The notes below the pieces were generated by a model. It searched no databases, was not told the origin of the DNA, and was given only the letters and a program-made list of their open reading frames with translations. From positions 31,735 through 95,734 of the forward strand of contig CAZSWJ010000001.1 of NCBI GenBank assembly GCA_964611095.1: a DNA stretch of 64,000 nucleotides, in the 5' to 3' direction. The DNA is from an uncultured Candidatus Peribacteria bacterium (GTDB lineage: Bacteria > Patescibacteriota > Gracilibacteria > Peribacterales > Peribacteraceae). Positions 1 through 64,000 of this stretch are shown here, piece after piece. Position numbers and translations under genes: made by a program. How positions within the stretch are numbered: position 1 is the first letter of the stretch; every line of letters starts with the position of its first letter.

Positions 1-63
1 ACAGCCGCCGTGATCCTGGACGTGCTCACGCCTTCGCCGATACAATCCTGATCCATTTCCCCC

Positions 64-714
64 GTGACTATGCGCAAGAGTTTCACACTCGCCACCGCCT
101 TTCTGTCGCTCGTCGCACTCGCGGCCTGCAACGCCACCACTCCTCCCGCTTCTCCTCCACCCACTCCCCCCACTTCCATGAGCAACTCCTCCGTAGGCCC
201 CACCTGGACGTGGGACGGCAAAGAACTTCTGACCGGCACGCACCAGGCGATCATCAAGACCTCCATGGGTGACATCACCGTCGAGCTCGATGCCAAGTCC
301 GCACCGAAGACCGTGACGAACTTTTTGGCCCTCGCTTCGCAGGGTTACTACAACGGCGTCACGTTCCACCGCGTCATTCCCGGATTCATGATCCAGGGCG
401 GCGACCCGAGCGGCAACGGCACGGGCGGCAAGAGCGTGTACGGCGAGACGTTCGAAGACGAGATCAATCCGAACTCCGTCCTCTACAAGTCGGGTTACAA
501 GGCCGGCGTCATCGCCATGGCCAACCGCGGACCGGACACGAACGGCAGCCAGTTCTTCATCATGGACACCGACTACCCGCTTCCTCCGAACTACACGATC
601 TTCGGTCACGTCACCGAGGGTCAGCAGGTGGTCAACGCCATCGCACGCGTTGCACGCGGCCCGAACGACATGCCGACCCAGAAAGTCACGTTCAGCGTGA
701 AGATCGTCAAATAA
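64..714 (+). CDS. Cyclophilin-type peptidyl-prolyl cis-trans isomerase, probable lipoprotein
   Basis: 216-aa ORF with FHRVIPGFMIQGGDP, GTGG and SQFFI cyclophilin motifs. N-terminal signal with lipobox LAAC. Start is GTG 64 or ATG 70. Confidence 0.9.
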   Translation: MTMRKSFTLATAFLSLVALAACNATTPPASPPPTPPTSMSNSSVGPTWTWDGKELLTGTHQAIIKTSMGDITVELDAKSAPKTVTNFLALASQGYYNGVTFHRVIPGFMIQGGDPSGNGTGGKSVYGETFEDEINPNSVLYKSGYKAGVIAMANRGPDTNGSQFFIMDTDYPLPPNYTIFGHVTEGQQVVNAIARVARGPNDMPTQKVTFSVKIVK

Positions 715-733
715 GCATTTCAACCTAGAAAGT

Positions 734-766
734 GGCAGGAAGGCCATGATTGCCTTTCTGCCTTTT
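734..766 (+). terminator. Intrinsic-terminator-like hairpin after the PPIase gene
   Basis: ggcaggaaggc / gcctttctgcc stem (1 mismatch), 7-nt loop, then TTTT. Confidence 0.55.
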
Positions 767-789
767 CCGCGTTCGACTATCCTCTCCGC

Positions 790-2250
790 ATGCGCACACG
801 CTTCGCACCGTCCCCCACGGGCGCTCTCCATATCGGCGGTCTCCGCACGGCGCTCTTCGCGTGGCTCGTCGCCAAAAAGACAAAGGGCAGTTTCACGCTG
901 CGCATCGAAGACACCGATCGTGCCCGCGAAGTTCCGGGCGCCACCGAAGGCATCGTTCGCACACTCACGGGTGCCGGCATTCCGCCCGACGAAGGCGTGA
1001 TGCTCGACGCCGCGGGCATGCTCATCGAAAAAGGAGCATACGGTCCGTACTTTCAGTCCAAGCGCCTGCCGCTCTACCAAGAGCACGTGAAGACGCTCCT
1101 CGACAATGGTTCGGCATACCACTGTTTCTGTACGTCGCAGCGACTCGAAGAAATGCGCAAGAAACAGCAGGAGCGCAGACAAGCACCGATGTACGACCGC
1201 ACGTGCTGCGATCTTCCGAAGTCCGACGTGGAGAAGCGCATCGCCGCGGGCGAGAAGTACGTCATCCGCATGAAAGTGCCGCACGAGGAAACCGTGACGT
1301 ACGAGGACGGCATCTACGGCACGCTCTCGTTCAAGGGGCACACCATCGATGATCAGGTCCTGATGAAGTCCGACGGATTTCCGACGTACCACCTGGCGCA
1401 CGTCGTCGACGATCACTTCATGAAAACCGATCTCGTGATTCGCGGCGAAGAGTGGCTGAGCTCGCTCCCCAAACATCTCCTCCTCTTCAAGGCGCTCGGC
1501 TGGGACGCGCCGAAGTACGCGCACGTGCCGCTGCTCCTCAACGCCGACCGCACGAAGCTCAGCAAGCGCCAGAACGACGTGGCCGCCGAAGATTATTTGA
1601 AGAAAGGATATTTGCCCGAAGCACTCATCAACTTTCTCGCACTCCTCGGCTGGAACCCCGGCACCGAGCAGGAAATTTTCTCACTGCCCGAACTCGTCGA
1701 GGCGTTCAGCATCGAGCGCGTACAGAAATCCGGCGCCGTGTTCGATCTGGAGAAGCTCGCTTGGGTTCAGGGCCAGTGGATGCGGAAAATCCCCGCATCG
1801 GACTTCGCCGCGCGCATCAAGTCGCTCGTGACGGAGAAGTATCCCGCCGCCGCAAGCGATGCCAAGTTCGTCGAGCGCGCCGCACTCATTCAGGAGCGCA
1901 TCACGTTCTTCACCGAGGCGCCCGACATGATGTCGTACTTGTACGAAACGCCGACGGCATCCATGGATCTGCTCGCGAGTCCCAAGCAGAAAATCGACAA
2001 AGCCGATATTCCGAAGATCGTCGCGTTCCTCACGGCCGAACTCTCCAAAGTGTCGGACAAAGATTGGTCGCTCGACGGCATCAAGGCCGCACTCGACCCC
2101 GCCATCGCCGCATCGGGATTCAAGAAAGGCCAAATCCTGTGGCCGCTCCGCGCCGCGCTTACCGGCCGCGAGTACTCGCCCGGTGCCTACGAAGTGGCGG
2201 CGCTCCTCGGCAAAGACGAGACGATGAAAAGACTTGCCGCCATCGCATAA
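790..2250 (+). CDS. gltX: Glutamyl-tRNA synthetase
   Basis: 486 aa. N-terminus RFAPSPTGALHIGG (HIGH motif) and KLSKR (KMSKS motif). Typical class I GluRS length. Confidence 0.95.
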   Translation: MRTRFAPSPTGALHIGGLRTALFAWLVAKKTKGSFTLRIEDTDRAREVPGATEGIVRTLTGAGIPPDEGVMLDAAGMLIEKGAYGPYFQSKRLPLYQEHVKTLLDNGSAYHCFCTSQRLEEMRKKQQERRQAPMYDRTCCDLPKSDVEKRIAAGEKYVIRMKVPHEETVTYEDGIYGTLSFKGHTIDDQVLMKSDGFPTYHLAHVVDDHFMKTDLVIRGEEWLSSLPKHLLLFKALGWDAPKYAHVPLLLNADRTKLSKRQNDVAAEDYLKKGYLPEALINFLALLGWNPGTEQEIFSLPELVEAFSIERVQKSGAVFDLEKLAWVQGQWMRKIPASDFAARIKSLVTEKYPAAASDAKFVERAALIQERITFFTEAPDMMSYLYETPTASMDLLASPKQKIDKADIPKIVAFLTAELSKVSDKDWSLDGIKAALDPAIAASGFKKGQILWPLRAALTGREYSPGAYEVAALLGKDETMKRLAAIA

Positions 2251-2264
2251 CGAACAAGCCGAAA

Positions 2265-2666
2265 ATTCTTTTGGCCGACGACAGCAATGACAGGATCGAG
2301 TGGTACGTCGACATGACCCAAAGAACACGCCCCGATCTCGAGCCCGTGACGGTCCAAACGGTGACGGCTGCGCGCGTGAGTCTTGCCGATACGATCTTTT
2401 CGGGTGCCGTCATCGATTATGATTTTTACGGAGTGCCCGGCGGACCGCGCATCATCAAGGCACTTCGAGAACTGGAGGCCGCGAGGGGAGATTTTCGTGC
2501 ACGCGTGACGCTTGCCACGGGATTTGGAGACCAGAAATTTGAGCGGTGCAAAGCCGAAGCGCTGCAAGCGGGTGCGGATCACGCCATTTCCATACACTAC
2601 ACGAACGACGATTACTGGAATCAGCTCAGGGAATTTTTGGAAACGATCGTCGTTGCGCCCGGCTGA
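2265..2666 (+). CDS. Stand-alone response-regulator receiver-like domain protein (start uncertain, non-ATG)
   Basis: The C-terminal part of the 1452..2666 ORF reads ILLADDS...VIDYDF...LATGF, a CheY-like layout. The first ATG (2313) lies after the acidic LLADD pocket, so an ATT/TTG start near 2265-2271 right after the gltX stop is more likely. Confidence 0.55.
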   Translation: MLLADDSNDRIEWYVDMTQRTRPDLEPVTVQTVTAARVSLADTIFSGAVIDYDFYGVPGGPRIIKALRELEAARGDFRARVTLATGFGDQKFERCKAEALQAGADHAISIHYTNDDYWNQLREFLETIVVAPG

Positions 2667-2670
2667 ACAG

Positions 2671-2679
2671 TGGTACAAT
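2671..2679 (+). promoter_or_regulatory. Extended -10 element TGGTACAAT
   Basis: TGnTAnAAT-type sequence. An in-frame ATG at 2687 lies 7 nt downstream, which fits a leaderless start. Confidence 0.4.
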
Positions 2680-3148
2680 GCAGGCCATGGATGAAGACGA
2701 AGTCGAAGTCGATATCACCAACGCCGGCGGCAAAGCGATCATCGAAGGAAAGACGTCCGTGCCGTTCAAGACGTTCGTGAGCCTCATCTTGCAGCGCAAG
2801 GTGCAGGGGCTCTTCAAGCGCAGCCAGAAAGACATCGTCATCGTGGGCAGCGACCTCCTCACGGCGCTCGCGAGCGCTCCCGAGGACAAGCAGGAAGACC
2901 GCGGCAAGCTCGTGCTCGTCACGTTCTTCGTGGGCATTCTCGCGGGAGTGTTCCTCACGGTCGCGACGTTCCTCGCACTCATGGGTCTCAGAATTCAGCC
3001 CGCCATGCAGGACCTCGGCATCGTTCTCGGGGTCATCATTGGCATCGCCGTTCTGGCCGTGCTTCTGCAGAAGGGCCAGAAGAAGAGCGGATTCAAGGAC
3101 AAACTCATGGAAACGATGGAGAAGGTCACGGACACGGTTTCCCGCTAA
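2678..3148 (+). CDS. Hypothetical membrane protein
   Basis: ORF with two hydrophobic helices (LVLVTFFVGILAGVFLTVATFLALMGL and LGIVLGVIIGIAVLAVLL). Start is ATG 2678 or in-frame ATG 2687. Confidence 0.6.
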   Translation: MQAMDEDEVEVDITNAGGKAIIEGKTSVPFKTFVSLILQRKVQGLFKRSQKDIVIVGSDLLTALASAPEDKQEDRGKLVLVTFFVGILAGVFLTVATFLALMGLRIQPAMQDLGIVLGVIIGIAVLAVLLQKGQKKSGFKDKLMETMEKVTDTVSR

Positions 3149-3175
3149 ACGTCGCCGATATGCTACGGTAGTTTT

Positions 3176-4054
3176 ATGTTGCAGCTGCAGCCCGATTTTT
3201 TGCTCCGGCCCAAGACGACGATGCGTATCGGCGGCACGGCCAAGCAGTACGCCATGCTCGAGTCGCGCGAGGACGCGGAAGAGGCGATGCGATATTCCGT
3301 GGAGCACAACCTGAAATTCCTGCCTCTCGGCAGCGGATCGAACACGATTTTTTCAGGTGAAGGTGTGAACGCCCTCGTCGTGCAGGTGAAGCATTCCTCC
3401 GTCGTCGTCGATCACCACTCGGTCACCGTGGGTGCGGGAAAAAACTTGCCGATGCTCATCAACGAACTCGCGGAACTTGGTCTGGATCTTTCGGCACTCA
3501 CCGGAATTCCGGGCACGGTGGGCGGTGCCGTCTTCGGCAATGCGGGACAAGGACCGAAAGGAGTATGGATCGACAGTTTCGTGACGTCCGTCACGGCGCT
3601 CGTCGATGGCGAATGGCAAACATTCGGCAAAGACGACTGCGATTTTTCGTACCGCGAAAGCATCTTCAAGCACATGGCGGCCCAGGGTTCGTATCCGCTC
3701 ATTTTTGAGGTGAAACTCGCCGTTCCGAATGACGATGCGGCGCTCATCAAAGCCAATATCCAGGCATTGCTCAAAAAGCGCATCGAGACGCAGCCGCACC
3801 TCAAAACCGCAGGCTCGTGCTTCAAGGCCGTGGGTGGAACACCCGCGTGGCAGCTCATCGATGATGCCGGACTCCGCGGACACAAAGTCGGCGGCGTCCA
3901 GATCGCCGAGAAGCATGCGAACTTCCTGCTGAACGTCGGCGAAGCGACGTACACGGACGCGGTCGCGGTCGTAAGCGAGGTGAAGAAAAAAATTCCGGAG
4001 AATCTGGAAGTGGAAATGCGGTTCATCGAGCCGGACGGCTCGCTCAAGTTTTAA
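3176..4054 (+). CDS. murB: UDP-N-acetylenolpyruvoylglucosamine reductase
   Basis: 292 aa with RIGG, GSGSN, GIPGTVGGAVFGNAG, FSYRES and AGSCFK motifs typical of MurB. Confidence 0.9.
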   Translation: MLQLQPDFLLRPKTTMRIGGTAKQYAMLESREDAEEAMRYSVEHNLKFLPLGSGSNTIFSGEGVNALVVQVKHSSVVVDHHSVTVGAGKNLPMLINELAELGLDLSALTGIPGTVGGAVFGNAGQGPKGVWIDSFVTSVTALVDGEWQTFGKDDCDFSYRESIFKHMAAQGSYPLIFEVKLAVPNDDAALIKANIQALLKKRIETQPHLKTAGSCFKAVGGTPAWQLIDDAGLRGHKVGGVQIAEKHANFLLNVGEATYTDAVAVVSEVKKKIPENLEVEMRFIEPDGSLKF

Positions 4055-4323
4055 GTCGAGGGGTCGTCATCCTCCGCATCAACGTCACGTTGGTTGCTGA
4101 ATAATCGTCGCATCTTTTGAGACAGCACCGCGGCATCGTACCAACTGAAGCCGAGCTCTTTGTCGCCGGCATATCTGCCGAATGTTTGCAGAGTTGCCAT
4201 TCGGCTTTCCGGTGTATCGTCGTACAAGAAAACATAGCGCTCGTCCTCTTTGACGAGAGCGAGGATATTGATGCCGGAACCTTCGGGTGTGCGTGCCATA
4301 AGGAGCGCATGGTCGAGCAGCAC
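4051..4323 (-). CDS. Hypothetical small protein
   Basis: 90-aa ORF (GTG 4323 or ATG 4299) with a non-shadow-like composition. Its stop overlaps the murB stop in TTAA. No family recognised. Confidence 0.45.
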   Translation of the reverse strand: MLLDHALLMARTPEGSGINILALVKEDERYVFLYDDTPESRMATLQTFGRYAGDKELGFSWYDAAVLSQKMRRLFSNQRDVDAEDDDPST

Positions 4324-4444
4324 GTTGTTTCACACAAGAGAAACGGACGGCCAAGGCAACGGTTGGCTTATTTCAGAGAAAAACTCATCATACGAAAAAC
4401 CCCTGCCGCCAATGGACAAGGGTTTTCGTTGTTTGCATTCGTGA

Positions 4445-5296
4445 TTAGAACGGCAGGTCCTCGGGCTTGATCTCGGACTCGTACTTGATGTCCGGAATGT
4501 TGGCCGCAACGGGAGCCGAATTCTCGCTCGGTGCGGACTTGCGGCTCGGCATGGCGACGCCGTCCGTCTGCACGGACGAGGAAGCGTCGGCGTTCTTGCA
4601 GCCGAGCAGCGTGCACTGGTCGGCGATGATCTCGGTGGTGGCGCGCTTCTGGCCTTCTTTCGTTTCCCAGGTGCGCGTTTGCACGCGGCCGGCGACGAAG
4701 ACGCGCTGACCTTTCTTCACGCTCTGCTGCACGGCCTTGGCGAGGTCGCCCCAAATCACCACGTTGTGGAATTCGGTGCGCTCTTTGGTTTCGCCGGTGG
4801 CCTTTTCCTTCCAGCGCTCGTTCGTGGCGACGCCGATGGTGAGCACGTTCTGGCCGCTCGTGGTCGTGCGCATCTCGGGCTCACGAGTGACGTTGCCGAT
4901 AACCTGCGCGCGGTTGATGCAGCTGCCGATGGCGGCGTCCGCGGGAGCCTCGCGCTGACCGTCCTTCGGATCCAAGAGAATCAGATCCATGGCGACGATC
5001 TTGGTCTTACTGCGCTTCTCTTTGCTCGTGGTGTCTTCCCACGCATCGGTCTGCAAGCGTCCGGAAACGAACAATTGCGAACCGGGACGAACGTACTGGC
5101 CGGCGACGTCGGCCATGGCGCCCCAAATGGTGACGGTGTGGAAACTCTTGCCCGAAAGGGTCTCGCCCTTGCTCGTTTGGAACGAGTACGGGACGACGAT
5201 GTTGAGGTCGGTCACACTCGCGCCGCCGGGAGTTTGGCGGACGGTGACGGGTTGTGTTTGGTAGCCGATGATGTCGATCCTGTTCAGAGAGAACAT
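4445..5296 (-). CDS. ssb: Single-stranded DNA-binding protein with two tandem OB folds
   Basis: From ATG 5296 (MFSLNRIDIIGY...). Two SSB-like OB segments (NRIDIIGY..FHTVTIWG..GSQLFVSGRLQT and NRAQVIGNV..FHNVVIWG..GQRVFVAGRVQTR) and an acidic C-terminal tip EDLPF. Confidence 0.85.
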   Translation of the reverse strand: MFSLNRIDIIGYQTQPVTVRQTPGGASVTDLNIVVPYSFQTSKGETLSGKSFHTVTIWGAMADVAGQYVRPGSQLFVSGRLQTDAWEDTTSKEKRSKTKIVAMDLILLDPKDGQREAPADAAIGSCINRAQVIGNVTREPEMRTTTSGQNVLTIGVATNERWKEKATGETKERTEFHNVVIWGDLAKAVQQSVKKGQRVFVAGRVQTRTWETKEGQKRATTEIIADQCTLLGCKNADASSSVQTDGVAMPSRKSAPSENSAPVAANIPDIKYESEIKPEDLPF

Positions 5297-5504
5297 GTCT
5301 GAGGGGGGGAATGGGAGTAGAGGAGGTCTCGGGTTCCCGCGATCGTCGGGAATGAAGCCTTGATACGACGTAAAAATCGTAACGTGAACGAACGTACACC
5401 TCTCATTTTTCTCGATCAACAAGAAGACATTGATCGGAAATTTTTTTGTTTCGTGATACCAAATTTTTGAAGGACTGCGACGGGCGTTTCAGCCGATTGT
5501 TCAG

Positions 5505-5510
5505 TACAAT
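5505..5510 (+). promoter_or_regulatory. Candidate -10 hexamer TACAAT upstream of the five-gene operon
   Basis: TACAAT sits 41 nt before ATG 5552 in a 255-nt divergent intergenic region. Confidence 0.3.
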
Positions 5511-5551
5511 TCCGAGAGTTTCCGTGTCCGCGGGAAAATCGTTCGGTCGGT

Positions 5552-8500
5552 ATGAGTCGTTCACTCTCCTTCAGCATCGCGCTTGCTTCCGTTCTCCTGG
5601 TCACCGCGAGCGCGGGTGCCGAAGCGTTCAAACCCCAAATCCGCGAGACCAAGACGTTCGCCGACTTCACGCAGGGACTCCAAGAAATGCGGGACAACAT
5701 CGAGACCGTGCAGTGCGGAGGATGGGTCGACGATTCCGAGGCGCAGGTGATGGGCGCATCGGTGAAAGGCAAGTTGCCCATTCCCATCATCAGCCCCGAC
5801 ATTCCGGGCCGCTCCAACAAAGGCGCGACGGCCAAAGCCGTCACGGGCCTGGGAGACCGCGGCGAATTCGAATACCCGGACAGTGCGTGGGGCTACAGTT
5901 CGGCGTGCGACATCGTGGAGTACAACGGTAAGCCGATGCACGACGACGATCTGGCAAAACTGGGGATAGATCTGAAAATCAATGAAGATGGCAGCGTGAA
6001 AATGGTCGGCGGCAGTGGCGAGATCGACATCAATCCGTTCGCCTGGTGCATCCGCATGGACAAGGCAACGCCCAAGTACTGCAAACGCCTCTTCGACGCC
6101 TACAAGCAACTCTCGGCAATCGCCCCCCGCCCCGATCCTGAAGCCCTGTGCCCGTGCGCCGATGCGCTCAATGAGTGTCCGCCGCGCCCCCCCAAGCGCT
6201 ACTGCTTCGATGCGTTCGAAGACGGTGACGAAGGCGGGCCGTACTCGTTCGTGTGTCACGGAACGAGCGACAAGAAAGACAAGGTCACGACGACCTTCCC
6301 CGACGCGCCGCCGCAAGACCGCACGTGTCGCACGACCTGGGAACCCGAGTTCAAGAACAAGATGACGGAGTGTTCTGCGACGGACGTGTTCGATGATGCC
6401 GGTAATTACCTCGGCAAAAACGTGAGCGTCAACGTTCCCGGCGAGCACCTGGCCGTGGCAAGCTCGTACTACCGTCACTATGCGCAGGACTATCACGTCC
6501 CGGGCATCACCGTGAAAGCGTTCAGTGACGGCACCGCGGAAAAAATCATCAAAGAGTGGAAAGTTCGCGCCGAGTGTTACGAGTACTACAAAGAAGAAGA
6601 TCCGAAGCAAACCATCACGAGCATGGAGGACGAGCAGTGCGAATTCATCATCGCCACGCCCGACGAGCAGAGCCCGGACAAGCCGCAGTGGCCGCCGGGC
6701 GAGGGTTACCGGCAGAAACAAGACTACAAACCCGACCCGGTGAAAGTGCAGGAACCGCCGCGCCAAAACCGCGACACGCCCGAACCGTGGAAGGCCGACA
6801 CGAAGACGAACCTCAACATGATCGACATGGAAAAACTGAAGGAGAAGCAAAAAGATTTCGAAGATCCGTCCGACATCAGCCAGGTCCTCGGCGCGCTTCT
6901 GCCCACGCGTCAGACGGCGAGCAAAACCGTGAGTGCCAATGCGCGCACCGACATGTTCGACGACACCGCCGAGCGAGGCTTCAGCAAATTCTGGGAAGAG
7001 CAGCAGCGCGAACTCCTCAAAATGACGGCCGATCCGCAGACGCGCCTCATCATGCCGGCGCGCTTCCTCGTGGGACTTGCCAGCACCGATCCGCTCTACG
7101 ATCTCGTCCGCGGGGTCGTTTCGCGCTCCGACGGCACGGTGGAAATCGCGCTGAAGGGCGGACTCGAGGATCTCGGCAGCGTGCTGACATCCTTCCAGAG
7201 AACCTACATCGCTCCTCTCCGCGAGGTGCGCATCCCCATCCTGGTGCCGCTCATCTCGGTGGAGGAAATCGACGCGCGGATTTTCGACTGGAAGCAGTGG
7301 CAACTCGCCGAAAAGAAAGACGCCGCGAATCCGGCGTCGCCCCGTGCATCGCTCGACGGTGAAGCGGAACCGCTCATCCAAAAATTGGAGAGTTACAAGA
7401 CGATCATCGGCAAAGAGCGCGAGCTCCGTGGCGCGCTCGCCAAGCTCCTCGTGAAACTCTTCGGACCGGAGAAAGAAATCCGGGAGTACTTCGCGCAGTG
7501 GTACAAGATGAACACCGATCTGCTCGTGCAGGCCGCGCAGCGCTCCGTGCAGCGCAGGGAGCTCCAGCGCATTTGGAAACTGACACAGCAATCCATGCTC
7601 CAGGCCGACGAGTGCCAGATGCTCTGGTGCGCGAATAACCGTTACTCGGTGCCGGTGTACTCGCTCCTCGACAACTGGTGGCAGGAGGAGGGATCGGAAG
7701 GCAGCGGACGCGATCCCGGGTACAAACCCAAGTCGCTCAAGGAAGTGGGCTACGTTCAACCCCCGGATTTGCTCTTCGATTTCTCCGACGTGCGCTTCCC
7801 GCGCGACCCGCTGCGCGTCCCAGTGCTGGAGCCCATCATCGTGAAGGTGAAGCTGCCGTCGCCGCCGCTCATCGGCCAGCACCCCGAAGCGGCCGAACTC
7901 TTCCCCGACCTTCCCACGCTTCCCGGCGCCGATATTTTCTCGTCGTTCACGCCGCCGACGACCGACTTGCCTCCTCCCAAGCGCATCACGCTTCCGCCGA
8001 CCGTGGACTTGGACAAGGCCAAGGACATGCTTCGCGAGATCCGCAAAAAGATCGACGGAAAATCCATCGATGAACAAAAAATTGAGGAAGACGAACTCAA
8101 GGACAACCCCAAGGCCGCGGAGGAAAATTTCGCCATGGATCGAAAGAGCATGCGCGGTGCGTACTGCCGTTTCCCGCCGAGCATCGTCATTCCTCCCGAC
8201 CAACAGGAAGAGAGCGGCAACCCCGCCAAAATCATCCACGTCGAGAACGATCTCAAGGAACGTTTGGCGCGCCTGTTCTCGCGTTGGATGCCCGAGCGCA
8301 AGGAGGACAACGCCGGTCGCGTGGCGAGACTCCGCACCGAGGGGCCCAAGTCCGATTGTTTTGAGGACGTGCTGTGCTACATCCTTCCGCCCGAGAAAAA
8401 CGTTTTCGCGACGTGGCAGTGGTTCATGCCCAAGGGACCGGGCGCCGACTTCACCGGCATCGCCGACGACATAAAGTCGCAAACGCTTCCCGAGGAAGAT

Positions 8501-8593
8501 CAGAACCCGTACCAAGCGACGATGGAAACGCTGAAGAAAATTTTCCCGAATATCACGCTGCCGATTCCGGTCGATCCCCTGCCTCCGTTCTGA
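5552..8593 (+). CDS. Large secreted Cys- and Pro-rich protein, unknown function
   Basis: 1013 aa. Signal peptide MSRSLSFSIALASVLLVTASAGAEA. Sensible composition, unlike the Arg/His-rich antisense ORF. First gene of a coupled operon. Confidence 0.8.
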   Translation: MSRSLSFSIALASVLLVTASAGAEAFKPQIRETKTFADFTQGLQEMRDNIETVQCGGWVDDSEAQVMGASVKGKLPIPIISPDIPGRSNKGATAKAVTGLGDRGEFEYPDSAWGYSSACDIVEYNGKPMHDDDLAKLGIDLKINEDGSVKMVGGSGEIDINPFAWCIRMDKATPKYCKRLFDAYKQLSAIAPRPDPEALCPCADALNECPPRPPKRYCFDAFEDGDEGGPYSFVCHGTSDKKDKVTTTFPDAPPQDRTCRTTWEPEFKNKMTECSATDVFDDAGNYLGKNVSVNVPGEHLAVASSYYRHYAQDYHVPGITVKAFSDGTAEKIIKEWKVRAECYEYYKEEDPKQTITSMEDEQCEFIIATPDEQSPDKPQWPPGEGYRQKQDYKPDPVKVQEPPRQNRDTPEPWKADTKTNLNMIDMEKLKEKQKDFEDPSDISQVLGALLPTRQTASKTVSANARTDMFDDTAERGFSKFWEEQQRELLKMTADPQTRLIMPARFLVGLASTDPLYDLVRGVVSRSDGTVEIALKGGLEDLGSVLTSFQRTYIAPLREVRIPILVPLISVEEIDARIFDWKQWQLAEKKDAANPASPRASLDGEAEPLIQKLESYKTIIGKERELRGALAKLLVKLFGPEKEIREYFAQWYKMNTDLLVQAAQRSVQRRELQRIWKLTQQSMLQADECQMLWCANNRYSVPVYSLLDNWWQEEGSEGSGRDPGYKPKSLKEVGYVQPPDLLFDFSDVRFPRDPLRVPVLEPIIVKVKLPSPPLIGQHPEAAELFPDLPTLPGADIFSSFTPPTTDLPPPKRITLPPTVDLDKAKDMLREIRKKIDGKSIDEQKIEEDELKDNPKAAEENFAMDRKSMRGAYCRFPPSIVIPPDQQEESGNPAKIIHVENDLKERLARLFSRWMPERKEDNAGRVARLRTEGPKSDCFEDVLCYILPPEKNVFATWQWFMPKGPGADFTGIADDIKSQTLPEEDQNPYQATMETLKKIFPNITLPIPVDPLPPF

Positions 8594-8595
8594 TC

Positions 8596-9327
8596 ATGCG
8601 ACGCTTCCTCGTCACCGCATTGGCACTTCTGCTCCTCGCGCCTCCGGCGTACGCCGCCGACAAGCCCGACCAGGGTGCGTGCTTCGAGCGCGTGAGCAAG
8701 GATTTCAAGGCCATCAACGCGGAGTACCGCTCGGTGCTCCTCGGCAGTCGCCGCGACAAAGACGGAAAATTCGCCGTGCTCACGGGCGGCTTCACCGACA
8801 AGCTTCGCGTCGGCATTTTCGAGACGAAGGGTCGCGAATCATCCGAGCTCATCGACCCTGCACTCCAGAGTTTCCGCGTCTACCGTTGCAAGATGACGTC
8901 GGTCTGCGAGGCGATGAGCCGATCGTTCGGCAGCGACGACAAGGCACCGTTCCCGGTACAACCGCTCGGCTGCGAAGAGGTGCAACTCAGCCGCTATCCC
9001 GAGTGTTACTTCGGCGGCACGGACCCGAACACCACCACCGAAGCCGATGCATCCGACCAGCTCTCGGTGCTCGACATGGTCACGGCGTGCACGCAGTTCG
9101 TCGATGACAGCGTGCAGTCCGAGGCCGCCGTCCTGCGTCTCATCGTGGGTTACGACGCGGGCTACCGTTCGCTCCTGCAATTCGCCGGAATGATGGACTG
9201 GATGATGGAAGGTTTCCCGGAGCAAACCATCCGCGCCATCGCCGACATGGTGAACTTGCTCGGAAAATTGCATCAAATCCCGTGTTACATCGGTCAGTGC
9301 GATCTGCCGAGCACCGAGTCGCTCTAA
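8596..9327 (+). CDS. Secreted Cys-rich protein, unknown function
   Basis: ATG 8596 is 2 nt after the upstream stop. Signal MRRFLVTALALLLLAPPAYA. 8 Cys in the mature part. C-terminal CYIGQC motif. Confidence 0.75.
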   Translation: MRRFLVTALALLLLAPPAYAADKPDQGACFERVSKDFKAINAEYRSVLLGSRRDKDGKFAVLTGGFTDKLRVGIFETKGRESSELIDPALQSFRVYRCKMTSVCEAMSRSFGSDDKAPFPVQPLGCEEVQLSRYPECYFGGTDPNTTTEADASDQLSVLDMVTACTQFVDDSVQSEAAVLRLIVGYDAGYRSLLQFAGMMDWMMEGFPEQTIRAIADMVNLLGKLHQIPCYIGQCDLPSTESL

Positions 9328-9332
9328 ACTTC

Positions 9333-10289
9333 ATGGAACTCTTCACGACCATCAGAAACGGCACGACACGGATGACGGACATCGCCCGCCGTCACCAGCT
9401 CCTCACGCTGACGATCGTGGCATTGCTTGCTGCCGCGGGCTCGGCACGGTTCCTCACGGGCCAATTGGTCCCGAGCAACACGAGCGTCACCGCGGGCACG
9501 TCGTCATCCAGGCCCGAAGACCTGCGCGTCTGCGACGACTCGGTGACGATTTTCAAGGACGACCGCACGCTCGAAAAAGCGATGAAACGTTTGAAAGAAC
9601 GCATGTCGGGCATCGTCGATGAACGCGAAAAATTCTTCCGCACGCCGTCGGAGTGGAAGTGCGGACCGAACCAGGAGCCGTCGTTCCCGCAACTTGACCG
9701 ACTCGCCGACGATCTTCCCGGTTGGCACTACCAATTCACGCCGTCGGGCCAACTCGATTCCCCCATCGCCCTCAAGAAGCCCGTCACGTTCGACGCATTC
9801 TCGGCCGTCGCGCTCGAATTGCAACGTGAGTACGAGTGCAAGCTCACCAAGTTCCAGGACGGCGTGATCGGCGAAGTGGGCGTGAACGAAGACGTCAGCG
9901 AGCCCACGCAGTTCTGCTGCCAGACGCAAGGCGGCGAAGACAGTTGCGTCGTGAAAACCCCCGAGACCGTGTGTGCGGGTGCCGCCACGGAAGATCCGCA
10001 ATGCGACGATCAATGCAAAGTCATCCTGTTCACGACCGATTTGACGACGCGTCCCGAGGTCTACCACTTCGAACAAACCGTCGAACGCCAGCGCTCGCGC
10101 CTGGCCTTGGAGCGCACCCTCCAGACGCTGCGTTCGTTCGAGATGAACTACATCGTGGCGCGTCAGCTCATGTGTTACCAGCGCGCGTCCCTGGACCTGA
10201 AGAATGAGCTCAACCTGCTCGCCGACACCACGAGCTGCATTCCGAAAATCTGGAATGCCGTCACGTCCATCCACGATCCCAAGCAATGA
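9333..10289 (+). CDS. N-terminally anchored Cys-rich protein, unknown function
   Basis: ATG 9333 is 5 nt after the upstream stop. TM/signal anchor LLTLTIVALLAAAGSA. Cys clusters such as QFCCQTQGGEDSCVV. Confidence 0.7.
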   Translation: MELFTTIRNGTTRMTDIARRHQLLTLTIVALLAAAGSARFLTGQLVPSNTSVTAGTSSSRPEDLRVCDDSVTIFKDDRTLEKAMKRLKERMSGIVDEREKFFRTPSEWKCGPNQEPSFPQLDRLADDLPGWHYQFTPSGQLDSPIALKKPVTFDAFSAVALELQREYECKLTKFQDGVIGEVGVNEDVSEPTQFCCQTQGGEDSCVVKTPETVCAGAATEDPQCDDQCKVILFTTDLTTRPEVYHFEQTVERQRSRLALERTLQTLRSFEMNYIVARQLMCYQRASLDLKNELNLLADTTSCIPKIWNAVTSIHDPKQ

Positions 10290-12124
10290 AACGCGCCCTT
10301 CTCCTCATCGGCGTTCTTGCCGCGGCGCTTCCCGTCGGTGCGCTCGCGCAACAAGATCCGGGGATTTACGACATGTTCTACGGCGAGGCCGACAGTGCGA
10401 GGTTCAACGCCAAGCCGTCCGAAGATCTGTCCAAGTACCTCATCAAAGAGATGGAGCACTGGCAGACGCGAGGCATTCAGCTGACGTCCGATGATCTTAA
10501 GTCCGCGATCAACGGAAACTTGTGGAACGGCGACGGCACGGGGCTGTGCCAGAACAAAGTCGACATGTCGGGCAAAGCATTCGACTTCGTCGCCGGCGGC
10601 ACGGACGGCGAAAGCTCGTGCATCGTGCTCCAGCAAAACATTCTCGGGCTCCTGCGCTTCGAGCAATCCATCGATCAGCTCGGCAGCGACCTCATCAGCA
10701 TCGCGAACGGCGCGGAGCTCGCCGTGGCCGATGAGCCGCATCGCCCCGTCGACATGGCACGCGTGGCCATGACGCTGCGCCGCGTGTGGATGGGCACGGG
10801 AGCCGCCGTCATTCCGTGGAACGGCGATGCCGATTCCGAAATCGGTGAACTGGAAAATCATTTGAAGTCCGCGGAGAGCAAGGAAAAAATCGTCATGCGA
10901 TTCCGTCACGGGTACTTCCGCGATCAGCGTGAGCAAGATTCGCGCTTCGACGGCATCGGTGACGAGGTGAAAGAAGATCTTAGGAAAATCGCCGAGAAGC
11001 TGCAGATTTCGGGCGATCCGCTCATCGTCGGCATGTTCTCCGTGCCAAAGTTGAAAGTGCCGAATATCGGTTTGTGGGCCCGTAAAGACGACATCGGTTT
11101 GATGTGGGTGTATCCGTCCAAAGTCACGCGCTTCACGTACGAGCCCGCCAAAACCGAGTATCCCAAACTCGTGCAGAACGGCCAATATTTGGCCTACCCC
11201 TTCGCCTACGAAGGGTCGAATCCGCCGAGCGGTGCCGGGATCACATCGCCCGTCTGCAGCCGCATGATGGGACGACAGGGTTACCTGTGTCGCACACTCC
11301 CGCCGCTCAGTGAAAATTGTTCGCGCACGGGGGACGACTCCGCGATTTCGCTCACGAAATGTTCGGAAGGAGAGGAGCAAACGGTGAGCGGGCCTTTGGT
11401 GTGTCCCGGCTTCGACAAGCTGTTCAAGGACACGGGTGTTCCGCTCGCCGACCCCAACAATCCCGGCCGTCTGAACCCCGCGCTGCAGCCCGCCGATACC
11501 CAAGTGCTGTGCAACCCGGAGACGCGCACGCTGTACCAGGACGACATCACGTCGCACGCGTGCTACATCGGCCACTGCCTGGTGCAATCCATGACCAAGG
11601 GCAACACGCTCATCCCGAACAGAAACACCGTCGTCTTGAACGAAGCCACGTCGCCCTACCTCGCGTGCCAGCGCATCGATCCGCAGGTCGGCATCTACAC
11701 CGAAGTCGCCAAGGAAGGCCCGTATCCGCTGCCCGAATACTTGGGGCAGTTCCTGGTGCAAGACTTCGACCGACAGTACTGCGCCAGCAACGGCAACGCG
11801 CCCGAGTCGCTGCCGTCCTTGTGTCGCTTCCTCGACAACCAAACCGCCGCGCTTCCCGACTACGTGCCCCTGTTCCAGGCCATGGCAACGAGCGGCGAAC
11901 AGAGCCGCACCGATCTGCGCCGCATCGCGGTGAACGAGATCGCATCGGCCATCGGCCAGCGCGTGGCGGTGGATCAATCCATCGAAGTGCAGCAGAAAAT
12001 CTTTGCGCGCCTCGCGCACTTCGTGCAGCAGGTCGCCGATCTCGTCCTGGAACTCGACCGAGCTCCGGTCACGCAGACCGCGTGTCCATGGACCGGACCG
12101 TTTGAAACCGTCACGCCGTTTTAG
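10286..12124 (+). CDS. Secreted Cys-rich protein, unknown function
   Basis: 612 aa. ATGA overlap with the upstream stop. Signal MKRALLLIGVLAAALPVGALAQQ. CYIGHC motif at 11561-11578. Confidence 0.8.
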   Translation: MKRALLLIGVLAAALPVGALAQQDPGIYDMFYGEADSARFNAKPSEDLSKYLIKEMEHWQTRGIQLTSDDLKSAINGNLWNGDGTGLCQNKVDMSGKAFDFVAGGTDGESSCIVLQQNILGLLRFEQSIDQLGSDLISIANGAELAVADEPHRPVDMARVAMTLRRVWMGTGAAVIPWNGDADSEIGELENHLKSAESKEKIVMRFRHGYFRDQREQDSRFDGIGDEVKEDLRKIAEKLQISGDPLIVGMFSVPKLKVPNIGLWARKDDIGLMWVYPSKVTRFTYEPAKTEYPKLVQNGQYLAYPFAYEGSNPPSGAGITSPVCSRMMGRQGYLCRTLPPLSENCSRTGDDSAISLTKCSEGEEQTVSGPLVCPGFDKLFKDTGVPLADPNNPGRLNPALQPADTQVLCNPETRTLYQDDITSHACYIGHCLVQSMTKGNTLIPNRNTVVLNEATSPYLACQRIDPQVGIYTEVAKEGPYPLPEYLGQFLVQDFDRQYCASNGNAPESLPSLCRFLDNQTAALPDYVPLFQAMATSGEQSRTDLRRIAVNEIASAIGQRVAVDQSIEVQQKIFARLAHFVQQVADLVLELDRAPVTQTACPWTGPFETVTPF

Positions 12125-12127
12125 CTC

Positions 12128-13768
12128 ATGAAGAAATTTTTCCTCACCCTCGGCATTCTCCTGCTCCCGGCGACCGCCTCGGCGCAAGCGCTCTCGCCGT
12201 GGGTGCAGGGCGTCCTCGATCGTGCCGACGAAGGCATTTCCATGGCCGGAGGACTGGGTCCCGCCATCTGTGACAACGAAACACTTCAGTCCGAAATCAG
12301 TGACAACCGTTCGTTGGCCCGCTCCATGCTCGACGCCACGACGCAGCTCGAACAAGAGTCGCAGCTGCTTGCCGAACGCACGACGTGTTTCGAGTACGAT
12401 CGTGCGTTGCTGCGGCAAAAGCTCGTGCAGATTCAGAACGAAATGAACTCCGCCATCGACGCGTGTCTCATCAACAAGAACCGCATGCTGCGCGTGAACT
12501 ACCAGTTCGTCGCCGAGGCGCTCCAGTCGCTGCTCCGCGGCGGCATCGACCCCACGGTCCGTGACGATCGTCTGCAGTACAAATACGCGTTTCACGACAA
12601 AACTCTTCTCGACCAGCAAATCGATGAACAGATCGTGGAAAACTCCACGGCGCCGCTGTGTCCGTTCACCTCCGATTACGCGCCGCGTTCCGTGGCGTAC
12701 ATTCCGACGGGCGTCGGCAATGCGGCAGCGGCCGGCGATGCGTCGTTTGACGTGCGGAGCTTCGGCTGCGACGTGACCACACTCGGCCGGATCGACATCG
12801 CGCCCGTGGACGCGGAGGCCGCCGTGTTCCGCGATTTCCTGGGCCAAACGCAGGAGTTCGCGCTCACCGTCTACAACACCGTCAGCCAGGCCGTGCGCAA
12901 CATCGATGACACCATCGGCATCATCACCGGCATCAAGAAGCCTCGTCCCGATGCCAGGCCCGGCAGCATTCCGCCGCACGAAACGGTGAGCGGATGCCTA
13001 AAGCCCCTCTCCCCCGACCTCAGCTCCATCGATGCCCAGGGCCTGGAGGACCTGCTCGCCGCATACCCGAACTTTTTCGGCCCCGAAAACCTGCGCAACG
13101 ACGGCAACGGCGGCACGACCTACGATCCCAAACAAGGAGAAACGTTGCCCACGGGACTCCTCTTCCAGGCCAGCTTCGACCGCTTCGGCGTCACGCCGGC
13201 GTCGTACGCGCTCGTCCGCTCGTTCGTGGACCGTCGCGAAGCCCTGGGTTACGACAGACCGCTTCCGGGAGGCATGCAGTCGCCGAACAATGAAAACACG
13301 GTGGACACCACGTTCTTCACCGGCGTCATCAACCCTGTGTTGCTCCAGAACGAACTTCGGAACATTTCGTCCAACATCGAACGCGAGACGGGCATTTTGG
13401 ATGCCATCAACCGCGACGCGGCCCAGCGACTCAAAGATGCGTCCATGCCGTTGGAGCAAGCCGTGCAGAACTTGGTGTACGTCACCGACGATTTCCTGCC
13501 CAAGAAGTACGTGCCGCAGCTGACGTTCTTCATGGCCCGTTCGTGCGTCGACGGCTTCTGCCAAGACACGCTCAAGAACGTCGCGCAGCGCATTCTGAAT
13601 CCATACTGCCACCCGTACGTCTCGGGCAAATACATGGATGAAAAAGCGGCCGACAAATGCTTCTGCACGCCCGAATTCGAGAACGAGGATTACTGCAAAG
13701 GTCAGGTCGATACGAGTGACCAACCCGAGGAGGAGTTGCAGTGCGGCGAGAAGTTCCAGCAACAGTAA
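12128..13768 (+). CDS. Secreted Cys-rich protein, unknown function
   Basis: 546 aa. 3-nt gap from the upstream stop. Signal MKKFFLTLGILLLPATASAQ. Cys-rich C-terminus. Confidence 0.8.
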   Translation: MKKFFLTLGILLLPATASAQALSPWVQGVLDRADEGISMAGGLGPAICDNETLQSEISDNRSLARSMLDATTQLEQESQLLAERTTCFEYDRALLRQKLVQIQNEMNSAIDACLINKNRMLRVNYQFVAEALQSLLRGGIDPTVRDDRLQYKYAFHDKTLLDQQIDEQIVENSTAPLCPFTSDYAPRSVAYIPTGVGNAAAAGDASFDVRSFGCDVTTLGRIDIAPVDAEAAVFRDFLGQTQEFALTVYNTVSQAVRNIDDTIGIITGIKKPRPDARPGSIPPHETVSGCLKPLSPDLSSIDAQGLEDLLAAYPNFFGPENLRNDGNGGTTYDPKQGETLPTGLLFQASFDRFGVTPASYALVRSFVDRREALGYDRPLPGGMQSPNNENTVDTTFFTGVINPVLLQNELRNISSNIERETGILDAINRDAAQRLKDASMPLEQAVQNLVYVTDDFLPKKYVPQLTFFMARSCVDGFCQDTLKNVAQRILNPYCHPYVSGKYMDEKAADKCFCTPEFENEDYCKGQVDTSDQPEEELQCGEKFQQQ

Positions 13769-13804
13769 AAGAGACCCTGTTTCCGGCGTTCTTTCGGTGT
13801 TACC

Positions 13805-16800
13805 TTGGCATCGATGAAGCCCTCCGATTTCGTCCATCTGCACTGCCACAGCACGTTCTCGCTGCTGGAGGGTCTGCCGAGCCCGGAAGAAATCGTGCTC
13901 CGCGCCAAAGAACTCGGCCAAACGGCCGTGGGACTTGCCGACAAGGGTTACACGTACGGACTCATCGACTTCTACAAATCCGCAAAGAGCGCGGGTCTTT
14001 CGCCGATCTTGGGCCTGGAAACGTACGTCGCCGCGCGCACGCGCCACGACAAAGAAAGTTCGTCCGATACGCGCCGGTATCCGCTCGTGCTTTTGGCATC
14101 GAACGAAGAGGGATATTTGAACCTTTTGGAACTCGCCACGCGCGCCGCACTCGAGGGCATGTACTACAAGCCGCGCGTCGACGCCGAGCTGCTCAAGAAA
14201 TTCGGAAAAGGACTCATCGCGCTCACCGGTCCCATCGGCGGCGCCATTCCGCAGGCGGCCATGGCCGAGGACTTCGAGCGCGTGAAGCTCCTCACGGAAC
14301 AGTACCGTTCGTTCTTCGGATCCGAAAATTTGTACTTCGAACTGAACGATCTCCCCAACGTCCCCGGCCAAGCCGAGGTGAACCAACAGCTCATCCGTTT
14401 TGGAAAAGAGCTCGGTGTGCCCGTCGTGGCCACCTGCAACAGTCACTACTGTCGCGCCGAAGATGCCGAGGCCCACGACGTGCTCCTCTGCATTCAGAAG
14501 AACGCCAACGTCGGCGACAGCAGCCGTTTCTCCATGCGCGACAGCGACTTCTCCATGCGCCCGTTCGACGAGATGGAGAAGGCATTCGCACACGTCCCCG
14601 AGGCGCTCGAGAACACGCGCGTCATCGCCGATCGTTGCAAGCTGAAGATTCCGTTCGGTGAGTACCGCATCCCGAAGTTTCCCGTCGCCGCGGGACAAAC
14701 CGAAGAATCGCTCCTCAAGGAGCAGTGTGAAGCGGGCCTGCAGAAGCGCTACGGCGCTCAAATAAAAGGAGACCCCGCGCGCGAGAAAGTCATCCGTGAC
14801 CGCCTGGAGTACGAACTCGGCGTCATCAAGACCATGGGCTTCTCGGGCTACTTCCTCATCGTCGCCGACTTCGTGCAGGAGGCCAAGCGCCGCGGCATCA
14901 CCGTGGGTCCGGGCCGCGGGTCTGCAGCCGGTTCCATCGTGAGTTACGTGCTCGATGTCACCACGCTGGACCCGCTCGAATACGGCCTTCTCTTCGAGCG
15001 ATTCCTCAACCCCGAACGCATCTCCATGCCGGATATCGATATCGACTTCGCCGATACGCGCCGCGACGAAGTGCTGGAGTACGTTCGCCAGAAGTACGGT
15101 GCCGACCGCGTCATCCAGATCTGCACCTTCGGAACGCTGGCCGCTCGTGCCGCCGTGAAAGACGTCGGCCGCGCCTACGGCGTGTCGTTCGCCGAAATGA
15201 ACGCGCTCGCCAAGGTGATTTCCGATCGCCCCGGTACGACGCTCGACGAAGCGCTGGCGACGGATGAACTCAAGGCCGCCATCGAATCCAACGACACGTA
15301 CAAGAAAATTCTGGAAGTCGCGCTCAAGCTCGAAGGCAAAGCGCGCCACGTCTCGGTCCACGCGTGCGGAGTCGTCATCACGCCCGAACCCGCGGTGAAG
15401 TACACGGCGCTCCAGCGCGCTCCCAAGGATGAAGACACCATCATCACGCAGTTCGATGCCAAGCCGCTCGAGGCTCTGGGACTGCTGAAAATGGACTTCC
15501 TGGGCCTCAAGAACCTCACGATCATCCAGACGGCGCTCCTCATCATCGAGCGCATGCACAACGTGAAGATCGACATGAGCACGATTCCGATGAACGACAA
15601 AAAAACGTTCGAGCTTCTGTCGCGAGGCGAGACGACGGGCGTGTTCCAGCTCGAATCCCCGGGCATGCGCCGGTATCTCAAACAACTCAAGCCCACGAAA
15701 TTCGATGACATCACGGCCATGGTGTCTCTGTATCGCCCGGGTCCCATGGATAAAATTCCGGACTACATCAAATGCAAGCACGGTCTCAAAGAAGTCACGT
15801 ATTTGCACCCCGATCTCAAGCCGATTCTGGAGCCGACGTACGGCGTGGGCATCTACCAGGAGCAAATCTTGGAAATGGCCCGCGTGTTCGCCGGATTCTC
15901 GCTCGGAGAAGCCGACTTGCTGCGCCGCGCCATCGGCAAAAAGATCAAGAAAGAGCTCGATGCCCAGCGCGAGAAGTTCATCAAGGGCGCCGTGTCGCGC
16001 GGATACACCGAGAAACTCGCAACGACCCTCTTCGACGACGTCATCACGCCGTTCGCCGGCTACGGTTTCAACAAATCGCACGGAGCCTGTTACGCCCGCA
16101 TCGCCTACGAGACCGCGTATCTCAAGGCGCTCTATCCTACGGAGTTCATGGCGGCTCTCCTGAGCAGCGAGGAGGGCGATACCGATCGCATCTCCATCGA
16201 GATCGAAGAAGCGCGTGCCATGGGCCTCAAGGTGCTTCCTCCGGACATCAACGAGTCACTCGCGAACTTCACGTCGCTCGCCGGCGGCAACATTCGCTTC
16301 GGTTTGCTCGGCGTCAAAGGCGTCGGCGAAAGTTCCATCCGCCAGATCATCGAACTCCGCGAAAAAGAAGGAAAATTCACATCCGTGGAAGACTTTGCGT
16401 CGCGCGTGCCCGCCAAGCTCCTCAATAAAAAACTCCTCGAATCGCTCGCCAAGTCGGGCGCCTTGGACTGCTTCGGCGAACGCGGCGTCCTCGTGGCGCA
16501 GTTCGACAAGATCGCCGAGTACAGCAAGTCGGCCGGCGACGTTGGCGCGTCGCAGACCGACATGTTCGAGTCTCTCGGCAGGGACAGTGCAGGATCGAAG
16601 ATCGAATTCGATCCACAGGATCCCGCGTCGGGATACAAAAAACTGCAGTGGGAAAAAGAGACCTTGGGTCTCTATGTTTCCAGTCATCCCCTTGCCGGTC
16701 TCCGCAAGTACATCAGCAAAAAGGCGCGTCTCATCGACAGTCTTTCGGGCGACGACACGGGCCGAAAAATCACCGTGGCTGGCATCGTGGAACAATCCAA

Positions 16801-17527
16801 AGTCCTGCATACCAAGAAGGGGGAGAGCATGGCCATCGTCACCATCGAAGATCCCACCGGAAAAATGGAAGTGATGTTCTTCCCGCGCACGTACGCGCAA
16901 TTCAAAGAGACGATCGAGAAGCCCGACTCCATCCTCGTCATGGCGGGCACGCTCGACCAGCGCATGGGACTTCCCCAGCTCAAGGCCGAGGCCGTGAAAC
17001 GCGTGTCGCTCGAGACGATGGTGGATCGCGCCAAGGCCGACGGCATGTTCAACGAGGAGGAAGCCCGCGACTGGCGCGGAACCGCTCGCAAAGAAGTCGA
17101 AGAGACGGTGGAAGTGGTCACGGAAGACGGCGATATCGTCGCCGAGCGCATCAAAACCGCAGCTCCTGCCGATGTCACTCTTGCCGCGGAGCCCAAGGTG
17201 CTCGGGCCGCTCGCGGAGTGGATCGGCAAGGGCATGCCCGTTGCGGAACCGCTGACCAAGCTGCATCTCACGGAGTATTCGGTGAGCGATGACGAAAAGC
17301 CCGCCGCACCGCCGGCGATTTCCATTCACACCATCGCCTTGCCCGCTCGCGCGCCCAAACAATTGCTCCTGGAGATCAAAACCATCTTCGAGACGTTCCC
17401 CGGTCGCGAAAAAGTGCAGCTGCAGATCGGAGAAAAAACCGTCCCCGTCGGCATGACGATCACGATGTCACCGCTTTTGGAAAAGCGCGTGGAAGAAGCC
17501 GTCAAAAAATACCCGGCGGAAAAGTAG
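13805..17527 (+). CDS. dnaE: DNA polymerase III alpha subunit
   Basis: 1240 aa. PHP motif FVHLHCHSTFSLLEG, plus PDIDIDF and GYFLIVADF. Start is TTG 13805 or ATG 13814. Confidence 0.95.
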   Translation: MASMKPSDFVHLHCHSTFSLLEGLPSPEEIVLRAKELGQTAVGLADKGYTYGLIDFYKSAKSAGLSPILGLETYVAARTRHDKESSSDTRRYPLVLLASNEEGYLNLLELATRAALEGMYYKPRVDAELLKKFGKGLIALTGPIGGAIPQAAMAEDFERVKLLTEQYRSFFGSENLYFELNDLPNVPGQAEVNQQLIRFGKELGVPVVATCNSHYCRAEDAEAHDVLLCIQKNANVGDSSRFSMRDSDFSMRPFDEMEKAFAHVPEALENTRVIADRCKLKIPFGEYRIPKFPVAAGQTEESLLKEQCEAGLQKRYGAQIKGDPAREKVIRDRLEYELGVIKTMGFSGYFLIVADFVQEAKRRGITVGPGRGSAAGSIVSYVLDVTTLDPLEYGLLFERFLNPERISMPDIDIDFADTRRDEVLEYVRQKYGADRVIQICTFGTLAARAAVKDVGRAYGVSFAEMNALAKVISDRPGTTLDEALATDELKAAIESNDTYKKILEVALKLEGKARHVSVHACGVVITPEPAVKYTALQRAPKDEDTIITQFDAKPLEALGLLKMDFLGLKNLTIIQTALLIIERMHNVKIDMSTIPMNDKKTFELLSRGETTGVFQLESPGMRRYLKQLKPTKFDDITAMVSLYRPGPMDKIPDYIKCKHGLKEVTYLHPDLKPILEPTYGVGIYQEQILEMARVFAGFSLGEADLLRRAIGKKIKKELDAQREKFIKGAVSRGYTEKLATTLFDDVITPFAGYGFNKSHGACYARIAYETAYLKALYPTEFMAALLSSEEGDTDRISIEIEEARAMGLKVLPPDINESLANFTSLAGGNIRFGLLGVKGVGESSIRQIIELREKEGKFTSVEDFASRVPAKLLNKKLLESLAKSGALDCFGERGVLVAQFDKIAEYSKSAGDVGASQTDMFESLGRDSAGSKIEFDPQDPASGYKKLQWEKETLGLYVSSHPLAGLRKYISKKARLIDSLSGDDTGRKITVAGIVEQSKVLHTKKGESMAIVTIEDPTGKMEVMFFPRTYAQFKETIEKPDSILVMAGTLDQRMGLPQLKAEAVKRVSLETMVDRAKADGMFNEEEARDWRGTARKEVEETVEVVTEDGDIVAERIKTAAPADVTLAAEPKVLGPLAEWIGKGMPVAEPLTKLHLTEYSVSDDEKPAAPPAISIHTIALPARAPKQLLLEIKTIFETFPGREKVQLQIGEKTVPVGMTITMSPLLEKRVEEAVKKYPAEK

Positions 17528-17626
17528 TAAGGGATAAGTAGTAAAGTAGTACGTAGTAAGTAGTAAGGGGATACCACATTCATATTGCATGCCACGTATC
17601 CCGTACTACATGCTACTTACTACTTA
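17524..17626. repeat. Low-complexity inverted-repeat hairpin (GTAGTAAG-type arms)
   Basis: The left arm (agtagtaagggataagtagtaaagtagtacgtagtaagtagtaagggga) pairs imperfectly with the right arm (tcccgtactacatgctacttactactt). The left arm is nearly C-free and stop-rich in all frames. It lies between dnaE and tsaC. Confidence 0.7.
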
Positions 17627-17631
17627 ATCGC

Positions 17632-18264
17632 TTGATGCACATCCTCCCCGCCACCACCCATTCGCTCTCCTACGCAGTCGCCGTTCTTCGTGCGGGCGGA
17701 GTCGTGGCTCACCCCACCGAGACGTGTTACGGACTCGCGTGCGATCTCAAAAATCCCGCGGCGCTCAAGAAACTGTTCGATATCAAAGCGCGTCCGTACG
17801 AGCAGCCCGTGAGCGCACTGTTTTCGTCGGTCGATACCGCGAAAGCGTACGTCGAACTTTCTTCGCGAGCCCTGGAATTGGCCGAAAGGCACCTTCCCGG
17901 TCCGCTCACGATCGTCGCACCCATCAAGAAAGATGCCCCCGTCATTTTCGTCACGGTGTCCGATCTACCCGCTACTCGCCAACCGCCACCCGCCAGCGTG
18001 GGCGTTCGCATCTCGTCGCATCCGTTCGCACAGGCTCTCGCCGAAAGCTTCGGCTCGCCCATCGCCACGACGTCGGCGAATCTGCACGGCAAACCGAATC
18101 CGTATTCGTCGTCCGACATCGCGGAACAACTCAAGGATCACTCACCGGTGCCCGACCTTATTCTTGATGGCGGTACTTTGCCCGAAGCTCCTCCGTCGAC
18201 GGTTGTCTCCGTTTCGGGACCAGATCTTCGCGTGCTTCGTCAGGGCGATCTAAAAATTCTTTGA
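17632..18264 (+). CDS. tsaC: L-threonylcarbamoyladenylate synthase (YrdC/Sua5 family)
   Basis: 210 aa. HPTETCYGLACD and SANLHGKP motifs of the YrdC domain. Start is TTG 17632 or ATG 17635. Confidence 0.85.
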   Translation: MMHILPATTHSLSYAVAVLRAGGVVAHPTETCYGLACDLKNPAALKKLFDIKARPYEQPVSALFSSVDTAKAYVELSSRALELAERHLPGPLTIVAPIKKDAPVIFVTVSDLPATRQPPPASVGVRISSHPFAQALAESFGSPIATTSANLHGKPNPYSSSDIAEQLKDHSPVPDLILDGGTLPEAPPSTVVSVSGPDLRVLRQGDLKIL

Positions 18265-18748
18265 AATCCACCGCTTCGGTTTTTCCGCCCAGTCGCTGCA
18301 CTTCTTCGGCGAGTTCCACATTCTGCTGACGCAAGAATTCGATATAGATGCGCTGCGCATCGAGGGCTTCCTTCTGTTCATCAATCGAATTACGCAAGTC
18401 CTGCATGCTGTTTGGGGTCGCGCTGATGGAAGGGTTCGTCGATCCTTGCCTATCCTTCGGGCCGACTCGGTAATCTTTCGGACTCAGTTTTTCCAGAATT
18501 TTTTCATGGAACAGGCCCGCGATGGCGAGAACTGCGATCGCCGTGATGGCGACGATCCGCGTGCTGTTCTTTTTCTCGCGTTCCTGCGTCGCTTGCGCCG
18601 TCATCGCATCGTGATCGAGGTACAGGGGACGAGGCAAGAACTCCGCCTCGGGATTGGTGCGACCTTCTTTTCTGGCGTCGGCAAAATACTGTTCCAGCCG
18701 ATTCGTAGGCTTCCATTTGTCGGCGCCGGAGGGTCCGAAAAGTCCCAT
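18158..18748 (-). CDS. Hypothetical membrane / coiled-coil protein (start uncertain)
   Basis: The ORF is open to 19000, but that would overlap the nrdR 5' end. ATG 18748 is the first start clear of nrdR; TTG 18865 and ATG 18892 are alternatives. It has a TM helix IVAITAIAVLAIAGLF and a C-terminal coiled coil. The 3' end overlaps tsaC by 107 nt. Confidence 0.5.
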   Translation of the reverse strand: MGLFGPSGADKWKPTNRLEQYFADARKEGRTNPEAEFLPRPLYLDHDAMTAQATQEREKKNSTRIVAITAIAVLAIAGLFHEKILEKLSPKDYRVGPKDRQGSTNPSISATPNSMQDLRNSIDEQKEALDAQRIYIEFLRQQNVELAEEVQRLGGKTEAVDFKEFLDRPDEAREDLVPKRRQPSTEELRAKYRHQE

Positions 18749-18851
18749 AGCGCGGCAGAGTACCTGAATGGCGCCAAGGATCAAGAAAACGGCGGTATAA
18801 AGCCCTTGGAACCATTTCGCGAAGCCTCGGAACGCTGTATCCTGATCGCCA

Positions 18852-19298
18852 ATGTATTGCCCCAAGTGCCGCAAAGACGATACCGCGGTCATCGACTCTC
18901 GGCTGACGGAAGAAGGTCGCGCCATCCGGCGTCGCCGCGAATGCGCGAAGTGCGGGCATCGCTTCACCACGTTCGAACGCCAGGAACTCGCGTCGCTCAT
19001 CGTCGTGAAACGTGACGGTACGCGTGAGCCCTACAGCCGCACCAAACTCGAGCGCGGTATTTGGCTTGCGTGCACCAAGCGTCCGGTGTCCCAGAAAGAC
19101 ATCGATTCCATGCTCTCGGACCTCGAAGAAAAATGGGGCAAGAACAAAGAGGAAGTGGAGAGCACGACCATCGGCAAAGACGTCATGCAGGCGCTCCACA
19201 AGCTCGATAAAGTCGCCTACATTCGCTTCGCTTCCATTCACCGCGAATTCAAAGACGTGGAAGAGTTCAAGCAGGAGCTGGGGAGGTTGTTCAAGTAG
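18852..19298 (+). CDS. nrdR: Transcriptional repressor NrdR
   Basis: 148 aa. Zinc ribbon MYCPKC...CAKCGHRFTTFE followed by an ATP-cone. Confidence 0.95.
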   Translation: MYCPKCRKDDTAVIDSRLTEEGRAIRRRRECAKCGHRFTTFERQELASLIVVKRDGTREPYSRTKLERGIWLACTKRPVSQKDIDSMLSDLEEKWGKNKEEVESTTIGKDVMQALHKLDKVAYIRFASIHREFKDVEEFKQELGRLFK

Positions 19299-19306
19299 GA
19301 CTTTTT

Positions 19307-19395
19307 GCGGGTAGCGGTGGGCGGGTAGCGGGTAGAATCCCCGTTGTTCTTTCTTTGGGCGCTCTACCCGCTAACCGCTACTCGCTCGCCGCTAT
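19307..19395. repeat. GGGTAGCG-type inverted-repeat hairpin (empty loop)
   Basis: Left arm gcgggtagcggtgggcgggtagcgggtag, about 26-nt loop, right arm ctctacccgctaaccgctactcgctcgccgct. Same motif family as 60631-61075 and 62689-62778. Confidence 0.75.
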
Positions 19396-19403
19396 TTCTT
19401 CGC

Positions 19404-19409
19404 TATACT
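19404..19409 (+). promoter_or_regulatory. -10-like TATACT 7 nt before the aspS ATG (leaderless candidate)
   Basis: TATACT-N7-ATG(19417) with no Shine-Dalgarno. Confidence 0.4.
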
Positions 19410-19416
19410 CCCCCCG

Positions 19417-21180
19417 ATGTTACGTACCCACACCTGCGGCCAACTGACTGCCAAAGACGCGAAAGCGGACGTCACGCTGTGCGGCTGGGTGAACACGCGC
19501 CGCGACCACGGCGGGCTCATCTTCATCGATCTCCGCGACCGATACGGCCTCACGCAGGTCGTGTTCCACCCCGAGACGAACAAAGAAGCGTTCAAACTTG
19601 CCGAGTCGCTCCGTCCCGAGTGGGTCATTCAAGTGAGCGGTACGGTGAATAAACGCCTTGCCGGAACGGAGAACAAGAAGATGCCGACGGGTGAGATCGA
19701 AATCGGCGCCGTCAAACTGGAGATCTTGAACAAGGCCAAGACGCCGCCGTTCGAGATCGCGAGCGACATCCAGGTCAACGAAGAATTGCGTTTGGAATAC
19801 CGTTACTTGGACCTGCGCAGGGCTCAAATGCAACGAAATATCGCACTTCGATCCAAGGTGTTCCAGATCATCCGCAAGTACTTCACAGAGCAAGAGTGTC
19901 TGGAGATCGATACGCCGTGTCTCATCAAAGGCACACCGGAAGGCGCACGCGAATACATCGTTCCCTCTCGCGTGTATCCCGGAAACTTCTTCGTGCTTCC
20001 GCAGAGTCCGCAGCAGCTCAAGCAGCTCTGTATGGTGGGCGGTCTCGACCGTTATTTCCAAATCGCCCGCTGTTTCCGCGATGAAGATCTCCGCGGCGAC
20101 CGTCAGCCCGAATTCCTGCAGCTCGACTTCGAGATGAGCTTCTGCACGCAGGCCGACGTCCAAAAAATCATCCAGGGTTCCATCGAATCCATCATCAAGG
20201 AATGCAGTCCCAAGAAGCTGAAGTGGGGCAAAGTGGAGACATTCACGTGGCAACACGTGATGGATACGTATGGCTCAGACAAGCCCGATCTTCGCTACGA
20301 CCTGCCCATCGTCGATGTGTCCGAAATCAGCGCGGGATGCGGATTCAAAGTGTTCGAAGACGCGCTCAGCAAGAAGGGAGTCGTTCGCGCACTGCGCGTC
20401 CCCGGCGGCGCCGAACTCAGCCGTAGTGAGATCGATACGTGGACGGAGCTCGCCAAAGAACTCAAGGCTAAGGGTCTCGCGTACATTCTGTACAAGCCCG
20501 AAGGTCCGCAGTCGCCGCTCCTCAAGTTCTTCAAAGACGGTTACTTGGACAAGCTCACCAAGATCACGGGAGCCAAGACGGGCGACGCTGTGTTCTTCGG
20601 AGCCGACGCGTACAAGATCGTCTGCGCCGCACTCGGTCGCATCCGCGCCGAGGCCGCCAAGAAGTTCAACCTCATCGACACCACGACGCACGCGCTGTTC
20701 TGGGTCACGGAATTCCCCATGTTCGAGCAGAACGATGACGGGTCGCTCACGTTCAGCCACCACCCGTTCACGAGCCCCAACATCGAGGAATGGAAGAAGC
20801 GCAAAGAGGAGCCGCTCAAGGTGCACTCGGTGTGCTACGACCTCGTGCTCGACGGCTACGAACTCGGTTCGGGCTCCATCCGTATCCACGACCCGGTTCT
20901 CCAGGCCGAAGTCTTCGAAATGCTCGGCATCAGCCCCGAGGATCAGCAGAAACGTTTCGGACACATGCTCTCGGCCTTCGCCTACGGCGCACCGCCCCAC
21001 GGCGGATTCGCGTACGGCATCGACCGCGTCGTCATGATTCTCGCGGGCGAGCCCAACATCCGCGAAGTGACGCCGTTCCCCAAGGATCAGAAAGCAAAAG
21101 ACCTCATGCTCGGCGCACCGTCCCCCGTGCCGGGCGCGCAGCTCAAGGAACTGCAGATCACGCTCGACGAACAGGCCTGA
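19417..21180 (+). CDS. aspS: Aspartyl-tRNA synthetase
   Basis: 587 aa. FIDLRDRYG, QSPQQLKQL, FRDEDLRGDRQPEF and GSGSIRIH class II motifs. Confidence 0.95.
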   Translation: MLRTHTCGQLTAKDAKADVTLCGWVNTRRDHGGLIFIDLRDRYGLTQVVFHPETNKEAFKLAESLRPEWVIQVSGTVNKRLAGTENKKMPTGEIEIGAVKLEILNKAKTPPFEIASDIQVNEELRLEYRYLDLRRAQMQRNIALRSKVFQIIRKYFTEQECLEIDTPCLIKGTPEGAREYIVPSRVYPGNFFVLPQSPQQLKQLCMVGGLDRYFQIARCFRDEDLRGDRQPEFLQLDFEMSFCTQADVQKIIQGSIESIIKECSPKKLKWGKVETFTWQHVMDTYGSDKPDLRYDLPIVDVSEISAGCGFKVFEDALSKKGVVRALRVPGGAELSRSEIDTWTELAKELKAKGLAYILYKPEGPQSPLLKFFKDGYLDKLTKITGAKTGDAVFFGADAYKIVCAALGRIRAEAAKKFNLIDTTTHALFWVTEFPMFEQNDDGSLTFSHHPFTSPNIEEWKKRKEEPLKVHSVCYDLVLDGYELGSGSIRIHDPVLQAEVFEMLGISPEDQQKRFGHMLSAFAYGAPPHGGFAYGIDRVVMILAGEPNIREVTPFPKDQKAKDLMLGAPSPVPGAQLKELQITLDEQA

Positions 21181-21261
21181 ATTCGGGCATGTCGCCGCCC
21201 ACGTTTTATTTTTTGATGTGGAAAAGTTGACGGTCCCGAGCAACAGGATCATAGATACGGC

Positions 21262-21897
21262 ATGGCGTACTCTCGGATGAATGTGGCGATTCTCAAACCG
21301 CATGAAGCGTCGAAAATCGACCAAGAAGCAGCACGCACGCTTTTCGAAGCCGGGGGTGCGGATCACCGCACGAGAGATACGCAGACCGCCGAGCACGTCA
21401 TTCGTGAGGTAAAAGAGTTGATTGCCGATGTCGCGGACAGAATAAAACTTCGCGTGCGTGTGAAAGAGTATCCGGCGTACTACAACGAGAGTCACCAATT
21501 GGTCACAACCTTCGCTGATGCGCTCGATTTGATGACGCATGACATGACGGTGATCATCGATCCACCGAAGAAAGAATTGGCTTTTGCTGCCACCTCCAAC
21601 GGGAATCCCTTGCGGCGAGTCCTTGCCGCTTTTTCGGAAAAGGAACTGCTCGAAGCAAAATTCGATGCGCTCGGCCAGCTTCGCGTTCCACTTGTCGATT
21701 CACAAGATGAGAACAAGCTCAATCTTGCGCCGCGTGCATTCGGCGTTCACGTGCCAACGTATCTGGATGACGCTGCTCGTGCCTATGAGCAGAATCGCAA
21801 TGTGGTAGAACAGGCGCTTCTGTACCCCCGGAATTCCATGGTTGTGACAGATCGGGCGAAGTATTTTGCCATCATGGAATCCAAGAAAGTGGGCTGA
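21262..21897 (+). CDS. Hypothetical protein
   Basis: 211-aa ORF with balanced composition. No recognised family. Confidence 0.55.
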   Translation: MAYSRMNVAILKPHEASKIDQEAARTLFEAGGADHRTRDTQTAEHVIREVKELIADVADRIKLRVRVKEYPAYYNESHQLVTTFADALDLMTHDMTVIIDPPKKELAFAATSNGNPLRRVLAAFSEKELLEAKFDALGQLRVPLVDSQDENKLNLAPRAFGVHVPTYLDDAARAYEQNRNVVEQALLYPRNSMVVTDRAKYFAIMESKKVG

Positions 21898-21902
21898 TTT
21901 TA

Positions 21903-21911
21903 TGGTATAAT
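21903..21911 (+). promoter_or_regulatory. Extended -10 TGGTATAAT
   Basis: TGGTATAAT-N6-ATG(21918). This geometry predicts a leaderless mRNA. Confidence 0.5.
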
Positions 21912-21917
21912 GGTCAG

Positions 21918-22865
21918 ATGGCCCCGAATGATCCGATCCCGGCCGATGAACCTGCTGCGGAAAAGCCGCAGGTCTCGCCTCAACGTGATGAAGAAATTCG
22001 TCGTGCCGCGGCCTTGGGCCAAAAGCGCAGCGAGCGTGAAAAGCAGATCAAGCAAAACATCAAAGACAACAGAAAGGCCGAAGAAAAGCGTGCGAGAGAA
22101 GGCGTGAAAATCGTCGAAGCCAAAAAAGAGAAAGCCAAGGAACACGTCGGCGAATACCGCGTCGCAAACAAGCAGCGTGCCAAAGAATTGGCCGATGAGA
22201 AGTTGCGCAAAGACAAAGAGGCCGCACGCCAAGCCGACATCAGCAAGAAGGCCAAGGCCGAGCAGAAGAAGAAATTGCAGTACATGGGCGATCTGCGCGA
22301 AATGGGTCGCCTCAAGCAAGCCGCGGAACACCGTGAAGTGGTGCTCACCGCCGACGAAGAGCGCGACCGCAAAGCCGCGAACTTCGAATTCCGCACCAAA
22401 ATTCTGGAGGCCGACCGTCTTGAGACTTTGGCCAAGGAAGCGGCCGACCGTGACGTGCGTGCGCAGAAAGTGATCCTGGAAAACGACATGCGCAACAAGC
22501 TCTACCAGGCCGAAACGTGGCACCGTATGAAAGTGGCCGAGCTGGACGCCGAGGTGCACAGGCAAACGGCGCAGATCTCCCGCATCTCCGATCCCGGTCA
22601 ACAGCGACAGGAAGCCATGGCCGCCCAAGGTCTCATTCGCGGCAAGCGGAAGAAGATCGATGAAGAATATCGCGAAAAACAGGACGCCATCACACAGGAG
22701 ATTGATCGCAGGAAGAATGAGATCGAGACGCATTACTACGCCGCACGCGCCAAAGCCGAGAGCGACAGGCGCACAGCCGGCACGAACGCCGATCGCGAAC
22801 TCGCCAGGCGCAACGAAGACATCACGCTCACGTTCAAGCGCCGCCGCAAGGGCGAAGAGGAGTAG
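21918..22865 (+). CDS. Highly charged K/E/R/A-rich coiled-coil protein
   Basis: 315 aa. Long runs such as KRSEREKQIKQNIKDNRKAEEKRAREG. No signal peptide. Confidence 0.6.
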   Translation: MAPNDPIPADEPAAEKPQVSPQRDEEIRRAAALGQKRSEREKQIKQNIKDNRKAEEKRAREGVKIVEAKKEKAKEHVGEYRVANKQRAKELADEKLRKDKEAARQADISKKAKAEQKKKLQYMGDLREMGRLKQAAEHREVVLTADEERDRKAANFEFRTKILEADRLETLAKEAADRDVRAQKVILENDMRNKLYQAETWHRMKVAELDAEVHRQTAQISRISDPGQQRQEAMAAQGLIRGKRKKIDEEYREKQDAITQEIDRRKNEIETHYYAARAKAESDRRTAGTNADRELARRNEDITLTFKRRRKGEEE

Positions 22866-22871
22866 TCGACA

Positions 22872-24047
22872 TTAGGTCACGAACGGGCCCATGTCGCGTT
22901 TGTGTCCTTCGGAGTGCACGAGGTAGTACCGCGGCGGTTCGTAGTGCTGAGCAGCCGTGTGGGGGGCCAAGAATTTGTGCTCGGCTACGTCGCTCCGGAC
23001 AAAGAACGCGTTGTTGCCCGTGATGTCGCAGCCGACGAGCACATAACCCTTGGCTTCGGCGAGTTTCACGAGCGATTCCAATGACGCGCCGTAGTACCGG
23101 GATCCGTTCCAGCGGAAATGCGGGTCGTACGCCACAATCCACTCCATGCCCGGGCGATACACGGCGTTGTATTCGATGCAGACGACGCGCGGCTTGTGCG
23201 TGTCGAGCGCTTTCCACAGCCAGTAGTCGTTGCCGTCCACATCGATGGAGAGGAAGTCGAATTCTTCGGGTACGCCGGCTTTCCGGAGCGTGGATTGCAT
23301 GTTCTCGGCCGTCAGGAACGTCGGCAGCACCGTGAGAGATTTATTGGCAATCTGCGGCGCGAATTTTTCGGCGATCGTTTTGAGGAACGTCGCGTCTTGC
23401 TCCACCCAGCATCCGGTCCATCCTTGCAGGAGCAGTGCGGTCGTGTTGCATTCCAATCCGTCCGAGACCCCGCACTCCACGAATTTTTTATTCGTCGTGC
23501 CGATGCGCGTGAAAATCTCGGCGATGATGCCGTCTTCACCGTTCTGGGAGAACGCTTGATATTCGTGTTTGCCCAGCCACGCGGCGCTCGTGGCGTTTTT
23601 GTGGTTGGCGATCAACTCTTCGCGGCGGCGCACCACGGAAAGCTCAAAAGCACCGCGACGAAGGTCATCCGTCGTGTTTTTGATATCACACAGAAAATCA
23701 TTCATCGTCCGAAGGAGATTCACGTTCCCCCGCATGTCTTGGAGCGCATCGTCCATGGGGTTCAGCTTGTCGCGCATGGGCTTGAGATGCCCGGCGGTGA
23801 CGCGCATGTCTTGGAGCGCATCATCGAGAGGGCCGAGTTTTTCCAGGAGTTTCATCTCCGACATTTGAATGTCGGCGCGCCTGTCATGCTGCAAATCGTC
23901 GGCCTGGATCCGCAGCGCGCGAATTTCACCCTGGAGCATGTTGATCTGCGCCGAGAGCTCATGGACGTGTTCGGCGTACTGCGAGGTACGCTCCACGTTG
24001 CCGGGGAGTGAGAACAGCCGACGGAGGAAGCGGAGCGGCGAGATCAT
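22872..24047 (-). CDS. Coiled-coil protein with C-terminal FkbM-like methyltransferase-type domain
   Basis: From ATG 24047, which forms an ATGA overlap with the upstream stop. Heptad-like N-terminal ~150 aa with a duplicated DDALQDMR. C-terminus has SQNGEDGII..FVECGVSDG..FLSIDVDGNDYW. Confidence 0.6.
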   Translation of the reverse strand: MISPLRFLRRLFSLPGNVERTSQYAEHVHELSAQINMLQGEIRALRIQADDLQHDRRADIQMSEMKLLEKLGPLDDALQDMRVTAGHLKPMRDKLNPMDDALQDMRGNVNLLRTMNDFLCDIKNTTDDLRRGAFELSVVRRREELIANHKNATSAAWLGKHEYQAFSQNGEDGIIAEIFTRIGTTNKKFVECGVSDGLECNTTALLLQGWTGCWVEQDATFLKTIAEKFAPQIANKSLTVLPTFLTAENMQSTLRKAGVPEEFDFLSIDVDGNDYWLWKALDTHKPRVVCIEYNAVYRPGMEWIVAYDPHFRWNGSRYYGASLESLVKLAEAKGYVLVGCDITGNNAFFVRSDVAEHKFLAPHTAAQHYEPPRYYLVHSEGHKRDMGPFVT

Positions 24048-25027
24048 TTGCGGGAGGCGAAGAAGCGGCCTGCGGTGGACTCCGTGGATTCCAAGCGCAC
24101 TTTGTGGGTGTCGGCAAGGATGCGCGGGAGTTCGCGCTTGGCGAGTTCGCCGTGCCACTCGCCGCGGATCATATCGATGTTCTTCAGGAAGCCGAGCGCC
24201 TCGCACTCCCGCAGAATGTTCGTCTCGGCACCCTCGCAATCGAGCTTGAGGAGATCGATGTGCGTGATCTTGTTTTGGCTCAGGAACGCTTCCACCGAGA
24301 GGCCGACGTGGCCTCCTTTCACCGTTTTCTCCTTATGAACGGGGTGTCCGCGGACACCGAGCTCCACCCAGTGCTTGAAGGTTTCCTTGGCGAGTTCCTC
24401 GACGCGCACGTCGTTGTCGGGCTTACCGAAGAATCCGACGAGCGCATGGTTCACGATCGTGACGCCCGGGATGCCGCGGAGATTGTGGTGCAGGTGGTGA
24501 ACGTTGTTCGGGTCGCTGGAGTAATCCGATCGCGGCTCCACGGCGTAGAGCGCGGCATCCGGCCACGACCGTTTGGCCATCATGGAAAACGTTCCCACGT
24601 GCGCGCCGACGTCCACGATCGTTCGCGGCGTGAAGCCGACGGCACGCAGCGCCTCGACGCCGTAGCAATCGCGCTCGATGACCTCGGTGCAAATGTGTTT
24701 GGCGTGCAGCGTTTCCATCCACAGTCGGGGAACCTCTCGTTCTACGCCGAATTTTTCCATCACCGCCGAAAACAGTTCTTCCATCCGCATGCCTTTGTCG
24801 TAGTAGGCATCGCGCGCAAAGGCGTCCATGGCCTCCGGGTCGGCACCGAAGAGCTCGGCTTGATACGCCCAGCGCGCGCTGAGGGCCACCGTTCCGATGC
24901 GCGTTTCCCAGAGCTCGATCTCGAGCACGCCGCTCGGGTCGCTGTCCGAGCGAACGCGCAGATATTTCGGCTTCGTGCCGCGGCGCAGGCCGCGCAGAAC
25001 GCCGGAGAGGAAGGAGGGGGCTTTCAT
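24044..25027 (-). CDS. FkbM-family methyltransferase
   Basis: 327 aa. IVDVGAHVGTFS (SAM motif I) and IDLLKLDCEGAE motifs. Confidence 0.75.
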   Translation of the reverse strand: MKAPSFLSGVLRGLRRGTKPKYLRVRSDSDPSGVLEIELWETRIGTVALSARWAYQAELFGADPEAMDAFARDAYYDKGMRMEELFSAVMEKFGVEREVPRLWMETLHAKHICTEVIERDCYGVEALRAVGFTPRTIVDVGAHVGTFSMMAKRSWPDAALYAVEPRSDYSSDPNNVHHLHHNLRGIPGVTIVNHALVGFFGKPDNDVRVEELAKETFKHWVELGVRGHPVHKEKTVKGGHVGLSVEAFLSQNKITHIDLLKLDCEGAETNILRECEALGFLKNIDMIRGEWHGELAKRELPRILADTHKVRLESTESTAGRFFASRK

Positions 25028-25056
25028 GGAAAGTCAGCGTATCACAGGCCGTGCCC

Positions 25057-27972
25057 TCATTTGAGGCGGGAAGCGAAGAATAATCCGAGTCCGTCGCCCG
25101 TGGGCACCATCTCGAGGCCGTGACTGTTCCTCAGGAGCTCTTCCACCGTGCGGCGCGATACCGCTCCGTGCCACTCTCCGACAATCGTCCCGATATCGGC
25201 GAGCATGCCCATGGCGTGCAGCTCCCGAAGAATGTTGATTTCCGCGCCTTCACAGTCCAGCTTCAGGAGATCGATCCTCGTCAGTTTTTTGTCGCGCACC
25301 AGCGTCGCGACGTCCGTTGCCGATATCGTCGCCGTGAACTCGGCGCACGCGGGATCTCCTCGGAGTCCGCGTTCCACTTCGTGTGAGAAAGAATCCCGCC
25401 GAAGTTCATCGAGCAGTTCCGCATTCCTTGGGTCATGCAAGAGTCCGATCACCGCGGTCGGTACGATTTCCACGTTCGTTTCCTCGGTATTCGCGCCGAG
25501 CAACGCGCGGTACACGGGTTCCACGGCCACGATGCGGGCATGAGGCCAGAGCGCATGCGCATGGAGCGAGAACGTGCCGATATGTCCGCCGATGTCCACG
25601 ATCGTCGCGGGTGCGGTCGTCAGTCGTCGCAATCGGTAGCAATCTTTATCGATGACCTGCATGCAAATATGTCGTGCGTGAACCATGTGCATCCACTGCG
25701 TGCCGATCGTTTGCGAGAGCCCGAATTTCCTGCCGAGACGTTCGCCGAGGACCGGCTCGCGGAGTCCTTCTTTGTAGTAGAGGCGTCGTGCTTCGGCGTC
25801 CACCGCATCGGGCTCGATGCCGTGCGTCCGTGCGGTGTCCGCCCAGTCGCCGTGGACGAAGAGCGGGCCCATGCTCGTGCGGTATCGCACCATCGGCACG
25901 GGGGACGACCGTTCGGCCTCCGTACGTGCCGGAGTCGTGAAGTGCGGCATGGGCGGCGGGACAAACGGTTGCGCCGTACGCGCCGCATCGGGTTTGAGCG
26001 AGGCAAAGAACGTTCCGCGCGCGTGCGCCGGAGCGATGGAAACCGTGCGGACGTCGTGGGTCGAAGCCAAAAGCGCGGGAATGGATTTGCCCATATCACC
26101 ATGCCACTCGCCGCGTATTTCGCGGATGCGTGCGAGTGCTCCCGTCATCGAAAGTTCTCGCAGAATGTTGGTCTCCGCGCCGTCACAACTGAGCTTCAGA
26201 AGGTCAATGGTCGATTCCCGCGGCAGCAATTCGGAGATCGAAACGGCCCTGAGGCCGCAAGCCTCCGTGTCGCACTGCGTCAGCGGATATTCGCGATATC
26301 CCAATTCCATGGAATGAGGGACGGTGTCTTTCAGCAGCTCGGCGCGGCCGGTCCACTTGGCGTCCCCCGTCACCATTCCGAAGACCGCGACATTGCGGAT
26401 GTCGGCGTCGGCGACGTTTTGCCGCAGCACGGCGATGTCGCCCGAATCGTTCTTATCGGGAGCGCAGGGTTCCGCCGCAATGATGCGTGCGTCCGGCCAG
26501 AGATGACGCGCAAAGAGCGAGAATGCGCCGACGTGGGCCCCCACATCCACGATGATCTTCGGCATGAATCCGTTTTCCTTCAGCGAGCGCAGGCCGTACG
26601 CGTCCTGCTCGATGACGTTGCCGCACACGTGCTCGGCATGGAGCGTGAGGAGCCACAGTCGGACGAGATCGCGGTGTTCCTCGCCGACGTTGTTGCACGC
26701 GGCATCCAAGAATGCGTCGCGCCGCAGGTTCCGGGTGTAGTACGCGTACCGCGCCGCATCGTCGATCGTGAGCGGATGAATGCCGCGCGTGCGGGCAAGC
26801 CTCGCCCAGGGCAGACCGATGTGCACCGGCCCCACCGATGTCGGGAATTCCTCCGTATCCATCGGTGCTTCCGCAGTGCTCTCACCTCGCAGCGGCAGGC
26901 GCAGCGACCAGTACGGCCCGCTGCCGCAGTGACGTTTGTACTGCTCCTCGAACATCCGCTTGCCGTGCTCGTAGAGCGTCATATCGGCCTTCAGGTACTC
27001 CGCCACCGTTTCGTACTCCGCGTGCGTGAGTTGCGACTTGGCGTTCGTGCTCCCCGTGACGTCACCGACCACGCTTCCCCGGCGCGGCACGATGCCTTCG
27101 TTCGTCATCAGCTCGTCTTTCCAATCGTACTTGCGGCACAGAAGTTCCATCGATCGATCGAAGTGCTCTTGGAGCAGCACGGCATCGAATGTCTTCAGAT
27201 TCCGTACCGCTTGCGCAAGCAGTCGATGCAATCTCGAGTGAAAGACGTATCCGCCCGGGTGTGCGTAGCCCGCGATCATCTGCACGTACGATTGTTCGAG
27301 CGTCAGCTTCAGGCGGAAGAACGGGTGGTGCAAAAATTGCGTGATGCTCAGCGTCCGTGCGACCGCGGCTTCTTCGGCTTCGCGCGGCGACGCCGTGGGG
27401 TTCTCGCGCCGCACGTAGCGGTAGTACGAGAGCAGGCGGTCCACGGGGTGCCGAAGCATCGTGATGTACGCGTGCGGACTCCGCAGGAGTTCGTGAATGC
27501 CGTAGATGGAGTGGTCGGCGAGCGCGTCGTAACGGTCCCATTTGTCGCGCTCCGCTTCCTTCTGCGCGGGAGAGAGTTCGCGGAAGCGGCTCAGGACGAA
27601 CATGGGGCTTTCGTTCGGCATGCCCACGAAATCGCGTCGAAAACCGATGCTGCGCAGATTGCGTCGCATGACGTGCGTCAGCGTCGACCCCGCCGTGCGC
27701 TGGAGGTGGAGAAAAATGATTTTTTTCTCGGGAGTCGCGGCTTCGGGGTTGCCGTTGTCGTACACATGTTTGTACGCCAGGAGCATGTTCGTATCGAACT
27801 CGGGATGCTCTCGGAGGAGTGCTTCCGCATCACCCGTTTCCGGGATCGTTCCGTACATCTGGAGCAGCTGCCGCTCGTGATCATGCGCCGTCGTCTTCAC
27901 CGAGCCGAACCACTCTTCGTAGTACGGAAAATCCTTCGGCACGCGCCAACGCTTGAAGAACGAAGTCAGCAC
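25057..27972 (-). CDS. Fusion protein: N-terminal sulfotransferase domain plus two FkbM-type methyltransferase modules
   Basis: 971 aa. IIFLHLQRTAGST (5'-PSB-like loop) and MLRHPVDRLLSYYRY (3'-PB-like). Then IIVDVGAHVGAFS...LLKLSCDGAE and TIVDIGGHIGTFS...LLKLDCEGAE. Confidence 0.7.
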   Translation of the reverse strand: MLTSFFKRWRVPKDFPYYEEWFGSVKTTAHDHERQLLQMYGTIPETGDAEALLREHPEFDTNMLLAYKHVYDNGNPEAATPEKKIIFLHLQRTAGSTLTHVMRRNLRSIGFRRDFVGMPNESPMFVLSRFRELSPAQKEAERDKWDRYDALADHSIYGIHELLRSPHAYITMLRHPVDRLLSYYRYVRRENPTASPREAEEAAVARTLSITQFLHHPFFRLKLTLEQSYVQMIAGYAHPGGYVFHSRLHRLLAQAVRNLKTFDAVLLQEHFDRSMELLCRKYDWKDELMTNEGIVPRRGSVVGDVTGSTNAKSQLTHAEYETVAEYLKADMTLYEHGKRMFEEQYKRHCGSGPYWSLRLPLRGESTAEAPMDTEEFPTSVGPVHIGLPWARLARTRGIHPLTIDDAARYAYYTRNLRRDAFLDAACNNVGEEHRDLVRLWLLTLHAEHVCGNVIEQDAYGLRSLKENGFMPKIIVDVGAHVGAFSLFARHLWPDARIIAAEPCAPDKNDSGDIAVLRQNVADADIRNVAVFGMVTGDAKWTGRAELLKDTVPHSMELGYREYPLTQCDTEACGLRAVSISELLPRESTIDLLKLSCDGAETNILRELSMTGALARIREIRGEWHGDMGKSIPALLASTHDVRTVSIAPAHARGTFFASLKPDAARTAQPFVPPPMPHFTTPARTEAERSSPVPMVRYRTSMGPLFVHGDWADTARTHGIEPDAVDAEARRLYYKEGLREPVLGERLGRKFGLSQTIGTQWMHMVHARHICMQVIDKDCYRLRRLTTAPATIVDIGGHIGTFSLHAHALWPHARIVAVEPVYRALLGANTEETNVEIVPTAVIGLLHDPRNAELLDELRRDSFSHEVERGLRGDPACAEFTATISATDVATLVRDKKLTRIDLLKLDCEGAEINILRELHAMGMLADIGTIVGEWHGAVSRRTVEELLRNSHGLEMVPTGDGLGLFFASRLK

Positions 27973-27978
27973 GCCGAT

Positions 27979-29829
27979 TTATCGGAAAGTGGCACAGGGG
28001 AGCACTGTACCAGTTTTTTTGACCGTTTGCTCCGACGTTTCCGGCCGCGGATCTTCCAGGATCCACAGCGTCCAGCGCTCGATTCTGGTGATGCTGATGA
28101 GGCGGGAGCGCTCCCATTTTGCCATGACGTGCGGGTAGGCAGCGATGCTGTTGTCGATCACCTTGGCACGCTCCAGGAGTCCTTTCACATCCGTCGGTGC
28201 CGGATCGCGCATGTGCAAGTGAGGATGGACGATGATGGCGTAGCGATGGGAACACAGGGCCGTCTTGCTGTAGGCCGGATACGCATCCTTGCTGTCGTAC
28301 GGGGCGAAGACGATGCGTTCATCGAGCAGGAAATCGAACGCGAACGAGTTCCAGAAATTTCCGTACACGGCTTCCACTTTTTCGTTCGTCAGATAACGCT
28401 CGAGCCCCGCGAGTTGCACCGTGTTGAAATCGGCGCCGCGGCCCCACACCAGGTAGGCATTGTGGATGTTTTGGTACGAGAGGAACGTGATGTAGAGGCT
28501 CAGCATCGCAATGCCGATCCACTTTTTCCTTCTGATGACCGCATAAAACGCGTACGCCAGCATGGCCATGGCGGGCAGCCACGAGATGATGAGCTGGCGC
28601 ACCTGGCCGTACGAGTTTTCATCGTTCAACGTGCCGAGGAGCGCGATGACGAACATCCAAAACGTCAGGATGCAGAATGCGGGCACGCGGTCTTCTGTCC
28701 GAAGCGGACGAAAAAGGACGAGTCTCACGCACGTCTCGCGATGTTTCCACAGGAAAAATCCGAGGCTGAAGACGATCCATGCCATCACCAGCACCCAAGA
28801 GAGCTTGAGGGCAAGAGGAAGCGGTCCGAATGTCTTGCTGAGCGGCACGGGGATGATGCCGAACAGGAGCGGGAAGACCGTCGAGAGAAGTCCCTTCACC
28901 GATGGCCACGTCGGCCACAGGAACAGCAGTCTCTGGTTCACGGAAATGCCGAAGAAAATTTTTGCAACGAGCTGCGGCGAATTTCCGAGGAGTGCGCCGA
29001 TGCCGAAGACGGCACCGTGCGTCAGCAGTTTTTTCTTGCGCACGCTCAGGAAAAAGAACAGCGCCGCGAGTGCCAGAGTTGCGACGCGCGACGCGGACTT
29101 CGCCTGCAGATGCCATGCCGGGAAATGTCCCGGGAACAAGCTGACCGCAAAACCGAGCAGCGCGATCAGAAGAAGTGCTTTGAGAAGGATGGGCCATCCG
29201 CGTTTCTGCATCGCGTGATGCCAGTCCTCGCTTCCGAGCAGCCACAAGCCCGCCATCACGGCCACGGAAAGCAGAAACGACGGGTGCGTCCACACGCCGA
29301 TTCCGAGCAGAAGCCCGCCGATGAGTGCCTGCAGCAGCTTCCTGTCTTCCGATGTCGGCCGCAGCATCCACACCGCGAAAACGCCGTACGTGCAGAGTGC
29401 GCGGACGGCGAAGTTCGCACTCGGTTGCACCGTGAAGTTCATGAGCAGCCACCCGGGAGCGGCGGCAAGAAGCAGCGTGATGACGGTCGTCCGACGCCCC
29501 CAATGCTTTTCGAGGATCCAGGCGAAGATTCCGAAGATCGGAATGAAGAGAAGTAGTGACGTCGCCCGAAGCGCCATGACGCTGCTGGTCCCGAAGATCC
29601 GAAGCAGCGGAGCTGAAAGAATCGTGATGAGCGACCCGCTGTACTGCTCGCCGTAGATGTAGACGGGCCACACCTTGCCGACCGCGATGTGCTTCGTCAT
29701 GAGCCCGAAGATGGCTTGGTCGCTCTCGAAGTTCAGGAGGGAGTAGGCGCCGATCCACAGCTGCGGCAGCATCGCCACAAGAATCAGGAAGCCGTACAGA
29801 AGCGCGGTGCGTTTGGTGGGGAGCGTCAT
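27979..29829 (-). CDS. Polytopic membrane glycosyltransferase, GT39/ArnT/PMT-like (GT-C)
   Basis: 616 aa with more than 10 predicted TM helices. N-terminal FESDQAIFGLMTKHI...YIYGEQYSGSL loop. Paralogous to 30958..32700. Confidence 0.6.
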   Translation of the reverse strand: MTLPTKRTALLYGFLILVAMLPQLWIGAYSLLNFESDQAIFGLMTKHIAVGKVWPVYIYGEQYSGSLITILSAPLLRIFGTSSVMALRATSLLLFIPIFGIFAWILEKHWGRRTTVITLLLAAAPGWLLMNFTVQPSANFAVRALCTYGVFAVWMLRPTSEDRKLLQALIGGLLLGIGVWTHPSFLLSVAVMAGLWLLGSEDWHHAMQKRGWPILLKALLLIALLGFAVSLFPGHFPAWHLQAKSASRVATLALAALFFFLSVRKKKLLTHGAVFGIGALLGNSPQLVAKIFFGISVNQRLLFLWPTWPSVKGLLSTVFPLLFGIIPVPLSKTFGPLPLALKLSWVLVMAWIVFSLGFFLWKHRETCVRLVLFRPLRTEDRVPAFCILTFWMFVIALLGTLNDENSYGQVRQLIISWLPAMAMLAYAFYAVIRRKKWIGIAMLSLYITFLSYQNIHNAYLVWGRGADFNTVQLAGLERYLTNEKVEAVYGNFWNSFAFDFLLDERIVFAPYDSKDAYPAYSKTALCSHRYAIIVHPHLHMRDPAPTDVKGLLERAKVIDNSIAAYPHVMAKWERSRLISITRIERWTLWILEDPRPETSEQTVKKTGTVLPCATFR

Positions 29830-30947
29830 GCCGTTGCGGCGGAAGTCATGTCATACGGTGCACGGACAAGGTCCCACGTCGTTCGTTCCAAGTACGGGCG
29901 TGCGTCGGTTCCGGGCATTCCTCGCTCCGCGATGGCCTGCGACAACGCGTCCACGTCGCCGAAGGGCACGACGCGGAGCAAGTCGCGAATATCGCTCACC
30001 ATCGCATGATCGGCCGCAATGACGGGTCTGCCCGCCGCGAGCACCTGGCGGATGGAGCCGCTGGTGCTGATGGCGCCCGGAGGCGCGCAGTACCACACGT
30101 TCACGTCGCATTTGGAAAGCTCGCTGATGACGGTCTCGAGCGGCAAGTGCGACGTATCGAGTTCGATCCAGTCGCATCGCTCCGCCCGTTCGATGACGCG
30201 TCTCGCGTAGTCACGCTGTTTGTCGATGTGCGCGGTGCTCGCGAAGATGTGCAGTTTCACATTCGGAATTTTTTCGCAGGCGTCGATGAGTTCCAGCACG
30301 CACTTGTGCGCCTTGAGGAATCCGAAGCATCCCACGTGCAGCCGTCCGTCGCGGACGGAGTGGAGTGTCGGAGCCACTGCGGAAAGCCTCGCTCCGTGGG
30401 GGACCACGGCCACGCGCTTCGCGCCCATCGCGACGAGTGCCTCTTGTGCCGCTTCGCAGTGCACCACGAGCAAATCCGCCGAGCGAGCCAAGAATTCCTG
30501 CGTGCCGCGGAATCGGAAAAAGGAACCCAGGTCGTAGTCGGGCAAATCCTTCGTCCAGACCTGCGGGCTCGTGCGGCAATGATCGTTCACTTTTCTCTCC
30601 CATACTTTCGGTTGCATCTTCCGCGCCATGAAGGCGCGCGCGTAACTGCGGACGGTGGGGAGTTCTACCACCGAGTGCATCGTGACGCACATGCGGATGT
30701 CGTGCTCGTCACAGTACCGACGGATTCTGCGCAGCTCGCCCAAGTCCATGATGCCGAATTCATGCTGCACGTGCAGGTGCGTCGGTCGCAAACCCCGCTC
30801 GTCCAATTCGTTGAGCGAACGCACCGTCTGCATGTTCTGTGCATGCGCCAGCATCTCGGTGTACGTGGCGATGCCGCACGCGCGGCCGAGGCTGCTGCAG
30901 TACTGAACGATCATCGAGGGCTTCTCGGAGGTCATCGGCGCGAGCAT
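29826..30947 (-). CDS. Glycosyltransferase family 1/4 (GT-B)
   Basis: 373 aa. GIATYT motif near the N-terminus. ATGA overlap with the downstream gene. Confidence 0.65.
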   Translation of the reverse strand: MLAPMTSEKPSMIVQYCSSLGRACGIATYTEMLAHAQNMQTVRSLNELDERGLRPTHLHVQHEFGIMDLGELRRIRRYCDEHDIRMCVTMHSVVELPTVRSYARAFMARKMQPKVWERKVNDHCRTSPQVWTKDLPDYDLGSFFRFRGTQEFLARSADLLVVHCEAAQEALVAMGAKRVAVVPHGARLSAVAPTLHSVRDGRLHVGCFGFLKAHKCVLELIDACEKIPNVKLHIFASTAHIDKQRDYARRVIERAERCDWIELDTSHLPLETVISELSKCDVNVWYCAPPGAISTSGSIRQVLAAGRPVIAADHAMVSDIRDLLRVVPFGDVDALSQAIAERGMPGTDARPYLERTTWDLVRAPYDMTSAATA

Positions 30948-30957
30948 AGCAGGCGTT

Positions 30958-32700
30958 TCAGTCCTTCACGATCCACACGTCCCATTGGCCGATTTGCTCC
31001 CGGGAGACCACGGTCTGTGTCCGCAGCCGCGGCAGGATCACCGACCACGAAAACCGGAGCTCTATTTCATCGGCCAGCGCCTGCGTGGAGGTGACGTTCT
31101 TGGGGATCCTCACGTACGCCGGTCCGAGGACGTAGGCATGGGTCGAGGCGGCATCGAGCTCGTCGTTGTAGGGCTTGTAGTACGCGTTGCCGCTGTAGGG
31201 CGTGAGGCGCAGCCGTTCTTGCGTCACGAAGTCGAGCACGAAGGCGTACCAAAATTCGGCGTAGCCGTGCGTCACGTTCTTGCGTTCCAGATACCGCGCC
31301 AACTCTTCCGTTTCGGCGACGGGGAATCGTTCGAAGTTCCAGGCGGCGTGCGTGTAGCGGAGATTGAAGTAGCCGAAGTGCACGAGCCACACCGCCAGTA
31401 CGGCGATGCACGCGATGCGCCACTTCTTCCACAGCGTCGCAAAGAGCAATCCCGTCATGATCGCGAAGGCCTGCCACGCCGGCGCCAGATATCGCACGAT
31501 TCCCTCGCCTGCAGCGGGAAGCGCAAGGATGGCGAGCCACGACATGGCAAAGAGCATCAGAAAGAGGAGTGGGTAGACGTCATTTTTTTCGAGTCGTTCC
31601 ATGCGCAGGACGCGCGCGATCTCTTGTCGATATCGATGACAACAGTGAATGATCGCGACGATGGCGATGCACGCGATGATGCCGCCCAGAACCATCTGCT
31701 TCACCGCCCCCTGTTCCACCAGAATCGGCCACGACCGAACGCCCAAGAATGCCTCGGGCACGTACTTCAATATTTCCTGCACGATGTACCAGTTCGGCAT
31801 CTGCGGATAGAACGCGGGGCTCGGGACCATGCCGAACATCGTCCAGCCGATCCACATCGGCAACGTGCCGAGTGCGATGCCGAGGACGAGTGCCGCGGTG
31901 CCGTACGACAGCGCTTTCTTTCTCGTGCTTACGGCGAAGCATGCGCCGGCGAACAGAGCGCCGGTCAGCACGATCCATCGCGCATTCCCCGTCCACAGCA
32001 GAAGCGGAGCCGTGAGCGCGAATGTGCAAAAGAGCGCGGTGCAAACGATGTCGATTCGTATCTTTTTCCCGAGCGCATGCCGCAACCTCCCCCATTCCTC
32101 CGAGCTCAAGAGCACGAGAGTGCCGAGTGCCGTCGGATACATGAGCGACAGAGGCTGCGTCCAAAGACTCAGCCCGATGAACAGGCCCATGAGGAGCAGG
32201 GTCCGCCACTGCCTTGCCGGGCTCTTTGGAAAATGTTGGTACAACAGGAGTACGCCCATCCAGAGCACCAGATACACGTGCCATCGGCAGCTGAATCGCG
32301 CAATGAATGCGTGGAAAGAAAAGCCCGGGAGAATCAGGAAGAGCAGGCTGAGGAGCGTCGCGTTTTTTCCGAAGACGCGTTCGCAGAACACGATGTGCAA
32401 AACGTAGAACGCGAGCATTCCCGCAAGAACCGAGAGCCGAATGGCGATGGCATTCACGCCGAAGATCGCCAGGAACGGCACCGCAAGAATCGATGGCAAG
32501 CTGCCGCCGTAGTTCACGCCGTAGAAGTAGATCGGGAAATCCGTGCCCTCCAGCATGTGCTTGGCCATGAGCGACGTGATTCCTTCATCGCCGTCGAAGT
32601 TCGCGGGCCACACCGACATCGTCCACGCGTGCAGTCCGACCGCGATTGCGAGCGGCAACACGTAGGGCAACCATCGGCGGATATTGGCGCGGTACAACAC
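30958..32700 (-). CDS. Polytopic membrane glycosyltransferase, GT39/ArnT/PMT-like (second paralog)
   Basis: GTG 32700 is 9 nt after the wzt stop. NFDGDEGITSLMAKHM...YFYGVNYGGSL loop parallels the paralog. The upstream part of the 800-aa ORF overlaps wzt and is Arg/His-rich junk. Confidence 0.6.
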   Translation of the reverse strand: MLYRANIRRWLPYVLPLAIAVGLHAWTMSVWPANFDGDEGITSLMAKHMLEGTDFPIYFYGVNYGGSLPSILAVPFLAIFGVNAIAIRLSVLAGMLAFYVLHIVFCERVFGKNATLLSLLFLILPGFSFHAFIARFSCRWHVYLVLWMGVLLLYQHFPKSPARQWRTLLLMGLFIGLSLWTQPLSLMYPTALGTLVLLSSEEWGRLRHALGKKIRIDIVCTALFCTFALTAPLLLWTGNARWIVLTGALFAGACFAVSTRKKALSYGTAALVLGIALGTLPMWIGWTMFGMVPSPAFYPQMPNWYIVQEILKYVPEAFLGVRSWPILVEQGAVKQMVLGGIIACIAIVAIIHCCHRYRQEIARVLRMERLEKNDVYPLLFLMLFAMSWLAILALPAAGEGIVRYLAPAWQAFAIMTGLLFATLWKKWRIACIAVLAVWLVHFGYFNLRYTHAAWNFERFPVAETEELARYLERKNVTHGYAEFWYAFVLDFVTQERLRLTPYSGNAYYKPYNDELDAASTHAYVLGPAYVRIPKNVTSTQALADEIELRFSWSVILPRLRTQTVVSREQIGQWDVWIVKD

Positions 32701-32708
32701 TGCCGTGA

Positions 32709-33518
32709 CTATACAGCAGCAGCCGCGGCCTTCGGTGTTTGCAGTGCCTCCATGTCGCGCACGTACTGCCCCACCACATCGTTCGTATCGCCGTACGCGG
32801 CCACGCTTCCCTCCTGCAGGTACAGGCAGTGCGTGCTGAGCCTGCGGATGTGGCCCATGCTGTGGCTCACGAAGAGCGCGGTCTGGCCTTGGCTCACGAG
32901 TGACGAAATTTTGGCGAGACACTTGGTGCAGAACGCGATGTCGCCCGCGGCAAGCGCTTCGTCGATGACGAGGATGTCTTTGCAGTCCAGGTGCGCGGCG
33001 ATGGAAAAAGCGAGACGCGCACGCATGCCCGACGAATAAAATTTCACCGGCATGTCGATGGCGTCGCGGATTTCGGAGAAGTCGATGATCTCCTCGGCTT
33101 TCTCCGCGATGCCTTTCGTCTGCATTCCGAGAAGCGAGCCGCTGAGCGCGATGTTCTCGCGGCCCGTCAGCTCCTGATGCATGCCGACGCCCATGCCGAG
33201 GTACGAGCCGATGGATCCCATGAGCCGCACCGAGCCGCTCGTGGGTGCGGTGAGCCTGGAGATGATCTTGAGCAGCGTGCTCTTCCCCGCGCCGTTCCTG
33301 CCGATGATGCCGAGCACTTCGCCCCTGCGCAGCGAGAAGTTCACGTCCTTGAGCGCCCAAAAATCACGACGCTCGGATTCTTTTGCGGGAGCGATGCCGA
33401 AGCGTCGCAAAAAAACGTTCTCCATGATTCCTTTGAGCGAGGCATGAGCTTCGCCGACGCCGCCCGTGCGGCTGTATTTTTTCGAGAGGCCGTCGACGGA
33501 GAGAACCAAGTCTTGCAT
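32709..33518 (-). CDS. Polysaccharide/teichoic-type ABC exporter ATP-binding protein (Wzt/TagH-like)
   Basis: 269 aa. Walker A GRNGAGKST, signature YSSGMRARLAF, Walker B ILVIDE. No C-terminal carbohydrate-binding extension. Confidence 0.85.
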   Translation of the reverse strand: MQDLVLSVDGLSKKYSRTGGVGEAHASLKGIMENVFLRRFGIAPAKESERRDFWALKDVNFSLRRGEVLGIIGRNGAGKSTLLKIISRLTAPTSGSVRLMGSIGSYLGMGVGMHQELTGRENIALSGSLLGMQTKGIAEKAEEIIDFSEIRDAIDMPVKFYSSGMRARLAFSIAAHLDCKDILVIDEALAAGDIAFCTKCLAKISSLVSQGQTALFVSHSMGHIRRLSTHCLYLQEGSVAAYGDTNDVVGQYVRDMEALQTPKAAAAAV

Positions 33519-34348
33519 CAGATGATGTCCAGCACTCTACCTTCCATGCGCCGGAAAAAAAGAAATCCCGTGACAAAAATCAGGAGCGAAAGTCCGCTTC
33601 CCAGAAGAAGTCCGTTCCACGGCAGCGGCAGCCCGGGCAGAAGCGCGGTTCGGAAGAGCTCCACGGCAGACGTGAGCGGATTCAGCCACAGTGCCGTCTG
33701 CAGCGTCGGCGACAGCGAACTGAGCGGATACACCACGGGCGTCAGAAACAAGCTCAGGCGCAAAAAATACGGCACGATGAGCCCCACGTCGCGGTAGAGC
33801 GCATGCAGAATGGAGAGCCACAGCGATACTCCCGCAGCAGCGATGAGCAGGAGCAAGCACACGAGCGGGAGCAGCAAGATGCGTTCGGTGATCGGCGTTC
33901 CCGTCGCGAGCAAGAGGAAGAGGAGCAAGACGAGAGAAATCCCGAGATCGATCATCTTCGCGAGAGCGTTTGCGATCGGGAGCAAGAAGCGCGGGAAGTA
34001 GATGCGCTTCACGATGTCCGCGTGCGCCACGAGCGTTTGCGTTCCGCTCTGGACCGTCACGGACATGTACGTCCAGGGCAGGAGCCCCGCGTAGGCGAAG
34101 AGCGCGTACGGTGCGCCCGCGATGACCTTGTCGAAGAAGTGCCCGAACACCACCGTGAACACGAGCATTTCGAGCATCGGCTGCAGCATGACCCACAGAA
34201 ATCCGATGAACGTCTGCTTGTAGCGGACGCGCACGTCTTTCCAGATGAAGAACGAAAAAAGACCACGGGCTTTCCACGCTTCGGCGACGGGCGGAATCCA
34301 CCACGTGTCCGTGGGTCCGATGACGAGTTCCTGGGTGCCCGGAGACAT
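33518..34348 (-). CDS. ABC-2 type exporter permease (Wzm/TagG-like)
   Basis: From ATG 34348. WKDVRVRYKQTFIGFLWVMLQP ABC-2 N-terminal motif and 6 TM helices. Its stop overlaps the wzt start (TGATG). Confidence 0.8.
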   Translation of the reverse strand: MSPGTQELVIGPTDTWWIPPVAEAWKARGLFSFFIWKDVRVRYKQTFIGFLWVMLQPMLEMLVFTVVFGHFFDKVIAGAPYALFAYAGLLPWTYMSVTVQSGTQTLVAHADIVKRIYFPRFLLPIANALAKMIDLGISLVLLLFLLLATGTPITERILLLPLVCLLLLIAAAGVSLWLSILHALYRDVGLIVPYFLRLSLFLTPVVYPLSSLSPTLQTALWLNPLTSAVELFRTALLPGLPLPWNGLLLGSGLSLLIFVTGFLFFRRMEGRVLDII

Positions 34349-34386
34349 GTGGAGAGCGTACAACCTGCGGGGCGAGTGTGAAATAG

Positions 34387-34414
34387 TTGTCAAAGTGCTC
34401 GGGAGCGATACGAT
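34387..34414 (+). promoter_or_regulatory. Sigma70-like promoter TTGTCA-N16-TACGAT
   Basis: The -10 ends 6 nt before GTG 34421, so the transcript may be leaderless. It lies in a 72-nt divergent region. Confidence 0.4.
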
Positions 34415-34420
34415 GGCGCC

Positions 34421-34762
34421 GTGAAGACCGGAGTGTTCGTCGGCCGATTCCAACCGTTCCACGACGGGCACAAGCGGTGCGTGGAGCACATTCTGGAGAA
34501 CAACGATCGCTGCCTCATCCTGCTCCGCGACACCGAGATTTCGGAGAAAAATCCGTTCGACGTGGAGAAGCGCAAGGCTCTCATCCGCGCGCAATTTCCG
34601 GATTCGTCCCGCATCGACATTCAAACCGTCAAAGACGAAGGCGCAGATCTCACCGTCTACATCGGCCGCGACGTCGGGTACAAGCTCATTCAGCTCGATG
34701 CCGCGACCGAGGCCATTTCGGCCACGGACATTCGCAAAAAGCTCTACGCGCAGAAAGCATGA
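34421..34762 (+). CDS. Minimal HxGH nucleotidyltransferase (cytidylyltransferase superfamily)
   Basis: 113 aa. GRFQPFHDGH (HxGH motif) and ISATDIRKKL (ISxTxxR motif). ATGA overlap with cysC. Confidence 0.7.
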   Translation: MKTGVFVGRFQPFHDGHKRCVEHILENNDRCLILLRDTEISEKNPFDVEKRKALIRAQFPDSSRIDIQTVKDEGADLTVYIGRDVGYKLIQLDAATEAISATDIRKKLYAQKA

Positions 34763-35292
34763 CGCGCCGATTTCCCATCGTCTGGCTCACGGGCAACACC
34801 GGTGCGGGCAAAACCACGCTCGCCACGGGTCTTGAGTCGTACGTGAACGAAGAGTTGTCCCCTTCCGAAGCGCACGCTCGCCGCCTCGTCGTGCTCGACG
34901 GCGACGACATGCGCGCCAGCATTTCCACGGACGCAACGCTCACGCCCGACGATCGCAGGAAACACAACTTGCGCGTCGCTCGTCTCGCCAAGCATTTTCA
35001 AACGCGCGGATTCCTCGTCGTCGTGGCGGTCATCGCTCCGTTCGTCGCGGTCCGCGAGGAAATCGACAAAATTTGCGCACCGCTCTGGATTCACGTGAAA
35101 CGGTCGGGCCTCGGCGGACCGGATAAGCCCTATGAAGCCCCGCTCTCCCCCGCCCACGTCATCGACCACGACACGCTCGGCATCGAAGAAGCGCAGCAGT
35201 CGCTCCGATCATTCCTGCGCGGAGCCCTGACCGCCGCGACCTTCAAGCCCAAAGTCACTCGCGCCCACACTCGCCCTACGGCTACTATTTAA
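34759..35292 (+). CDS. cysC: Adenylylsulfate (APS) kinase
   Basis: From ATG 34759. P-loop LTGNTGAGKTT and LDGDDMR motif. Size is typical of CysC. Confidence 0.8.
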   Translation: MTRRFPIVWLTGNTGAGKTTLATGLESYVNEELSPSEAHARRLVVLDGDDMRASISTDATLTPDDRRKHNLRVARLAKHFQTRGFLVVVAVIAPFVAVREEIDKICAPLWIHVKRSGLGGPDKPYEAPLSPAHVIDHDTLGIEEAQQSLRSFLRGALTAATFKPKVTRAHTRPTATI

Positions 35293-35296
35293 ACAC

Positions 35297-35382
35297 GCCG
35301 GGGTGGCGAAATGGCAGACGCATCAGCCTTAGGAGCTGACGGGAGCAATCCCATGGAGGTTCAAGTCCTCTCCCCGGCACCA
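35297..35382 (+). tRNA. tRNA-Leu (anticodon TAG), CCA encoded
   Basis: Cloverleaf read by eye: acceptor GCCGGGG/CCCCGGC, anticodon arm TCAGC-CTTAGGA-GCTGA, long variable arm, TTCAAGT T-loop. Confidence 0.85.
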
Positions 35383-35616
35383 TCAGACTTTCATCCACGT
35401 CAGTTCGCCCAAGCCGCCGTCTTCGCCGACGGGAAGCGCGATGCCGTACATGCCGCCCTTGTCGATGATCATGAATCCGTACGTGCGTTCGTCGTGCATG
35501 AAGCACTCGTCGAACAGAATCTCCGGTTCTTCGGCGCCACGGATGTGTTCCAGCGCGTACCGCAGGATCGGCTCCTTGTACTTTTCGGCCATTGCTTTGG
35601 GTGAGAGGAGTTCCAT
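35383..35616 (-). CDS. Small acidic protein (77 aa), last gene of the calpain-like operon
   Basis: ATG 35616 is 7 nt after the upstream stop. Begins MELLSPKAMAEKYKEPILRY. No recognised family. Confidence 0.5.
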   Translation of the reverse strand: MELLSPKAMAEKYKEPILRYALEHIRGAEEPEILFDECFMHDERTYGFMIIDKGGMYGIALPVGEDGGLGELTWMKV

Positions 35617-35623
35617 ACGTGAG

Positions 35624-37243
35624 TTAGGTGAACATTTTTTTGTAATCGATGGTGGCGACGTCGATGCCGACGAATCCGCGAAGCAATTGGTCATACGTGA
35701 GCTTGATCGGTGCCCCGCTGTTGTGCGGATTGATCACGGTGACGGTTCTGGCCTGCGCATTCACGTTCGTGAGTGAATAGGCGTGATTGTGATAGAACGA
35801 ATGACCGTCGATATCGTACTGCGTCGTGTCGTCTTTCGGACCGCGAAGACTGCTCAAGTGCACGAGGTGCTTGCCGTTCGAGAATCGATTCAACATCGCT
35901 TCGACTTTGCCTCGATGCACCTCGAGGTTATACGTGCCCTTCATCACGTCGCCGTTTTGATTGTTCTTGCTGCGGTTCTGCTCGGGATTCGCCCGCGTAC
36001 CCCACAAACCTTCCGTTCCATGGCCTCCCATCATTTCGGCGAGTGCGATCTCGGACCGTCCTCCGGAAGTCTTCTCCCGGTTCATGCCGCCGGTCCTCAT
36101 TTTCGTGAACGCGGCCTCCAGGAGCTTCCAGCCTTCCGCGGCATTCACGGGTTGGAGCTTCTCTCCCTTCGCGGTGGTTTGAAGCTCATTCATTTCCTGC
36201 TTCGTCACGACGATCTCCCGTCCATTTTTCATGCCGAGAGGGATGCGTACCGCGTAGGAGTCGCCGTTCTTCTTGATCGATGTGCGGAGGATCGCATCGG
36301 CGTGATCGAAACGTTGGAGCGAGACGAACGTGGCGATGAGGTAGCAGTTGCCCACGTTGGCCTGCCTGATGTCGTTGCCGAACAGCTCCGCGTATTCGTC
36401 CTCGCTGAGCGTCGCATGTTTTTCCAAGTACTCGGCTTTGCGCCTGCCGAAGTCCGCACCGATATCTTTGGGCGTCGTGATCTGGTCGAACTTCTTCTGG
36501 CCCGTTTTTTCGATTTCTTCGGTCGTCCAAATTTTGGGCATTCCTTTCTCATCGAGGGGCACGTCTTTTACGGCGATCTCCCAGCCCTCATCAATGTTTG
36601 TGATGACGTACGACGCACCCTTTTTCATGACGATGCCCTTCTCCAGAGCGTCGCCACGCCGAACGTAGACCTCACGGCCCTCCTCCTGCACCGTCCTCAT
36701 GCGGTTGTCATACCGCAACTGTCGGTCCTGCTCGGTTTCGGTACCCATCACTTCCTGCATGTTCATGCGCACCGCCTCGTAGCTCACATCGGCGTTGCCG
36801 AGCGCGCGCGCCAGGTTGCCGCGAAGCTTCTCCGATTGCTTCGCCAGGTCGAGGACGTCCGCTCCGTTCTTGTTCAGTGCTTCGCGGAGCAGCGTGATCT
36901 GCGGAGCGAATGTCGCCTTCACGTTGCGCACGTCATTCAGAGCATCTTTTTCACGAGCAAGCGTTTGTCGAAGCGCCTCGCGGTGCGATCGGTTGAACGG
37001 GTTCCAGGACGAAAGATTGTCGAGGTCTTTCTGCGTGTCGGCGATGTGTTTCACGTACAACTCTTCCTTGCGTTTGAGCATCGCATCCAGGTCATCCAAG
37101 CTCTGTACGACGCTTTCCTTCAATTTGCCGAATTTCGCCTCGATTCCGTCAAGTAAGCCCGGCTTGCTTTTGTCGGGAGCGGATTCTTTCGTCGGCCCCG
37201 AGGGGGCGTCCGGTCTTTTTTCAGCCTCATTTTTTTTTGGCAT
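35624..37243 (-). CDS. Calpain-like (papain-fold) cysteine protease domain protein
   Basis: From ATG 37243. Ordered triad motifs NVGNCYLIA (Cys codon 36344-36346), HNHAYSL (His about 35783-35785) and VINPHN (Asn about 35729-35731). N-terminal coiled coil, no signal peptide. Confidence 0.65.
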   Translation of the reverse strand: MPKKNEAEKRPDAPSGPTKESAPDKSKPGLLDGIEAKFGKLKESVVQSLDDLDAMLKRKEELYVKHIADTQKDLDNLSSWNPFNRSHREALRQTLAREKDALNDVRNVKATFAPQITLLREALNKNGADVLDLAKQSEKLRGNLARALGNADVSYEAVRMNMQEVMGTETEQDRQLRYDNRMRTVQEEGREVYVRRGDALEKGIVMKKGASYVITNIDEGWEIAVKDVPLDEKGMPKIWTTEEIEKTGQKKFDQITTPKDIGADFGRRKAEYLEKHATLSEDEYAELFGNDIRQANVGNCYLIATFVSLQRFDHADAILRTSIKKNGDSYAVRIPLGMKNGREIVVTKQEMNELQTTAKGEKLQPVNAAEGWKLLEAAFTKMRTGGMNREKTSGGRSEIALAEMMGGHGTEGLWGTRANPEQNRSKNNQNGDVMKGTYNLEVHRGKVEAMLNRFSNGKHLVHLSSLRGPKDDTTQYDIDGHSFYHNHAYSLTNVNAQARTVTVINPHNSGAPIKLTYDQLLRGFVGIDVATIDYKKMFT

Positions 37244-39413
37244 CCGGCCTCGAGCCTTCGGTATCCGGGGGGCCTGCTTTGGCAGGTGGCTTGTCCGGTG
37301 CTTTCGCCTTGGCCGCAACCTCTTTCATGTCGCTTATGAAGCGCTCGAATTCAGCGACATTCATCGGATTGCTCGACGCTTTCCCCGTCGTCGTATCGAC
37401 ATTCGGGAGGAAGCGGTTCGTATTGATGGCGCCGATCACCGGGTTGAGCAGGGCTGCTGCGATCGATCCTTGATCCAGGGAAACGACGATTTTTCCTTCA
37501 CCGTTCAGTTCCACCTTGATGGCTCCGATGACGTCTTTGGCCGTCTTCTCCGGCAGGTTCGCCTTCAGGATCTCGTCGATATCTTTCTTCAATTTCTCCA
37601 CGTCGGGCTTCGTATCGCCGCCCTCTTTCTTATCGGCGGGCTTGTCACCGGCGCCCTCCAGTTCCTTCACGCGGGCTTCCAGCTCTTCGCGCGTTTTCTT
37701 CAAAGCTTCCAGGTCCTTTTTCTTCTGCGCGATCTCTTCGTCGATCTTCGGCTTGGCTTCGGCCTTGGTGTCCGGGTTCTCCTTCTGTTTCTCGAGCGAC
37801 TTGATGTCGTCGGCGAGCTCACCTTCTTTCTTCTTGGCTTTTTCGATGCCTTCTTTCGCAGACTTCAATTCGTCGCGTCTTTCTTCGGGCGTCATCTCAC
37901 CGGCGGGCCTGGGGCCTTCGGCGCCTTTGCCTCCGGGTCCCTTGATGTCCTCGCCTTTCTCGCCCTTGCCTCCCTTCTTGCCGAATGCTTTGTCGATGAC
38001 TCCTTTGATGAAGCGGATGAATCCGAAGAGGTACAGGAACGGACGCACGTCCTTGTCGGCCATGACGATCTTGCCGCCGTCGATGTCGCTCTTGTCCAAA
38101 TCCACGCCCTGCATCATGAGGAGGCCTTCGGCCACGTCGATGTCGGTTTCGGTCTTGGCTTCGCGGCGGAGTTTCACGAGGCGCGCGATGGTCGCCTTGT
38201 CGGCGACGTCACCGGCCTCTTTCGTGGTGACGGTGACGCTGTTTCTGCTCTTCACCGCGGCACCCATGACTTTTTCCAAGAAAGCCTTTGCGGACGGCGT
38301 CATTCCCTTTATGAATTCGATGGCCTTGCCCATCGGCGTGTCGGGCGTGGCACTCGTCGGCAACGGTTCGGGCAGCTTGATGCTGCCGTCGGGGCCGATG
38401 AGTTTGCCGAATGCGCTGAGAACGTCAGCCGGCATTTTGGCAACGCTCTCGAGCGTCGTGCGAGCTTCCGCAAGTTCCGCTTCGGACATGCCTTCCACCA
38501 CCGTCACCGCAGCCTCCTGGATCTCCTTCGGGAGAGCACGAATCGCTTCCGCGGTTTGGGGATCGACGTTTTTGAGCGATTGTTCAAGATCGAATTTCGT
38601 CGTCGGTCCCTCCGATGCCTGGAAATCGATCGACTGTCCGTCCGAGCTCGTCGTGGTCGTGGTATCCGTGCTTTCGTCGAGCGGGAGGCCGGACCTCTTC
38701 AATGCTTGCAAGTGCGAGAGTTCCTCGGTGACTTTCACGCGCTCTTTCATCAGCTGGCCCAGTTTCGGGCCGTATGCTTCAATTTCCTGCGCCGAGAGCC
38801 TTGCCAGCATGAGGTTGATTTCCGGAGTGCGGTTGTAGCGAGAGCGGGCCGATCCCATCTGCGCCCTGTATTCGGCACCGGCACGAGTGAGTCCGTTTCC
38901 CGTTCTGCCTCTGCCGAGGAGAATGTGAATTTCCCAGTTGATGCGATTGAGCTCCTGCGCGGTTTTAGCGATTTTGTTGTCGAGTGCGCTGGGCTGACGT
39001 TCCACGGGAGCCCTGTACTCGCCGAAGTCGAGCCGCCCGTTCGTGATGCTGGCGTGGAACCCGTGAGGGTGGGCCACGTTCCTGTTGAATGACTGCAGTT
39101 CCTGCTTCACGAGCTCAGGCATGTCGCGCAATCCTGCGATTCTCTTTCCCAAGTCCTGTTTCACCTGTTCCATCTGCTCTTCTTTTGTCCCTTCGGTGCG
39201 TGCGTTGCGATCCTTGGCCTCTTTGCGAACGTCGGTTTCGGTCCTCTCGGGACTGTCGGCATTCGGCTCGGGAGCATCCGGAACGTCGGGAGCTCCTCTC
39301 TTGCCGGCTTCCGTGCGTACGTCGGCATCGGGCGTTTCTCCCGCGTGCAGCAAGCGCGCCTCGGCGAGACCGAGATGCGGGAATTGCCGGTGCAGGGAGC
39401 GAAGGAATTCCAT
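37227..39413 (-). CDS. Large charged protein (728 aa), unknown function
   Basis: Long ORF with a K/E/D-rich coiled-coil C-terminal half and no signal peptide. The antisense ORFs here are Arg/Ser/Phe-rich shadows. Confidence 0.7.
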   Translation of the reverse strand: MEFLRSLHRQFPHLGLAEARLLHAGETPDADVRTEAGKRGAPDVPDAPEPNADSPERTETDVRKEAKDRNARTEGTKEEQMEQVKQDLGKRIAGLRDMPELVKQELQSFNRNVAHPHGFHASITNGRLDFGEYRAPVERQPSALDNKIAKTAQELNRINWEIHILLGRGRTGNGLTRAGAEYRAQMGSARSRYNRTPEINLMLARLSAQEIEAYGPKLGQLMKERVKVTEELSHLQALKRSGLPLDESTDTTTTTSSDGQSIDFQASEGPTTKFDLEQSLKNVDPQTAEAIRALPKEIQEAAVTVVEGMSEAELAEARTTLESVAKMPADVLSAFGKLIGPDGSIKLPEPLPTSATPDTPMGKAIEFIKGMTPSAKAFLEKVMGAAVKSRNSVTVTTKEAGDVADKATIARLVKLRREAKTETDIDVAEGLLMMQGVDLDKSDIDGGKIVMADKDVRPFLYLFGFIRFIKGVIDKAFGKKGGKGEKGEDIKGPGGKGAEGPRPAGEMTPEERRDELKSAKEGIEKAKKKEGELADDIKSLEKQKENPDTKAEAKPKIDEEIAQKKKDLEALKKTREELEARVKELEGAGDKPADKKEGGDTKPDVEKLKKDIDEILKANLPEKTAKDVIGAIKVELNGEGKIVVSLDQGSIAAALLNPVIGAINTNRFLPNVDTTTGKASSNPMNVAEFERFISDMKEVAAKAKAPDKPPAKAGPPDTEGSRPDAKKK

Positions 39414-39419
39414 CGTTGA

Positions 39420-39776
39420 TTACGATTGGGTCATTTGTTTTTCGATCTTTTTCATCTCGTCCGCTTCGGCCGAGCTCACCAGTTCTTCGGCCATCTTCGC
39501 GGAGTCGCGCTTGTAGCCGGCGAACATTTCGTCCCACTCGCGTTTGTACTCGGTGAGGCGTTTGTCGAATTCGGCGAAGGCCGCGGCGTAGCGCTTCACA
39601 CGGACTTTGCGCTGCTCCACGGTTTCGTTCTTCGTGAGCGCACCGACCTTCGGCAAATTCTTGTTCGTGAGTTCGGGTTCGATGCCCTCCATGAGGAAGT
39701 CATAGAGCTCATCGCCGTCCAAGATGGGCGGCGGAGCGAGATAGTCCTCTGTCTGTACCGTCGTGTCAGAAGGCAT
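39420..39776 (-). CDS. Hypothetical protein (118 aa), first gene of the operon
   Basis: ATG 39776 lies downstream of an extended -10. There is a 6-nt gap to the next gene. Confidence 0.6.
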   Translation of the reverse strand: MPSDTTVQTEDYLAPPPILDGDELYDFLMEGIEPELTNKNLPKVGALTKNETVEQRKVRVKRYAAAFAEFDKRLTEYKREWDEMFAGYKRDSAKMAEELVSSAEADEMKKIEKQMTQS

Positions 39777-39798
39777 TTTGTGTGAGAAGAAATCTCAC

Positions 39799-39807
39799 CA
39801 TTGTACC
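39799..39807 (-). promoter_or_regulatory. Extended -10 TGGTACAAT (minus strand)
   Basis: The reverse complement of attgtacca. Followed after 1 nt by the palindrome GTGAGA-N5-TCTCAC (39781-39797), then ATG 39776. Confidence 0.5.
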
Positions 39808-39861
39808 AAAAAACGACAAAAAGAGCAATATATCCCCACCCCATCCGTCCTAGAGATGTTC

Positions 39862-39867
39862 TACGAT
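39862..39867 (+). promoter_or_regulatory. -10-like TACGAT 8 nt before ATG 39876
   Basis: TACGAT-N8-ATG with no Shine-Dalgarno. Confidence 0.3.
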
Positions 39868-39875
39868 AGACGCCT

Positions 39876-41555
39876 ATGAAAAAATTGCCTCTCTCCGTCG
39901 CTTTTGCCCTCGCCGTGCCTGTCGTGGCTCTTGCCATCGACATCGCACCCGGCAACTTCTATCCCGATGTTCGGGAATCGTCTCCGGAAGCCGTGGGAAT
40001 CAACCTTCTGAGCCGTGAAGGCATCGTGAAGGGTTACGCCAACGGCAGCTTCGGTCCCACGCGCCAAGTGAACCGCGCCGAGTTCCTCAAGATCGCCATG
40101 CTCAGTGCGCCGCAGAGCCGCAGGCCGGAGCTTGTGGCCGCGGATTGTTTCCCCGACGTGCATGCCGAGGACTGGTTCAGTCCGTACGTCTGCGCCGCCA
40201 AAGAGGCCGGCATCGTGAGCGGGAACGCCGATCCCAAGCTCCCGCGCGATCAATGGACATTCGCACCCGACACTCCGGTGCAGTACGACGCCGCGCTCAA
40301 AATGCTCACACTCTTGTTCGGTTACGAAATCCACTCATCGAACTCCGCCGATTGGGCCGCGCCGTACTACGATGCAGCCGCCGAGCGCGGGACCGATTTG
40401 CCCACACGCATCCGTTTCGACACGCTGCTCACCCGCGCTCAGGCCGCGCGCTTGGCGGGTGCGTTCTTGGCTGATTCCTACGGAAAACTCACCGAGTACC
40501 GCATGGCCGAAAACGGCGAATACGTCTCGTCATCGTCCAGTTCATCGAGCAGCTCCGTGAGTTCATCCGAGTCGTCATCGTCCTCGTCGGTTTCGTCCTC
40601 CTCTTCATCGTCATCCTCCTCCGCCGCGCTCTTCACGGTTCCGTCCGTCAGTCACTTCCTCGTCGTCGGCCAAGCTTCCGATGCGGTTGCCGACGGCATC
40701 ATCCGCAGCAACGGCGAAACGGCGAAGGTCCTCCGCGGCGAAGTGAAAGTGTTCACCGAAGTGCGTTCCGTCGATCACCTCGAAGTCGTGGACCCCGACG
40801 GCGTCATCGTCATGAAGTTGCTTCGTCGCGTGAACACCGACATCTCCGATTACAAGCTGACGTTCGAGGCGCAGGTGGATCCGAGCATCGCTTACACCTT
40901 GGCCCAGGACAAAGACGTCCGCTTCGTCCTCCGTGCCGTCATCCGCGACGTGAACGGCGGAGGTTTTGCCGACGAACTCCTGCAGGTCCGCACGTTCAAC
41001 GTCACGATGCGCGGAGACAGCGTCCATGAAACCATAAACAAAGCGTTCACGGGTCCGTTCCCCAAGCACCAGACGTCGTTCGGTCGCATCAAGTCCGTCA
41101 CGCGCGTCACGCCCGCAGCGGCTCCGCTCCAGCGCGGCAGCGGCGTTCTCGTCAGCACGTTCTCCTTCAGCGGTTCTACCGTCGGAGGCAGGTCGCTCTC
41201 GCTCACCGATCTCGTCTTCACGCTGAGCAAGACCGGCACGATCACCGCCAAAAATTGGTCGCTCGTTCGGGGTAATCTCACGACGCCGTGCAGCATGAAC
41301 GAAGCTCTGACGCTCGTGACGTGCTCGCCGCTCAAGCCGAGCGGCATCGGAGCCGTCCCCGCATCGGGAGCGTTCGCCCTCGATCTCCGTGCCGACGTCG
41401 CCACCCCACCGAGCACCGCGGCAAGCTTGCGTGCCGATCTCCTCACCGCGGGTTCTCCCGAGTCTCTCGGCAGCGCGTCGTGGACCGATGAATCCGGCAT
41501 GTATAAGTGGGTGGAGGGTCCCTCTCCTCTCGTCACGGGAACACTTCTTCAGTAA
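39876..41555 (+). CDS. SLH-domain surface protein with poly-Ser linker
   Basis: 559 aa with a signal peptide. SLH-like repeats (FYPDV..INLLSREGIVKGY; FPDVHAEDWFSPYVCAAKEAGIVSG). 32-residue Ser tract at 40527-40622. Confidence 0.75.
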   Translation: MKKLPLSVAFALAVPVVALAIDIAPGNFYPDVRESSPEAVGINLLSREGIVKGYANGSFGPTRQVNRAEFLKIAMLSAPQSRRPELVAADCFPDVHAEDWFSPYVCAAKEAGIVSGNADPKLPRDQWTFAPDTPVQYDAALKMLTLLFGYEIHSSNSADWAAPYYDAAAERGTDLPTRIRFDTLLTRAQAARLAGAFLADSYGKLTEYRMAENGEYVSSSSSSSSSSVSSSESSSSSSVSSSSSSSSSSAALFTVPSVSHFLVVGQASDAVADGIIRSNGETAKVLRGEVKVFTEVRSVDHLEVVDPDGVIVMKLLRRVNTDISDYKLTFEAQVDPSIAYTLAQDKDVRFVLRAVIRDVNGGGFADELLQVRTFNVTMRGDSVHETINKAFTGPFPKHQTSFGRIKSVTRVTPAAAPLQRGSGVLVSTFSFSGSTVGGRSLSLTDLVFTLSKTGTITAKNWSLVRGNLTTPCSMNEALTLVTCSPLKPSGIGAVPASGAFALDLRADVATPPSTAASLRADLLTAGSPESLGSASWTDESGMYKWVEGPSPLVTGTLLQ

Positions 41556-41561
41556 TGCAAG

Positions 41562-41595
41562 AAAAACACGCTCGTCAGCACGGGCGTGTTTTTTT
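41562..41595. terminator. Bidirectional intrinsic terminator
   Basis: AAAAA-acacgc...gcgtgt-TTTTTTT lies between the SLH gene (+) and a small minus-strand ORF. Confidence 0.65.
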
Positions 41596-41615
41596 GAGAT
41601 GCTTGGATATTGTCC

Positions 41616-41726
41616 TTAGAACTTGGCCGACACCACGATGAGGAATGCTCCTGCGGAGACGGCCCAAATGGCCGACAGCGCGAGGAACTTCTCCCACGTC
41701 TTCTGGTCCGCGAAATGTGTACGCAT
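41616..41726 (-). CDS. Candidate 36-aa membrane peptide
   Basis: Translated by hand: MRTHFADQKTWEKFLALSAIWAVSAGAFLIVVSAKF. One TM helix. Too short for the ORF track. Followed by the terminator. Confidence 0.3.
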   Translation of the reverse strand: MRTHFADQKTWEKFLALSAIWAVSAGAFLIVVSAKF

Positions 41727-41769
41727 GTGTGTGTTAGAAAAAGCTAATATTGATATTATATCACTTTTT

Positions 41770-42618
41770 CTACTTTTTGGCAATAACCTTCTTCAGGTCT
41801 GCGGCCATGGCTTTGGTGGCTTTTTGGGCTGCTTCCTTCCAGTCTTTTTCGGCTGAAGCATACAGAATGCTCCTGGATGCATTGACCACGGCTCCGCTGC
41901 CGTCGTGGAGGAATCCGAGTGCGGCGTCCGCGGCGGTGCCGCCCTGTGCGCCGTAGCCCGGGATGAGGAAGGGGCAGTGGGGCATGAGCGTGCGCAGGTA
42001 TTTGGTTTCCTCGGGGTACGTGGCACCGACCACGGCGCCGACGCAGGACAGGTTGCTCTCCACGCCGAGTTTTTGCGCGGCCCATCCTTCCACGAGTTGC
42101 GCCAAGTGCTCGTGGACCGATTCGTCGCCGACGGGCAGATCCTGGATCTCGCCCGAACTGTCGTTGCTCGTTTTCACGAGCACGTAGAGTCCGCGGTTGT
42201 TCTTCATGCCAAGCTCAATGAACGGCACGACGCCGTCCGAACCCAAGTACGGCGAGATGGTGAGCGCGTCGAACGGCTTTCCTTTGCCCAAATACGCTTC
42301 GGCGTATGCCTCGCAGGTGGAGCCGATGTCATTGCGTTTGCCGTCCAGAATCACGATGAGGTCGTGCTTCTTGGCTTCCTCGCACACCTCGTACAGAAGC
42401 TTCATGCCTTCCCATCCCAGCACTTCGAAGTACGCCATCTGGGGCTTGATACAGGACGCGGTGTTCTTCACTGCATCGATGATACCGAGACAAAATTCCT
42501 TGGCGCCCGCGAGGTCTTTACTCACGCCGTCGGGCAATTTTGAAATCACGGGATCCAAGCCCACGCAGACGGGAGAGGTTTCGTCGATTCGCTGCTGAAG
42601 TCTGTCGGCGTAGTGCAT
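41770..42618 (-). CDS. pyrF: Orotidine 5'-phosphate decarboxylase (long type)
   Basis: VCVGLDP and LDGKRNDIGST motifs. Start is ATG 42618 (TTG 42621 in the track). Confidence 0.9.
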   Translation of the reverse strand: MHYADRLQQRIDETSPVCVGLDPVISKLPDGVSKDLAGAKEFCLGIIDAVKNTASCIKPQMAYFEVLGWEGMKLLYEVCEEAKKHDLIVILDGKRNDIGSTCEAYAEAYLGKGKPFDALTISPYLGSDGVVPFIELGMKNNRGLYVLVKTSNDSSGEIQDLPVGDESVHEHLAQLVEGWAAQKLGVESNLSCVGAVVGATYPEETKYLRTLMPHCPFLIPGYGAQGGTAADAALGFLHDGSGAVVNASRSILYASAEKDWKEAAQKATKAMAADLKKVIAKK

Positions 42619-42625
42619 CAAACGG

Positions 42626-43123
42626 AGTGTAAAGTGAAAGGTGAAATGTCAAAAGTGCGAAAGTGGAAAGTTCGTAAGTGCGAAAGTCACATGCGTTTGT
42701 TTTTTGCGGTCCTGATGCTCTGTACGAGCATATTGATGATTTCTTCCGAATGCATGACGAGAGGGATGCAGTCGGATTGCGTCGCATAGCCCGCATCTTC
42801 CATCAGATGCAACCAATAGCGACTCTCGTATCCTTCTTTTAAGGCGATCGATAACTTTGAAATAAAGTCGGCACGACTTTGCGGTTGCTGAGCTTCTTCG
42901 ATGTTGGCGCCCACGCTCGTCGCGGATCTCATTAATTGTTTACTCAGAATAAATTCCTTTTTTTGCTCGATGACATACCTGCAAAAAAGAGTGACCCGAA
43001 GTGCAAATCGATACGATTTTTCGTGAAGGGGTCCAGAGAATGTTCGTAGTGCTTTCATGATGGCTGGATTGCATGGATTGTACTTTCGCACTTGGATTAC
43101 TTACATACTTTCGCACTTCTACA
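42626..43123. repeat. Inverted-repeat-bounded cassette carrying a four-helix-bundle ORF
   Basis: The left arm (..aaaagtgcgaaagtggaaagttcgtaagtgcgaaagt) pairs with the right arm (actttcgcacttggattacttacatactttcgcacttctac). The ORF fills the loop. Confidence 0.65.
42687..43058 (-). CDS. Four-helix-bundle protein (23S rRNA intervening-sequence protein family-like)
   Basis: SATSVGANIEEAQ and SIALKEGYESRYWL motifs typical of this family. GC is lower than the flanks. Start is ATG 43058 (GTG 43091 in the track). Confidence 0.75.
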   Translation of the reverse strand: MKALRTFSGPLHEKSYRFALRVTLFCRYVIEQKKEFILSKQLMRSATSVGANIEEAQQPQSRADFISKLSIALKEGYESRYWLHLMEDAGYATQSDCIPLVMHSEEIINMLVQSIRTAKNKRM

Positions 43124-44621
43124 CGCCCACTTGTTGCCTGTACTGCAGTGCTTCGGCGACGTGTTGCAGAGCGATGTTCTCGGCTCCGGCGAGATCGGCG
43201 ATGGTGCGCGCCACTTTGATGATGCGGTGATACGAACGCGCCGAAAAATTCATGCGCTCGGACGCTTGTCTCAGGAGTGCTTCGCACTTGGAGTCGAGCG
43301 GACAGAATGTTTCCAGGTCCTTTACGCCCATCTCCTTATTGGTGGAAATGCTGCGCTTCTTGAAGCGCTTGATCTGTCTCTCGCGTGCGGCCATGACGCG
43401 ACTGCGGATCGCGGCACTCGTTTCGGCCGCGGCGGGAGCTTTGCCCTGCAAGTCCGCGATTTCCACGGGCTGCACGTCGATGGTGAGGTCGATGCGATCG
43501 AGGAGCGGAGCCGAAATCCTGCGCTTCATGCGCTCCGCGGACGACGACGAATACTTCGGCGGATTCATGGCGCCCACCATGATGAAGTCGGCCGGGAACG
43601 TGACGCTTCCCTGCGCCCTGTTGATGGTGATGCGTCGGTCTTCGAGCGGCTGACGAAGAACTTCCAGTACCTGCGGCGGGAATTCGGCGAGTTCATCCAA
43701 GAAGAGAACGCCGCGGTGTGCCAAAGAAATTTCTCCCGGCATGGGGTGCTGTCCCCCGCCGACGATGGCGACTCCGCTCGCCGTGTGGTGCACGGTGCGA
43801 ATCGGCCGGTCTTGAATGAGCGGCATGTCGGACGGCAGCAAATTCGCGACGGAATAAATGCCCGTGATCTCCAGCGATTCCTCCCGCGTCAGCGGCGGTA
43901 AAATGCCGCGGAGTGCGCCCGCTAAAAGCGTCTTCCCCGATCCCGGAGCACCCGAGAGAAGCACATTGTGTCCGCCTGCGGCGGCGATTTCGAGTGCGCG
44001 TTTGGCGAGCGCCTGGCCACGCACGTCGGCGAAGTCCACGGTGGCCGTGAGGTGCCCGGTGCCCGCATCGGGCGGCACGATGACGGGCGCCTCCATTTGT
44101 CCCGTGAGACACGCAACGACTTCGCGCAAATTGTTGACGGCGATGACCGTGAGCCCCGGCACGAGCGCCGCTTCGGGCCCGTTCATCGCCGGAACGACGA
44201 TGGTCTTGATGCCGCGTTTGGCGCATGCCAGAGCGCACGCGAGTACGCCGGTGGCATGACGAAGTTGTCCGTCGAACGCCAGCTCGCCGATCAGCGCCGT
44301 TGCTTCCAAAATCTTTTTGGGGATGTCGATGACGTCGCTGCTTTGGAGAATGCCGAGCGCGATGGGAAGATCGAACCGCGAGCCCGCTTTGCGGATGTGC
44401 GCGGGCGCCAAGTTCACGTTCGTGATGCGACCCATCGGAATTTTATACCCCGATGCCTTGAGCGCCATGATCACGCGCTGCTTGCTCTCTTGCACCGCGG
44501 CGTCGCCGAGTCCGACGATCTGAAATTTCGGTTCGCCCGCGGTGGGGATGACGCCGATTTCCACATCGATGGGAAGTGCGCTGACACCGACGGTGGTGAA
44601 GGAGGTGAGCTGCGTGAGCAT
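43119..44621 (-). CDS. comM: YifB/ComM family Mg-chelatase-like AAA+ ATPase
   Basis: 500 aa. VRGQALAKRALEIAAAGGHNVLLSGAPGSGKT and FLDELAEF motifs. Confidence 0.9.
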   Translation of the reverse strand: MLTQLTSFTTVGVSALPIDVEIGVIPTAGEPKFQIVGLGDAAVQESKQRVIMALKASGYKIPMGRITNVNLAPAHIRKAGSRFDLPIALGILQSSDVIDIPKKILEATALIGELAFDGQLRHATGVLACALACAKRGIKTIVVPAMNGPEAALVPGLTVIAVNNLREVVACLTGQMEAPVIVPPDAGTGHLTATVDFADVRGQALAKRALEIAAAGGHNVLLSGAPGSGKTLLAGALRGILPPLTREESLEITGIYSVANLLPSDMPLIQDRPIRTVHHTASGVAIVGGGQHPMPGEISLAHRGVLFLDELAEFPPQVLEVLRQPLEDRRITINRAQGSVTFPADFIMVGAMNPPKYSSSSAERMKRRISAPLLDRIDLTIDVQPVEIADLQGKAPAAAETSAAIRSRVMAARERQIKRFKKRSISTNKEMGVKDLETFCPLDSKCEALLRQASERMNFSARSYHRIIKVARTIADLAGAENIALQHVAEALQYRQQVGV

Positions 44622-44703
44622 GGAAGTTTGGGAGGAGGAATATGTCTATGGTGTACTATCGTACACCCTTACGCAAGCGCAAGTACAAGACACAAAACCA
44701 TGA

Positions 44704-45081
44704 ATGTGGTGGAATCCGCGCATGACGACGGCGCTCACGGGCAAACTCGGCGAAGGCGCGGCTGCGACGTATCTCACGCGAGCCGGATACGTCGTGAAGG
44801 AGTGCAACGCGCGTTTCGGCCGCTACGAAATCGACATCGTCGCCGAAGATCAAAAAGAAAAGATGCTCGTCTTCGTGGAAGTAAAAGCACGAACGAAAAA
44901 GAGTGCGGCTTATCCCACGCGCACGGCGCTCGACGCGCGAAAACGTCGCGCACTTCGCGAGGCGATCTTCCGATACGTCGCACATCACGGATACGAAGGG
45001 CCGGCACGCATCGATTTGCTCTGCGTGTCGCAAGGAACCGTACACGAGCATTTGGTGGATATTGGCGCCGAATTCTTCTGA
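44704..45081 (+). CDS. yraN: YraN-family endonuclease (UPF0102)
   Basis: 125 aa. GEGAAATYL...YEIDIVA...FVEVKAR motifs. Confidence 0.85.
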   Translation: MWWNPRMTTALTGKLGEGAAATYLTRAGYVVKECNARFGRYEIDIVAEDQKEKMLVFVEVKARTKKSAAYPTRTALDARKRRALREAIFRYVAHHGYEGPARIDLLCVSQGTVHEHLVDIGAEFF

Positions 45082-45156
45082 AAAACATCAAAATATATTA
45101 AGACAATAATTACTTTGGTTTGTCACATTAAACACCAACTCTCAAACGACAAATTG

Positions 45157-45165
45157 TGGTACAAT
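45157..45165 (+). promoter_or_regulatory. Extended -10 TGGTACAAT
   Basis: Followed after 1 nt by the palindrome GTGTGA-N6-TCACAC (45167-45184). Same geometry as the 39799 promoter. Confidence 0.5.
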
Positions 45166-45219
45166 AGTGTGATTTTCTTCACACACATACCCACCTACAA
45201 CAAAAAAACCGGCTTTCCC

Positions 45220-46929
45220 GTGATCGTGGCCTTCTTGGCCCTCGTGATGGTGGCGGGCGCCATGCAGTCGCCTCGCGTCAGCAACGCCGCCGATTCGGTG
45301 TGCGGTGACAACGACGTGGACGTGGGTGAGCAGTGCGATGACGGCAACCTGCAGAACGGCGACGGATGCAGCAGCAGCTGCACCATCGAGAAGTGCGGCA
45401 ACGGAGCCACCGACGCCAACGAACAGTGTGACGACGGCAACGACGTCTCCGGTGACGGATGCAACAAATACTGCCAAATCGAATTCTGCGGCGACCGCAT
45501 CGTGCAGTCGAGTCGCGGTGAACAGTGCGACGACGGCAACGGCGTCTCCGGCGACGGATGCTCCGGCAGTTGCAAATCCGAGTCCCCGCTCCACGACGCT
45601 CCGACCCAGGAATCCAGTTCCAGTGCCTCTGCCACCACGCAGCAAGAAGCTCCCAGCCAGCCTCCTCCGGAGATCGCCCCCGCCATCATGCAGCAGGCCA
45701 TCGCCGCCGTGCAGTTCCTCAGCCCCAAGAACCAGGATGCGGCCGCCATCATGCAGCAGCTCGATCGCGAGGAGGTCCTGCAGCTCGAGACCATCGTGAA
45801 GAAGCTCGCCAACGGACGACGTCTCACCAAAGAAGAGCGCGCCTGGGCCGAGAAGCTCTTCACGAAACTGCAGGAAGCCAAGATCGCCGAACGTGCTCGC
45901 TACACGGATCTCCTCAAGGAATTCATCGCGACACCCATCAGTACCGAAGTCGTCGATGAAAAAGATCTTGAGAAATCGCGCCTCGTGAACGTGGAAGTCC
46001 CCGTCGCCATCGATGAGCTCGAGCGCGCCGTCTCGGTGATTCGCCGCGGCGAGCTGAGCAACCAGGTGACGCTCGACGTCACCAAACTCAAGCGCCAGGG
46101 CATCGCCTTCGAGAAAGACATTCCGACGAACTACGCCGCCAACCTCACCGACAAAAACCGTCCCATCGAAGTGTTCGCGACGCTCAAGGCGATGAAGGAA
46201 GCCGCCGAAAAGTACGCAACGAACGACGTGCCGGCATCGCTTGAAACCGTTCGCGCCGAAGCCGCGGCCCTCAAGACGGCGCTGCCGATTTTGGAACAGG
46301 AGTACGGACTCTCTCCGGAAGACACCGAACCGTTGCTCTCCGTCATCGAATCGCTCACGCAGGAAGTGAGCAAGCAGGACACCGCACGCGTGGTGGCCGC
46401 CATCAATCGCTTCGTCGGCACGCTTGAGCGTCGCAAGGTCATCTCCGACGCCGACCTCGCGACCATCGACATTCAGGCCGCTCACACCGCCGCATCCGTG
46501 CAGTCGCTCGCGCAGCAGGTGGGCCGCGACACGGGCATCGAGACCGTGACCGACATGGTCGGTTTCGTCGACGGACTCTCGCAGGTTGCTCCCGCCGATA
46601 CGCGCATCGCCTTCGAACGCGGAGGCCTCGACGATCAGCGCGACACGCTGCTCACGCTCATCACCACCGATGAACGCGTGCAGTCCATGCTCGAAACGCT
46701 CCGCAAAGAAGGCCGTACGGACATCGTGGATCAATACTCCGAGCTCAAACGCGCCGTCCAGAACGTCGGTGACGGTGCGGACACTGAGACTCCGTGCGAC
46801 GACACCATGACCGACGCGCTCCGCTGCACCAACGAGACGTTCACCGATCTCCAGAATGCCGTCAGAAACCGCAGCATGTTCAACCGCATCGTCAGCAAAC
46901 TTCAAGACTTCTTCGGTATCGGATCATGA
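45220..46929 (+). CDS. Secreted protein with three Cys-rich CxxxxxEQCDDGNxxxGDGC repeats (start uncertain)
   Basis: Three repeats of the myxococcal cysteine-rich-repeat type, then a long helical region. Hydrophobic N-terminus VIVAFLALVMVAGAM. The ORF is open from 45115, but the promoter at 45157 argues for a downstream start (GTG 45169/45220/45226 or ATG 45247). Confidence 0.7.
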   Translation: MIVAFLALVMVAGAMQSPRVSNAADSVCGDNDVDVGEQCDDGNLQNGDGCSSSCTIEKCGNGATDANEQCDDGNDVSGDGCNKYCQIEFCGDRIVQSSRGEQCDDGNGVSGDGCSGSCKSESPLHDAPTQESSSSASATTQQEAPSQPPPEIAPAIMQQAIAAVQFLSPKNQDAAAIMQQLDREEVLQLETIVKKLANGRRLTKEERAWAEKLFTKLQEAKIAERARYTDLLKEFIATPISTEVVDEKDLEKSRLVNVEVPVAIDELERAVSVIRRGELSNQVTLDVTKLKRQGIAFEKDIPTNYAANLTDKNRPIEVFATLKAMKEAAEKYATNDVPASLETVRAEAAALKTALPILEQEYGLSPEDTEPLLSVIESLTQEVSKQDTARVVAAINRFVGTLERRKVISDADLATIDIQAAHTAASVQSLAQQVGRDTGIETVTDMVGFVDGLSQVAPADTRIAFERGGLDDQRDTLLTLITTDERVQSMLETLRKEGRTDIVDQYSELKRAVQNVGDGADTETPCDDTMTDALRCTNETFTDLQNAVRNRSMFNRIVSKLQDFFGIGS

Positions 46930-48032
46930 GCGAGTTCAACAATACATTCATCGGCACCGAAGCGGCCGTTCCCCCGGCTGCCATTCCGCAGGAGCGCAAA
47001 GCGCTCGACCTCGCGGTCGTCAAAAAAGGAGCCAAAGACTACCTTGAATTCTTGGACGCCACGAAAGAAGTGTTCTACGGCTACCTGTACCACCGTACGG
47101 GTTCGACCGAACTGGCCAAGACCATCCAGAGCGAAATTTACTTGGACGTCCTCAGTCGCGCCATGTCCTTGTGGTGGTTCGGTACGCTGAACCTCGGCAT
47201 GCTTCTCGATGCCGCGGACAATGCGCTCAAGAACAAAGACATCGCCGCCGCCGACATCGACACGGTGTACCTGCCCAACTTGGCGTTCCTCACGGACGCC
47301 GACAAGAAGGCCATGGCCACCATGCACGACGCGTTGTGGTCGCTTCCGCGCGAGGCGCAGAGGCTCCTCATCCTCTCGATGCTCGTGGGTCTTTCCACGG
47401 AGAAAATCAGCGAGATCACGCGCTTGCACAAGGAAGAGGTGACGAACCAGGTCGCTCTCGCCAAGGACTTGCTCCTCACGCGCTGGCAACCGACGGGCGA
47501 CGTGGCAAGCAAGCTCGATTCGCTCGTGTTCATCCCGGCGCTCGACATCCGCAGTGAAATGAAGCTGCGTTTCGGCGTCGTGGAGAAGTACAACGCACTC
47601 CGCTTCCGCCGCTACCAGTGGGTGATCATCGGAGGACTCTTCGCCGTCATGAGCAACGTCATCGTCGCGAGCGTTCTCGCCTTCGCCGTCATCGTGCAGC
47701 CCGCTTCCTCGCTGAAGGGCGCACGCACGCAGGTCGCCTCGCTCGACGCCGTGCTCCTCAAGCGCCAGCTCGCCGTGCAGCAGGCCAAGCAATCCGTCGC
47801 CGTTTCTTTCAAGGAGGCGCAGCGCCTCACGGCCTACGACGTCTCGCGCGATCTCACGTCCCTCGGTCTCGCCGCGGCTCTCGAATCCTTGAGTCATGAG
47901 CAGGATCAGGAAAAGGAAGTCGACAAGCTCATCAAGCTCATGCAACGCGCACAGACCGCGCTTGAGCCCGCCGCTCCGCTCTTCAGACTCGCGTTCGGCA
48001 ACATCACCGCCGTGTCCGCCGCCTGGCTCTAA
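46926..48032 (+). CDS. Sigma-70/ECF-like protein fused to a transmembrane C-terminal region
   Basis: ATGA overlap with the upstream gene. Region-4-like HTH LPREAQRLLILSMLVGLSTEKISEITRL. TM helix WVIIGGLFAVMSNVIVASVLAFAVIV. C-terminal ~130 aa are extracytoplasmic. Confidence 0.5.
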   Translation: MSEFNNTFIGTEAAVPPAAIPQERKALDLAVVKKGAKDYLEFLDATKEVFYGYLYHRTGSTELAKTIQSEIYLDVLSRAMSLWWFGTLNLGMLLDAADNALKNKDIAAADIDTVYLPNLAFLTDADKKAMATMHDALWSLPREAQRLLILSMLVGLSTEKISEITRLHKEEVTNQVALAKDLLLTRWQPTGDVASKLDSLVFIPALDIRSEMKLRFGVVEKYNALRFRRYQWVIIGGLFAVMSNVIVASVLAFAVIVQPASSLKGARTQVASLDAVLLKRQLAVQQAKQSVAVSFKEAQRLTAYDVSRDLTSLGLAAALESLSHEQDQEKEVDKLIKLMQRAQTALEPAAPLFRLAFGNITAVSAAWL

Positions 48033-48047
48033 TCTTTTCGCACTCTC

Positions 48048-48326
48048 ATGAAACGCGTCTACAGAATCGACGAAGACTACGGCAGCGAATACACGCTCAG
48101 TGCCATCGAAGCCGATGGAACATCGTCCGACCGAAACCTCACGACGCCGTACGGAACCGTGTACGAAAGCCTCAAGCAGACGACACAGGGAAAGATCGAA
48201 GCGGTCGTTCCGGCCGGCATTTTGGAAGACGTCACCGTCGTTCGTGCGGGGAACGGCTATCTCTCGGAAGCATTCGCAAAGAAGCATCCGCATCTGGTGC
48301 AAGCGTGGCTGAATCAAGCGGCGTAG
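48048..48326 (+). CDS. Hypothetical small protein (92 aa)
   Basis: ORF with balanced composition, 15 nt after the upstream stop. Confidence 0.45.
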   Translation: MKRVYRIDEDYGSEYTLSAIEADGTSSDRNLTTPYGTVYESLKQTTQGKIEAVVPAGILEDVTVVRAGNGYLSEAFAKKHPHLVQAWLNQAA

Positions 48327-48336
48327 ACTGGGCGGC

Positions 48337-49521
48337 ATGAACTCGGCCGTCCGCAGCAACATCGGGAAACTCTACGTCATTCAGGCTCTCACGCAGGCCC
48401 TCTTCGTCATTCCCATCATCGTGCTGTTCTGGAGGTCGCATGGACTCAGCCTCACGGACATCATGCTGCTGCAGTCGGGGTTCGCGCTCACGATTTTCGT
48501 GCTCGAAATCCCCACGGGGTACTTGGCCGACCGCTGGGGCAGAAAAAATACCATCGTCCTGGGATGTTGCTTCGGTGCGCTTGCGTACCTCACGTACGCC
48601 ACGGGCACCAACTTTTGGAACTTCATGCTCGCCGAAGTGCTCATCGGCATGGGTGCCAGTTTGCTCTCCGGGACCATCGAAGCGCTCACGTACGATTCAC
48701 TCCTCAGCATCGGTGAAGAGAGTTCCTATCGACGCGTCGCGGGCAACCAAGCGTTCTTCGAATTCAACACCGAGGCCGTAAGCGGCATCGTCGGCGGACT
48801 GCTCGGAGCCGTGAGTTTGGCGCTCCCGCTCTGGCTCACCACGGTGCCCATGCTCGCGGCGATCTTTGTGTCACTCACGCTCGTCGAACCTCCTCGCCAC
48901 CGCATGCAGGAGCCCAAGCACTGGCGCGCCATTTGGGACGTGACGGTGCACACGCTGCTCCGTCACCGAGGACTCCGCGGCATCACGCTCCTGTACGGAC
49001 TCATCTCCACGATGTCCCTCATGTTCTTCTGGTTCTTCCAGCCGTACCAGGCCTTGGTCGGCGTGCCCGTCGCATTGTTCGGCATCACGCATGCCATCAC
49101 CGTCATCGCCGGTGCGTGTGCCGCAAAAACCGTGCCGTGGTTCGAGAAAAAGGTCGATGATCGCGCACTCATCATGATCGTCGCCGCCATCGCCGTGGGT
49201 TGTTACCTGGCGCTCAGCTTCCCGCCGGCATTACCGCTCCTCATCTTCTTCGTCATCGAGCGGCTCGCGTGGCACTTCATGGGGCCGCTCACGCTCGACA
49301 TGATGAACCGCATGACCACCTCCGACGTGCGCGCCACGGTGCTTTCGGTGCGGTCGTTCGGAGGTCGCCTCATCTTCGTCTGTGTGTCGCCGTTCGTCGG
49401 TGCCATGGCCGATGCGCGGTCCATTCCCTACGCGCTCCTCGTCGCGGGCATCGTGGGAGCGGTCGTTCTTGCGCTCACCTTCTTTTCGATGCGCACGGTG
49501 TGGAAGGAAATCCCCGCGTAA
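48337..49521 (+). CDS. MFS transporter
   Basis: 394 aa with about 12 TM helices. GYLADRWGRKNT loop motif. Confidence 0.8.
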   Translation: MNSAVRSNIGKLYVIQALTQALFVIPIIVLFWRSHGLSLTDIMLLQSGFALTIFVLEIPTGYLADRWGRKNTIVLGCCFGALAYLTYATGTNFWNFMLAEVLIGMGASLLSGTIEALTYDSLLSIGEESSYRRVAGNQAFFEFNTEAVSGIVGGLLGAVSLALPLWLTTVPMLAAIFVSLTLVEPPRHRMQEPKHWRAIWDVTVHTLLRHRGLRGITLLYGLISTMSLMFFWFFQPYQALVGVPVALFGITHAITVIAGACAAKTVPWFEKKVDDRALIMIVAAIAVGCYLALSFPPALPLLIFFVIERLAWHFMGPLTLDMMNRMTTSDVRATVLSVRSFGGRLIFVCVSPFVGAMADARSIPYALLVAGIVGAVVLALTFFSMRTVWKEIPA

Positions 49522-49574
49522 CCCTCTCATCGATCGGTATCTTCTTGTAAGAGAATCGCATTAAGAACGTCTTA

Positions 49575-50357
49575 ATGTCATCTCTTCCCCATTTTTCTAT
49601 GGTGTATACACGCTCCACGGTCGCTCTGGCCCTTCCGGTCTGCGCACTGCTTCTCTGGATGTCAGCCGAAGCCGCTTTCGCCTACTTCCCGGACGACATG
49701 CCGCGCGGCACAACCGCGTCGTCCATGTCATCGTCTTCTTCCTCCGTCGCTCCGCAGCAGCAACAGGCCACGCCGTTCTCGGTTCGTCCCTTCACGGACG
49801 TTCCCGTCGGCAGCGTCCACTACGACGCCATCGAGTATCTCCGCACGCACAACATCCTCAAGGGTGATTACACGAACGGAGAGTTCAACCCCGAAAAGCG
49901 CATTCGTCGCGACGAACTCGTCCAGCTCATGACGAGCGAGTTCCTCATGCCCGACCGCGACAACTCTTGTCTCAACAGGAACGGTACGGGCGCCACGATC
50001 TTCAAAGACGTGACGAACGACACCAAGTTCGCACTCGACATCTGCAACGCCAAGGCCGCCGGCATCATCCACGGTTACCCCGATGGGTACTTCCGCCCCA
50101 CGCGCGCCGTGAGCTTCGTCGAGGCCGCCAAGCTCGTCACGCGCATCTTCCAGACGAGCATGGACCGCCAGGATACGACTGATTCGCGTTGGTACTTCCT
50201 GTACGTCAACGCGCTCTCCGAGCGCAACGGCATCCCCATGAGCATCCGCTTCATGGCGCAGCCGGTCACCCGCGGCGAAATCGCCGAAATGGTGTACCGC
50301 GCCAAAACGGACAATCATACCCTGCCGTCCAAGCATTGGAACGATCTGGCTCGTTAA
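49575..50357 (+). CDS. SLH-domain surface protein
   Basis: 260 aa with a signal peptide and a Ser tract [12 protein letters not shown]-like [17 protein letters not shown] and [26 protein letters not shown]. Confidence 0.7.
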
Positions 50358-50587
50358 GCTTTCTATCATCGCCATTCGAGAAGAGGGAGCCATAACTCCC
50401 TCTTTTGATGTTGATGGACTCCATGAAAAAATTAGATGCTTCAAGGAGAATTGGTTGTCGTTCGTTCCCTCTGAGAGGAGAGTCGCCGTGTCCGGTCGTA
50501 TCGATCACGAAGTCATCGATGGTGTCGTGCACATTCGCTGCCGACACCGCTCGCTCTAAATACAAAGGGAGGGTAGGCTTGCGCCCA

Positions 50588-51583
50588 ATGGCTCTCGCTT
50601 TCCTGTTACTCGTCGTCGGTCTCGCACTTCTCGTGAAGGGCGCGGACTGGCTTGTCGACGGCGCATCGTCGCTTGCCAAACGCATCGGCATTTCCGATCT
50701 TGCCATCGGACTCACCGTCGTCGCATTCGGCACGTCCATGCCGGAGCTCGTCGTGAACGTCACGAGCAGCCTTTCGGGTGCCACGGACATCGCCATCGGC
50801 AACGTCGTCGGCAGCAACACCGCGAACATCCTCCTCATCCTGGGCATTTCGGCTCTCATCACGAAAATTTCCGTGCAGACGTCCACGGTCTGGAAAGAAA
50901 TTCCCTTCGCGCTCCTGGCGTCCGTCGTTCTGTACTTCATGGCGAACGATACGTTGTTTGACGGCACAAGCGTCGCTGCCCTCACCCGTTCGGAAGGATT
51001 GGTTCTCATCGCATTCTTCTTCATCTTCCTCTGGTACATCGCCGGCATGAGCCGCAACGACCCGTCCGATGCCGACGCAGGGATCAAGGTACGCGGCTTC
51101 TGGGCTTCCGGCGGCTTTGTGCTGGCCGGTCTCGCACTCCTCATCGGCGGAGGAAAACTCACCGTTGACGGTGCCGTCACCATCGCGGAGGCACTCGGTG
51201 TCTCGCAGGCGTTGATCGGCTTTACGATCGTCGCCGTGGGCACATCGCTCCCGGAAATGGCGACGTCCATCGTCGCGGCGCGCAAAGGCAATGCGGACAT
51301 CGCGGTCGGCAACATCGTCGGCAGCAACATCTTCAACATCTTCTGGATTCTCGGCGTGAGCGCCGTCATTGCGCCGCTTCCCTTCCCGCCCGCGATGAAC
51401 GTGGATCTCCTCGTCACCATCGCGGCCACGATCTTACTGTTCTTCGTGGTGCACAGGGGCTACCTCCACAAGCGTCTCCTGTTCTGGAGACAGCGAGACA
51501 ATCACATGCTCGAACGCATCGACGGCGTGCTCATGCTTCTTGCATACGGTGCGTACATCGCGTTCTTGGCCTGGCGCGGATAG
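50588..51583 (+). CDS. Ca2+/cation antiporter (CaCA, YrbG-like)
   Basis: From ATG 50588. Alpha-repeat motifs AFGTSMPELVVN and AVGTSLPEMATS. Confidence 0.85.
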   Translation: MALAFLLLVVGLALLVKGADWLVDGASSLAKRIGISDLAIGLTVVAFGTSMPELVVNVTSSLSGATDIAIGNVVGSNTANILLILGISALITKISVQTSTVWKEIPFALLASVVLYFMANDTLFDGTSVAALTRSEGLVLIAFFFIFLWYIAGMSRNDPSDADAGIKVRGFWASGGFVLAGLALLIGGGKLTVDGAVTIAEALGVSQALIGFTIVAVGTSLPEMATSIVAARKGNADIAVGNIVGSNIFNIFWILGVSAVIAPLPFPPAMNVDLLVTIAATILLFFVVHRGYLHKRLLFWRQRDNHMLERIDGVLMLLAYGAYIAFLAWRG

Positions 51584-51695
51584 GCGAAAAAGCATCGACG
51601 TCCATTGAAAGAAAAGAGAGCTCATCAGAGGAAAACGCAGCTTTCCTTGATGCCATCATTCAAGATTTTCTCGAATGTACTTGAGCAATGGCATC

Positions 51696-51734
51696 AAAAA
51701 AACTCCCCGCTCTCTTCGGGGCGAAGAGAGCGGG
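51696..51734 (-). terminator. Intrinsic terminator (minus strand)
   Basis: 13-bp stem cccgctctcttcg / cgaagagagcggg followed by T7 on the minus strand. Confidence 0.8.
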
Positions 51735-51743
51735 ATACAAGCC

Positions 51744-52226
51744 TCACAAGCTTATTTCTCTCACGTGCGATGACGAGAGATCAGTCACGACCTTTGCGTA
51801 GCGGTCGAGGGCCGTGGTCTTTCGGCCGTGCTCCAAGAGTGAAACGCACGGCCGCACGAGATCGCTCCACAGTGCGCGGTACTCCTGCTCCGGCAAGCTG
51901 CACGCATCGATGCGTGCAATGATCGCGGGGGCGATTCGGTAGTACCGCTGCACGAGTGCGATGCCTCCGGGAGTCCGAACGACATACTCGTCGCGGAATT
52001 TCCGGAGCGTGCGGAGCTCATGGCAATCGTCGGGCAACCCGCGAGTGACGACGCATGCCGTCGTCAGAAAGCAACAGCCTGGAGGTTCCGCATACTCGTC
52101 CCAAACTCTCCCTGTCTGCCGACATATCGTGCAGGGGACGAGCACACTTTCTTGATGGCTTTCGGCTGGGGCTATGCGCACCCAACCTTTTCCATCGCAG
52201 TTCGAACATGGTACGTGCGCACCCAT
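51744..52226 (-). CDS. DnaJ-type zinc-finger (CxxCxGxG x2) protein with CFLTTAC...DDCxELxxLRxFRD module
   Basis: 160 aa. Strong SD AAGGAG 7 nt before the ATG. Paralog of 54021..54494. Confidence 0.75.
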   Translation of the reverse strand: MGAHVPCSNCDGKGWVRIAPAESHQESVLVPCTICRQTGRVWDEYAEPPGCCFLTTACVVTRGLPDDCHELRTLRKFRDEYVVRTPGGIALVQRYYRIAPAIIARIDACSLPEQEYRALWSDLVRPCVSLLEHGRKTTALDRYAKVVTDLSSSHVREISL

Positions 52227-52300
52227 AGTTCATCTCCTTCAACATAAGCCTGTGATGCCAAGCCCCTTGCGGGGAACTCCACGATGTAGAGTCAAATAGT

Positions 52301-52328
52301 AAAATACTATCAAATTTACTTAAGTCAA
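52301..52328 (-). promoter_or_regulatory. Candidate promoter TTGACT-N16-TATTTT
   Basis: On the minus strand upstream of the copy-A gene. Conserved in copy B. Confidence 0.4.
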
Positions 52329-52377
52329 TAAATCACATCATTGATACCGCTATTGATCATTTTTTTAAAAGCCGTCG

Positions 52378-52436
52378 CGTCAAAGCGACTCTTTTGATGG
52401 AAAGGAGAGTCCATGAGAGGAAAACGCAGTTTTCCT
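52378..52436. repeat. Partial third copy (~59 nt) of the cassette-end element
   Basis: Matches 53839-53898 with about 3 mismatches. It abuts the DKNYY gene stop codon. Confidence 0.75.
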
Positions 52437-53477
52437 TTACTCAGGCTTCTGCCAACTACTAGGGTCAAAGCCATCCGGACTAACGTTCGGGATCGGTTTT
52501 CCGAGATAAAAAACGTGTTTCTTATCTGCGGCAAAGTACTTTTGATCGGGTAGCAAGTGAAATGAATTGGTATCAGCATCAACAACAATAAAAGAATTGC
52601 ATGCCTTTCCTTGTTCGATGAACGCTGAATTTATTACATATACGCGATTTTTGTCTTTTGCATAATAATCATTCAGGGCTTGAAATGTTTTTGCATCCGC
52701 ATTGTTTATGCGGAGCTGATTACATATAACGCTAGTGTCGTCTTTTGCTAGAAAATTTGTGAACACTACTACTGACTTTGGTGCCAAAATTGTGAGCTTG
52801 CCCTCATAGTAGACATGCATTGAATCATGTGCCCATCCACCTCCTCCACGTATCGAGTTAGTTATTATCGTAAAGGTGTAGGGGTTTGCCTCTTTTAAAG
52901 GCAGATCATCAAAGTACACTTTTCTTAAATCCGTAGAATACCCTGCATTCAGAATTTTAAATTTTTTTGCGTTTGCCCCCCTTAAAATTCTGCCCTCAAA
53001 AAAAATATTTCGGGGGCTTATGCCATATCGCTCACTCTCTTTAAATTTTTTAGGATCGACGCCTCGCAACAGGTGCCAAGAAAAATAAACATGTTTTTTG
53101 TCTTTCGCATAGCTATCCATTAATTCGAAGCTATCTGGATCAGCTAAGGGCAAAATCTTATCACCAACATAAACGTTCTTTGAATCTTTAGCATAGAGAT
53201 TGCCATATTCAAGTACCTTGAAAGTCGCAGGATTTGCATGGGGTACGAGTGTGAGGCAATCCATTGTTGGATCTTTTGCAAGGCAAGAGCTCAAATAAAC
53301 CCTTCCATCAAATTTGTAAAATAAGTACCTATCGTCATAATAATTAAATGGAATATTAAGGGGGATTGGAAGCTCTTGCGCTACAATGCTGTTTGGCTTA
53401 AATGTGAGTAATAGTAGTGCCATTAACGCAGGAAGGACCCTAAGTTTCTTTGACGTTATGAAGTTCATGTAACGCAT
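52437..53477 (-). CDS. DKNYY-repeat family protein, low GC
   Basis: 346 aa. Repeated YAKDKxxVY motifs and a signal peptide. Strikingly AT-rich relative to the window. Confidence 0.75.
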   Translation of the reverse strand: MRYMNFITSKKLRVLPALMALLLLTFKPNSIVAQELPIPLNIPFNYYDDRYLFYKFDGRVYLSSCLAKDPTMDCLTLVPHANPATFKVLEYGNLYAKDSKNVYVGDKILPLADPDSFELMDSYAKDKKHVYFSWHLLRGVDPKKFKESERYGISPRNIFFEGRILRGANAKKFKILNAGYSTDLRKVYFDDLPLKEANPYTFTIITNSIRGGGGWAHDSMHVYYEGKLTILAPKSVVVFTNFLAKDDTSVICNQLRINNADAKTFQALNDYYAKDKNRVYVINSAFIEQGKACNSFIVVDADTNSFHLLPDQKYFAADKKHVFYLGKPIPNVSPDGFDPSSWQKPE

Positions 53478-53945
53478 ATTAGCTCGTATCAGATTGAATT
53501 AGGGACTGGATTTGGCCGCCGAAAATCTTATTGGCCATTTTTTGTTATACGTAAGCCAAAAAATGTGTTCTGTAGTTAAGTAGAACGATATTACAATAAG
53601 GGCTTATCTTATTGCAGGATCACTGTGTTGAAATTGAAATGTATATATAAAAAGCACAATCCTTATTTCCAATACCACTTGAGTGAGATTTATTGAGACG
53701 GTTCTCTTCATTTGCACTGAAATCCTTCACCCCCTTAAGAAGTTTAGTCAGGGTTGGATTATGAGAAGCCATATGTCGTGCGACGCCATCTACGAGACGG
53801 CAAAAAACTGTCGCTTGACGTGGGTCTCGTGGGCCCCACGTCAAAGCAACTCTTTTGATGGAAAGGAGAGTCCATCAGAGGAAAACGCAGTTTTCCTTGA
53901 TGCGATCATTCAAGATTTTCTCGAATGTACTTGGGCAATGGCATC

Positions 53946-53984
53946 AAAAAAACTCCCCGCTCTCTTCGAGGCGAAGAGAGCGGG
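53946..53984 (-). terminator. Intrinsic terminator (minus strand), copy B
   Basis: Same stem as copy A, followed by T7 on the minus strand. Confidence 0.8.
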
Positions 53985-54020
53985 ATAAAACCTCACAGGC
54001 TTCCTCCCTTAGTCGTGATA

Positions 54021-54494
54021 TCAGGAGAGATCAGTCACGACCTTTGCGTAGCGGTCGAGGGCCGTGGTCTTTCGGCCACGCTCCAAGAGTGAAACGCACG
54101 GCCGCACGAGATCTTTCCACAGTGCACGGTAGTCCTGCTCCGGCAGGTTGCCCGCATCGATGCGGGCAATGATCGCCGGCGCGATTCGGTAGTAGCTCTG
54201 GACGAGTGCGATGCCACCCGGAGTCCGAACGACGTACTCGTCGCGGAATTGCCGGAGAGTACGGAGTTCATGACAGTCGTCGGGCAACCCTCGAGCGATG
54301 ACACATGCCGTTGTCAGGAAGCACCAGCCTTCACTTTTGGCATACTCGTCCCAAACCTTCCCCGTCTGATGGCAGACAGTGCAGGGGACCTGGCGGTTTC
54401 CTGGATTGCTCCGATCTTCATCGCATGCAACTCCCCAGACCTCCCGCTTCCAGCCTGTTCCGTTGCAGAACGGACACTCTACATACGCTCCCAC
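54021..54494 (-). CDS. Paralogous zinc-finger / CFLTTAC-module protein
   Basis: GTG 54494 is preceded by AAGGAG at 6 nt. The N-terminus MGAYVECPFCNGTGW parallels copy A. The C-terminal two-thirds are nearly identical to copy A. Confidence 0.7.
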   Translation of the reverse strand: MGAYVECPFCNGTGWKREVWGVACDEDRSNPGNRQVPCTVCHQTGKVWDEYAKSEGWCFLTTACVIARGLPDDCHELRTLRQFRDEYVVRTPGGIALVQSYYRIAPAIIARIDAGNLPEQDYRALWKDLVRPCVSLLERGRKTTALDRYAKVVTDLS

Positions 54495-54568
54495 GATCGT
54501 CTCCTTAGAAGTTATGCCTGTGATGCAAAGCCCCTTTCGGGGAACTCCACGATGTAGAGTCAAATAGT

Positions 54569-54596
54569 AAAATACTATTAAATTTACTTAAGTCAA
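54569..54596 (-). promoter_or_regulatory. Candidate promoter TTGACT-N16-TATTTT (copy B)
   Basis: Conserved with 52301-52328. Confidence 0.4.
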
Positions 54597-54616
54597 TAAA
54601 TCACATCTTTAGGTTG

Positions 54617-54721
54617 TGGCGGAGCCAACGGGACAAAGAACCCTGCGACCTCTTCCGTGACAGGGAAGCGCGCCTACTTTCAATACCGCACTTCGTGCGG
54701 TGCCATCTGAGCTACGGCGAT
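54617..54721 (-). pseudogene. Degenerate tRNA-Asp-like copy with a hairpin insertion in the D region
   Basis: The anticodon arm CTTCCCTGTCACGGAAG and the 3' end TGGCTCCGCCA are retained. The acceptor 5' strand and T-arm are mutated. Inserted hairpin accgcac-gaa-gtgcggt. Confidence 0.6.
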
Positions 54722-54729
54722 GATGAATG

Positions 54730-54815
54730 TGGCGGAGCCAACGGGACTCGAACCCGCGACCTCTTCCGTGACAGGGAAGCGCTCTAACCATCCCGCGGCC
54801 GCGGGATACGGCTCC
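54730..54815 (-). pseudogene. tRNA-Asp copy whose D-stem 5' half is replaced by the palindrome TCCCGCGGCCGCGGGA
   Basis: Identical to the intact copy except that GCTCAGC is replaced by a 16-nt palindrome (54791-54806). The D-stem cannot form. Confidence 0.6.
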
Positions 54816-54849
54816 ACAGCAAATAGGCTAATAAAGTGTGTGATGAGAA

Positions 54850-54926
54850 TGGCGGAGCCAACGGGACTCGAACCCGCGACCTCTTCCGTGACAGGGAAGC
54901 GCTCTAACCAGCTGAGCTACGGCTCC
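54850..54926 (-). tRNA. tRNA-Asp (anticodon GTC), CCA encoded
   Basis: GGAGCCGTAGCTCAGCTGGTTAGAGCGCTTCCCTGTCACGGAAGAGGTCGCGGGTTCGAGTCCCGTTGGCTCCGCCA folds as a canonical cloverleaf. Confidence 0.9.
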
Positions 54927-55060
54927 ACATACTTGTTCGTCACTAAAACGGTGTCACAAAAGGATCAAGGCGGCTGCAGATCCTACCGCAGCCCAAGTAG
55001 CCTAGCAAATAAGCTCTTTCGTGACAATGCGCCGTGCCGTGGCTACCATGTGCCGCTTCG

Positions 55061-55954
55061 ATGGCTTTTTCCAATCCCCCAAAGGTCTCCGAATGCGTCA
55101 AAGTCCTCGCCGACAGGCGCCTGACGCAGGGCCCCGACGCCTACCGCGTCGACGAAACGATCATGCATTTGGTCCGTGCGTACACGCGGAATTTCCTCCG
55201 CGTCAGCGGGTGTTTCAATCCGAAGGATCCCGACTGGTACGGCCTCAGTCGCGCCAAGAATGCCGCAGGTACCTCGGATAGGCACAAGTTTGCGGTGAAA
55301 TGTTTGGGAGACACGATCGCCACCGCCGCGCTCGTCAAAGAGCTCGCATTCTCTGATCCTCCGATCAACGCAGACAATTCATTTCAATCCGCCGACCTTG
55401 GTAGCGGTACGGGAGTGCTCAGCGTCGGTGCCGCCATCGCCGGACTTCGCGCGGGTGCCAACAAGGTCATCCTCAACATCATCGATTGCGAAGATCTCAC
55501 GCTGGGAATGGCAAATGATACGCTTCACTCGGTCGGCAACCACGTGCAGTGCAGACCGATCTACGGCGACATTACCGATCCGCGTACGTACGACGCCTTG
55601 GATATTGATCGCGTGCGTCTCTGGATGAGTGAGACCATCAGCGACGGTACGCCGCCGCTCAAGATCGTGAACGGCAAAGTCATCTTTACGGAGCATGGTA
55701 CGCATCGTCACGATATCGATCCGTTCCCGCAGGTCGTGGAATGCCTCACGCAGAAAGTGCCCGAATTCTCTGAGCTCGTGACCCGCGGACGCGTCCGTAT
55801 GTTCCCCGATATCTTCAACGGTCTCTACCAACCGGGGGACAAGAATGTCCTCCGTCTCCTGACGTCAAAAAGTCATTCCACACATGGGCCGCTCGCCTCC
55901 GTTGGCTATGATTTTCGACGATATGAGCCTTTCCACAACGACTCGCGTTGGTAA
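55061..55954 (+). CDS. Class I SAM-dependent methyltransferase-like protein
   Basis: ADLGSGTGVLSV (motif I) and IYGDITDP. Start is ATG 55061 or GTG 55034. Confidence 0.6.
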   Translation: MAFSNPPKVSECVKVLADRRLTQGPDAYRVDETIMHLVRAYTRNFLRVSGCFNPKDPDWYGLSRAKNAAGTSDRHKFAVKCLGDTIATAALVKELAFSDPPINADNSFQSADLGSGTGVLSVGAAIAGLRAGANKVILNIIDCEDLTLGMANDTLHSVGNHVQCRPIYGDITDPRTYDALDIDRVRLWMSETISDGTPPLKIVNGKVIFTEHGTHRHDIDPFPQVVECLTQKVPEFSELVTRGRVRMFPDIFNGLYQPGDKNVLRLLTSKSHSTHGPLASVGYDFRRYEPFHNDSRW

Positions 55955-57607
55955 TCACCACGCCTTCTCGATGTATTCGCGAATGCATCGATGTGTATTG
56001 AAGAATCCCGCAAGTCCGATGCTTCGTTTCATGCGCCTGGTCCAACGGACACCGTCCGGGAACGCGTACTCGGGGATCACTTCGTACTGCAGTTGCGTGT
56101 AGAAGTCTTCGGCATCGGCGACGCGCGTGTCATCGGCATCGAGCGCGCTGCTCAGGGGTCCGATGCGCCAACCCGACTCGGGGTCCATGGCGAACGCTTC
56201 GATCCACCAGCCGTCGAGCGTGGAGAGGTTGATGGTGCCGTTGATGCAGGCTTTCATGCCGGACGTTCCGGATGCTTCGTGCAAGCGCGTCGGCGTGTTC
56301 AGCCACACGTCGGCACCGCTCACCATCATTTTGGCGAGGTCGGGGTTGTAGTTCGGCAAGTACACGATTTTCACGCTGTCTTTCAGTGAGCGCGAACGCT
56401 CGATCATTCGTTGAATCACTTCCTGTCCGAATGTGTCGGCGGGGTGCGCGTTGCCCGCGTGAATGATCTGCACTTTTCCGCCGCACACTTCCTTGAGTCT
56501 TTCCAAATTCGTGTACAGAAGTTCGGGGCGTTTATAGGACACCACGCGGCGTGCTCCGGCGATCGTCAGGGTGTCCGTATCGAACGGTACGGGCGCATGT
56601 TTGTTGGCTTCGGCGATGAGGCGCTTTTTGGCTGCCAGATGGGCTGCGCGGAGTTCGTCATCGGGCAGCTCACGGCAGTGCTTCGTGAGTTCCTCGGGCT
56701 TCTCGCGCCAATGCGGAATGTGCTTGTCGTAGAGCGCCTGCATCTCTTTCGATGCCCAGCGTGCGAGGTGCACGCCGTTCGTAATGAAGTCGATCTCCTG
56801 TCCCGGGAACATCCTGCGGCTCACGAGTCCGTGCACTTTGGAGACACCGAAGCTTTTCTTGCTCATGCTGAGTGCGAGCTGCGTCATGCTCAGCCTGTCT
56901 TCGCCGGCGATCTTCTTGATGTGCCACGGCAGGTTGTCGCCGAGGATTTTCCAGGCCAAGTCGTAGTCGAACGCGTCGTGTCCCGCGGCGACGGGCGTGT
57001 GCGTCGTGAATGCGCACGAGGGTTTCACCGCATCGTCCTTGAAGTCGCGTTCGCGCAGGAGCTCGAGCGTGAGGAACGCCGCATGACCCTCGTTCATGTG
57101 GTACGTGCCGATCTCGTTGTGTTTGAGTGAACGCAGCATCCGCACACCGCCGATGCCGAGCACGGCTTCTTGCTTGAGTCGCATCGATCCGTCACCGCCG
57201 TAGAGATGCCCCGTGATCTTGCGGTCATCGAACGTATTTTCCGGCAAATCGGTATCCAAAAAAATCACCGGCACTTCGTGCTTCTTGTGCATCAGCGACA
57301 GCACCCACGCACCGATCGTCACCGTGCGGCCTTCGAGCACGATGGTCACTTTGTTCGGGAGCAGACGCATGTGGTCTTTGGGCTTCCAGTTCACTTCGCT
57401 GTAATCCTGCGACCCGTCGTCACGGATGTCCTGGTGCATGTAGCCGTGCTGCCAGCGCATCGTCACGCACGCCGCACTCACATCCAAATCGGCTGCCGAG
57501 AGCATGAGGTCCGCGGCGAGCATCCCAAGGCCGCCCGCGTACGTCGGTATCTCGGCGCTGAGGCCGATTTCCATGGAGAAGTAGGCGACGCTGAGGGGGT
57601 GCGACAT
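55955..57607 (-). CDS. glgP: Alpha-glucan phosphorylase (GT35)
   Basis: 550 aa. YFSMEIGL...PTYAGGLGMLA N-terminus and PLP-site EASGTSGMKA. Confidence 0.9.
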   Translation of the reverse strand: MSHPLSVAYFSMEIGLSAEIPTYAGGLGMLAADLMLSAADLDVSAACVTMRWQHGYMHQDIRDDGSQDYSEVNWKPKDHMRLLPNKVTIVLEGRTVTIGAWVLSLMHKKHEVPVIFLDTDLPENTFDDRKITGHLYGGDGSMRLKQEAVLGIGGVRMLRSLKHNEIGTYHMNEGHAAFLTLELLRERDFKDDAVKPSCAFTTHTPVAAGHDAFDYDLAWKILGDNLPWHIKKIAGEDRLSMTQLALSMSKKSFGVSKVHGLVSRRMFPGQEIDFITNGVHLARWASKEMQALYDKHIPHWREKPEELTKHCRELPDDELRAAHLAAKKRLIAEANKHAPVPFDTDTLTIAGARRVVSYKRPELLYTNLERLKEVCGGKVQIIHAGNAHPADTFGQEVIQRMIERSRSLKDSVKIVYLPNYNPDLAKMMVSGADVWLNTPTRLHEASGTSGMKACINGTINLSTLDGWWIEAFAMDPESGWRIGPLSSALDADDTRVADAEDFYTQLQYEVIPEYAFPDGVRWTRRMKRSIGLAGFFNTHRCIREYIEKAW

Positions 57608-57613
57608 GAGGTT

Positions 57614-58732
57614 TTAGGATTTGAGTTTGCGTTTCTTGATGTCTTTATCGACGATTTTCTCCAGTTTTTCGATTCCCTCGCGCACATTCGTGGCGCCTTC
57701 GATGAACGTGTGCACGCCGCTCGATTCTTTGACGAATGCGGTCTCCGGCGTCATGCCTTTTTGGATTTGCTCACTCGTCAACTTTGCGGCGTTGCCTTCG
57801 GTCTTGATGTCGACCATCACCGCAAGTTCCTTGGCGATGTCTTCGGCGATGGTCAGCTCCTTTCCTTCGGCATTCTTGATCGTCACGACGATCCCGCGGC
57901 TCTTGGCCTCGGACACTTCATTGAGCAGGTTCTGCGCGGCGTAACTGTCGACTTTCTCTTTGTACTCGTCATCGGATTTATCCACCACATAGTTGCGCTG
58001 CTTTTCCTTGGGCTTGAACGTCTTGCTCGGGTCTTTGGCGCGCTCGTCGAGAATGTGTTGCTCGATGGCGGCGCCCAATTTGCCGAGCGCCTTGTCGCCG
58101 GCCGTCGATTCTTTTTTACCGAGCGCGGCGTTCACTTTTTCATTCACTTCCTTCGCCAACTTTCCGACGTTCGTCGTGGGATTGTCTTTGGCGAGGCCCT
58201 GCGTTTCGCGAATGATCTCATCAATGGAGTTTTGAAGCGTGATGGCGTTGGTTTGGTCACGTCTGTTTGCCGACTCCCTCATTTTTTCCGCTTGCGTCTT
58301 TCCTCCGGTGTCCCCGGTGGCCTTGGCCCATTCTCTGTCCCAGCCCTCATTGAAGCTGTCGATGCCCCTGGCGATATCGATCTTTTCTTGCTCCGTGAGC
58401 TTTCCTTCCACGGCGGAGAAAATTTCCTTCGCATCACCCTGAAGGTTGTCGCGCATGCTTTCGTATTTCTCTTTGAAAATCGCGTCGTCCAACTTTTTCT
58501 CGGCGTCGTCTTCCTCGGTCGAGTGCTCACCTTTTTCTTTTTCGTCACGTTGTTTCTGCTCTTCGTGTTTCGCATCACGTTCTTCTTTCGCCTTCGCTTC
58601 TTCCTCGGGGGTGCGCTTGCTTTCTCCATCATTCGTTTCCGGATTCTTCGAATCTTCGGGCTTTACGCCTTCCGTCTTTTTATTGTCTTTCTTTGCCACA
58701 TCTTCCTCGTCGTGCTGCGGAATTTCAGGCAT
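57614..58732 (-). CDS. Highly charged K/E/D-rich protein (372 aa)
   Basis: Acidic/basic low-complexity N-terminus, no signal peptide. 6 nt upstream of glgP. Confidence 0.6.
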   Translation of the reverse strand: MPEIPQHDEEDVAKKDNKKTEGVKPEDSKNPETNDGESKRTPEEEAKAKEERDAKHEEQKQRDEKEKGEHSTEEDDAEKKLDDAIFKEKYESMRDNLQGDAKEIFSAVEGKLTEQEKIDIARGIDSFNEGWDREWAKATGDTGGKTQAEKMRESANRRDQTNAITLQNSIDEIIRETQGLAKDNPTTNVGKLAKEVNEKVNAALGKKESTAGDKALGKLGAAIEQHILDERAKDPSKTFKPKEKQRNYVVDKSDDEYKEKVDSYAAQNLLNEVSEAKSRGIVVTIKNAEGKELTIAEDIAKELAVMVDIKTEGNAAKLTSEQIQKGMTPETAFVKESSGVHTFIEGATNVREGIEKLEKIVDKDIKKRKLKS

Positions 58733-58758
58733 ACGGCGTTGGTATTGATATTAGGTAT

Positions 58759-58767
58759 ATTATATCA
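58759..58767 (-). promoter_or_regulatory. Extended -10 TGATATAAT (minus strand)
   Basis: In an AT-rich 72-nt spacer, 26 nt before ATG 58732. Confidence 0.5.
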
Positions 58768-58804
58768 TTTTTTTATCAAAATTACCATTATTCGATATCC
58801 GTCG

Positions 58805-59089
58805 TTAGGCGCTCAAAGCTTCCATAATTGGCTCATAGCGCGGGATGCTTTCCAGGTAGCCCCACAAGAACAATTTGGTCTCCTGACGAAGCAGGCGAAC
58901 GGCCGCCGTGGCATTCGGAGTCACGAGCAAAGAATCGATCAAATTGCGCGCTTCTTCCACACTGGCATCAGTCCGCTCCAGCACATCTTCATCGCTCACG
59001 TCGGGCACCAGCGTCACGCCCTTGCTGTCCCGTAGCAGCAGTGCCGCGGACGAATCGATCTGCCTAGCGATATCACGCGCTTGGAGCAT
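58805..59089 (-). CDS. Hypothetical protein (94 aa)
   Basis: ATG 59089 (MLQARDIARQIDSS...). The longer 121-aa form starting at 59170 is less plausible. Confidence 0.45.
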   Translation of the reverse strand: MLQARDIARQIDSSAALLLRDSKGVTLVPDVSDEDVLERTDASVEEARNLIDSLLVTPNATAAVRLLRQETKLFLWGYLESIPRYEPIMEALSA

Positions 59090-59215
59090 TGAAATGCAGT
59101 GTAGGCTCGTGCCGCAGGAGGACAATCGTTTCTTCGGCATTTTCCAGCCGAGCCCTTGTTGTTGCGACAAAGTCGATGCGCAGGAAACATGCGGACAGAG
59201 GCGAAGATCGTCATC

Positions 59216-59221
59216 TATACT
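59216..59221 (+). promoter_or_regulatory. -10-like TATACT 8 nt before ATG 59230
   Basis: TATACT-N8-ATG. Same hexamer as upstream of aspS. Confidence 0.4.
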
Positions 59222-59229
59222 TCATCCGC

Positions 59230-60615
59230 ATGATCGACCCACACATTTTCCGTGCCTACGACATCCGCGGCAAAGCGGGCAAGCAAATCACCGATGAAGC
59301 CTGCTTCCTCATCGGCCGCGGCTTCGGGGAAATCCTCGTGGAGAAGTATGGCAAGAAGCCGAAGGTCGCCGTCGGTCGCGATGCGCGCACGCACAGTCCG
59401 GGTTTCCAAAAGAAAATGATGGAAGGTCTCGCGGCGTCCGGTTGCGACGTCAGCGACATCGGCCAAACGCCGAGCCCCGTGAACTACTTCACCATCTGCA
59501 ACGCGAATTTCGATGCAGGCGTGCAGATCACCGCGAGCCACAACCCCAAAGAAGACAACGGCATCAAGCTGCAGATCCGCGACGCCGAAGCGTTCAGCGG
59601 TGACGATCTCCAAGTTCTTCGCAGGCGCATCGAAGAAAAAAACTACCCGCTTTCTACCCGCAACTCGCTACCGGCTTTTCAATCTTTTGACGCGCTCACC
59701 GCGTACATCGAAACGCTCGCCACCACGTTCCATGGCGTCGGCGAAGGCAAGCACGTCGTCGTGGACGGCGGCAACGGTGTCGCGGGTCCCGCGTACTGCG
59801 AAGTACTCAGGCGCGTCGGCTGCACGGTCACCGAAATTTTTACGGAGCCCGATGGAGAATTCCCGAACCACCCGGCGGACCCCAGCAAGCACAGCACGCT
59901 CAAAGATTTGCAGGCCAAAGTTTTGGCTTCCAAGGCCGATCTTGGGCTTGCCTACGACGGCGACGGCGACCGCATGGGCGCGGTGGATGAGAAGGGAAAC
60001 ATCGTCACGGCCGACCAAGCACTCTTGCTCCTCGCGCACGATCATCTCAAGCGTCATCCGGGAGCACCGATCATCTTCACGGTGAGCAACTCGTCACTCC
60101 TGGAAACCGAAACGAAGAAGTGGGGCGGCGTCCCCGTGATGTGCAAAGTGGGCCACTCGTTCGTGGAACACGCGATGCGCGAACACGACTCCAAGCTCGG
60201 CGGTGAACAAAGCGGGCACTTCTTCTGCGGCGAAGAGTATTACGGTTTCGACGATGCGCTCGTGGCATCACTTCGGCTTCTCGCGGTCCTGAAGCACGGC
60301 AAGAAGCCGCTGTCCGTTCTCATCGACGCATTCCCCAAGGTCTACCAAGCGCTTGAGCGTCGTCCGCACTGCGCCGACGATAAAAAAGCCGACGTCGTCC
60401 GTCGCATCACGGAACATTTTCAGAAAACTCACCCCGTCGTCACGCTCGACGGCGCGCGTATCGACTTCGGTGACGGTGCGTGGGCCGGAGTCCGCTACTC
60501 CAACACGAGTCCGTGTCTCAGCATCTGCATCGAGGCGCGGTCGGAAGCGAAGCTGAAGGAGGTGGAGGGGGTTGTTCTGGGGGTGCTTGGAACGTATCCG
60601 GAGGTGGATTTGTAG
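59230..60615 (+). CDS. Phosphomannomutase/phosphoglucomutase
   Basis: From ATG 59230 (MIDPHIFRAYDIRG). ITASHNP active-site loop and YDGDGDR metal loop. Confidence 0.9.
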   Translation: MIDPHIFRAYDIRGKAGKQITDEACFLIGRGFGEILVEKYGKKPKVAVGRDARTHSPGFQKKMMEGLAASGCDVSDIGQTPSPVNYFTICNANFDAGVQITASHNPKEDNGIKLQIRDAEAFSGDDLQVLRRRIEEKNYPLSTRNSLPAFQSFDALTAYIETLATTFHGVGEGKHVVVDGGNGVAGPAYCEVLRRVGCTVTEIFTEPDGEFPNHPADPSKHSTLKDLQAKVLASKADLGLAYDGDGDRMGAVDEKGNIVTADQALLLLAHDHLKRHPGAPIIFTVSNSSLLETETKKWGGVPVMCKVGHSFVEHAMREHDSKLGGEQSGHFFCGEEYYGFDDALVASLRLLAVLKHGKKPLSVLIDAFPKVYQALERRPHCADDKKADVVRRITEHFQKTHPVVTLDGARIDFGDGAWAGVRYSNTSPCLSICIEARSEAKLKEVEGVVLGVLGTYPEVDL

Positions 60616-60630
60616 AGGAAAAGTCAGGGT

Positions 60631-61075
60631 GAGCGAGTAGCGGTTGGCGGGTAGCGGGTAGATTGCAGCTTTTGACGAAGCGATCATGGTGGCATGACCC
60701 ACCTCCCCTTTACCAAGCTCATCGTCTGGCAAGCAGCGATGACGCTCGTGAAACACATTTATTTGTATACCCGACAATTTCCTTCATCGGAGTTCTATGG
60801 CCTCAGCCAACAAATGCGCCGAGCCGCCATCTCCATACCCTCAAACATCGCCGAAGGAAGTCAGCGGACGTCCGATAAAGAATTTTCCTACTTCCTCCGA
60901 GTCGCCAAGGGATCTTTGGCCGAATTGGAGACGCAAATTCTGCTGTCCATTGAACTTAAATACATGAAGAAAGTATCCTCCAATGCTCTGATGGAGGACA
61001 TTCATGTATTGTCGAAAATGTTACGGTCGCTCATCGCGAAGGTTTCTACCCGCTAACCGCCACCCGCCATCCGCC
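60631..61075. repeat. GGGTAGCG-type inverted-repeat cassette carrying a four-helix-bundle ORF
   Basis: The left arm gagcgagtagcggttggcgggtagcgggtaga pairs with the right arm tctacccgctaaccgccacccgccatccgcc. The ORF stop codon lies inside the right arm. Confidence 0.7.
60694..61056 (+). CDS. Four-helix-bundle protein (23S rRNA intervening-sequence protein family-like)
   Basis: 120 aa. LIVWQAAMTLVKHIY, ISIPSNIAEGSQR and GSLAELETQ motifs typical of the family. Confidence 0.8.
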   Translation: MTHLPFTKLIVWQAAMTLVKHIYLYTRQFPSSEFYGLSQQMRRAAISIPSNIAEGSQRTSDKEFSYFLRVAKGSLAELETQILLSIELKYMKKVSSNALMEDIHVLSKMLRSLIAKVSTR

Positions 61076-61107
61076 CTCTTCTTTCACTCACCGGCAAGGT
61101 CTGGAAT

Positions 61108-62688
61108 GTGAAAAGGCCGACGGCTGTGACAAACATCGCCTCGCTCCTCCGCTCCGAACGCGGCATCGTCGACGATCCCTCGGCCAAACTTTCGGACCCT
61201 TTTTTGTTTGCGGAGATGAAGAAAGCGGTGACGCGCATCAAGAAAGCGATCAAGGATAAAGAAACCGTCGCCATCTTCGGTGACTACGATGCCGACGGCA
61301 TCACGGGGACGGCGCAGCTCGTGCGATACTTCCGCAGGCACGGAGTCGAGCCGCTCGTGCATCTCCCGCACCGGACGAAAGAAGGCTACGGGATGAAGAA
61401 AGAAAGCATCGATGCGCTCAAGAAAAAAGGAACGACGCTCATGATCACGGTCGATACGGGTATTGCCGCACACGCCGAAATCGCGCATGCAGCCGAACTC
61501 GGCATCGACACCGTCGTCACCGATCACCACCGTCCGCAGGGTGGCAGGCCCGCGGCCTTCGCCGTCATTCATCCGCTCGTTCCGTCGGAGTTTCCGAACA
61601 AGCATCTGTCCGGCTCGGGCGTTGCGTTCATGCTCGTCCGTGCGCTGGAGGACGGCAAACCGTGGGACGGCATCGACGTCGATATCGCGCTCGCCGCCAT
61701 CGGCACCGTCGGTGATTTGGTTCCGCTCACGGGCGAGAATCGCGTGCTCGTTCTCCATGGCATCAAATTCATGCAGGCATTGCCCCCCGGGCCTCTCGCC
61801 GAGTTCATCGAGAGCGTTCGCACGAGCGGGTCACTTACCGCGTCCGACGTGGCATTCCGCATCGTTCCGCGCATCAACGCCGCGGGACGCATGGCGCACC
61901 CCGAGACGGCTCTCCAGGCCCTGCTGCAGGGCGGTGCGGCGCTCGAGGAACTCCACAAGCTCAACGGCGACAGGCAATCGTTCGTGGAGGAGCTCGACAC
62001 GTTGCTCCGGAACGAAGACGTCTCCAAGCATCCGTTCATCGTCGTCGGCAGCGACAAGGTCACGCCCGGGACGGCGGGACTCCTCGCCAGCCGCTTCACC
62101 GAGAGGTACGGCAAGCCGGGCCTCGTCTTCGCCATTCTCGGCGAGACCGCCGTGGGTTCGCTCCGCAGCCCCGAACAGATCGACGTCATGAAGTGCTTGG
62201 AGCATCCGTCGGTCAAATCTCTGCTCCTCACGTTCGGCGGTCACGCCCAAGCCGCGGGTTGCACCGTTCGTGCCGTCAATATTCCGAAACTTCGCGAAGC
62301 ACTCTCGCTCGCGGTGCGCGAACAGCTTGGTCCGGACGAAGAGCTGCTCCCGACATTGTCCATCGATGCCGAACTTCCGTCGAAGTCCGTCACGATGCGT
62401 CTCGCGAAAGAACTGCTGTCACTCTCGCCGTTCGGTGCGGGCAACGAAGAGCCGACGTTCTTACTGCGCCGTCAGCAACTCACGGACCTGCGCGTCGTCG
62501 GAGCCGAGGGCACGCATCTCCAGTGCCGCATCGGCGACGTCAAAGGCATCGGATTCCGTTTGGGTGCATTCATCGATCATCTCGGCGGAGAAGAGCACGT
62601 CGATATCGCCTGTCGCATCGGAGTGAACGAGTGGCAGGGGAGGGAGAGCGTGCAGGTGGTGATTGAGGATGTGCGTGTGAGTGAATAA
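61108..62688 (+). CDS. recJ: Single-stranded-DNA-specific exonuclease RecJ
   Basis: 526 aa. DYDADGITG, VVTDHH and GGHAQAAG motifs. GTG start. Confidence 0.9.
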   Translation: MKRPTAVTNIASLLRSERGIVDDPSAKLSDPFLFAEMKKAVTRIKKAIKDKETVAIFGDYDADGITGTAQLVRYFRRHGVEPLVHLPHRTKEGYGMKKESIDALKKKGTTLMITVDTGIAAHAEIAHAAELGIDTVVTDHHRPQGGRPAAFAVIHPLVPSEFPNKHLSGSGVAFMLVRALEDGKPWDGIDVDIALAAIGTVGDLVPLTGENRVLVLHGIKFMQALPPGPLAEFIESVRTSGSLTASDVAFRIVPRINAAGRMAHPETALQALLQGGAALEELHKLNGDRQSFVEELDTLLRNEDVSKHPFIVVGSDKVTPGTAGLLASRFTERYGKPGLVFAILGETAVGSLRSPEQIDVMKCLEHPSVKSLLLTFGGHAQAAGCTVRAVNIPKLREALSLAVREQLGPDEELLPTLSIDAELPSKSVTMRLAKELLSLSPFGAGNEEPTFLLRRQQLTDLRVVGAEGTHLQCRIGDVKGIGFRLGAFIDHLGGEEHVDIACRIGVNEWQGRESVQVVIEDVRVSE

Positions 62689-62778
62689 GCGGGTAGCGGT
62701 TAGCGGGTAGAAACCTCGCTACGTAAAAGAGGAGCAGCGTCTTTTTGGCTACCCGCTATTCGCTACACGCTACTCGCC
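62689..62778. repeat. GGGTAGCG-type inverted-repeat hairpin (empty loop) between convergent recJ and the XRE gene
   Basis: Left arm gcgggtagcggttagcgggtaga, 37-nt loop, right arm ctacccgctattcgctacacgctactcgcc. Confidence 0.75.
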
Positions 62779-63000
62779 CTACACGGGAACAAGCCCCCCT
62801 TCCACCTGGAAGACTTCCGTCACCGGCGACTGCAGAGCCATGGCGATTTTGTAGGCCAAGAGAACTGACGGGTTCGTGGCGCCGCGCTCGATGCTCATGA
62901 CGGTCTGGCGGCTGACTCCCACGCGAAGCGCGAGTTCCTCCTGCGTCATGCCGCGTTCAAAACGAAGACGGCGGATTTGATTGTGGAGGATGGCTGGCAT
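62779..63000 (-). CDS. XRE-family helix-turn-helix transcriptional regulator
   Basis: 73 aa. LRFERGMTQEELALRVGVSRQTVMSIERG. Confidence 0.9.
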   Translation of the reverse strand: MPAILHNQIRRLRFERGMTQEELALRVGVSRQTVMSIERGATNPSVLLAYKIAMALQSPVTEVFQVEGGLVPV

Positions 63001-63021
63001 GTGCGGGAGAAACAGGAAATC

Positions 63022-63038
63022 CGTTTGGAAACCAAACG
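63022..63038. promoter_or_regulatory. 17-nt perfect palindrome CGTTTGGAAACCAAACG (candidate operator)
   Basis: Lies between the -10-like TACAAT (63053-63058, minus strand) and the XRE start codon. Confidence 0.4.
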
Positions 63039-63197
63039 CGAGTGCGGAGGCGATTGTACCGTTCCACCCGAATCGATCAAGAGGTCTTCTCGCACGAGTC
63101 GTCCGAAATCATCAAAGAGCGAATAGCTCATAAGGCTTCCTTTCCGCCACACCGAGTTTTTGCCGTCCGTTGGCAAAAATTGATAGGATTGCATGAA

Positions 63198-63686
63198 ATG
63201 ATTCCTTCTCCTTTCCACGGTATCTTTTCCTCGTCACTCGGCGCGGATAAAGAGAGCGCGGCTCTTTTGGCAAAATTGAAGGCCAAAGAAAAGGAGATGA
63301 ACGCCGATATTCCCGCAGCCAAAGCCGCTCCCGTGCCCGCCCAGCCGGGCAAGGCGACGGGCGTGGGCCAAGTCGCGCTCGACGTGTTCGAGTACGAGGA
63401 TTACTACATCATCAAGGCTCCCATCGCCGGCGTGCGTCTCTCCGATTTGGACATCGACGTCAGCGAAAACACCATCACCATCCGCGGAGCGCGCAGGCAG
63501 ACCGACAACATTCCCGCCAACCAGTACTACGTTCAGGAATGTTTCTGGGGTGACTTCGAGCGCAAGGTGACGCTGCCGTCGTCCATCGATCCGCGCAAGG
63601 TGAAGGCGACGTTCAACAAAGAGAGCATCCTCAAAATCCTCGTCCCCAAGGAGGACAAGGTCAAAATCATCCGCATCAACGATTAA
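63198..63686 (+). CDS. HSP20/alpha-crystallin small heat-shock protein
   Basis: From ATG 63198. ALDVFEYEDYYIIKAPIAGV...ITIRGAR...FERKVTLP...ILKILVPK. Confidence 0.85.
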   Translation: MIPSPFHGIFSSSLGADKESAALLAKLKAKEKEMNADIPAAKAAPVPAQPGKATGVGQVALDVFEYEDYYIIKAPIAGVRLSDLDIDVSENTITIRGARRQTDNIPANQYYVQECFWGDFERKVTLPSSIDPRKVKATFNKESILKILVPKEDKVKIIRIND

Positions 63687-63761
63687 GAAACCTTCAGGAA
63701 AGCCATGGACGCGGAGTTCGTCGCTGCTTCATACTGCTCCCCTGTTTTTCCCTCCTTGTTC

Positions 63762-64000
63762 ATGACTCGCCTTCTCGCCGTTTTCTTCGCCTGTCTCGTC
63801 ATCGCATCGTGCGGCAATGCGCAGCAAGCCGCCATGGATTACACAGTCGCGCTTCAGTACATGAACGGCGAAGGCGTCGCGAAAGACGAAAAGAAGGGAA
63901 TGGAATTCCTCACCAAGGCGGCCGAGGGTGGTAATGCGGATGCGCAGCTCATGCTCGGCTTTTACCTCATCAAAGGAGAAGGCGTGACGCAGGACGCCGC
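63762..64000 (+). CDS. Sel1-repeat lipoprotein (partial, runs off the window)
   Basis: MTRLLAVFFACLVIASC lipobox, then GEGVAKDEKKGMEFLTKAAEGGNADAQLMLGFYL Sel1-like repeats. Open at 64000. Confidence 0.65.
   Translation, partial: MTRLLAVFFACLVIASCGNAQQAAMDYTVALQYMNGEGVAKDEKKGMEFLTKAAEGGNADAQLMLGFYLIKGEGVTQDA

Follow-up and report, generated by a model that had tools for sequence, protein, structure and literature searches.

A low-GC DKNYY-family gene in a tRNA-Asp-linked islet of a Peribacteria genome, framed by copies of a dispersed gene-end hairpin repeat

The integron recombination site attC is an imperfect palindrome with R''/L''/L'/R' boxes (RYYYAAC...GTTRRRY), extrahelical bases and a crossover between G and TT, and most integron cassettes have no promoter of their own and depend on Pc for expression. 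REP/BIME, ERIC and Rickettsia palindromic elements are dispersed structured intergenic repeats. Cis-mobilizable elements (CIMEs), described in the Streptococcus thermophilus ICESt1/CIME work, are reportedly att-flanked DNA without a recombinase of its own. Finally, integrating elements are known to leave tRNA fragments behind (PMC9897764).

The window analyzed here is a stretch of 64,000 nucleotides from an uncultured Candidatus Peribacteria bacterium, whose 1.27-Mb, 98%-complete genome (G000) has a mean GC content of 0.578 (sd 0.042). It contains a variable islet between a Na+/Ca2+ exchanger gene, which forms the left border and is a conserved neighbour of tRNA-Asp, and the canonical tRNA-Asp gene (Table 1). 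In the alignment to G002, a genome of the same genus, query bases 1-201 lay next to 3438-3528, and 17 nt of G002 separated the exchanger stop from tRNA-Asp; therefore, the whole of 51604-54837 is an islet missing there. At the equivalent exchanger/tRNA-Asp site, different cargo was found in G014 and G001. The site is thus 3' of a tRNA gene and variable among relatives, as is characteristic of tRNA-targeted islands and islets. Three additional tRNA-Asp-like copies or fragments were found within it. Copy 2 gave no match to the Rfam tRNA model, and pseudo-tRNA-Asp copy 3, missed by ARAGORN, has a D-loop insertion and an altered T-arm. An Rfam search over 51000-55200 returned tRNA matches only, and none for the repeat element described below, here called R.

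Table 1. Features of the tRNA-Asp-linked islet and its borders (positions in the window).
Feature	Coordinates	Strand	Basis
Na+/Ca2+ exchanger gene	50588..51583	+	PF01699 E=6e-66; gene call in L014
R0, diverged copy behind gene A	51592..51653	-	covariance model, 61 bits, E=2e-15
Variable islet, 3.2-kb	51604..54837	.	missing from same-genus G002; junctions read
Gene A own terminator	51705-51735	-	terminator scan
Gene A, small CxxC / CFI-box-CTERM protein	51744..52226	-	NF041770 E=7e-14
Gene A promoter-like site	52301-52328	-	promoter scan
R1, outer 5' stem lost at DKNYY junction	52361..52442	-	covariance match 52379-52442, 63.5 bits
DKNYY-family gene, signal peptide	52437..53477	-	PF13644 E=5e-51; translation; GC3
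AT-rich foreign segment, DKNYY gene + ~300 nt upstream	52438..53775	.	GC 0.383
Pseudo-tRNA-Asp 5' remnant, D-arm side, 26 nt	53776..53801	-	alignment to copy 3, G002
R2, complete copy, core 53840-53903	53802..53903	-	covariance model, 65.8 bits
Gene B own terminator	53955-53985	-	terminator scan
Gene B, gene A paralog	54021..54494	-	NF041770; gene call; 78% aa identity to A
Gene B promoter-like site	54569-54596	-	promoter scan
Pseudo-tRNA-Asp copy 3	54615..54719	-	sequence reading; homologous to G002 pseudo-tRNA
tRNA-Asp copy 2, GC palindrome in place of D-arm	54730..54802	-	ARAGORN
Canonical tRNA-Asp(GTC), islet's right border	54850..54926	-	ARAGORN; Rfam RF00005, 68.7 bits

The DKNYY segment is horizontally acquired and clearly foreign by composition. 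Its GC content of 0.383, compared with the genome mean of 0.578, places it among the lowest-GC stretches genome-wide, and the GC3 of the DKNYY gene is 0.37 versus 0.78-0.80 in two host genes; a computation of the deviation in GC and codon usage had been proposed in the initial annotation. Such foreign composition is also that of a tRNA-targeted island. The AT-rich segment has no second copy in G000. The encoded protein matched PF13644 in 5 stretches (173.5 bits, cut-off 25) and has a signal-peptide-like N-terminus. The start was set at 53468 by the gene callers, and a 343-aa call was obtained in three assemblies. In a search for a donor, the best outside homologs were 25-36% identical, none was found in phages, and plasmids gave weak matches. 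A junction-crossing ORF of 74 aa (53620..53844, minus strand), weakly matching TIGR04139 (E=0.0085), was judged spurious.

A sharp GC drop bounded by repeats could also result from an assembly chimera, with AT-rich DNA of another organism joined via the repeat. However, three further assemblies from other samples showed the same structure at 99.98-100% identity, and one of these three, a 1684-nt Logan contig, crosses both junctions into unique native sequence. Moreover, the two repeats, R1 and R2, have no exact match of 31 nt or more in common. With three matching assemblies and no shared exact 31-mer, a chimera is very unlikely. The proposed comparison of strains for presence or absence of the segment therefore had a divided outcome: it was identical in the three assemblies, and what varied was the 3.2-kb islet, absent as a whole from G002.

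The near-identical direct repeats of about 59 nt that had been noted on both sides of the segment were found at 52378-52437 (R1) and 53839-53898 (R2), identical in 58 of 60 positions (97%). A third, diverged copy (R0) lies at 51589-51648, and the window has 3 occurrences of the 20-nt hairpin word GAGGAAAACGCAGTTTTCCT, for which 0.01 were expected. Using a covariance model built from seven copies, 17 copies were detected in G000, dispersed at unrelated sites, and R was present in 22 of the 31 sampled genera of the family, from 0 to 32 copies between genera. In the orientation of the gene that precedes it, R comprises a 5' hairpin, a CU-rich linker CUCUCCUU and a GC-rich hairpin with a T run after it, the last being a predicted rho-independent terminator. 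The stem of the 5' hairpin, 13 bp long, forms a near-perfect helix in which one A.C (G.U) position is conserved, and it contains GTTTTCC/GGAAAAC. This stem was 98.7% paired over 19 copies from 15 genomes, with 22 double-sided changes versus 5.3±1.8 in shuffles, and none of 500 shuffles reached 22. In R2, the terminator hairpin TTGACGTGGG..CCCACGTCAA with its T run occupies 53802-53838, and the RNA fold is -42.6 kcal/mol (z=-5.5); in R1, the terminator is a weak one, GTCGC..GCGAC, followed by a T run. Copies of R often start 1-10 nt past stop codons or tRNA 3' ends, for example behind tRNA-Asp in G001 and tRNA-Arg in G023, as well as on C6 and at C1:218039 in G000.

Like REP/BIME, ERIC and Rickettsia palindromic elements, R is a short, multi-copy, dispersed, hairpin-forming intergenic element at gene ends with a structure conserved across genera. 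It differs from them in its rho-independent terminator and CU-rich linker, in being often directly behind tRNAs, and in having no RAYT/Y1 association. A RAYT/Y1 transposase was considered as the mobiliser of R and rejected, since R copy number did not correlate with Y1 transposase: G041 (32 copies) and G046 (13 copies) gave no PF01797 match, and G016, G013, G004 and G019 gave 5-7 matches with zero R. Such elements are easily taken for the ends of mobile cassettes, and the present case illustrates that dispersed gene-end repeats can mimic them. R1 and R2 are neighbouring copies of this dispersed gene-end repeat, and their reading as insertion sites or insertion products is not supported.

The break in identity between R1 and R2 had been placed exactly at the base of the hairpin. 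It was found inside the stem, with the inner 9 bp kept and the outer 4-5 bp lost in R1, near the natural 5' end of the R family unit. On the left side, the likeness may resume past a ~24-nt indel, where the terminator apex of R1 is missing, although the match is short and weak (AAAA.C.GTCG). If R were a mobile element homing to gene ends, R1 could be a younger copy of R2, transposed behind the DKNYY stop after the gene had arrived, and both the frequent position of R just past stop codons or tRNA 3' ends and its variable copy number between genera would fit. This has a slim chance of being correct. R1 alone is without the outer stem kept by every other copy, so it looks truncated by the insert and not newly inserted; in addition, its terminator marker is common to the G002 copy beside a pseudo-tRNA.

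The AT-rich DNA had been described as running from 52437 to 53838, bounded by both repeats. On the left side this holds, but on the right the low-GC sequence already stops within a pseudo-tRNA-Asp, at about 53775, leaving 63 nt before R2. Positions 53776-53838 have a native GC content of 0.603 and are 88% identical to the pseudo-tRNA-Asp/terminator module of G002; therefore, the foreign DNA falls short of the right-hand repeat. The pseudo-tRNA remnant, broken in the loop of a small CCGCAC..GTGCGG hairpin, aligns to copy 3 (54690-54719) as well as to the complete pseudo-tRNA of G002. In G002, the homologous module is uninterrupted and consists of AAAAGCCGTCGCG with a degenerate R-like hairpin, 5 nt, the full pseudo-tRNA-Asp, an A-run, the terminator hairpin and GTCAAAGCGACTCT. 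The marker AAAAGCCGTCGCG, unique to R1 within G000, is common to the R-like copy of G002, and GTCAAAGCGACTCT, confined in G000 to R1/R2-left, is also in the G002 module. Since this module is intact there without the insert, R-type copies probably flanked the pseudo-tRNA-Asp before the DKNYY DNA was in place.

At the left junction, the DKNYY stop codon does abut the breakpoint, as had been stated: the TAA at 52437-52439 overlaps the final base of the repeat. It is made up of one foreign base and two repeat bases, which suggests an arbitrary breakpoint and not a designed site. Inside the AT-rich segment, no tRNA-like att or terminal repeats were found, only chance-level words of 7-10 nt, among which is counted the 7-nt inverted pair GGCTTCT/AGAAGCC near the ends. 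The borders of the insert show no att-like repeat and no tRNA-like sequence, and the junction falls in the D-arm region of the pseudo-tRNA, which is atypical of tRNA integrases; both observations speak against tRNA integration.

Two paralogous units in tandem, A and B, which have 82% DNA identity, enclose the DKNYY gene. On the minus strand, each consists of a sigma70-like promoter, a CxxC gene and a 14-bp intrinsic terminator, and a copy of R follows about 50 nt past each terminator, namely R0 after gene A and R2 after gene B. The GC3 of these flanking genes is 0.67. Neither gene occurred in any other of the 121 family genomes; a GTDB profile scan returned distant homologs only, in other phyla, and a metagenome scan with the profile gave no matches. 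Units A and B without the DKNYY gene were not found in any genome (121 family genomes and metagenome scan). Because no genome with A/B and without DKNYY was found, the ancestral sequence was inferred from a different species.

These units, together with the hairpin repeats, had been read as an integron-like array, in which R would be an attC-type site acted on by an IntI-type integrase and the units a row of cassettes. Adjoining same-strand single-gene units that each end in a hairpin element do resemble integron cassettes. However, the statement that no integrase lies in the window was correct for recombinases in general, and the wider search for one over the whole genome was equally unfavourable: PF00589 had one match in G000, on another contig (C8), whose best models were XerD/XerC, and this sole tyrosine recombinase, Xer-like, scored 151 bits with the integron-integrase model TIGR02249 (cut-off 265). 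By inspection, the R stem has no RYYYAAC/GTTRRRY boxes and no extrahelical-base layout. Units A and B have their own promoters and terminators, and the DKNYY gene comes with 300 nt of upstream DNA, unlike a promoterless cassette. The repeats were claimed to be cassette-terminal recombination sites, a role at odds with the 17 unrelated sites over which R is dispersed, with the R-type copies that flank an intact pseudo-tRNA-Asp in G002, and with insertion junctions that are not at the hairpin crossover point, the foreign DNA not even abutting R2. Finally, the covariance model found no R at the other DKNYY loci in the family. With no IntI, no attC boxes, units that have their own promoters and terminators, and no R at those loci, the integron reading was rejected and is scarcely tenable. 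What stands of it is a captured foreign gene among same-strand units next to tRNA genes in a variable locus; the attC/integron mechanism does not. A false lead is thereby removed: this genome of the candidate phyla radiation has no integron.

The remaining recombinases of G000 are one large serine recombinase (C3) and one weak Y1-like match (C2). No integrase such as a tRNA-targeted island would bring was found in the islet or the window, and this speaks against tRNA integration, given that the genome has only the Xer-like, serine and Y1-like proteins.

Nevertheless, the comparison with other DKNYY genes pointed to tRNA sites. In the window's family the gene is rare, being present in 6 of 121 genomes, and it is always of low GC. 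Four of these loci were informative about tRNA context; the contig of G055, outside these four, was too short to judge. In three of the four, DKNYY stands as a single gene immediately after a tRNA on the same strand (tRNA-Thr in G048, tRNA-Phe in G076 and tRNA-Met in G126), and the fourth locus, in G060, has no nearby tRNA. The copies at tRNA-Phe and tRNA-Met are 55% identical. The insert of G076 measures 1020 bp and is bounded by a perfect repeat, 17 nt long, of the 3' end of tRNA-Phe; in the congener G125, the locus of this cassette is rearranged. In G000, 13 nt of the 3' end of tRNA-Glu are repeated around a single-gene insert of 1.2 kb. Several tRNAs of G000 also have low-GC DNA on their downstream side, and rarely on the upstream side, and tandem arrays of degenerate pseudo-tRNAs follow seven of its tRNAs. 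As a class-wide control, none of 29 DKNYY loci was directly behind a tRNA. DKNYY was present in 78 of 401 genomes of the wider class, many of which have in-frame TGA codons, so these probably use an alternative genetic code.

Given the low-GC inserts behind tRNAs, the tRNA 3'-end repeats and the known tRNA-fragment footprint, the DKNYY gene is read as cargo of a tRNA-site integration. We consider it reasonably probable that the AT-rich segment is acquired cargo in a tRNA-Asp integration hot spot with an eroded pseudo-tRNA scar. The related low-GC single-gene inserts behind other tRNAs of the family appear to have followed the same tRNA-site route.

Starting from the established foreign composition, the true borders, the R family and the homologous uninterrupted module of G002, the following course of events can be proposed. 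The 1.34-kb segment (52438 to ~53775) would have arrived horizontally in a hot spot linked to tRNA-Asp, namely the 3.2-kb islet with its pseudo-tRNA-Asp scars, R repeats and accessory single-gene units. R1 and R2 would already have been present on either side of the pseudo-tRNA-Asp, and the point of entry would be between the pseudo-tRNA and the next R copy. The insertion would have cost the pseudo-tRNA about 80 nt and the R1 stem its outer 4-5 bp, and a short spacer would also have gone. The route was presumably site-specific integration at a tRNA, catalysed by a recombinase that worked in trans or has disappeared since, and the att repeat would have eroded afterwards. The near-identity of R1 and R2 would reflect a recent duplication or gene conversion of neighbours, and not the insertion.

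With respect to this last point, R1 is closer to R2 (97%) than to the R-like copy of G002, and this identity requires either gene conversion or recombination between R copies. In the latter case, a molecule made up of R, terminator, pseudo-tRNA piece, AT-rich DNA and DKNYY gene, coming from a related Peribacter genome in which the primary insertion into the pseudo-tRNA had taken place, would have joined a single resident R by means of RecA or an as yet unnamed site-specific enzyme, and the R1/R2 duplication would be its product. The 58/60 identity, higher than between R0 and R2 across the same 60 nt, agrees with this, as do the end of the repeat, close to where the R unit naturally stops, and both mismatches, which are compatible with a crossover left of the hairpin. 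Such recombination was nevertheless given only a modest chance, because it requires an extra step, because in G002 the pseudo-tRNA stands between R-type copies with no insert, because the other DKNYY inserts of the family are without R, and because direct R pairs surround ordinary genes elsewhere, as in G023, where two copies 1.9 kb apart enclose an ordinary gene of native GC.

Returning to the integration of cargo at a tRNA-Asp hot spot, the recurrence of integrase-less single-gene inserts behind tRNAs in tiny genomes constitutes a lead. Genomes of 1.2 Mb that are nearly recombinase-free still gain low-GC single genes, preferentially behind tRNA genes, with att-like repeats flanking two such inserts and pseudo-tRNA arrays marking the sites. 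A more general reading, to which a rather small chance is assigned, is that bacteria of the Peribacteria type possess a trans-acting route for capturing promoter-bearing single-gene cassettes, with DKNYY genes as some of them, directly behind tRNA or pseudo-tRNA genes, the DKNYY gene of the window being a cassette with an eroded att scar. Such a route may leave tRNA 3'-end repeats and build pseudo-tRNA arrays, and may be a functional analogue of the integron with tRNA-like attachment sites and no integrase in cis. If true, it would provide ultra-small bacteria with a compact means of gene gain.

Among the known systems, CIMEs are similar to the tRNA-Phe/DKNYY insert of G076 and the tRNA-Glu insert of G000 in that these are cargo bounded by att-type repeats with no recombination genes. 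They differ in that no cognate integrative element or integrase was found here, in that the window's DKNYY insert is without repeats, and in that mobilisation is putative. With tRNA-linked islands and islets, the locus shares the position on the 3' side of a tRNA, the deviant composition, the presence or absence among relatives and the partial tRNA copies in direct orientation, and the inserts of G076 and of G000 at tRNA-Glu share the flanking short tRNA 3'-end repeats. Unlike in those islands, the inserts here are single genes of 1-1.3 kb without an integrase, the DKNYY insert breaks into the D-arm region of a pseudo-tRNA and is not bordered by an att repeat, and the pseudo-tRNAs are near full length with arms swapped for GC hairpins. 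The locus is a new instance of a tRNA-linked islet with acquired cargo and with copies of the lineage-specific repeat R around it.

Single-gene inserts directly behind tRNA genes were found in other genomes of the family and elsewhere in G000, the source genome of the window. In G076, the tRNA-Phe gene is followed directly by a low-GC insert of 1020 bp, which carries a single DKNYY gene and has the perfect 17-nt repeat CTGACCTGGGCCACCAT on both sides. The G126 genome has a DKNYY gene behind tRNA-Met, 55% identical to that behind the G076 tRNA-Phe. In G000, an insert of about 1.2 kb with a low-GC core comes after tRNA-Glu(ttc) on contig C7. The same 13-nt stretch of the tRNA 3' end (GGGGCTGCCACT plus 1), perfectly repeated, stands on both sides of the insert, whose content is one ORF for a 153-aa membrane protein, with its own AT-rich promoter and its own terminator.

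The sole serine recombinase of the G000 genome is a 466-aa open frame about 3 kb from tRNA-Gln(ctg) on contig C3. Low-GC DNA lies directly behind this tRNA gene, and several low-GC patches occur within the first 22 kb of the contig; the region may be an integrated element.

Seven tRNA genes of G000 (Pro-tgg, Arg-gcg, Ala-tgc, Thr-ggt, Ile-gat, Leu-cag and Asp) are each followed by one to three tandem degenerate copies of themselves. The copies have a GC hairpin or an insertion in place of the D- or T-arm, while the 3' acceptor end is retained.

Coordinates of the features described (window positions, or contig of the genome named)
Feature	Genome	Position
R element	G000	window 51592-51653, 52379-52442, 53802-53903; 13 other sites
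R copies with shared flank	G000	C1:2721-2860, C13:38765-38900
Na/Ca-exchanger block	G000	window 50568-51600
Genes A and B	G000	window 51744-52226, 54021-54494
tRNA genes with degenerate copies	G000	C5:57476-57880, C3:47933-48250, C10:45560-45849, C4:34082-34230, C20:9818-9990, C9:47321-47562; window 54615-54926
DKNYY insert behind tRNA-Phe	G076	L044 (C137) 843-1938
tRNA-Glu(ttc) and insert	G000	C7:25263-26540
Serine recombinase region	G000	C3:18997-22600

In the R element, the dispersed gene-end repeat, the 13-bp stem has one conserved A.C position (G.U on the other strand), and the linker between hairpin and terminator is CU-rich and anti-Shine-Dalgarno-like (CUCUCCUU). The element may be a 3'-end cap alone or a small RNA as well. 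Two copies, on C1 and C13, share a near-identical downstream flank for at least 60 nt further; since both are close to contig ends, either the repeat unit extends into this flank or the contigs overlap in the assembly.

Compared with locus L011 of G002, from the same genus, conservation around the Na/Ca-exchanger gene forms a block with sharp edges, the likeness running from about 20 nt before the ATG to 17 nt past the stop; the upstream DNA is unlike in the two species.

The paralogous genes A and B, present in G000 alone among 121 family genomes, encode proteins with zinc-ribbon CxxC pairs and a CFI-box-CTERM domain. Their GC3 of 0.67 is intermediate between the host and DKNYY values, and their closest homologs, at 31-49% identity, are from Acidobacteriota, Bacteroidia, an Anammoxibacter MAG and archaea.

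Follow-up and report, generated by a model that had tools for sequence, protein, structure and literature searches.

A tRNA-Asp array with two hairpin-carrying pseudo-copies, probably related to tRNA-nested GIY-YIG/hairpin cassettes in Peregrinibacteria

The tRNA-Asp array in the window (i.e., the whole stretch of DNA analyzed, 64,000 nt) of the genome studied here (G000) consists of one working gene and two pseudogenes that carry hairpin modules. The array is probably an ORF-less member, or a relic, of a system in which GIY-YIG genes and hairpins are nested at tRNA genes. Both hairpins of the array come from module families whose specific location in this Peregrinibacteria (CPR) family is within tRNA-gene copies. 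The P-type hairpin of the second copy is associated with GIY-YIG genes and with tRNA genes, and one such cassette shows presence/absence polymorphism within the genus. Neither of the two variant copies is a credible tRNA. The system is apparently a type of tRNA-nesting selfish DNA that has not been described so far; no paper describing the tRNA nesting of GIY-YIG/hairpin cassettes was found in the literature.

Structure of the tRNA-Asp array

The three tRNA-Asp copies share one orientation on the minus strand (54926 to 54617; Table 1), and all three terminate exactly at CCA. The initial annotation had proposed three copies in the same orientation, with the canonical gene followed by two more. 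The sequence confirms the shared orientation, and the order also stands once the strand is specified; the array is on the minus strand and copy 1 is therefore first in the direction of transcription. Copy 1 is the only intact tRNA-Asp of the genome and is 100% identical to the tRNA-Asp of the relatives G002 and G009. No terminator was found between the copies. The spacer between copies 2 and 3 is similar to the usual tRNA trailer/leader of the Peregrinibacteria family, and the spacer between copies 1 and 2 occupies the interval where two loci of relatives (L259 and L270) hold a GIY-YIG gene of approximately 70 aa. The genome assembly (1.27 Mb, 42 tRNA genes) comprises 39 contigs, with breaks that fall at tRNA repeats (e.g., the end of contig C11 and the start of C6). 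Structures of a like kind are present in independent assemblies of relatives.

Table 1. Features of the tRNA-Asp array and the adjacent region (positions in the window).
Feature	Positions	Strand	Basis
Copy 1, canonical functional tRNA-Asp(GTC), CCA encoded	54850..54926	-	Rfam RF00005, 68.7 bits; ARAGORN call
Spacer between copies 1 and 2, 34 nt, TTCTCATCACACACTTTATTAGCCTATTTGCTGT	54816..54849	-	Sequence
Copy 2, full-length pseudo-tRNA-Asp, hairpin replacing the 5' half of the D-arm	54730..54815	-	Sequence, Rfam, predicted fold
P-type hairpin TCCCGC-GGCC-GCGGGA, perfect palindrome, replacing tRNA nt 10-16	54791..54806	.	Sequence, recurrence
Spacer between copies 2 and 3, 11 nt, CATTCATCATC	54719..54729	-	Sequence
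Copy 3, decayed pseudo-tRNA-Asp	54617..54718 (to 54721 counting ATC in place of GGA)	-	Sequence
D-loop module of copy 3, 26-nt insert CACCGCACGAAGTGCGGTATTGAAAG	54677..54702	-	Design common to other inserts
Decayed T arm of copy 3, AGGGTTCTTTGTCCCG instead of GCGGGTTCGAGTCCCG	54629..54644	-	Sequence
Variable island, context outside the tRNA array	51604..54607	-	Starts 10 nt past the CCA of copy 3

Copy 2 had been described as identical to copy 1 except for a palindrome in the D-arm, and the alignment of the copies bears this out. Nucleotides 1–9 and 17–77 are the same in both, and the sole difference is the replacement of GCTCAGC by the perfect 16-nt palindrome TCCCGCGGCCGCGGGA, which a genome search found only once in the whole genome. 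In tagged copies, G18–G19 are kept on the 3' side of the hairpin. The RNA of copy 2 is predicted to fold into a cloverleaf with an 8-bp hairpin instead of the D-arm (-41.4 kcal/mol, z = -2.15). The single-sequence folding energies of the hairpins are not significant compared with GC-rich shuffles, and support for the hairpins therefore rests on their recurrence and on compensatory changes. Specifically, the stem variants TCCGCC/GGCGGA, CCCCGC/GCGGGG, and TCGGCC/GGCCGA all preserve pairing.

The possibility that the variants score as functional tRNAs was checked with Infernal and ARAGORN. Copy 2 reaches 30.1 bits with the Rfam tRNA model (threshold 29), and only with half of the palindrome mis-threaded as an acceptor strand, which leaves mismatches in the acceptor and D stems; the 73-nt call of ARAGORN rests on the same mis-threading. 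Copy 3 is not called by ARAGORN and has no Rfam match even at E <= 10, such that the idea of two altered copies survives this check. A weak Rfam match to YrlA/Y-RNA-like RNAs (18 bits versus 69) is accounted for by the tRNA-like parts.

In copy 3, nt 1–3 are missing, the D-loop carries an insert, and the T arm is mutated. This copy retains GCCGTAGCTCAGATGG before the insert, and its anticodon arm, 3' acceptor strand, and CCA are intact. The inserted module consists of CA, a stem-loop (ACCGCAC, loop GAA, GTGCGGT; 54701–54685), and ATTGAAAG. Eight 5' orphans (partial upstream copies) of other tRNAs in this genome carry inserts of this design behind the D-loop GG, and its common elements are CCYA, a stem of 6–7 bp with unrelated sequence, a GNA or GNRA loop, and a purine-rich tail. 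G002, a relative of the same genus, has an orthologue of copy 3 that bears this insert (locus L045, 7700–7822), and the T-arm site there is occupied by a 35-nt CCACCT...GGCGGG hairpin module; similar copies are found in G014 and at locus L285. No nuclease was seen beside modules of the copy 3 type in G000. The initial annotation had placed the two hairpins at the same D-loop position, which requires correction. The hairpin of copy 2 replaces nt 10–16, and the module of copy 3 follows G18–G19 and is inserted between G19 and nt 21. The two hairpins thus represent different module families at adjacent positions.

The genes of the island beyond copy 3 are a DKNYY gene of low GC and two CxxCxGxG zinc-ribbon genes that are paralogues of each other; the GC content is 42% at 52–54 kb. 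Pfam searches of the island ORFs recovered DKNYY (5e-51) and weak matches to DnaJ_CXXCXGXG, and a promoter-like site is predicted at 54596–54569. Among all ORFs at 51.6–54.6 kb, no integrase, recombinase, or nuclease was found by Pfam. In addition, no tRNA-Asp repeat of at least 9 nt in the same orientation marks the far end of the island (51.5–54.6 kb searched), barring one chance-level 9-mer. The island is missing at the equivalent position in G002, and different cargo is present there in G001 and G014.

Recurrence of the modules and their association with GIY-YIG genes

Of the 42 tRNA genes in this genome, 16 have a self-copy of 11 nt or more no farther than 400 nt away, compared with 4.8% in cross-tRNA controls. 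Nine of these self-copies are 5' orphans that end in the D-loop and lie 76–103 nt upstream of the gene. Orphans truncated at nt 19–38 are seen, and the anticodon is decayed in a downstream copy of Ala_tgc. For some orphans, a short ORF whose end coincides with the TAG of tRNA nt 8–10 was considered and rejected, as its frame is not conserved (by eye).

The P-type hairpin occurs in the D-arm of tRNA-Asp copies in G001, G002, G011, and G057 as well as in three metagenome contigs, and the same hairpin is also found in copies of Ala, Arg, fMet, Val, and Ile genes. Tagged copies are in some cases amplified in tandem (at least four units in G073), and their number and position differ between close relatives. 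The proposal that the hairpins are not products of random decay is thus upheld, since they are members of recurrent, position-specific modules in tRNA-gene copies across relatives. The view of the locus as a variable hotspot also holds, given that the cargo past copy 3 differs among G000, G001, G002, and G014. Within the genus, G002 provides an empty site, where tRNA-fMet is joined directly to the orthologous flank without the fMet cassette of G000. Copy 2 is likewise absent downstream of tRNA-Asp in G002. The hairpin copy is upstream of the working tRNA-Asp in most relatives, whereas it is downstream in G000, and an extra exchange step is therefore needed. No simple path was found for a hairpin copy moving from upstream (G001 and G002) to downstream (G000), or for placing the Na/Ca-exchanger gene between tRNA-Asp and copy 3 in G002.

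Broader searches gave few further cases. Among the 80 loci listed from a scan of 185k species genomes with GTATCCGCC-N2-4-GGCGGATG, most are chance matches; the real cases among those listed are from Peregrinibacteria, a Ferruginibacter tRNA-Met pseudo-copy, and possibly Saccharibacteria. A pattern scan of metagenome DNA returned three real tRNA-Asp loci and four chance matches, and a metagenome search with the neighboring 306-aa protein returned no match. The looser pattern GTATCCSS..SSGGRTG was discarded after a scan of 121 family genomes, because it recovered mostly coding-sequence noise and only the exact palindromic matches were tRNA-linked.

All three small GIY-YIG ORFs of the genome (84–87 aa; PF01541, 46–55 bits) lie directly behind tRNA genes. 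These proteins have no match in NCBIfam, and their closest solved relatives in PDB are Slx1 and UPF0213 BH0048, both weak matches. One of these genes (86 aa; contig C6:65–322) is located behind tRNA-fMet and is followed by the hairpin TCCCGC-ATCT-GCGGGA. Among loci that were selected by pattern or by gene, such that the counts do not represent unbiased frequencies, a tRNA gene lies upstream in the same orientation in 27 of 30 family homologues of the C6-type GIY-YIG gene (most within approximately 300 nt), and about 15 of 30 homologues of the C22 type are found behind tRNAs of many identities. Within 500 nt, exact matches to TCCCGC-N4-GCGGGA, TCCGCC-N2-3-GGCGGA, or CCCCGC-N4-GCGGGG are present in 12 of the 30 C6-type loci. 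In the six closest homologues, the hairpin comes straight after the stop codon and inside a partial tRNA-fMet copy without exception (6/6). At tRNA-fMet, the GIY-YIG ORF of G000 is followed by a P-type stem, as it is in five further genera of the family, with loops that vary. As background, strict hairpins number four across the 1.27 Mb of G000, and two of these are ordinary RNA helices. The TCCCGC..GCGGGA matches on contig C18 and at C1:182.7k were rejected as modules; they correspond to P3 of RNase P RNA and to part of a 23S group I intron.

The loci L259 (tRNA-Val) and L270 (tRNA-Ile) contain an intact tRNA, a GIY-YIG ORF, and a full-length pseudo-tRNA. The latter is composed of nt 1–9, TCCGCC-NN-GGCGGA, and nt 17 onward, which is the same design as that of copy 2. 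In L255 and L258, the layout is hairpin-gene-hairpin. With the three GIY-YIG proteins of G000 as tblastn queries, no similarity was detected in the 64-kb window, and no GIY-YIG ORF was found within 1.5 kb of approximately 33 tRNA-Asp loci. Furthermore, C6-type GIY-YIG genes are absent at E <= 1e-5 from G001 and G057, despite the presence of hairpin-tagged orphans in these genomes.

Origin of the array and alternative explanations

L259, L270, and the fMet loci serve here to define the tRNA-nested GIY-YIG/hairpin cassette. In the Asp array, an intact tRNA in the same orientation (copy 1) lies directly upstream, 34 nt from a pseudo-copy (copy 2) in which a hairpin of the form (T/C)CCSSC-N2-6-GSSGG(A/G) takes the place of an arm segment. 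The spacer between the intact tRNA and the tagged copy contains no GIY-YIG ORF, and the array is therefore classified as an ORF-less derivative rather than a full member. Since copies 1 and 2 together reproduce the cassette layout without the ORF, the array is best regarded as a non-autonomous member or a relic. Counting against this reading are the lack of a nuclease ORF at the Asp locus, the unmatched SRM motif, the presence of hairpin-tagged orphans in G001 and G057, the downstream position of the tagged copy in G000, and the lack of a nuclease beside the copy 3 module in G000. Copy 3 is probably older and already in decay, and its module is of the second type (i.e., the D-loop module).

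Elsewhere, the TCCCGC-N4-GCGGGA hairpin marks the edge of cassettes that hold a miniature GIY-YIG nuclease gene and are nested immediately downstream of a tRNA gene. The two stretches of the same tRNA (the intact gene and part of the pseudo-copy) that bound such a cassette could serve as homology arms, which should be usable on any genome having that tRNA. Recombination through these arms would result in an intact tRNA, the insert, and a partial copy, which would explain both the duplication and the survival of an essential gene. The hairpin would be located at the junction of the insert and the right-hand homology arm. It is probably recognized by a hairpin-specific nuclease, by analogy with the recognition of hairpins in single-stranded DNA by Ssn enzymes, and cutting at this site may start or stimulate exchange. 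In G000, the only candidate for this enzyme would be encoded by the GIY-YIG gene downstream of tRNA-fMet, after which the same hairpin stem occurs. A more tentative hypothesis, possible but rather doubtful, is that the tagged pseudo-tRNAs are the ends of a new mobile element that uses the tRNA gene as universal homology arms and a miniature Ssn-like nuclease to generate the recombinogenic end, lacks an integrase, and spares the gene; copy 2 would then be non-autonomous and mobilized in trans by the fMet nuclease. In a bolder variant of this hypothesis, the tRNA-shaped transcript of the tagged copies would bind or programme the nuclease. Because copies 1 and 2 differ only by the hairpin, the Asp locus represents a clean natural test substrate.

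Two other explanations are less likely than the ORF-less relic reading. The copies may be classical att scars, left as displaced partial copies by tyrosine- or serine-recombinase elements that repeatedly entered tRNA-Asp, with the hairpins as parts of attP arms. Integration-derived tRNA fragments are common (PMC9897764), and such scars would fit the exact end of every copy at CCA, the sharing of nt 25–77 between copy 3 and the gene, and the start of variable cargo right past copy 3 in G000, G001, G002, and G014. However, no integrase or recombinase is present in or beside the 3-kb island and its far end has no tRNA-Asp repeat, which also counts against the classical integration at a tRNA hotspot suggested in the initial annotation. 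Moreover, copy 2 has the 5' acceptor strand, a gap of just 34 nt without any element separates it from copy 1, and the same hairpin is found in Asp, Ala, Arg, Val, Ile, and fMet copies. The 16 of 42 affected tRNA genes differ from one another and include nine tRNAs of differing sequence with 5' orphans. The classical att route is thus unsupported, because 5' orphans are not produced by integration at the 3' end and the accompanying att duplication. Taken together, these patterns make att scars quite unlikely. It is also unlikely that copy 2, and perhaps copy 3, are co-transcribed with tRNA-Asp and processed to stable rod-bearing RNAs, which could act as decoys, regulators, antidotes, or guides for small nucleases or other tRNA-binding proteins. 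The acceptor stem, anticodon arm, T arm, and CCA of copy 2 are perfectly preserved, which would fit such RNAs, as would its predicted cloverleaf, the compensatory stem changes, the retention of G18–G19 after the hairpin, and the lack of a terminator between the copies. On the other hand, decay proceeds freely in sister copies, as seen in the acceptor and T arm of copy 3, in the anticodon of the Ala_tgc copy, and in the truncated orphans, and copy number and position vary among close relatives, including tandem amplification to at least four units in G073. In addition, pairing is equally expected of a hairpin that is recognized in single-stranded DNA.

Finally, the array may have resulted from neutral slippage duplication and decay, with palindromes arising by chance or as break-repair filler, or from metagenome mis-assembly. 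Fold-back repair can generate a perfect loop-less palindrome, the folding energies are no better than those of GC-rich shuffles, and the 39-contig assembly does break at tRNA repeats. Yet the same hairpin is found at the same tRNA position in many genera, independent assemblies, and metagenomes, it is specifically linked to GIY-YIG genes, and the insert of copy 3 is shared with G002. These observations make a neutral or artefactual origin highly improbable.

If the array is indeed an ORF-less member or relic of a tRNA-nested GIY-YIG/hairpin system, streamlined CPR genomes of approximately 1.2 Mb would tolerate an entire population of minute selfish cassettes and cassette relics, located at more than one third of their tRNA genes. 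This would bear on the evolution and rearrangement of tRNA loci in CPR lineages, on the cause of spurious extra tRNA calls by gene finders, and on the role of single-domain GIY-YIG proteins, which are very abundant and mostly uncharacterized. It would also bear on whether the hairpin-specific, single-stranded DNA nucleases of the Ssn type, which are of interest as tools, have natural targets inside tRNA genes.

Comparison with known systems

Ssn enzymes are single-domain GIY-YIG nucleases (subfamily cd10448) of approximately 90 aa, with flanking hairpin repeats that have the core TCCCGCG...CGCGGGA (Chenal et al., 2025, Nat Commun, PMC11893778). Their cleavage is restricted to single-stranded DNA and occurs adjacent to the hairpin (PMC11893778). 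The system described here likewise combines a single-domain GIY-YIG protein (approximately 85–95 aa) with flanking GC-rich hairpin repeats, and the hairpin-gene-hairpin layout is found in L255 and L258. The NTS palindrome core TCCCGCG-MAV-GCGGGA is nearly identical to both TCCCGCG-GC-CGCGGGA in copy 2 and the fMet hairpin TCCCGC-ATCT-GCGGGA. However, the hairpins here are inside tRNA-gene copies and the gene is directly behind a tRNA, whereas the description of Ssn (PMC11893778) does not mention tRNA. Two hairpin copies are present per genome here, compared with hundreds, and only the palindrome core is common to both systems; neither the full SRM motif nor the 5' GTCWY arm is matched. When both strands were searched by regex for the SRM motif, HGTCWYN(0-2)YYVSBRHN(0-5)WNVSBRGN(0-2)RNCYNB, neither the Asp array nor the fMet cassette gave a match, and the motif is not enriched in the genome (7 matches versus 7–19 in shuffles).

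SegB is a free-standing GIY-YIG homing endonuclease of the T4 tRNA gene cluster (PMC2330249). Both systems place a GIY-YIG gene among tRNA genes, and SegB also resembles the mechanism proposed here in its spread through cutting of tRNA-gene DNA and recombinational repair that co-converts the flanks. In contrast, SegB is encoded by a phage gene, and its protein has an extra DNA-binding part; hairpin-tagged pseudo-tRNAs and duplication of the target tRNA are not part of that system.

Displaced fragments of tRNA genes are also known from att sites, where integrated elements end (Williams, 2002; van der Gulik et al., 2023, PMC9897764). As in the Asp array, these are partial copies that end at the 3' end, lie beside an intact gene, and mark a variable region, and they are wrongly reported as tRNAs by gene finders, as happened to copy 2 with ARAGORN. 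Unlike att fragments, the copies described here have no accompanying integrase, are located tens of bases rather than kilobases from the gene, and include 5' orphans and full-length copies, with hairpin modules that replace tRNA arms.

REP/RAYT systems, palindromic elements derived from IS200/IS605, and Rickettsia palindromic elements are small non-coding hairpins that spread within a genome and are recognized in the form of folded single-stranded DNA. A RAYT-like Y1 transposase gene is present in G000; it is flanked by a different hairpin family (the GGGTAGCG type), and an IS200/RAYT-type mover was thus not adopted as an explanation. The modules in tRNA-gene copies are similar to these elements in being small hairpins, probably recognized as folded single-stranded DNA, but differ from them in being confined to copies of tRNA genes, at fixed tRNA positions.

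The tRNA-Asp gene and its two hairpin-bearing pseudo-copies

The tRNA-Asp array of the genome that holds the window (G000) consists of one gene and two pseudo-copies that bear tRNA-specific hairpin modules. The initial annotation correctly recognized a canonical copy 1, a palindrome in copy 2, and an insert (here 26 nt) in copy 3. However, the strand and order had to be revised: the array lies on the minus strand, and copy 1 to copy 3 is the direction of transcription. The two hairpins had also been assigned to one D-loop position, but they occupy adjacent, different sites. The palindrome replaces the 5' strand of the D-stem and the start of the D-loop, whereas the copy 3 insert follows the D-loop GG. 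A whole-genome search found the palindrome only once in G000.

Features of the tRNA-Asp array and related elements (window coordinates unless a contig or locus is named)
Feature	Position	Strand	Description
Copy 1	54926-54850	minus	canonical bacterial tRNA-Asp(GTC), CCA encoded; Rfam 68.7 bits; ARAGORN call
Spacer, copy 1/copy 2		minus	34 nt
Copy 2	54815-54730	minus	nt 1-9 and 17-77 identical to copy 1
Palindrome TCCCGCGGCCGCGGGA	54791-54806		perfect; in copy 2 instead of GCTCAGC
Spacer, copy 2/copy 3		minus	11 nt
Copy 3	54718-54617	minus	without first three bases; GCCGTAGCTCAGATGG retained; anticodon arm and 3' end intact; T arm decayed
Copy 3 insert	after G18-G19		26 nt; stem ACCGCAC, loop GAA, stem GTGCGGT, tail ATTGAAAG
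G000 island	51604-54607		3 kb; two paralogous CxxCxGxG zinc-ribbon genes with a 42% GC DKNYY gene between
Zinc-ribbon paralogues	54021-54563 and 51744-52226	minus	
fMet cassette	C11:45957-46035 and C6:1-371		end of C11, start of C6, outside window; tRNA-fMet, 11 nt, 86-aa GIY-YIG ORF
Leu-GAG-type leader	C22:6440-6920 (G000); L101-L128 (relatives)		
tRNAs with 5' orphan	C2, C3, C5, C6, C10, C18		outside window; His, Ala-GGC, Arg-GCG, Arg-UCG, Lys-CUU, Val-UAC, Phe, Val-CAC, Thr-UGU

Copies 2 and 3 are not tRNAs. Rfam accepts copy 2 (30.1 bits; threshold 29) solely through an alignment that uses the second palindrome half as acceptor strand and leaves mismatched pairs in the acceptor and D stems, and its ARAGORN call rests on the same mis-threading. 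Copy 3 had no Rfam match even at E<=10. Simple scans found no terminator within the array and one promoter-like site just past copy 3, directed at the next gene. Upstream of the tRNA-Asp gene, about 90 nt of non-coding sequence (54927-55020) are conserved among G000, other genera, and metagenome contigs (L284-L286), with the core GATCCTTTGTGACACCGTTTTRGTGAC and repeated GTGAC(A) motifs; the region may be a promoter/operator of the tRNA or of the divergent 306-aa gene.

The layouts of this locus in three relatives (G001, G002, and G014) differ from that of G000. In G002, a member of the genus of G000 with 80-96% identity between proteins that flank the Asp locus, the gene is preceded by a 5' orphan (a partial tRNA copy) carrying TCCCGC-AGAC-GCGGGG, copy 2 is missing downstream, and the copy 3 orthologue has an identical insert plus an extra T-loop module. 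A Na/Ca-exchanger gene lies between tRNA-Asp and this orthologue in G002 (L045 6605-7822) but beyond copy 3 in G000 and G014; this rearrangement involves the tRNA repeats. In G001 the upstream orphan extends to the anticodon loop and the downstream copy is more decayed, and in G014, from another genus, tRNA-Asp is followed by a copy-3-like element. The DNA past the last pseudo-copy is different in each of the four genomes; in G000 it is the 3-kb island listed in the table, whose DKNYY gene is low in GC, and G002 lacks this island at the corresponding position. This comparison indicates that copy 3 is old and decaying. Copy 2 has no substitution in the 70 nt outside its hairpin and is therefore either young or held uniform by gene conversion.

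Hairpin modules in copies of other tRNA genes

For G000 (1.27 Mb, 98% complete, about 59% GC), all 43 predicted tRNAs were compared with the genome; leaving out the second Asp call gave 42 genes. Sixteen of these have a self-copy of 11 nt or longer no more than 400 nt away, compared with 4.8% in cross-tRNA controls. Nine genes have a 5' orphan, an exact copy of nt 1 to 13-19 located 76-103 nt upstream; the remaining self-copies are 3' parts downstream or full-length copies carrying inserts. Directly after the D-loop GG, eight of the nine orphans share a module of one design (CCYA, a 6-7 bp stem, a GNA/GNRA loop, G(T), and a purine-rich tail), with stems that are perfectly paired and of different sequence at each locus. 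The copy 3 insert, CA-CCGCAC-GAA-GTGCGG-T-ATTGAAAG, matches this design. The ninth orphan (Lys_ctt) has another insert, of CCACCT type, after nt 13. By eye, the DNA past the orphan inserts resembles decayed tRNA nt 20-40, and the orphans are therefore truncated pseudo-copies rather than bare 19-mers.

The D-arm hairpin of copy 2 has counterparts in tRNA-Asp copies of G001, G002, G011, G057, and three metagenome contigs, in 5' orphans of tRNA-Ala(CGC) from at least five genera, and in copies of Ala(GGC), Ala(UGC), Arg, and fMet. Its stem variants are TCCCGC/GCGGGA, TCCGCC/GGCGGA, CCCCGC/GCGGGG, and TCGGCC/GGCCGA, such that changes on one side are compensated on the other. Upstream of tRNA-Ala(CGC) in the relative G073 (L083/L084; its contigs C9 and C42), a perfect tandem array of at least four 53-nt units, each consisting of tRNA-Ala nt 1-9, TCCGCC-CA-GGCGGA, nt 17-26, and a spacer, extends to the contig ends, indicating that such arrays break assemblies. 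A metagenome contig (ORMF012160080.1; L286 355-470) has three successive tRNA-Asp 5' orphans upstream of the gene, with modules that are all different (TCGGCC-CA-GGCCGA; TCCGCC-TA-GGCGGA; and a CCACCTTCG...GGCGGG rod within the D-arm). The design is not confined to CPR, because in a Ferruginibacter sp. MAG (Bacteroidota; L135, JBBAQB010000022.1) a tRNA-Met pseudo-copy bears a TCCGCC...GGCGGA hairpin in the D-arm and another such hairpin behind the anticodon loop.

Small GIY-YIG genes nested behind tRNA genes

Besides UvrC, a Pfam search of G000 for GIY-YIG domains detected three ORFs of 84-87 aa, each located directly behind a tRNA gene (Leu-GAG, Lys-UUU, and fMet). Of 61 family genomes searched, 60 yielded the fMet type, the Leu-GAG type, or both. 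In the fMet cassette, the stop codon of the ORF lies inside a copied anticodon loop (CTCATAA) and is followed by TCCCGC-ATCT-GCGGGA, the stem of which is that of copy 2, and then by tRNA nt 48-77. G002 has an empty site for this cassette, with the orthologous flank directly behind the tRNA (L291), and a homologue search found no fMet-type GIY-YIG in G001.

Among the 30 best fMet-type homologues, 27 have a tRNA gene upstream in the same orientation, mostly within about 300 nt and of many identities. Exact TCCCGC-N4-GCGGGA, TCCGCC-N2-3-GGCGGA, or CCCCGC-N4-GCGGGG hairpins occur within 500 nt at 12 of these 30 loci, and directly after the stop codon in all six closest homologues; the G000 background is four strict hairpins per 1.27 Mb. 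Two of these four were rejected as inserted modules, since one is the P3 helix of RNase P RNA and the other a helix within a 23S group I intron. Elsewhere in G000 and outside the window, a long GGGTAGCG-type hairpin follows the ORF of a RAYT/IS200-like Y1 transposase (C2:88568-89048; PF01797, 34.8 bits).

Two loci with tRNA-Val (L259) and tRNA-Ile (L270) have an intact tRNA, a GIY-YIG ORF, and a full-length pseudo-tRNA (nt 1-9, TCCGCC-NN-GGCGGA, nt 17 onward). They have exactly the layout of the Asp array but retain the gene. At another locus (L255), the GIY-YIG gene lies between two hairpin-tagged orphans, followed by tRNA-fMet. The Leu-GAG-type cassette starts exactly after CCA with TTCGACTCG, a variable hairpin, and CTCGCTCATGG(TAAACCA), followed by ...GAGTCGAATGA...CTGAGCG...GTCGAAG; this start was seen in about 15 of the 30 best loci, behind tRNAs of many identities. 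The leader may be a structured RNA or recognition element.

Origin of the array and comparison with known systems

Taken together, the array probably belongs, as an ORF-less member or as a relic, to a tRNA-nesting system of hairpin and GIY-YIG gene that seems to be undescribed, with copies 1 and 2 forming an ORF-less version of its cassette. The cassette would have a stretch of the same tRNA sequence at either end. Recombination with the left part of a recipient tRNA as one arm and the right part as the other would yield an intact tRNA, the insert, and a partial copy, which would account for the duplication and explain both why the essential gene survives and why identity is high in the arm beside the hairpin. 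The hairpin is located exactly at the junction of insert and arm and, by analogy with Ssn enzymes, may be a nuclease cutting site in folded single-stranded DNA. Counting against this explanation, no GIY-YIG ORF was found at about 33 tRNA-Asp loci examined, the published SRM motif is unmatched and not enriched, and some genomes with tagged orphans have no fMet-type nuclease.

The targeted insertion proposed in the initial annotation is retained, but not its classical tRNA integration hotspot: the G000 island contains no recombinase, and its far end bears no tRNA repeat. Integrase att scars would fit the CCA-ended 3' copies and variable cargo, but a recombinase is missing, and such scars leave the 5' orphans, the 34-nt spacing, and the presence of one hairpin in copies of six different tRNAs unexplained. 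That copy 2 yields a functional tRNA-like RNA is formally possible given its predicted fold, a cloverleaf with an 8-bp rod replacing the D-arm, but less likely: its sister copies decay freely and copy number varies, which speaks against it. Because the structures recur in assemblies made independently, chance and an assembly artefact are both improbable.

Among known systems, the combination of hairpins and small GIY-YIG genes is comparable to the Ssn enzymes, GIY-YIG proteins of about 90 aa with flanking hairpins (core TCCCGCG..CGCGGGA) that act on single-stranded DNA only (PMC11893778). The Ssn paper does not mention tRNA (PMC11893778), whereas the hairpins described here are inside tRNA copies. 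A literature search found no publication that connects small GIY-YIG genes or such hairpins with copies of tRNA genes, whether in CPR or in other organisms. Among tRNA-linked GIY-YIG homing enzymes, SegB of T4 comes closest.

Follow-up and report, generated by a model that had tools for sequence, protein, structure and literature searches.

Inverted heptamer arrays around a gene of the 23S rRNA intervening-sequence protein family in a Peribacteraceae genome

The cassette between PMM/PGM and recJ

The window, i.e., the whole 64-kb stretch of DNA analysed here, is part (C1:31735–95734) of genome G000, a 98%-complete assembly of 1.27 Mb with 57.6% GC. The organism names attached to homologous proteins assign it to Candidatus Peribacteraceae (Peregrinibacteria, CPR). 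The 490-nt gap between the PMM/PGM and recJ genes of the window holds a small gene enclosed by inverted repeats (hereafter, the cassette). The features of this locus, in window coordinates, are as follows:

59089–60615, + strand: PMM/PGM, the upstream neighbour (ORF list), with four PGM_PMM domains and the stop codon TAG at 60613–60615
60616–60623, + strand: AG-rich outer foot AGGAAAAG, pairing with the CT-rich foot in the predicted fold
60633–60662, + strand: left purine-rich arm of family A, GCGAGTA GCGGTTG GCGGGTA GCGGGTA GA
60663–60693, + strand: leader of 31 nt from the arm to the ATG, unalignable among orthologous cassettes
60694–61056, + strand: four-helix-bundle gene, 120 aa, assigned to PF05635 / TIGR02436 by profile matches
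61045–61074, + strand: right pyrimidine-rich arm of TACCCGC-type heptamers, which holds the ORF stop and overlaps the conserved 5' coding region of recJ
61075–61084, + strand: CT-rich outer foot CCTCTTCTTT, assigned from the sequence and its pairing in the fold
61108–62688, + strand: recJ, counted from the first canonical start, GTG

The true start of PMM/PGM is probably located downstream of the TTG at 59089. The conserved N-terminus of RecJ, LSLTGKxW, places coding sequence from about 61081 onwards, and ATC at 61069–61071 aligns with the recJ ATG of G002, a genome of the same genus. The cassette is probably co-transcribed with PMM/PGM and recJ.

The product of the ORF at 60694–61056 (ORF listing) is a full-length member of the PF05635 / TIGR02436 family (23S rRNA IVS protein, S23p) above the curated cut-offs. 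The match to PF05635 had an E value of 1.5e-37 and 128.5 bits (cut-off 33.8) and covered profile positions 2–105 of 106; the match to TIGR02436 had an E value of 1.1e-35 and 122.1 bits (cut-off 24). The nearest solved structure was 2GSC (XCC0516; E 2.3e-24), an entry with five chains, as is 2RLD. The protein also matched the accessory protein of diversity-generating retroelements (DGR), with 19.3 bits to bAvd (PF22296) and 24 bits to DivGenRetAVD (NF033474), but both fall well short of the respective cut-offs (40 and 80 bits), and no PF00078 reverse transcriptase was detected in G000, G001, G002, G004, or G009. On both grounds there is hardly any chance that the gene encodes an Avd protein.

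The preliminary description of this DNA had placed a 120-aa four-helix ORF between arms that are reverse complements of each other, and the profile matches together with the arms bear this out. The arms (60633–60662 and 61045–61074) are 30 nt each and 83% complementary, with 382 nt between them. Both are built of 4–5 tandem heptamers, (GCGGGTA)n on the left and (TACCCGC)n on the right; they are tandem heptamers and not arbitrary palindromes. The TAA stop of the ORF (61054–61056) falls within the right arm, as had been described. In the minimum free energy fold predicted for the 480-nt RNA 60616–61095 (−170.4 kcal/mol), the two arms form a stem that encloses the ORF, in agreement with the hairpin described earlier; the z-score was −4.8, and 0 of 100 shuffled sequences folded equally well. 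The outer feet AGGAAAAG and CUCUUCUUU were also paired.

The PMM–recJ junction in related genomes

The synteny of PMM and recJ was kept in seven relatives. The preliminary description had suggested comparing this intergenic site among related genomes, and occupied, differently occupied, hairpin-only, and empty states were all found (PMM/RecJ identities are to G000):

G002, same genus, PMM/RecJ 95%/90%: PF05635 gene 43% identical, nonamer arms (TACAAGGAA)n
G001, same genus, PMM/RecJ 73%/69%: gene 40% identical, nonamer arms (AACCAAGGR)n
G004, PMM/RecJ 63%/59%: gene 52% identical, GGTAGTT-type heptamer arms
G006, another genus, PMM/RecJ 70%/51%: ORF-less (GAATTGA)n hairpin
G009, PMM/RecJ 77%/73%: spacer of 85 nt, no arrays
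G014, PMM/RecJ 69%/67%: unrelated sequence

The AG-rich foot is kept as RGGAAAAGWC 5' of the arms in G002, G001, and G004 as well.

The three nearest homologues among about 5.8 billion clustered proteins searched were 64, 60, and 58% identical to the protein by BLASTP (63, 59, and 56% in the search listing). All three are encoded at the PMM–recJ junction on other Peribacteraceae contigs, all with GGTAGCG-type arms, and the leaders of their cassettes are unalignable. Including G004, whose arms are the GGTAGTT variant, A-type gene and arms are combined at this junction in four other genomes, the remaining three being metagenome contigs whose arms are clearly of A type. Protein identity (64, 60, 58, and 52%) falls in step with PMM identity (79, 75, 68, and 63%), and the ORF is intact at 120 aa in four genomes.

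Since the nearest homologues share both the junction and the arm type, and since identity tracks that of the flanks, the A-type cassette is, judging from these sequences, an old and vertically kept resident of the PMM–recJ junction in Peribacteraceae. The same data speak against the earlier idea of a mobile cassette, as far as a recent arrival was meant. The arm unit of family A is constrained, being conserved despite a loss of about 40% of protein identity and an unalignable leader. In the nearest sister species the A-type cassette was nevertheless replaced by a different four-helix-bundle (4HB) cassette, and in other relatives it was lost.

Array families and PF05635 genes

A survey of the genome for the arm motif, as had been proposed, revealed a genome-wide family. 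About 150 family-A (GCGGGTA) arms are present in G000, forming 51 tight pairs, in every one of which the G-rich arm comes first (51 in the +− and none in the −+ order). Most of the arms (131 of 150) consist of 4–5 units, and positions G1, C2, G3, and T6 of the unit are 91–99% invariant. Family A has the properties by which bacterial intergenic heptamer arrays (STRR / GGGAATC type) are recognised, i.e., tandem heptamers, about four units, and convergent pairs near gene ends. Two minor heptamer families, B (GGAAAGT) and C (AGTAGTA), the nonamer family D, and some E and octamer arrays were also found in G000. PF05635 genes in this genome number exactly three, and each lies inside inverted arrays of a different family: A at 60633–61074 and B at 42625–43131 of the window, and C at C7:7106–7570. 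Beyond these three genes, no PF05635 remnants were detected in the G000 genome. The cassette between PMM/PGM and recJ is the sole gene-bearing member of family A, which comprises about 50 tight hairpins.

Within the window, the motif GCGGGTAGCGGGTAG (≤2 mismatches) occurred 13 times against 0.08 expected, a number reached in 0 of 100 shuffles. The other arrays of the window are as follows:

17521–17629, no strand assigned: ORF-less family-C hairpin, (AGTAGTA)n, with arms of the type found at the second PF05635 gene of the genome (C7:7196–7507)
17964–17998, − strand: solo family-A array, TACCCGC-type (motif scan)
19305–19395, no strand assigned: ORF-less family-A hairpin after a gene end, fold z −5.8 against shuffles
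42625–43131, − strand: second cassette of the window, family-B arms, PF05635 gene at 42687–43091 (−)
59652–59677, − strand: weak solo family-A array inside the PMM/PGM ORF (motif scan)
62685–62777, no strand assigned: ORF-less family-A hairpin right after the recJ stop, fold z −3.7 against shuffles

The two ORF-less family-A hairpins had been predicted to be made of the same arm motif, and both indeed fold better than shuffled sequences. At the corresponding sites of G002 there is a hairpin of another family (19305–19395) and a family-E nonamer hairpin (62685–62777). The surroundings of the solo array at 17964–17998 align with G002 and look coding. In the second cassette, AAGTGCGAAAGT occurs twice (42653–42664 and 42676–42687), as does ACTTTCGCACTT (43082–43093 and 43107–43118); its arms, found at a minimum repeat length of 12 and not at 14, pair in the predicted fold with z −2.6.

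In all families of three genomes of the genus (G000, G002, and G001), the purine-rich arm was located 5' in 103 of 105 close inverted pairs, irrespective of strand. Such a polarity would not be expected if only a hairpin were needed; it fits a reader of the emerging purine-rich single strand or a directional DNA process. Many hairpins begin directly after stop codons. Paired hairpins were distributed among tandem, convergent, and divergent gaps as 24:10:8, compared with a background of 434:134:174 (crude gene calls). Of 47 solo arms, 28 lie within ORFs, and some whole hairpins are also located in frame inside coding genes.

The abundance of array families was compared among these three whole genomes of one genus. 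In a family-specific scan (three units at ≥80% identity), G000 and G002 contained, respectively, 150 and 5 arms of family A (the background in G002 being 2–4), 12 and 3 of C, 12 and 44 of E, 1 and 10 of F, 0 and 10 of Gf, and 21 and 24 of B. The PF05635 genes have arms of families E, F, Gf, and B in G002 and of A, B, and C in G000, and the excess of A, C, E, F, or Gf was always in the genome whose PF05635 gene has matching arms. Unbiased de novo clustering of arrays over G000/G002/G001 gave counts of 113/4/5 for A, 10/0/45 for C, 3/7/28 for H, about 2/about 29/0 for E, 0/0/10 for M, and 9/33/10 for D. The abundance of A, C, H, E, and M agrees in each case with where genes bearing such arms are present. 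Family D (AAACCAAGG) departs from this, being the commonest in G002 (33–50 arms), where no D-armed PF05635 gene is present; among the three congeners, the only D-armed gene is in G001. Family D can be brought into line only by assuming cross-service from the sister E-type protein, which has 58% identity with the D-armed protein of G001; 2 of the 9 unit positions distinguish D from E.

Among 41 relatives, pattern matches to family A numbered 171 in G000 and at most 27 in every other genome, and PF05635 copies per genome varied from 0 to 24. In matched recJ-region loci, a small sample, 38 arrays were counted in 93.8 kb from genomes with PF05635 genes and one in 35.3 kb from genomes without them. 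Of 47 cassette loci inspected in relatives, most had periodic arms and 33 passed the periodicity threshold; over these 33 cassettes the sharing of arm 6-mers correlated with protein identity (Mantel p 0.0005). Some protein pairs with 59–61% identity have unrelated arms, e.g., L034 vs. the G000 protein and L035 vs. L041. Overall protein similarity therefore does not fix the unit, and a strict rule by which the protein clade determines the unit is weakened.

Family-A loci of G000 were then compared with G002 wherever both flanks were found; these flanks are typically 85–96% identical. In a looser family scan (93 loci), about 43% of the sites in G002 had no array, about 50% had one of a different family (D/E in most cases), and about 6% had an A-like one. 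In a stricter de novo count (78 loci), the respective values were 59%, 37%, and 4%. For families B/O8, D, and E, the family was mostly unchanged between the two genomes. Arrays seem to persist after gene loss, because G000 has D and E arrays without a D or E gene.

No target-site duplications were found at 16 junctions filled in G000 and empty in G002. The hairpin loops are heterogeneous, and most bear no resemblance to the inside of the cassette. Simple deletion of the cassette thus does not account for the ORF-less hairpins, and an origin as MITEs or deletion derivatives was rejected on these grounds and by the lack of PF05635 remnants. Preservation of the original local sequence in the loop was not supported as a general explanation either: among 25 loops, just three appear to be homologous to the armless G002 sequence of the same place (two judged by shuffling, one by inspection). 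The arms at C10:16530 are no clean insertion: they replace, in frame, variable linkers of a coding gene, and the net gain is just 18 nt.

The preliminary description had also supposed that the cassette targets hairpins. A mobile ORF module might have settled in the loop of a GCGGGTA hairpin that was already there; gene and arms would then match only incidentally. The ORF-less hairpin of G006 at the PMM–recJ junction could be read in this way, and so could two ORF-less A hairpins of G000 (C1:203421 and C13:3777) that face gene-bearing Gf and F cassettes in G002. However, no ORF module was seen entering a GCGGGTA hairpin. At all of these sites, including those with a gene-bearing cassette in the sister species and an ORF-less hairpin in G000, the states with and without the gene have different arms; the gene was hence not merely gained by, or lost from, one and the same loop. 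No site was seen at which close strains share arms of identical unit order and differ in having the gene. The joint occurrence of A-type gene and arms in the four further genomes also argues against this module. Moreover, with about 75% of hairpins belonging to family A, random entry would give three families for three genes with a chance of about 3% (our own estimate from de novo family counts). We regard such entry as very unlikely.

Host functions were considered as well. The hairpins could be RNA elements of the host, such as mRNA-end stabilisers, RNase III sites, or terminators at fixed intergenic sites, with arms homogenised by gene conversion and 4HB genes uninvolved. In line with this, hairpin positions are often common to G000 and G002 while the arm family differs, many hairpins directly follow stop codons, an rnc (RNase III) gene is present in the genome, and most of the heptamer arrays of Xanthomonas are transcribed (PMC4692102). 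Homogenisation, however, would give all cassettes the dominant arms, whereas each 4HB gene has its own family; the gap types occur at background proportions; solo arms and some whole hairpins lie inside coding genes; and 43–59% of the family-A sites are array-free in the sister species. A proper U-run was absent in the hairpins read closely (including 19305–19395 and 62685–62777). Intrinsic terminators, in particular, were rejected from the gap contexts and from the stems being followed only by CTTT-type feet or by no T-run. Taken together, a purely host-encoded function is clearly improbable.

A RAYT-like Y1 transposase gene (PF01797, with the HUH motif PDHIHLL and a Y.H..P / WSS C-terminus) was detected once in G000, once in G002, and twice in G001. 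In G000 it is followed after about 60 nt, on one side only, by a family-A hairpin, and its ortholog in G002 is followed by a family-E hairpin. One of the copies in G001 is enclosed on both sides by inverted nonamer arms; its site is occupied by a Gf 4HB cassette in G002 and by an ORF-less A hairpin in G000. These observations raise the possibility that the hairpins are REP/REPIN-like elements moved by the Y1 (HUH) transposase, with the 4HB genes as passengers or accessory cargo in the loops. GTAG, a feature of REP heads, is also present in the A and C units, and across relatives the copy numbers of PF01797 and PF05635 rise together. On the other hand, G000 and G002 have almost disjoint array families although their single Y1 genes are nearly identical orthologs, and it is a separate 4HB gene, rather than a separate Y1 gene, that corresponds to each abundant family. 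The two gene types also occur separately. In G020, there are seven PF05635 genes together with (GCGGGTT)n arrays, some of which flank a 4HB gene as arms, but no PF01797 hit; 4HB genes without a Y1 hit are also found in G021, G026, G034, and G040. Conversely, G009, G017, G018, and G037 have Y1 without 4HB genes, and their recJ loci are essentially array-free (one GC-rich array hit in G009 and none in the other three). We consider it unlikely that Y1 alone accounts for the families. A combined model, in which Y1 is the enzyme and the 4HB protein the specificity adaptor, is still tenable.

A proposed protein–repeat system and its likeness to known systems

The best-supported reading is that the gene and its arms form a cognate protein–repeat system built like an rRNA intervening sequence; we give it a probability of roughly one half. 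Its binding to RNA or DNA, cutting by RNase III, and mechanism of copying are putative. The elements of the cassette are, in order, an AG-rich foot, 4–5 purine-rich heptamers, a short leader, the PF05635 gene, complementary heptamers with the stop codon, and a CT-rich foot. The 120-aa protein would recognise its own repeat unit on single-stranded RNA or DNA, which would fit the five chains of 2GSC, the 4–5 units per arm, and the constant 5' position of the purine-rich arm. Such recognition could permit arrays of the unit to spread, or to be rewritten, genome-wide, and arrays, once made, might persist without the gene. The result would be a selfish protein-plus-repeat system with a logic comparable to that of RAYT/REPIN. 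On the mRNA, the stem may serve as an RNase III-type processing site or as an autoregulatory structure around the gene. Because the four-helix-bundle protein lacks any known catalytic motif, the DNA reactions would have to be carried out by a different enzyme.

More tentatively, PF05635 rings may be sequence-specific readers of tandem 7–9-nt arrays in general, each gene with its arms being the master copy of one family that licenses its spread or rewriting, and the DNA chemistry being borrowed from a host enzyme, e.g., a RAYT-like Y1. The intervening sequences of rRNA and the heptamer arrays of Xanthomonas, Geobacter, and cyanobacteria would then be facets of one system. We see this generalisation as possible but speculative. 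If true, the role of the S23p protein, a puzzle since the early 1990s, and the excess of heptamer arrays near gene ends share one answer. A full-text literature search found no published link of the PF05635 family to arrays outside rRNA. The small CPR genomes offer an unusually clean natural experiment, with flanks 85–96% identical and array families almost disjoint, in which the array families of sister species follow the arms of the PF05635 genes present.

The closest structural likeness is to the intervening sequences (IVS) of 23S rRNA, known from helix 45 of Coxiella burnetii and from Leptospira (PMC4990558). Like the cassette, they are about 430–490 nt long and have terminal inverted repeats forming a stem of about 28–30 bp with an S23p/PF05635 ORF in the loop. 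The IVS of Coxiella has the AG-rich foot AGAAGA, (GACAGAT)3, an S23p ORF, a 28-bp stem, and cuts by RNase III (PMC4990558); an AG-rich foot and tandem heptamers 5' of the start codon are also found here, as AGGAAAAG followed by four heptamers. The preliminary description had called the cassette IVS-like outside rRNA. In architecture (stem, S23p ORF in the loop, heptamers, and AG-rich foot) this is correct, but membership among IVS fails on location, the cassette lying between PMM/PGM and recJ and not in an rRNA helix. Its arms, in addition, recur about 150 times in the genome without the gene, its ORF is intact with its length of 120 aa kept in four genomes, unlike the decaying ORF of Coxiella, and excision by RNase III at its stem is putative.

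With the DGR protein Avd (bAvd) the cassette protein shares a homologous four-helix-bundle fold. Avd is a pentameric nucleic-acid-binding adaptor. In contrast to a DGR, there is no reverse transcriptase and no pair of template and variable repeats, and the Avd scores are below the family cut-offs.

REP/REPIN elements with RAYT resemble the cassette in that one gene is flanked by inverted repeats of which further copies are scattered as gene-less hairpins, in that families differ between close species, and in their location, intergenic and occasionally in frame in genes. Here, however, the flanked gene encodes a non-enzymatic four-helix bundle, the arms are tandem units of 7–9 nt in variable order and not one fixed palindrome, and several families, each with its own gene, exist beside one RAYT-like gene.

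Inverted heptamer arrays near gene ends were described in Xanthomonas (GGGAATC) and Nostoc (GGGGAYT), for which G-quadruplexes were proposed (PMC4692102), and elements of four heptamers were described in Geobacter (PMC2700814). Together with the cyanobacterial STRR, these intergenic arrays are like family A in having about four units and frequent convergent pairs and in lying between genes close to stop codons. No protein partner is named for the arrays in PMC4692102 or PMC2700814; in the genomes studied here, the arrays also bracket PF05635 genes, and their abundance follows those genes.

Arm polarity and a second cassette in the window

Across the three congeneric genomes (the source genome G000 and its congeners G001 and G002), and over all array families, the purine-rich arm was the 5' arm in 103 of the 105 close inverted array pairs, on either strand. 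A simple requirement for hairpin formation does not explain this purine-first rule. In addition to the cassette between PMM/PGM and recJ, which carries a PF05635 four-helix-bundle (4HB) gene, the window contained the following feature:

42625-43131, gene on the minus strand: second 4HB cassette with family-B/octamer arms

It was flanked by a ComM/Mg-chelatase-like gene on one side and a pyrF-like gene on the other. The ortholog in G002 was 91% identical and had the same arms.

The PMM/recJ junction and unusual loci in relatives

The 4HB stop codon (TAA 61054) and the coding sequence for the conserved RecJ N-terminus LSLTGKxW share one frame. The first canonical recJ start is GTG 61108, and the LSLTGKxW codons already lie 5' of it; the codon aligned with the recJ ATG of G002 is ATC 61069-61071, located within the right arm of the 4HB cassette. 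For these two reasons, recJ may start at a non-canonical codon, be translated by re-initiation after the 4HB stop, or have undergone N-terminal shortening. At the same junction in G001 (locus L004, contig C3), reading the 4HB gene between family-D arms in frame with its ATG apparently calls for an additional A in the A5 run that lies close to the gene start; a frameshift, an assembly error, or a later start could each explain this. The PMM/recJ gap of the relative G014 (locus L005) held approximately 350 nt of AT-rich sequence. This sequence, which is not a 4HB gene or an array hairpin, may carry a small ORF on the reverse strand. In G001, the M-type cassette (C4:12060-12200) had arms of very unequal length, with the right one grown to three copies of an ~24-nt unit (CTAATAACCAATACACTTATAA) and the left one far shorter.

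Hairpins translated within genes

Two coding genes of G000 outside the window were read in frame through both arms of a family-A hairpin:

C10:16530-16657: hairpin with the conserved segment VGWGSTKSVVLDVL between the arms
C3:78833-78921: hairpin with the lysine-rich linker of a UvrA-like protein as the conserved segment between the arms

Because the first gene differs between G000 and G002 by a net length of only 18 nt, its arms overwrote sequence rather than being simply inserted.

Y1 genes and the cargo of hairpin loops

RAYT-like Y1 (HUH) genes and associated hairpin or cassette sites were located as follows:

C2:88600-89180, G000 (outside the window)
C7:19644-20272, G001
C3:25414-25928, G002

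A family-A hairpin was situated ~60 nt 3' of the Y1 gene in G000, and a family-E hairpin 3' of that in G002. A second Y1 gene of G001 was itself bracketed by inverted nonamer arms, at a site occupied by a 4HB cassette in G002 and by an ORF-less family-A hairpin in G000. The cargo that hairpin loops can hold is therefore not limited to 4HB genes.
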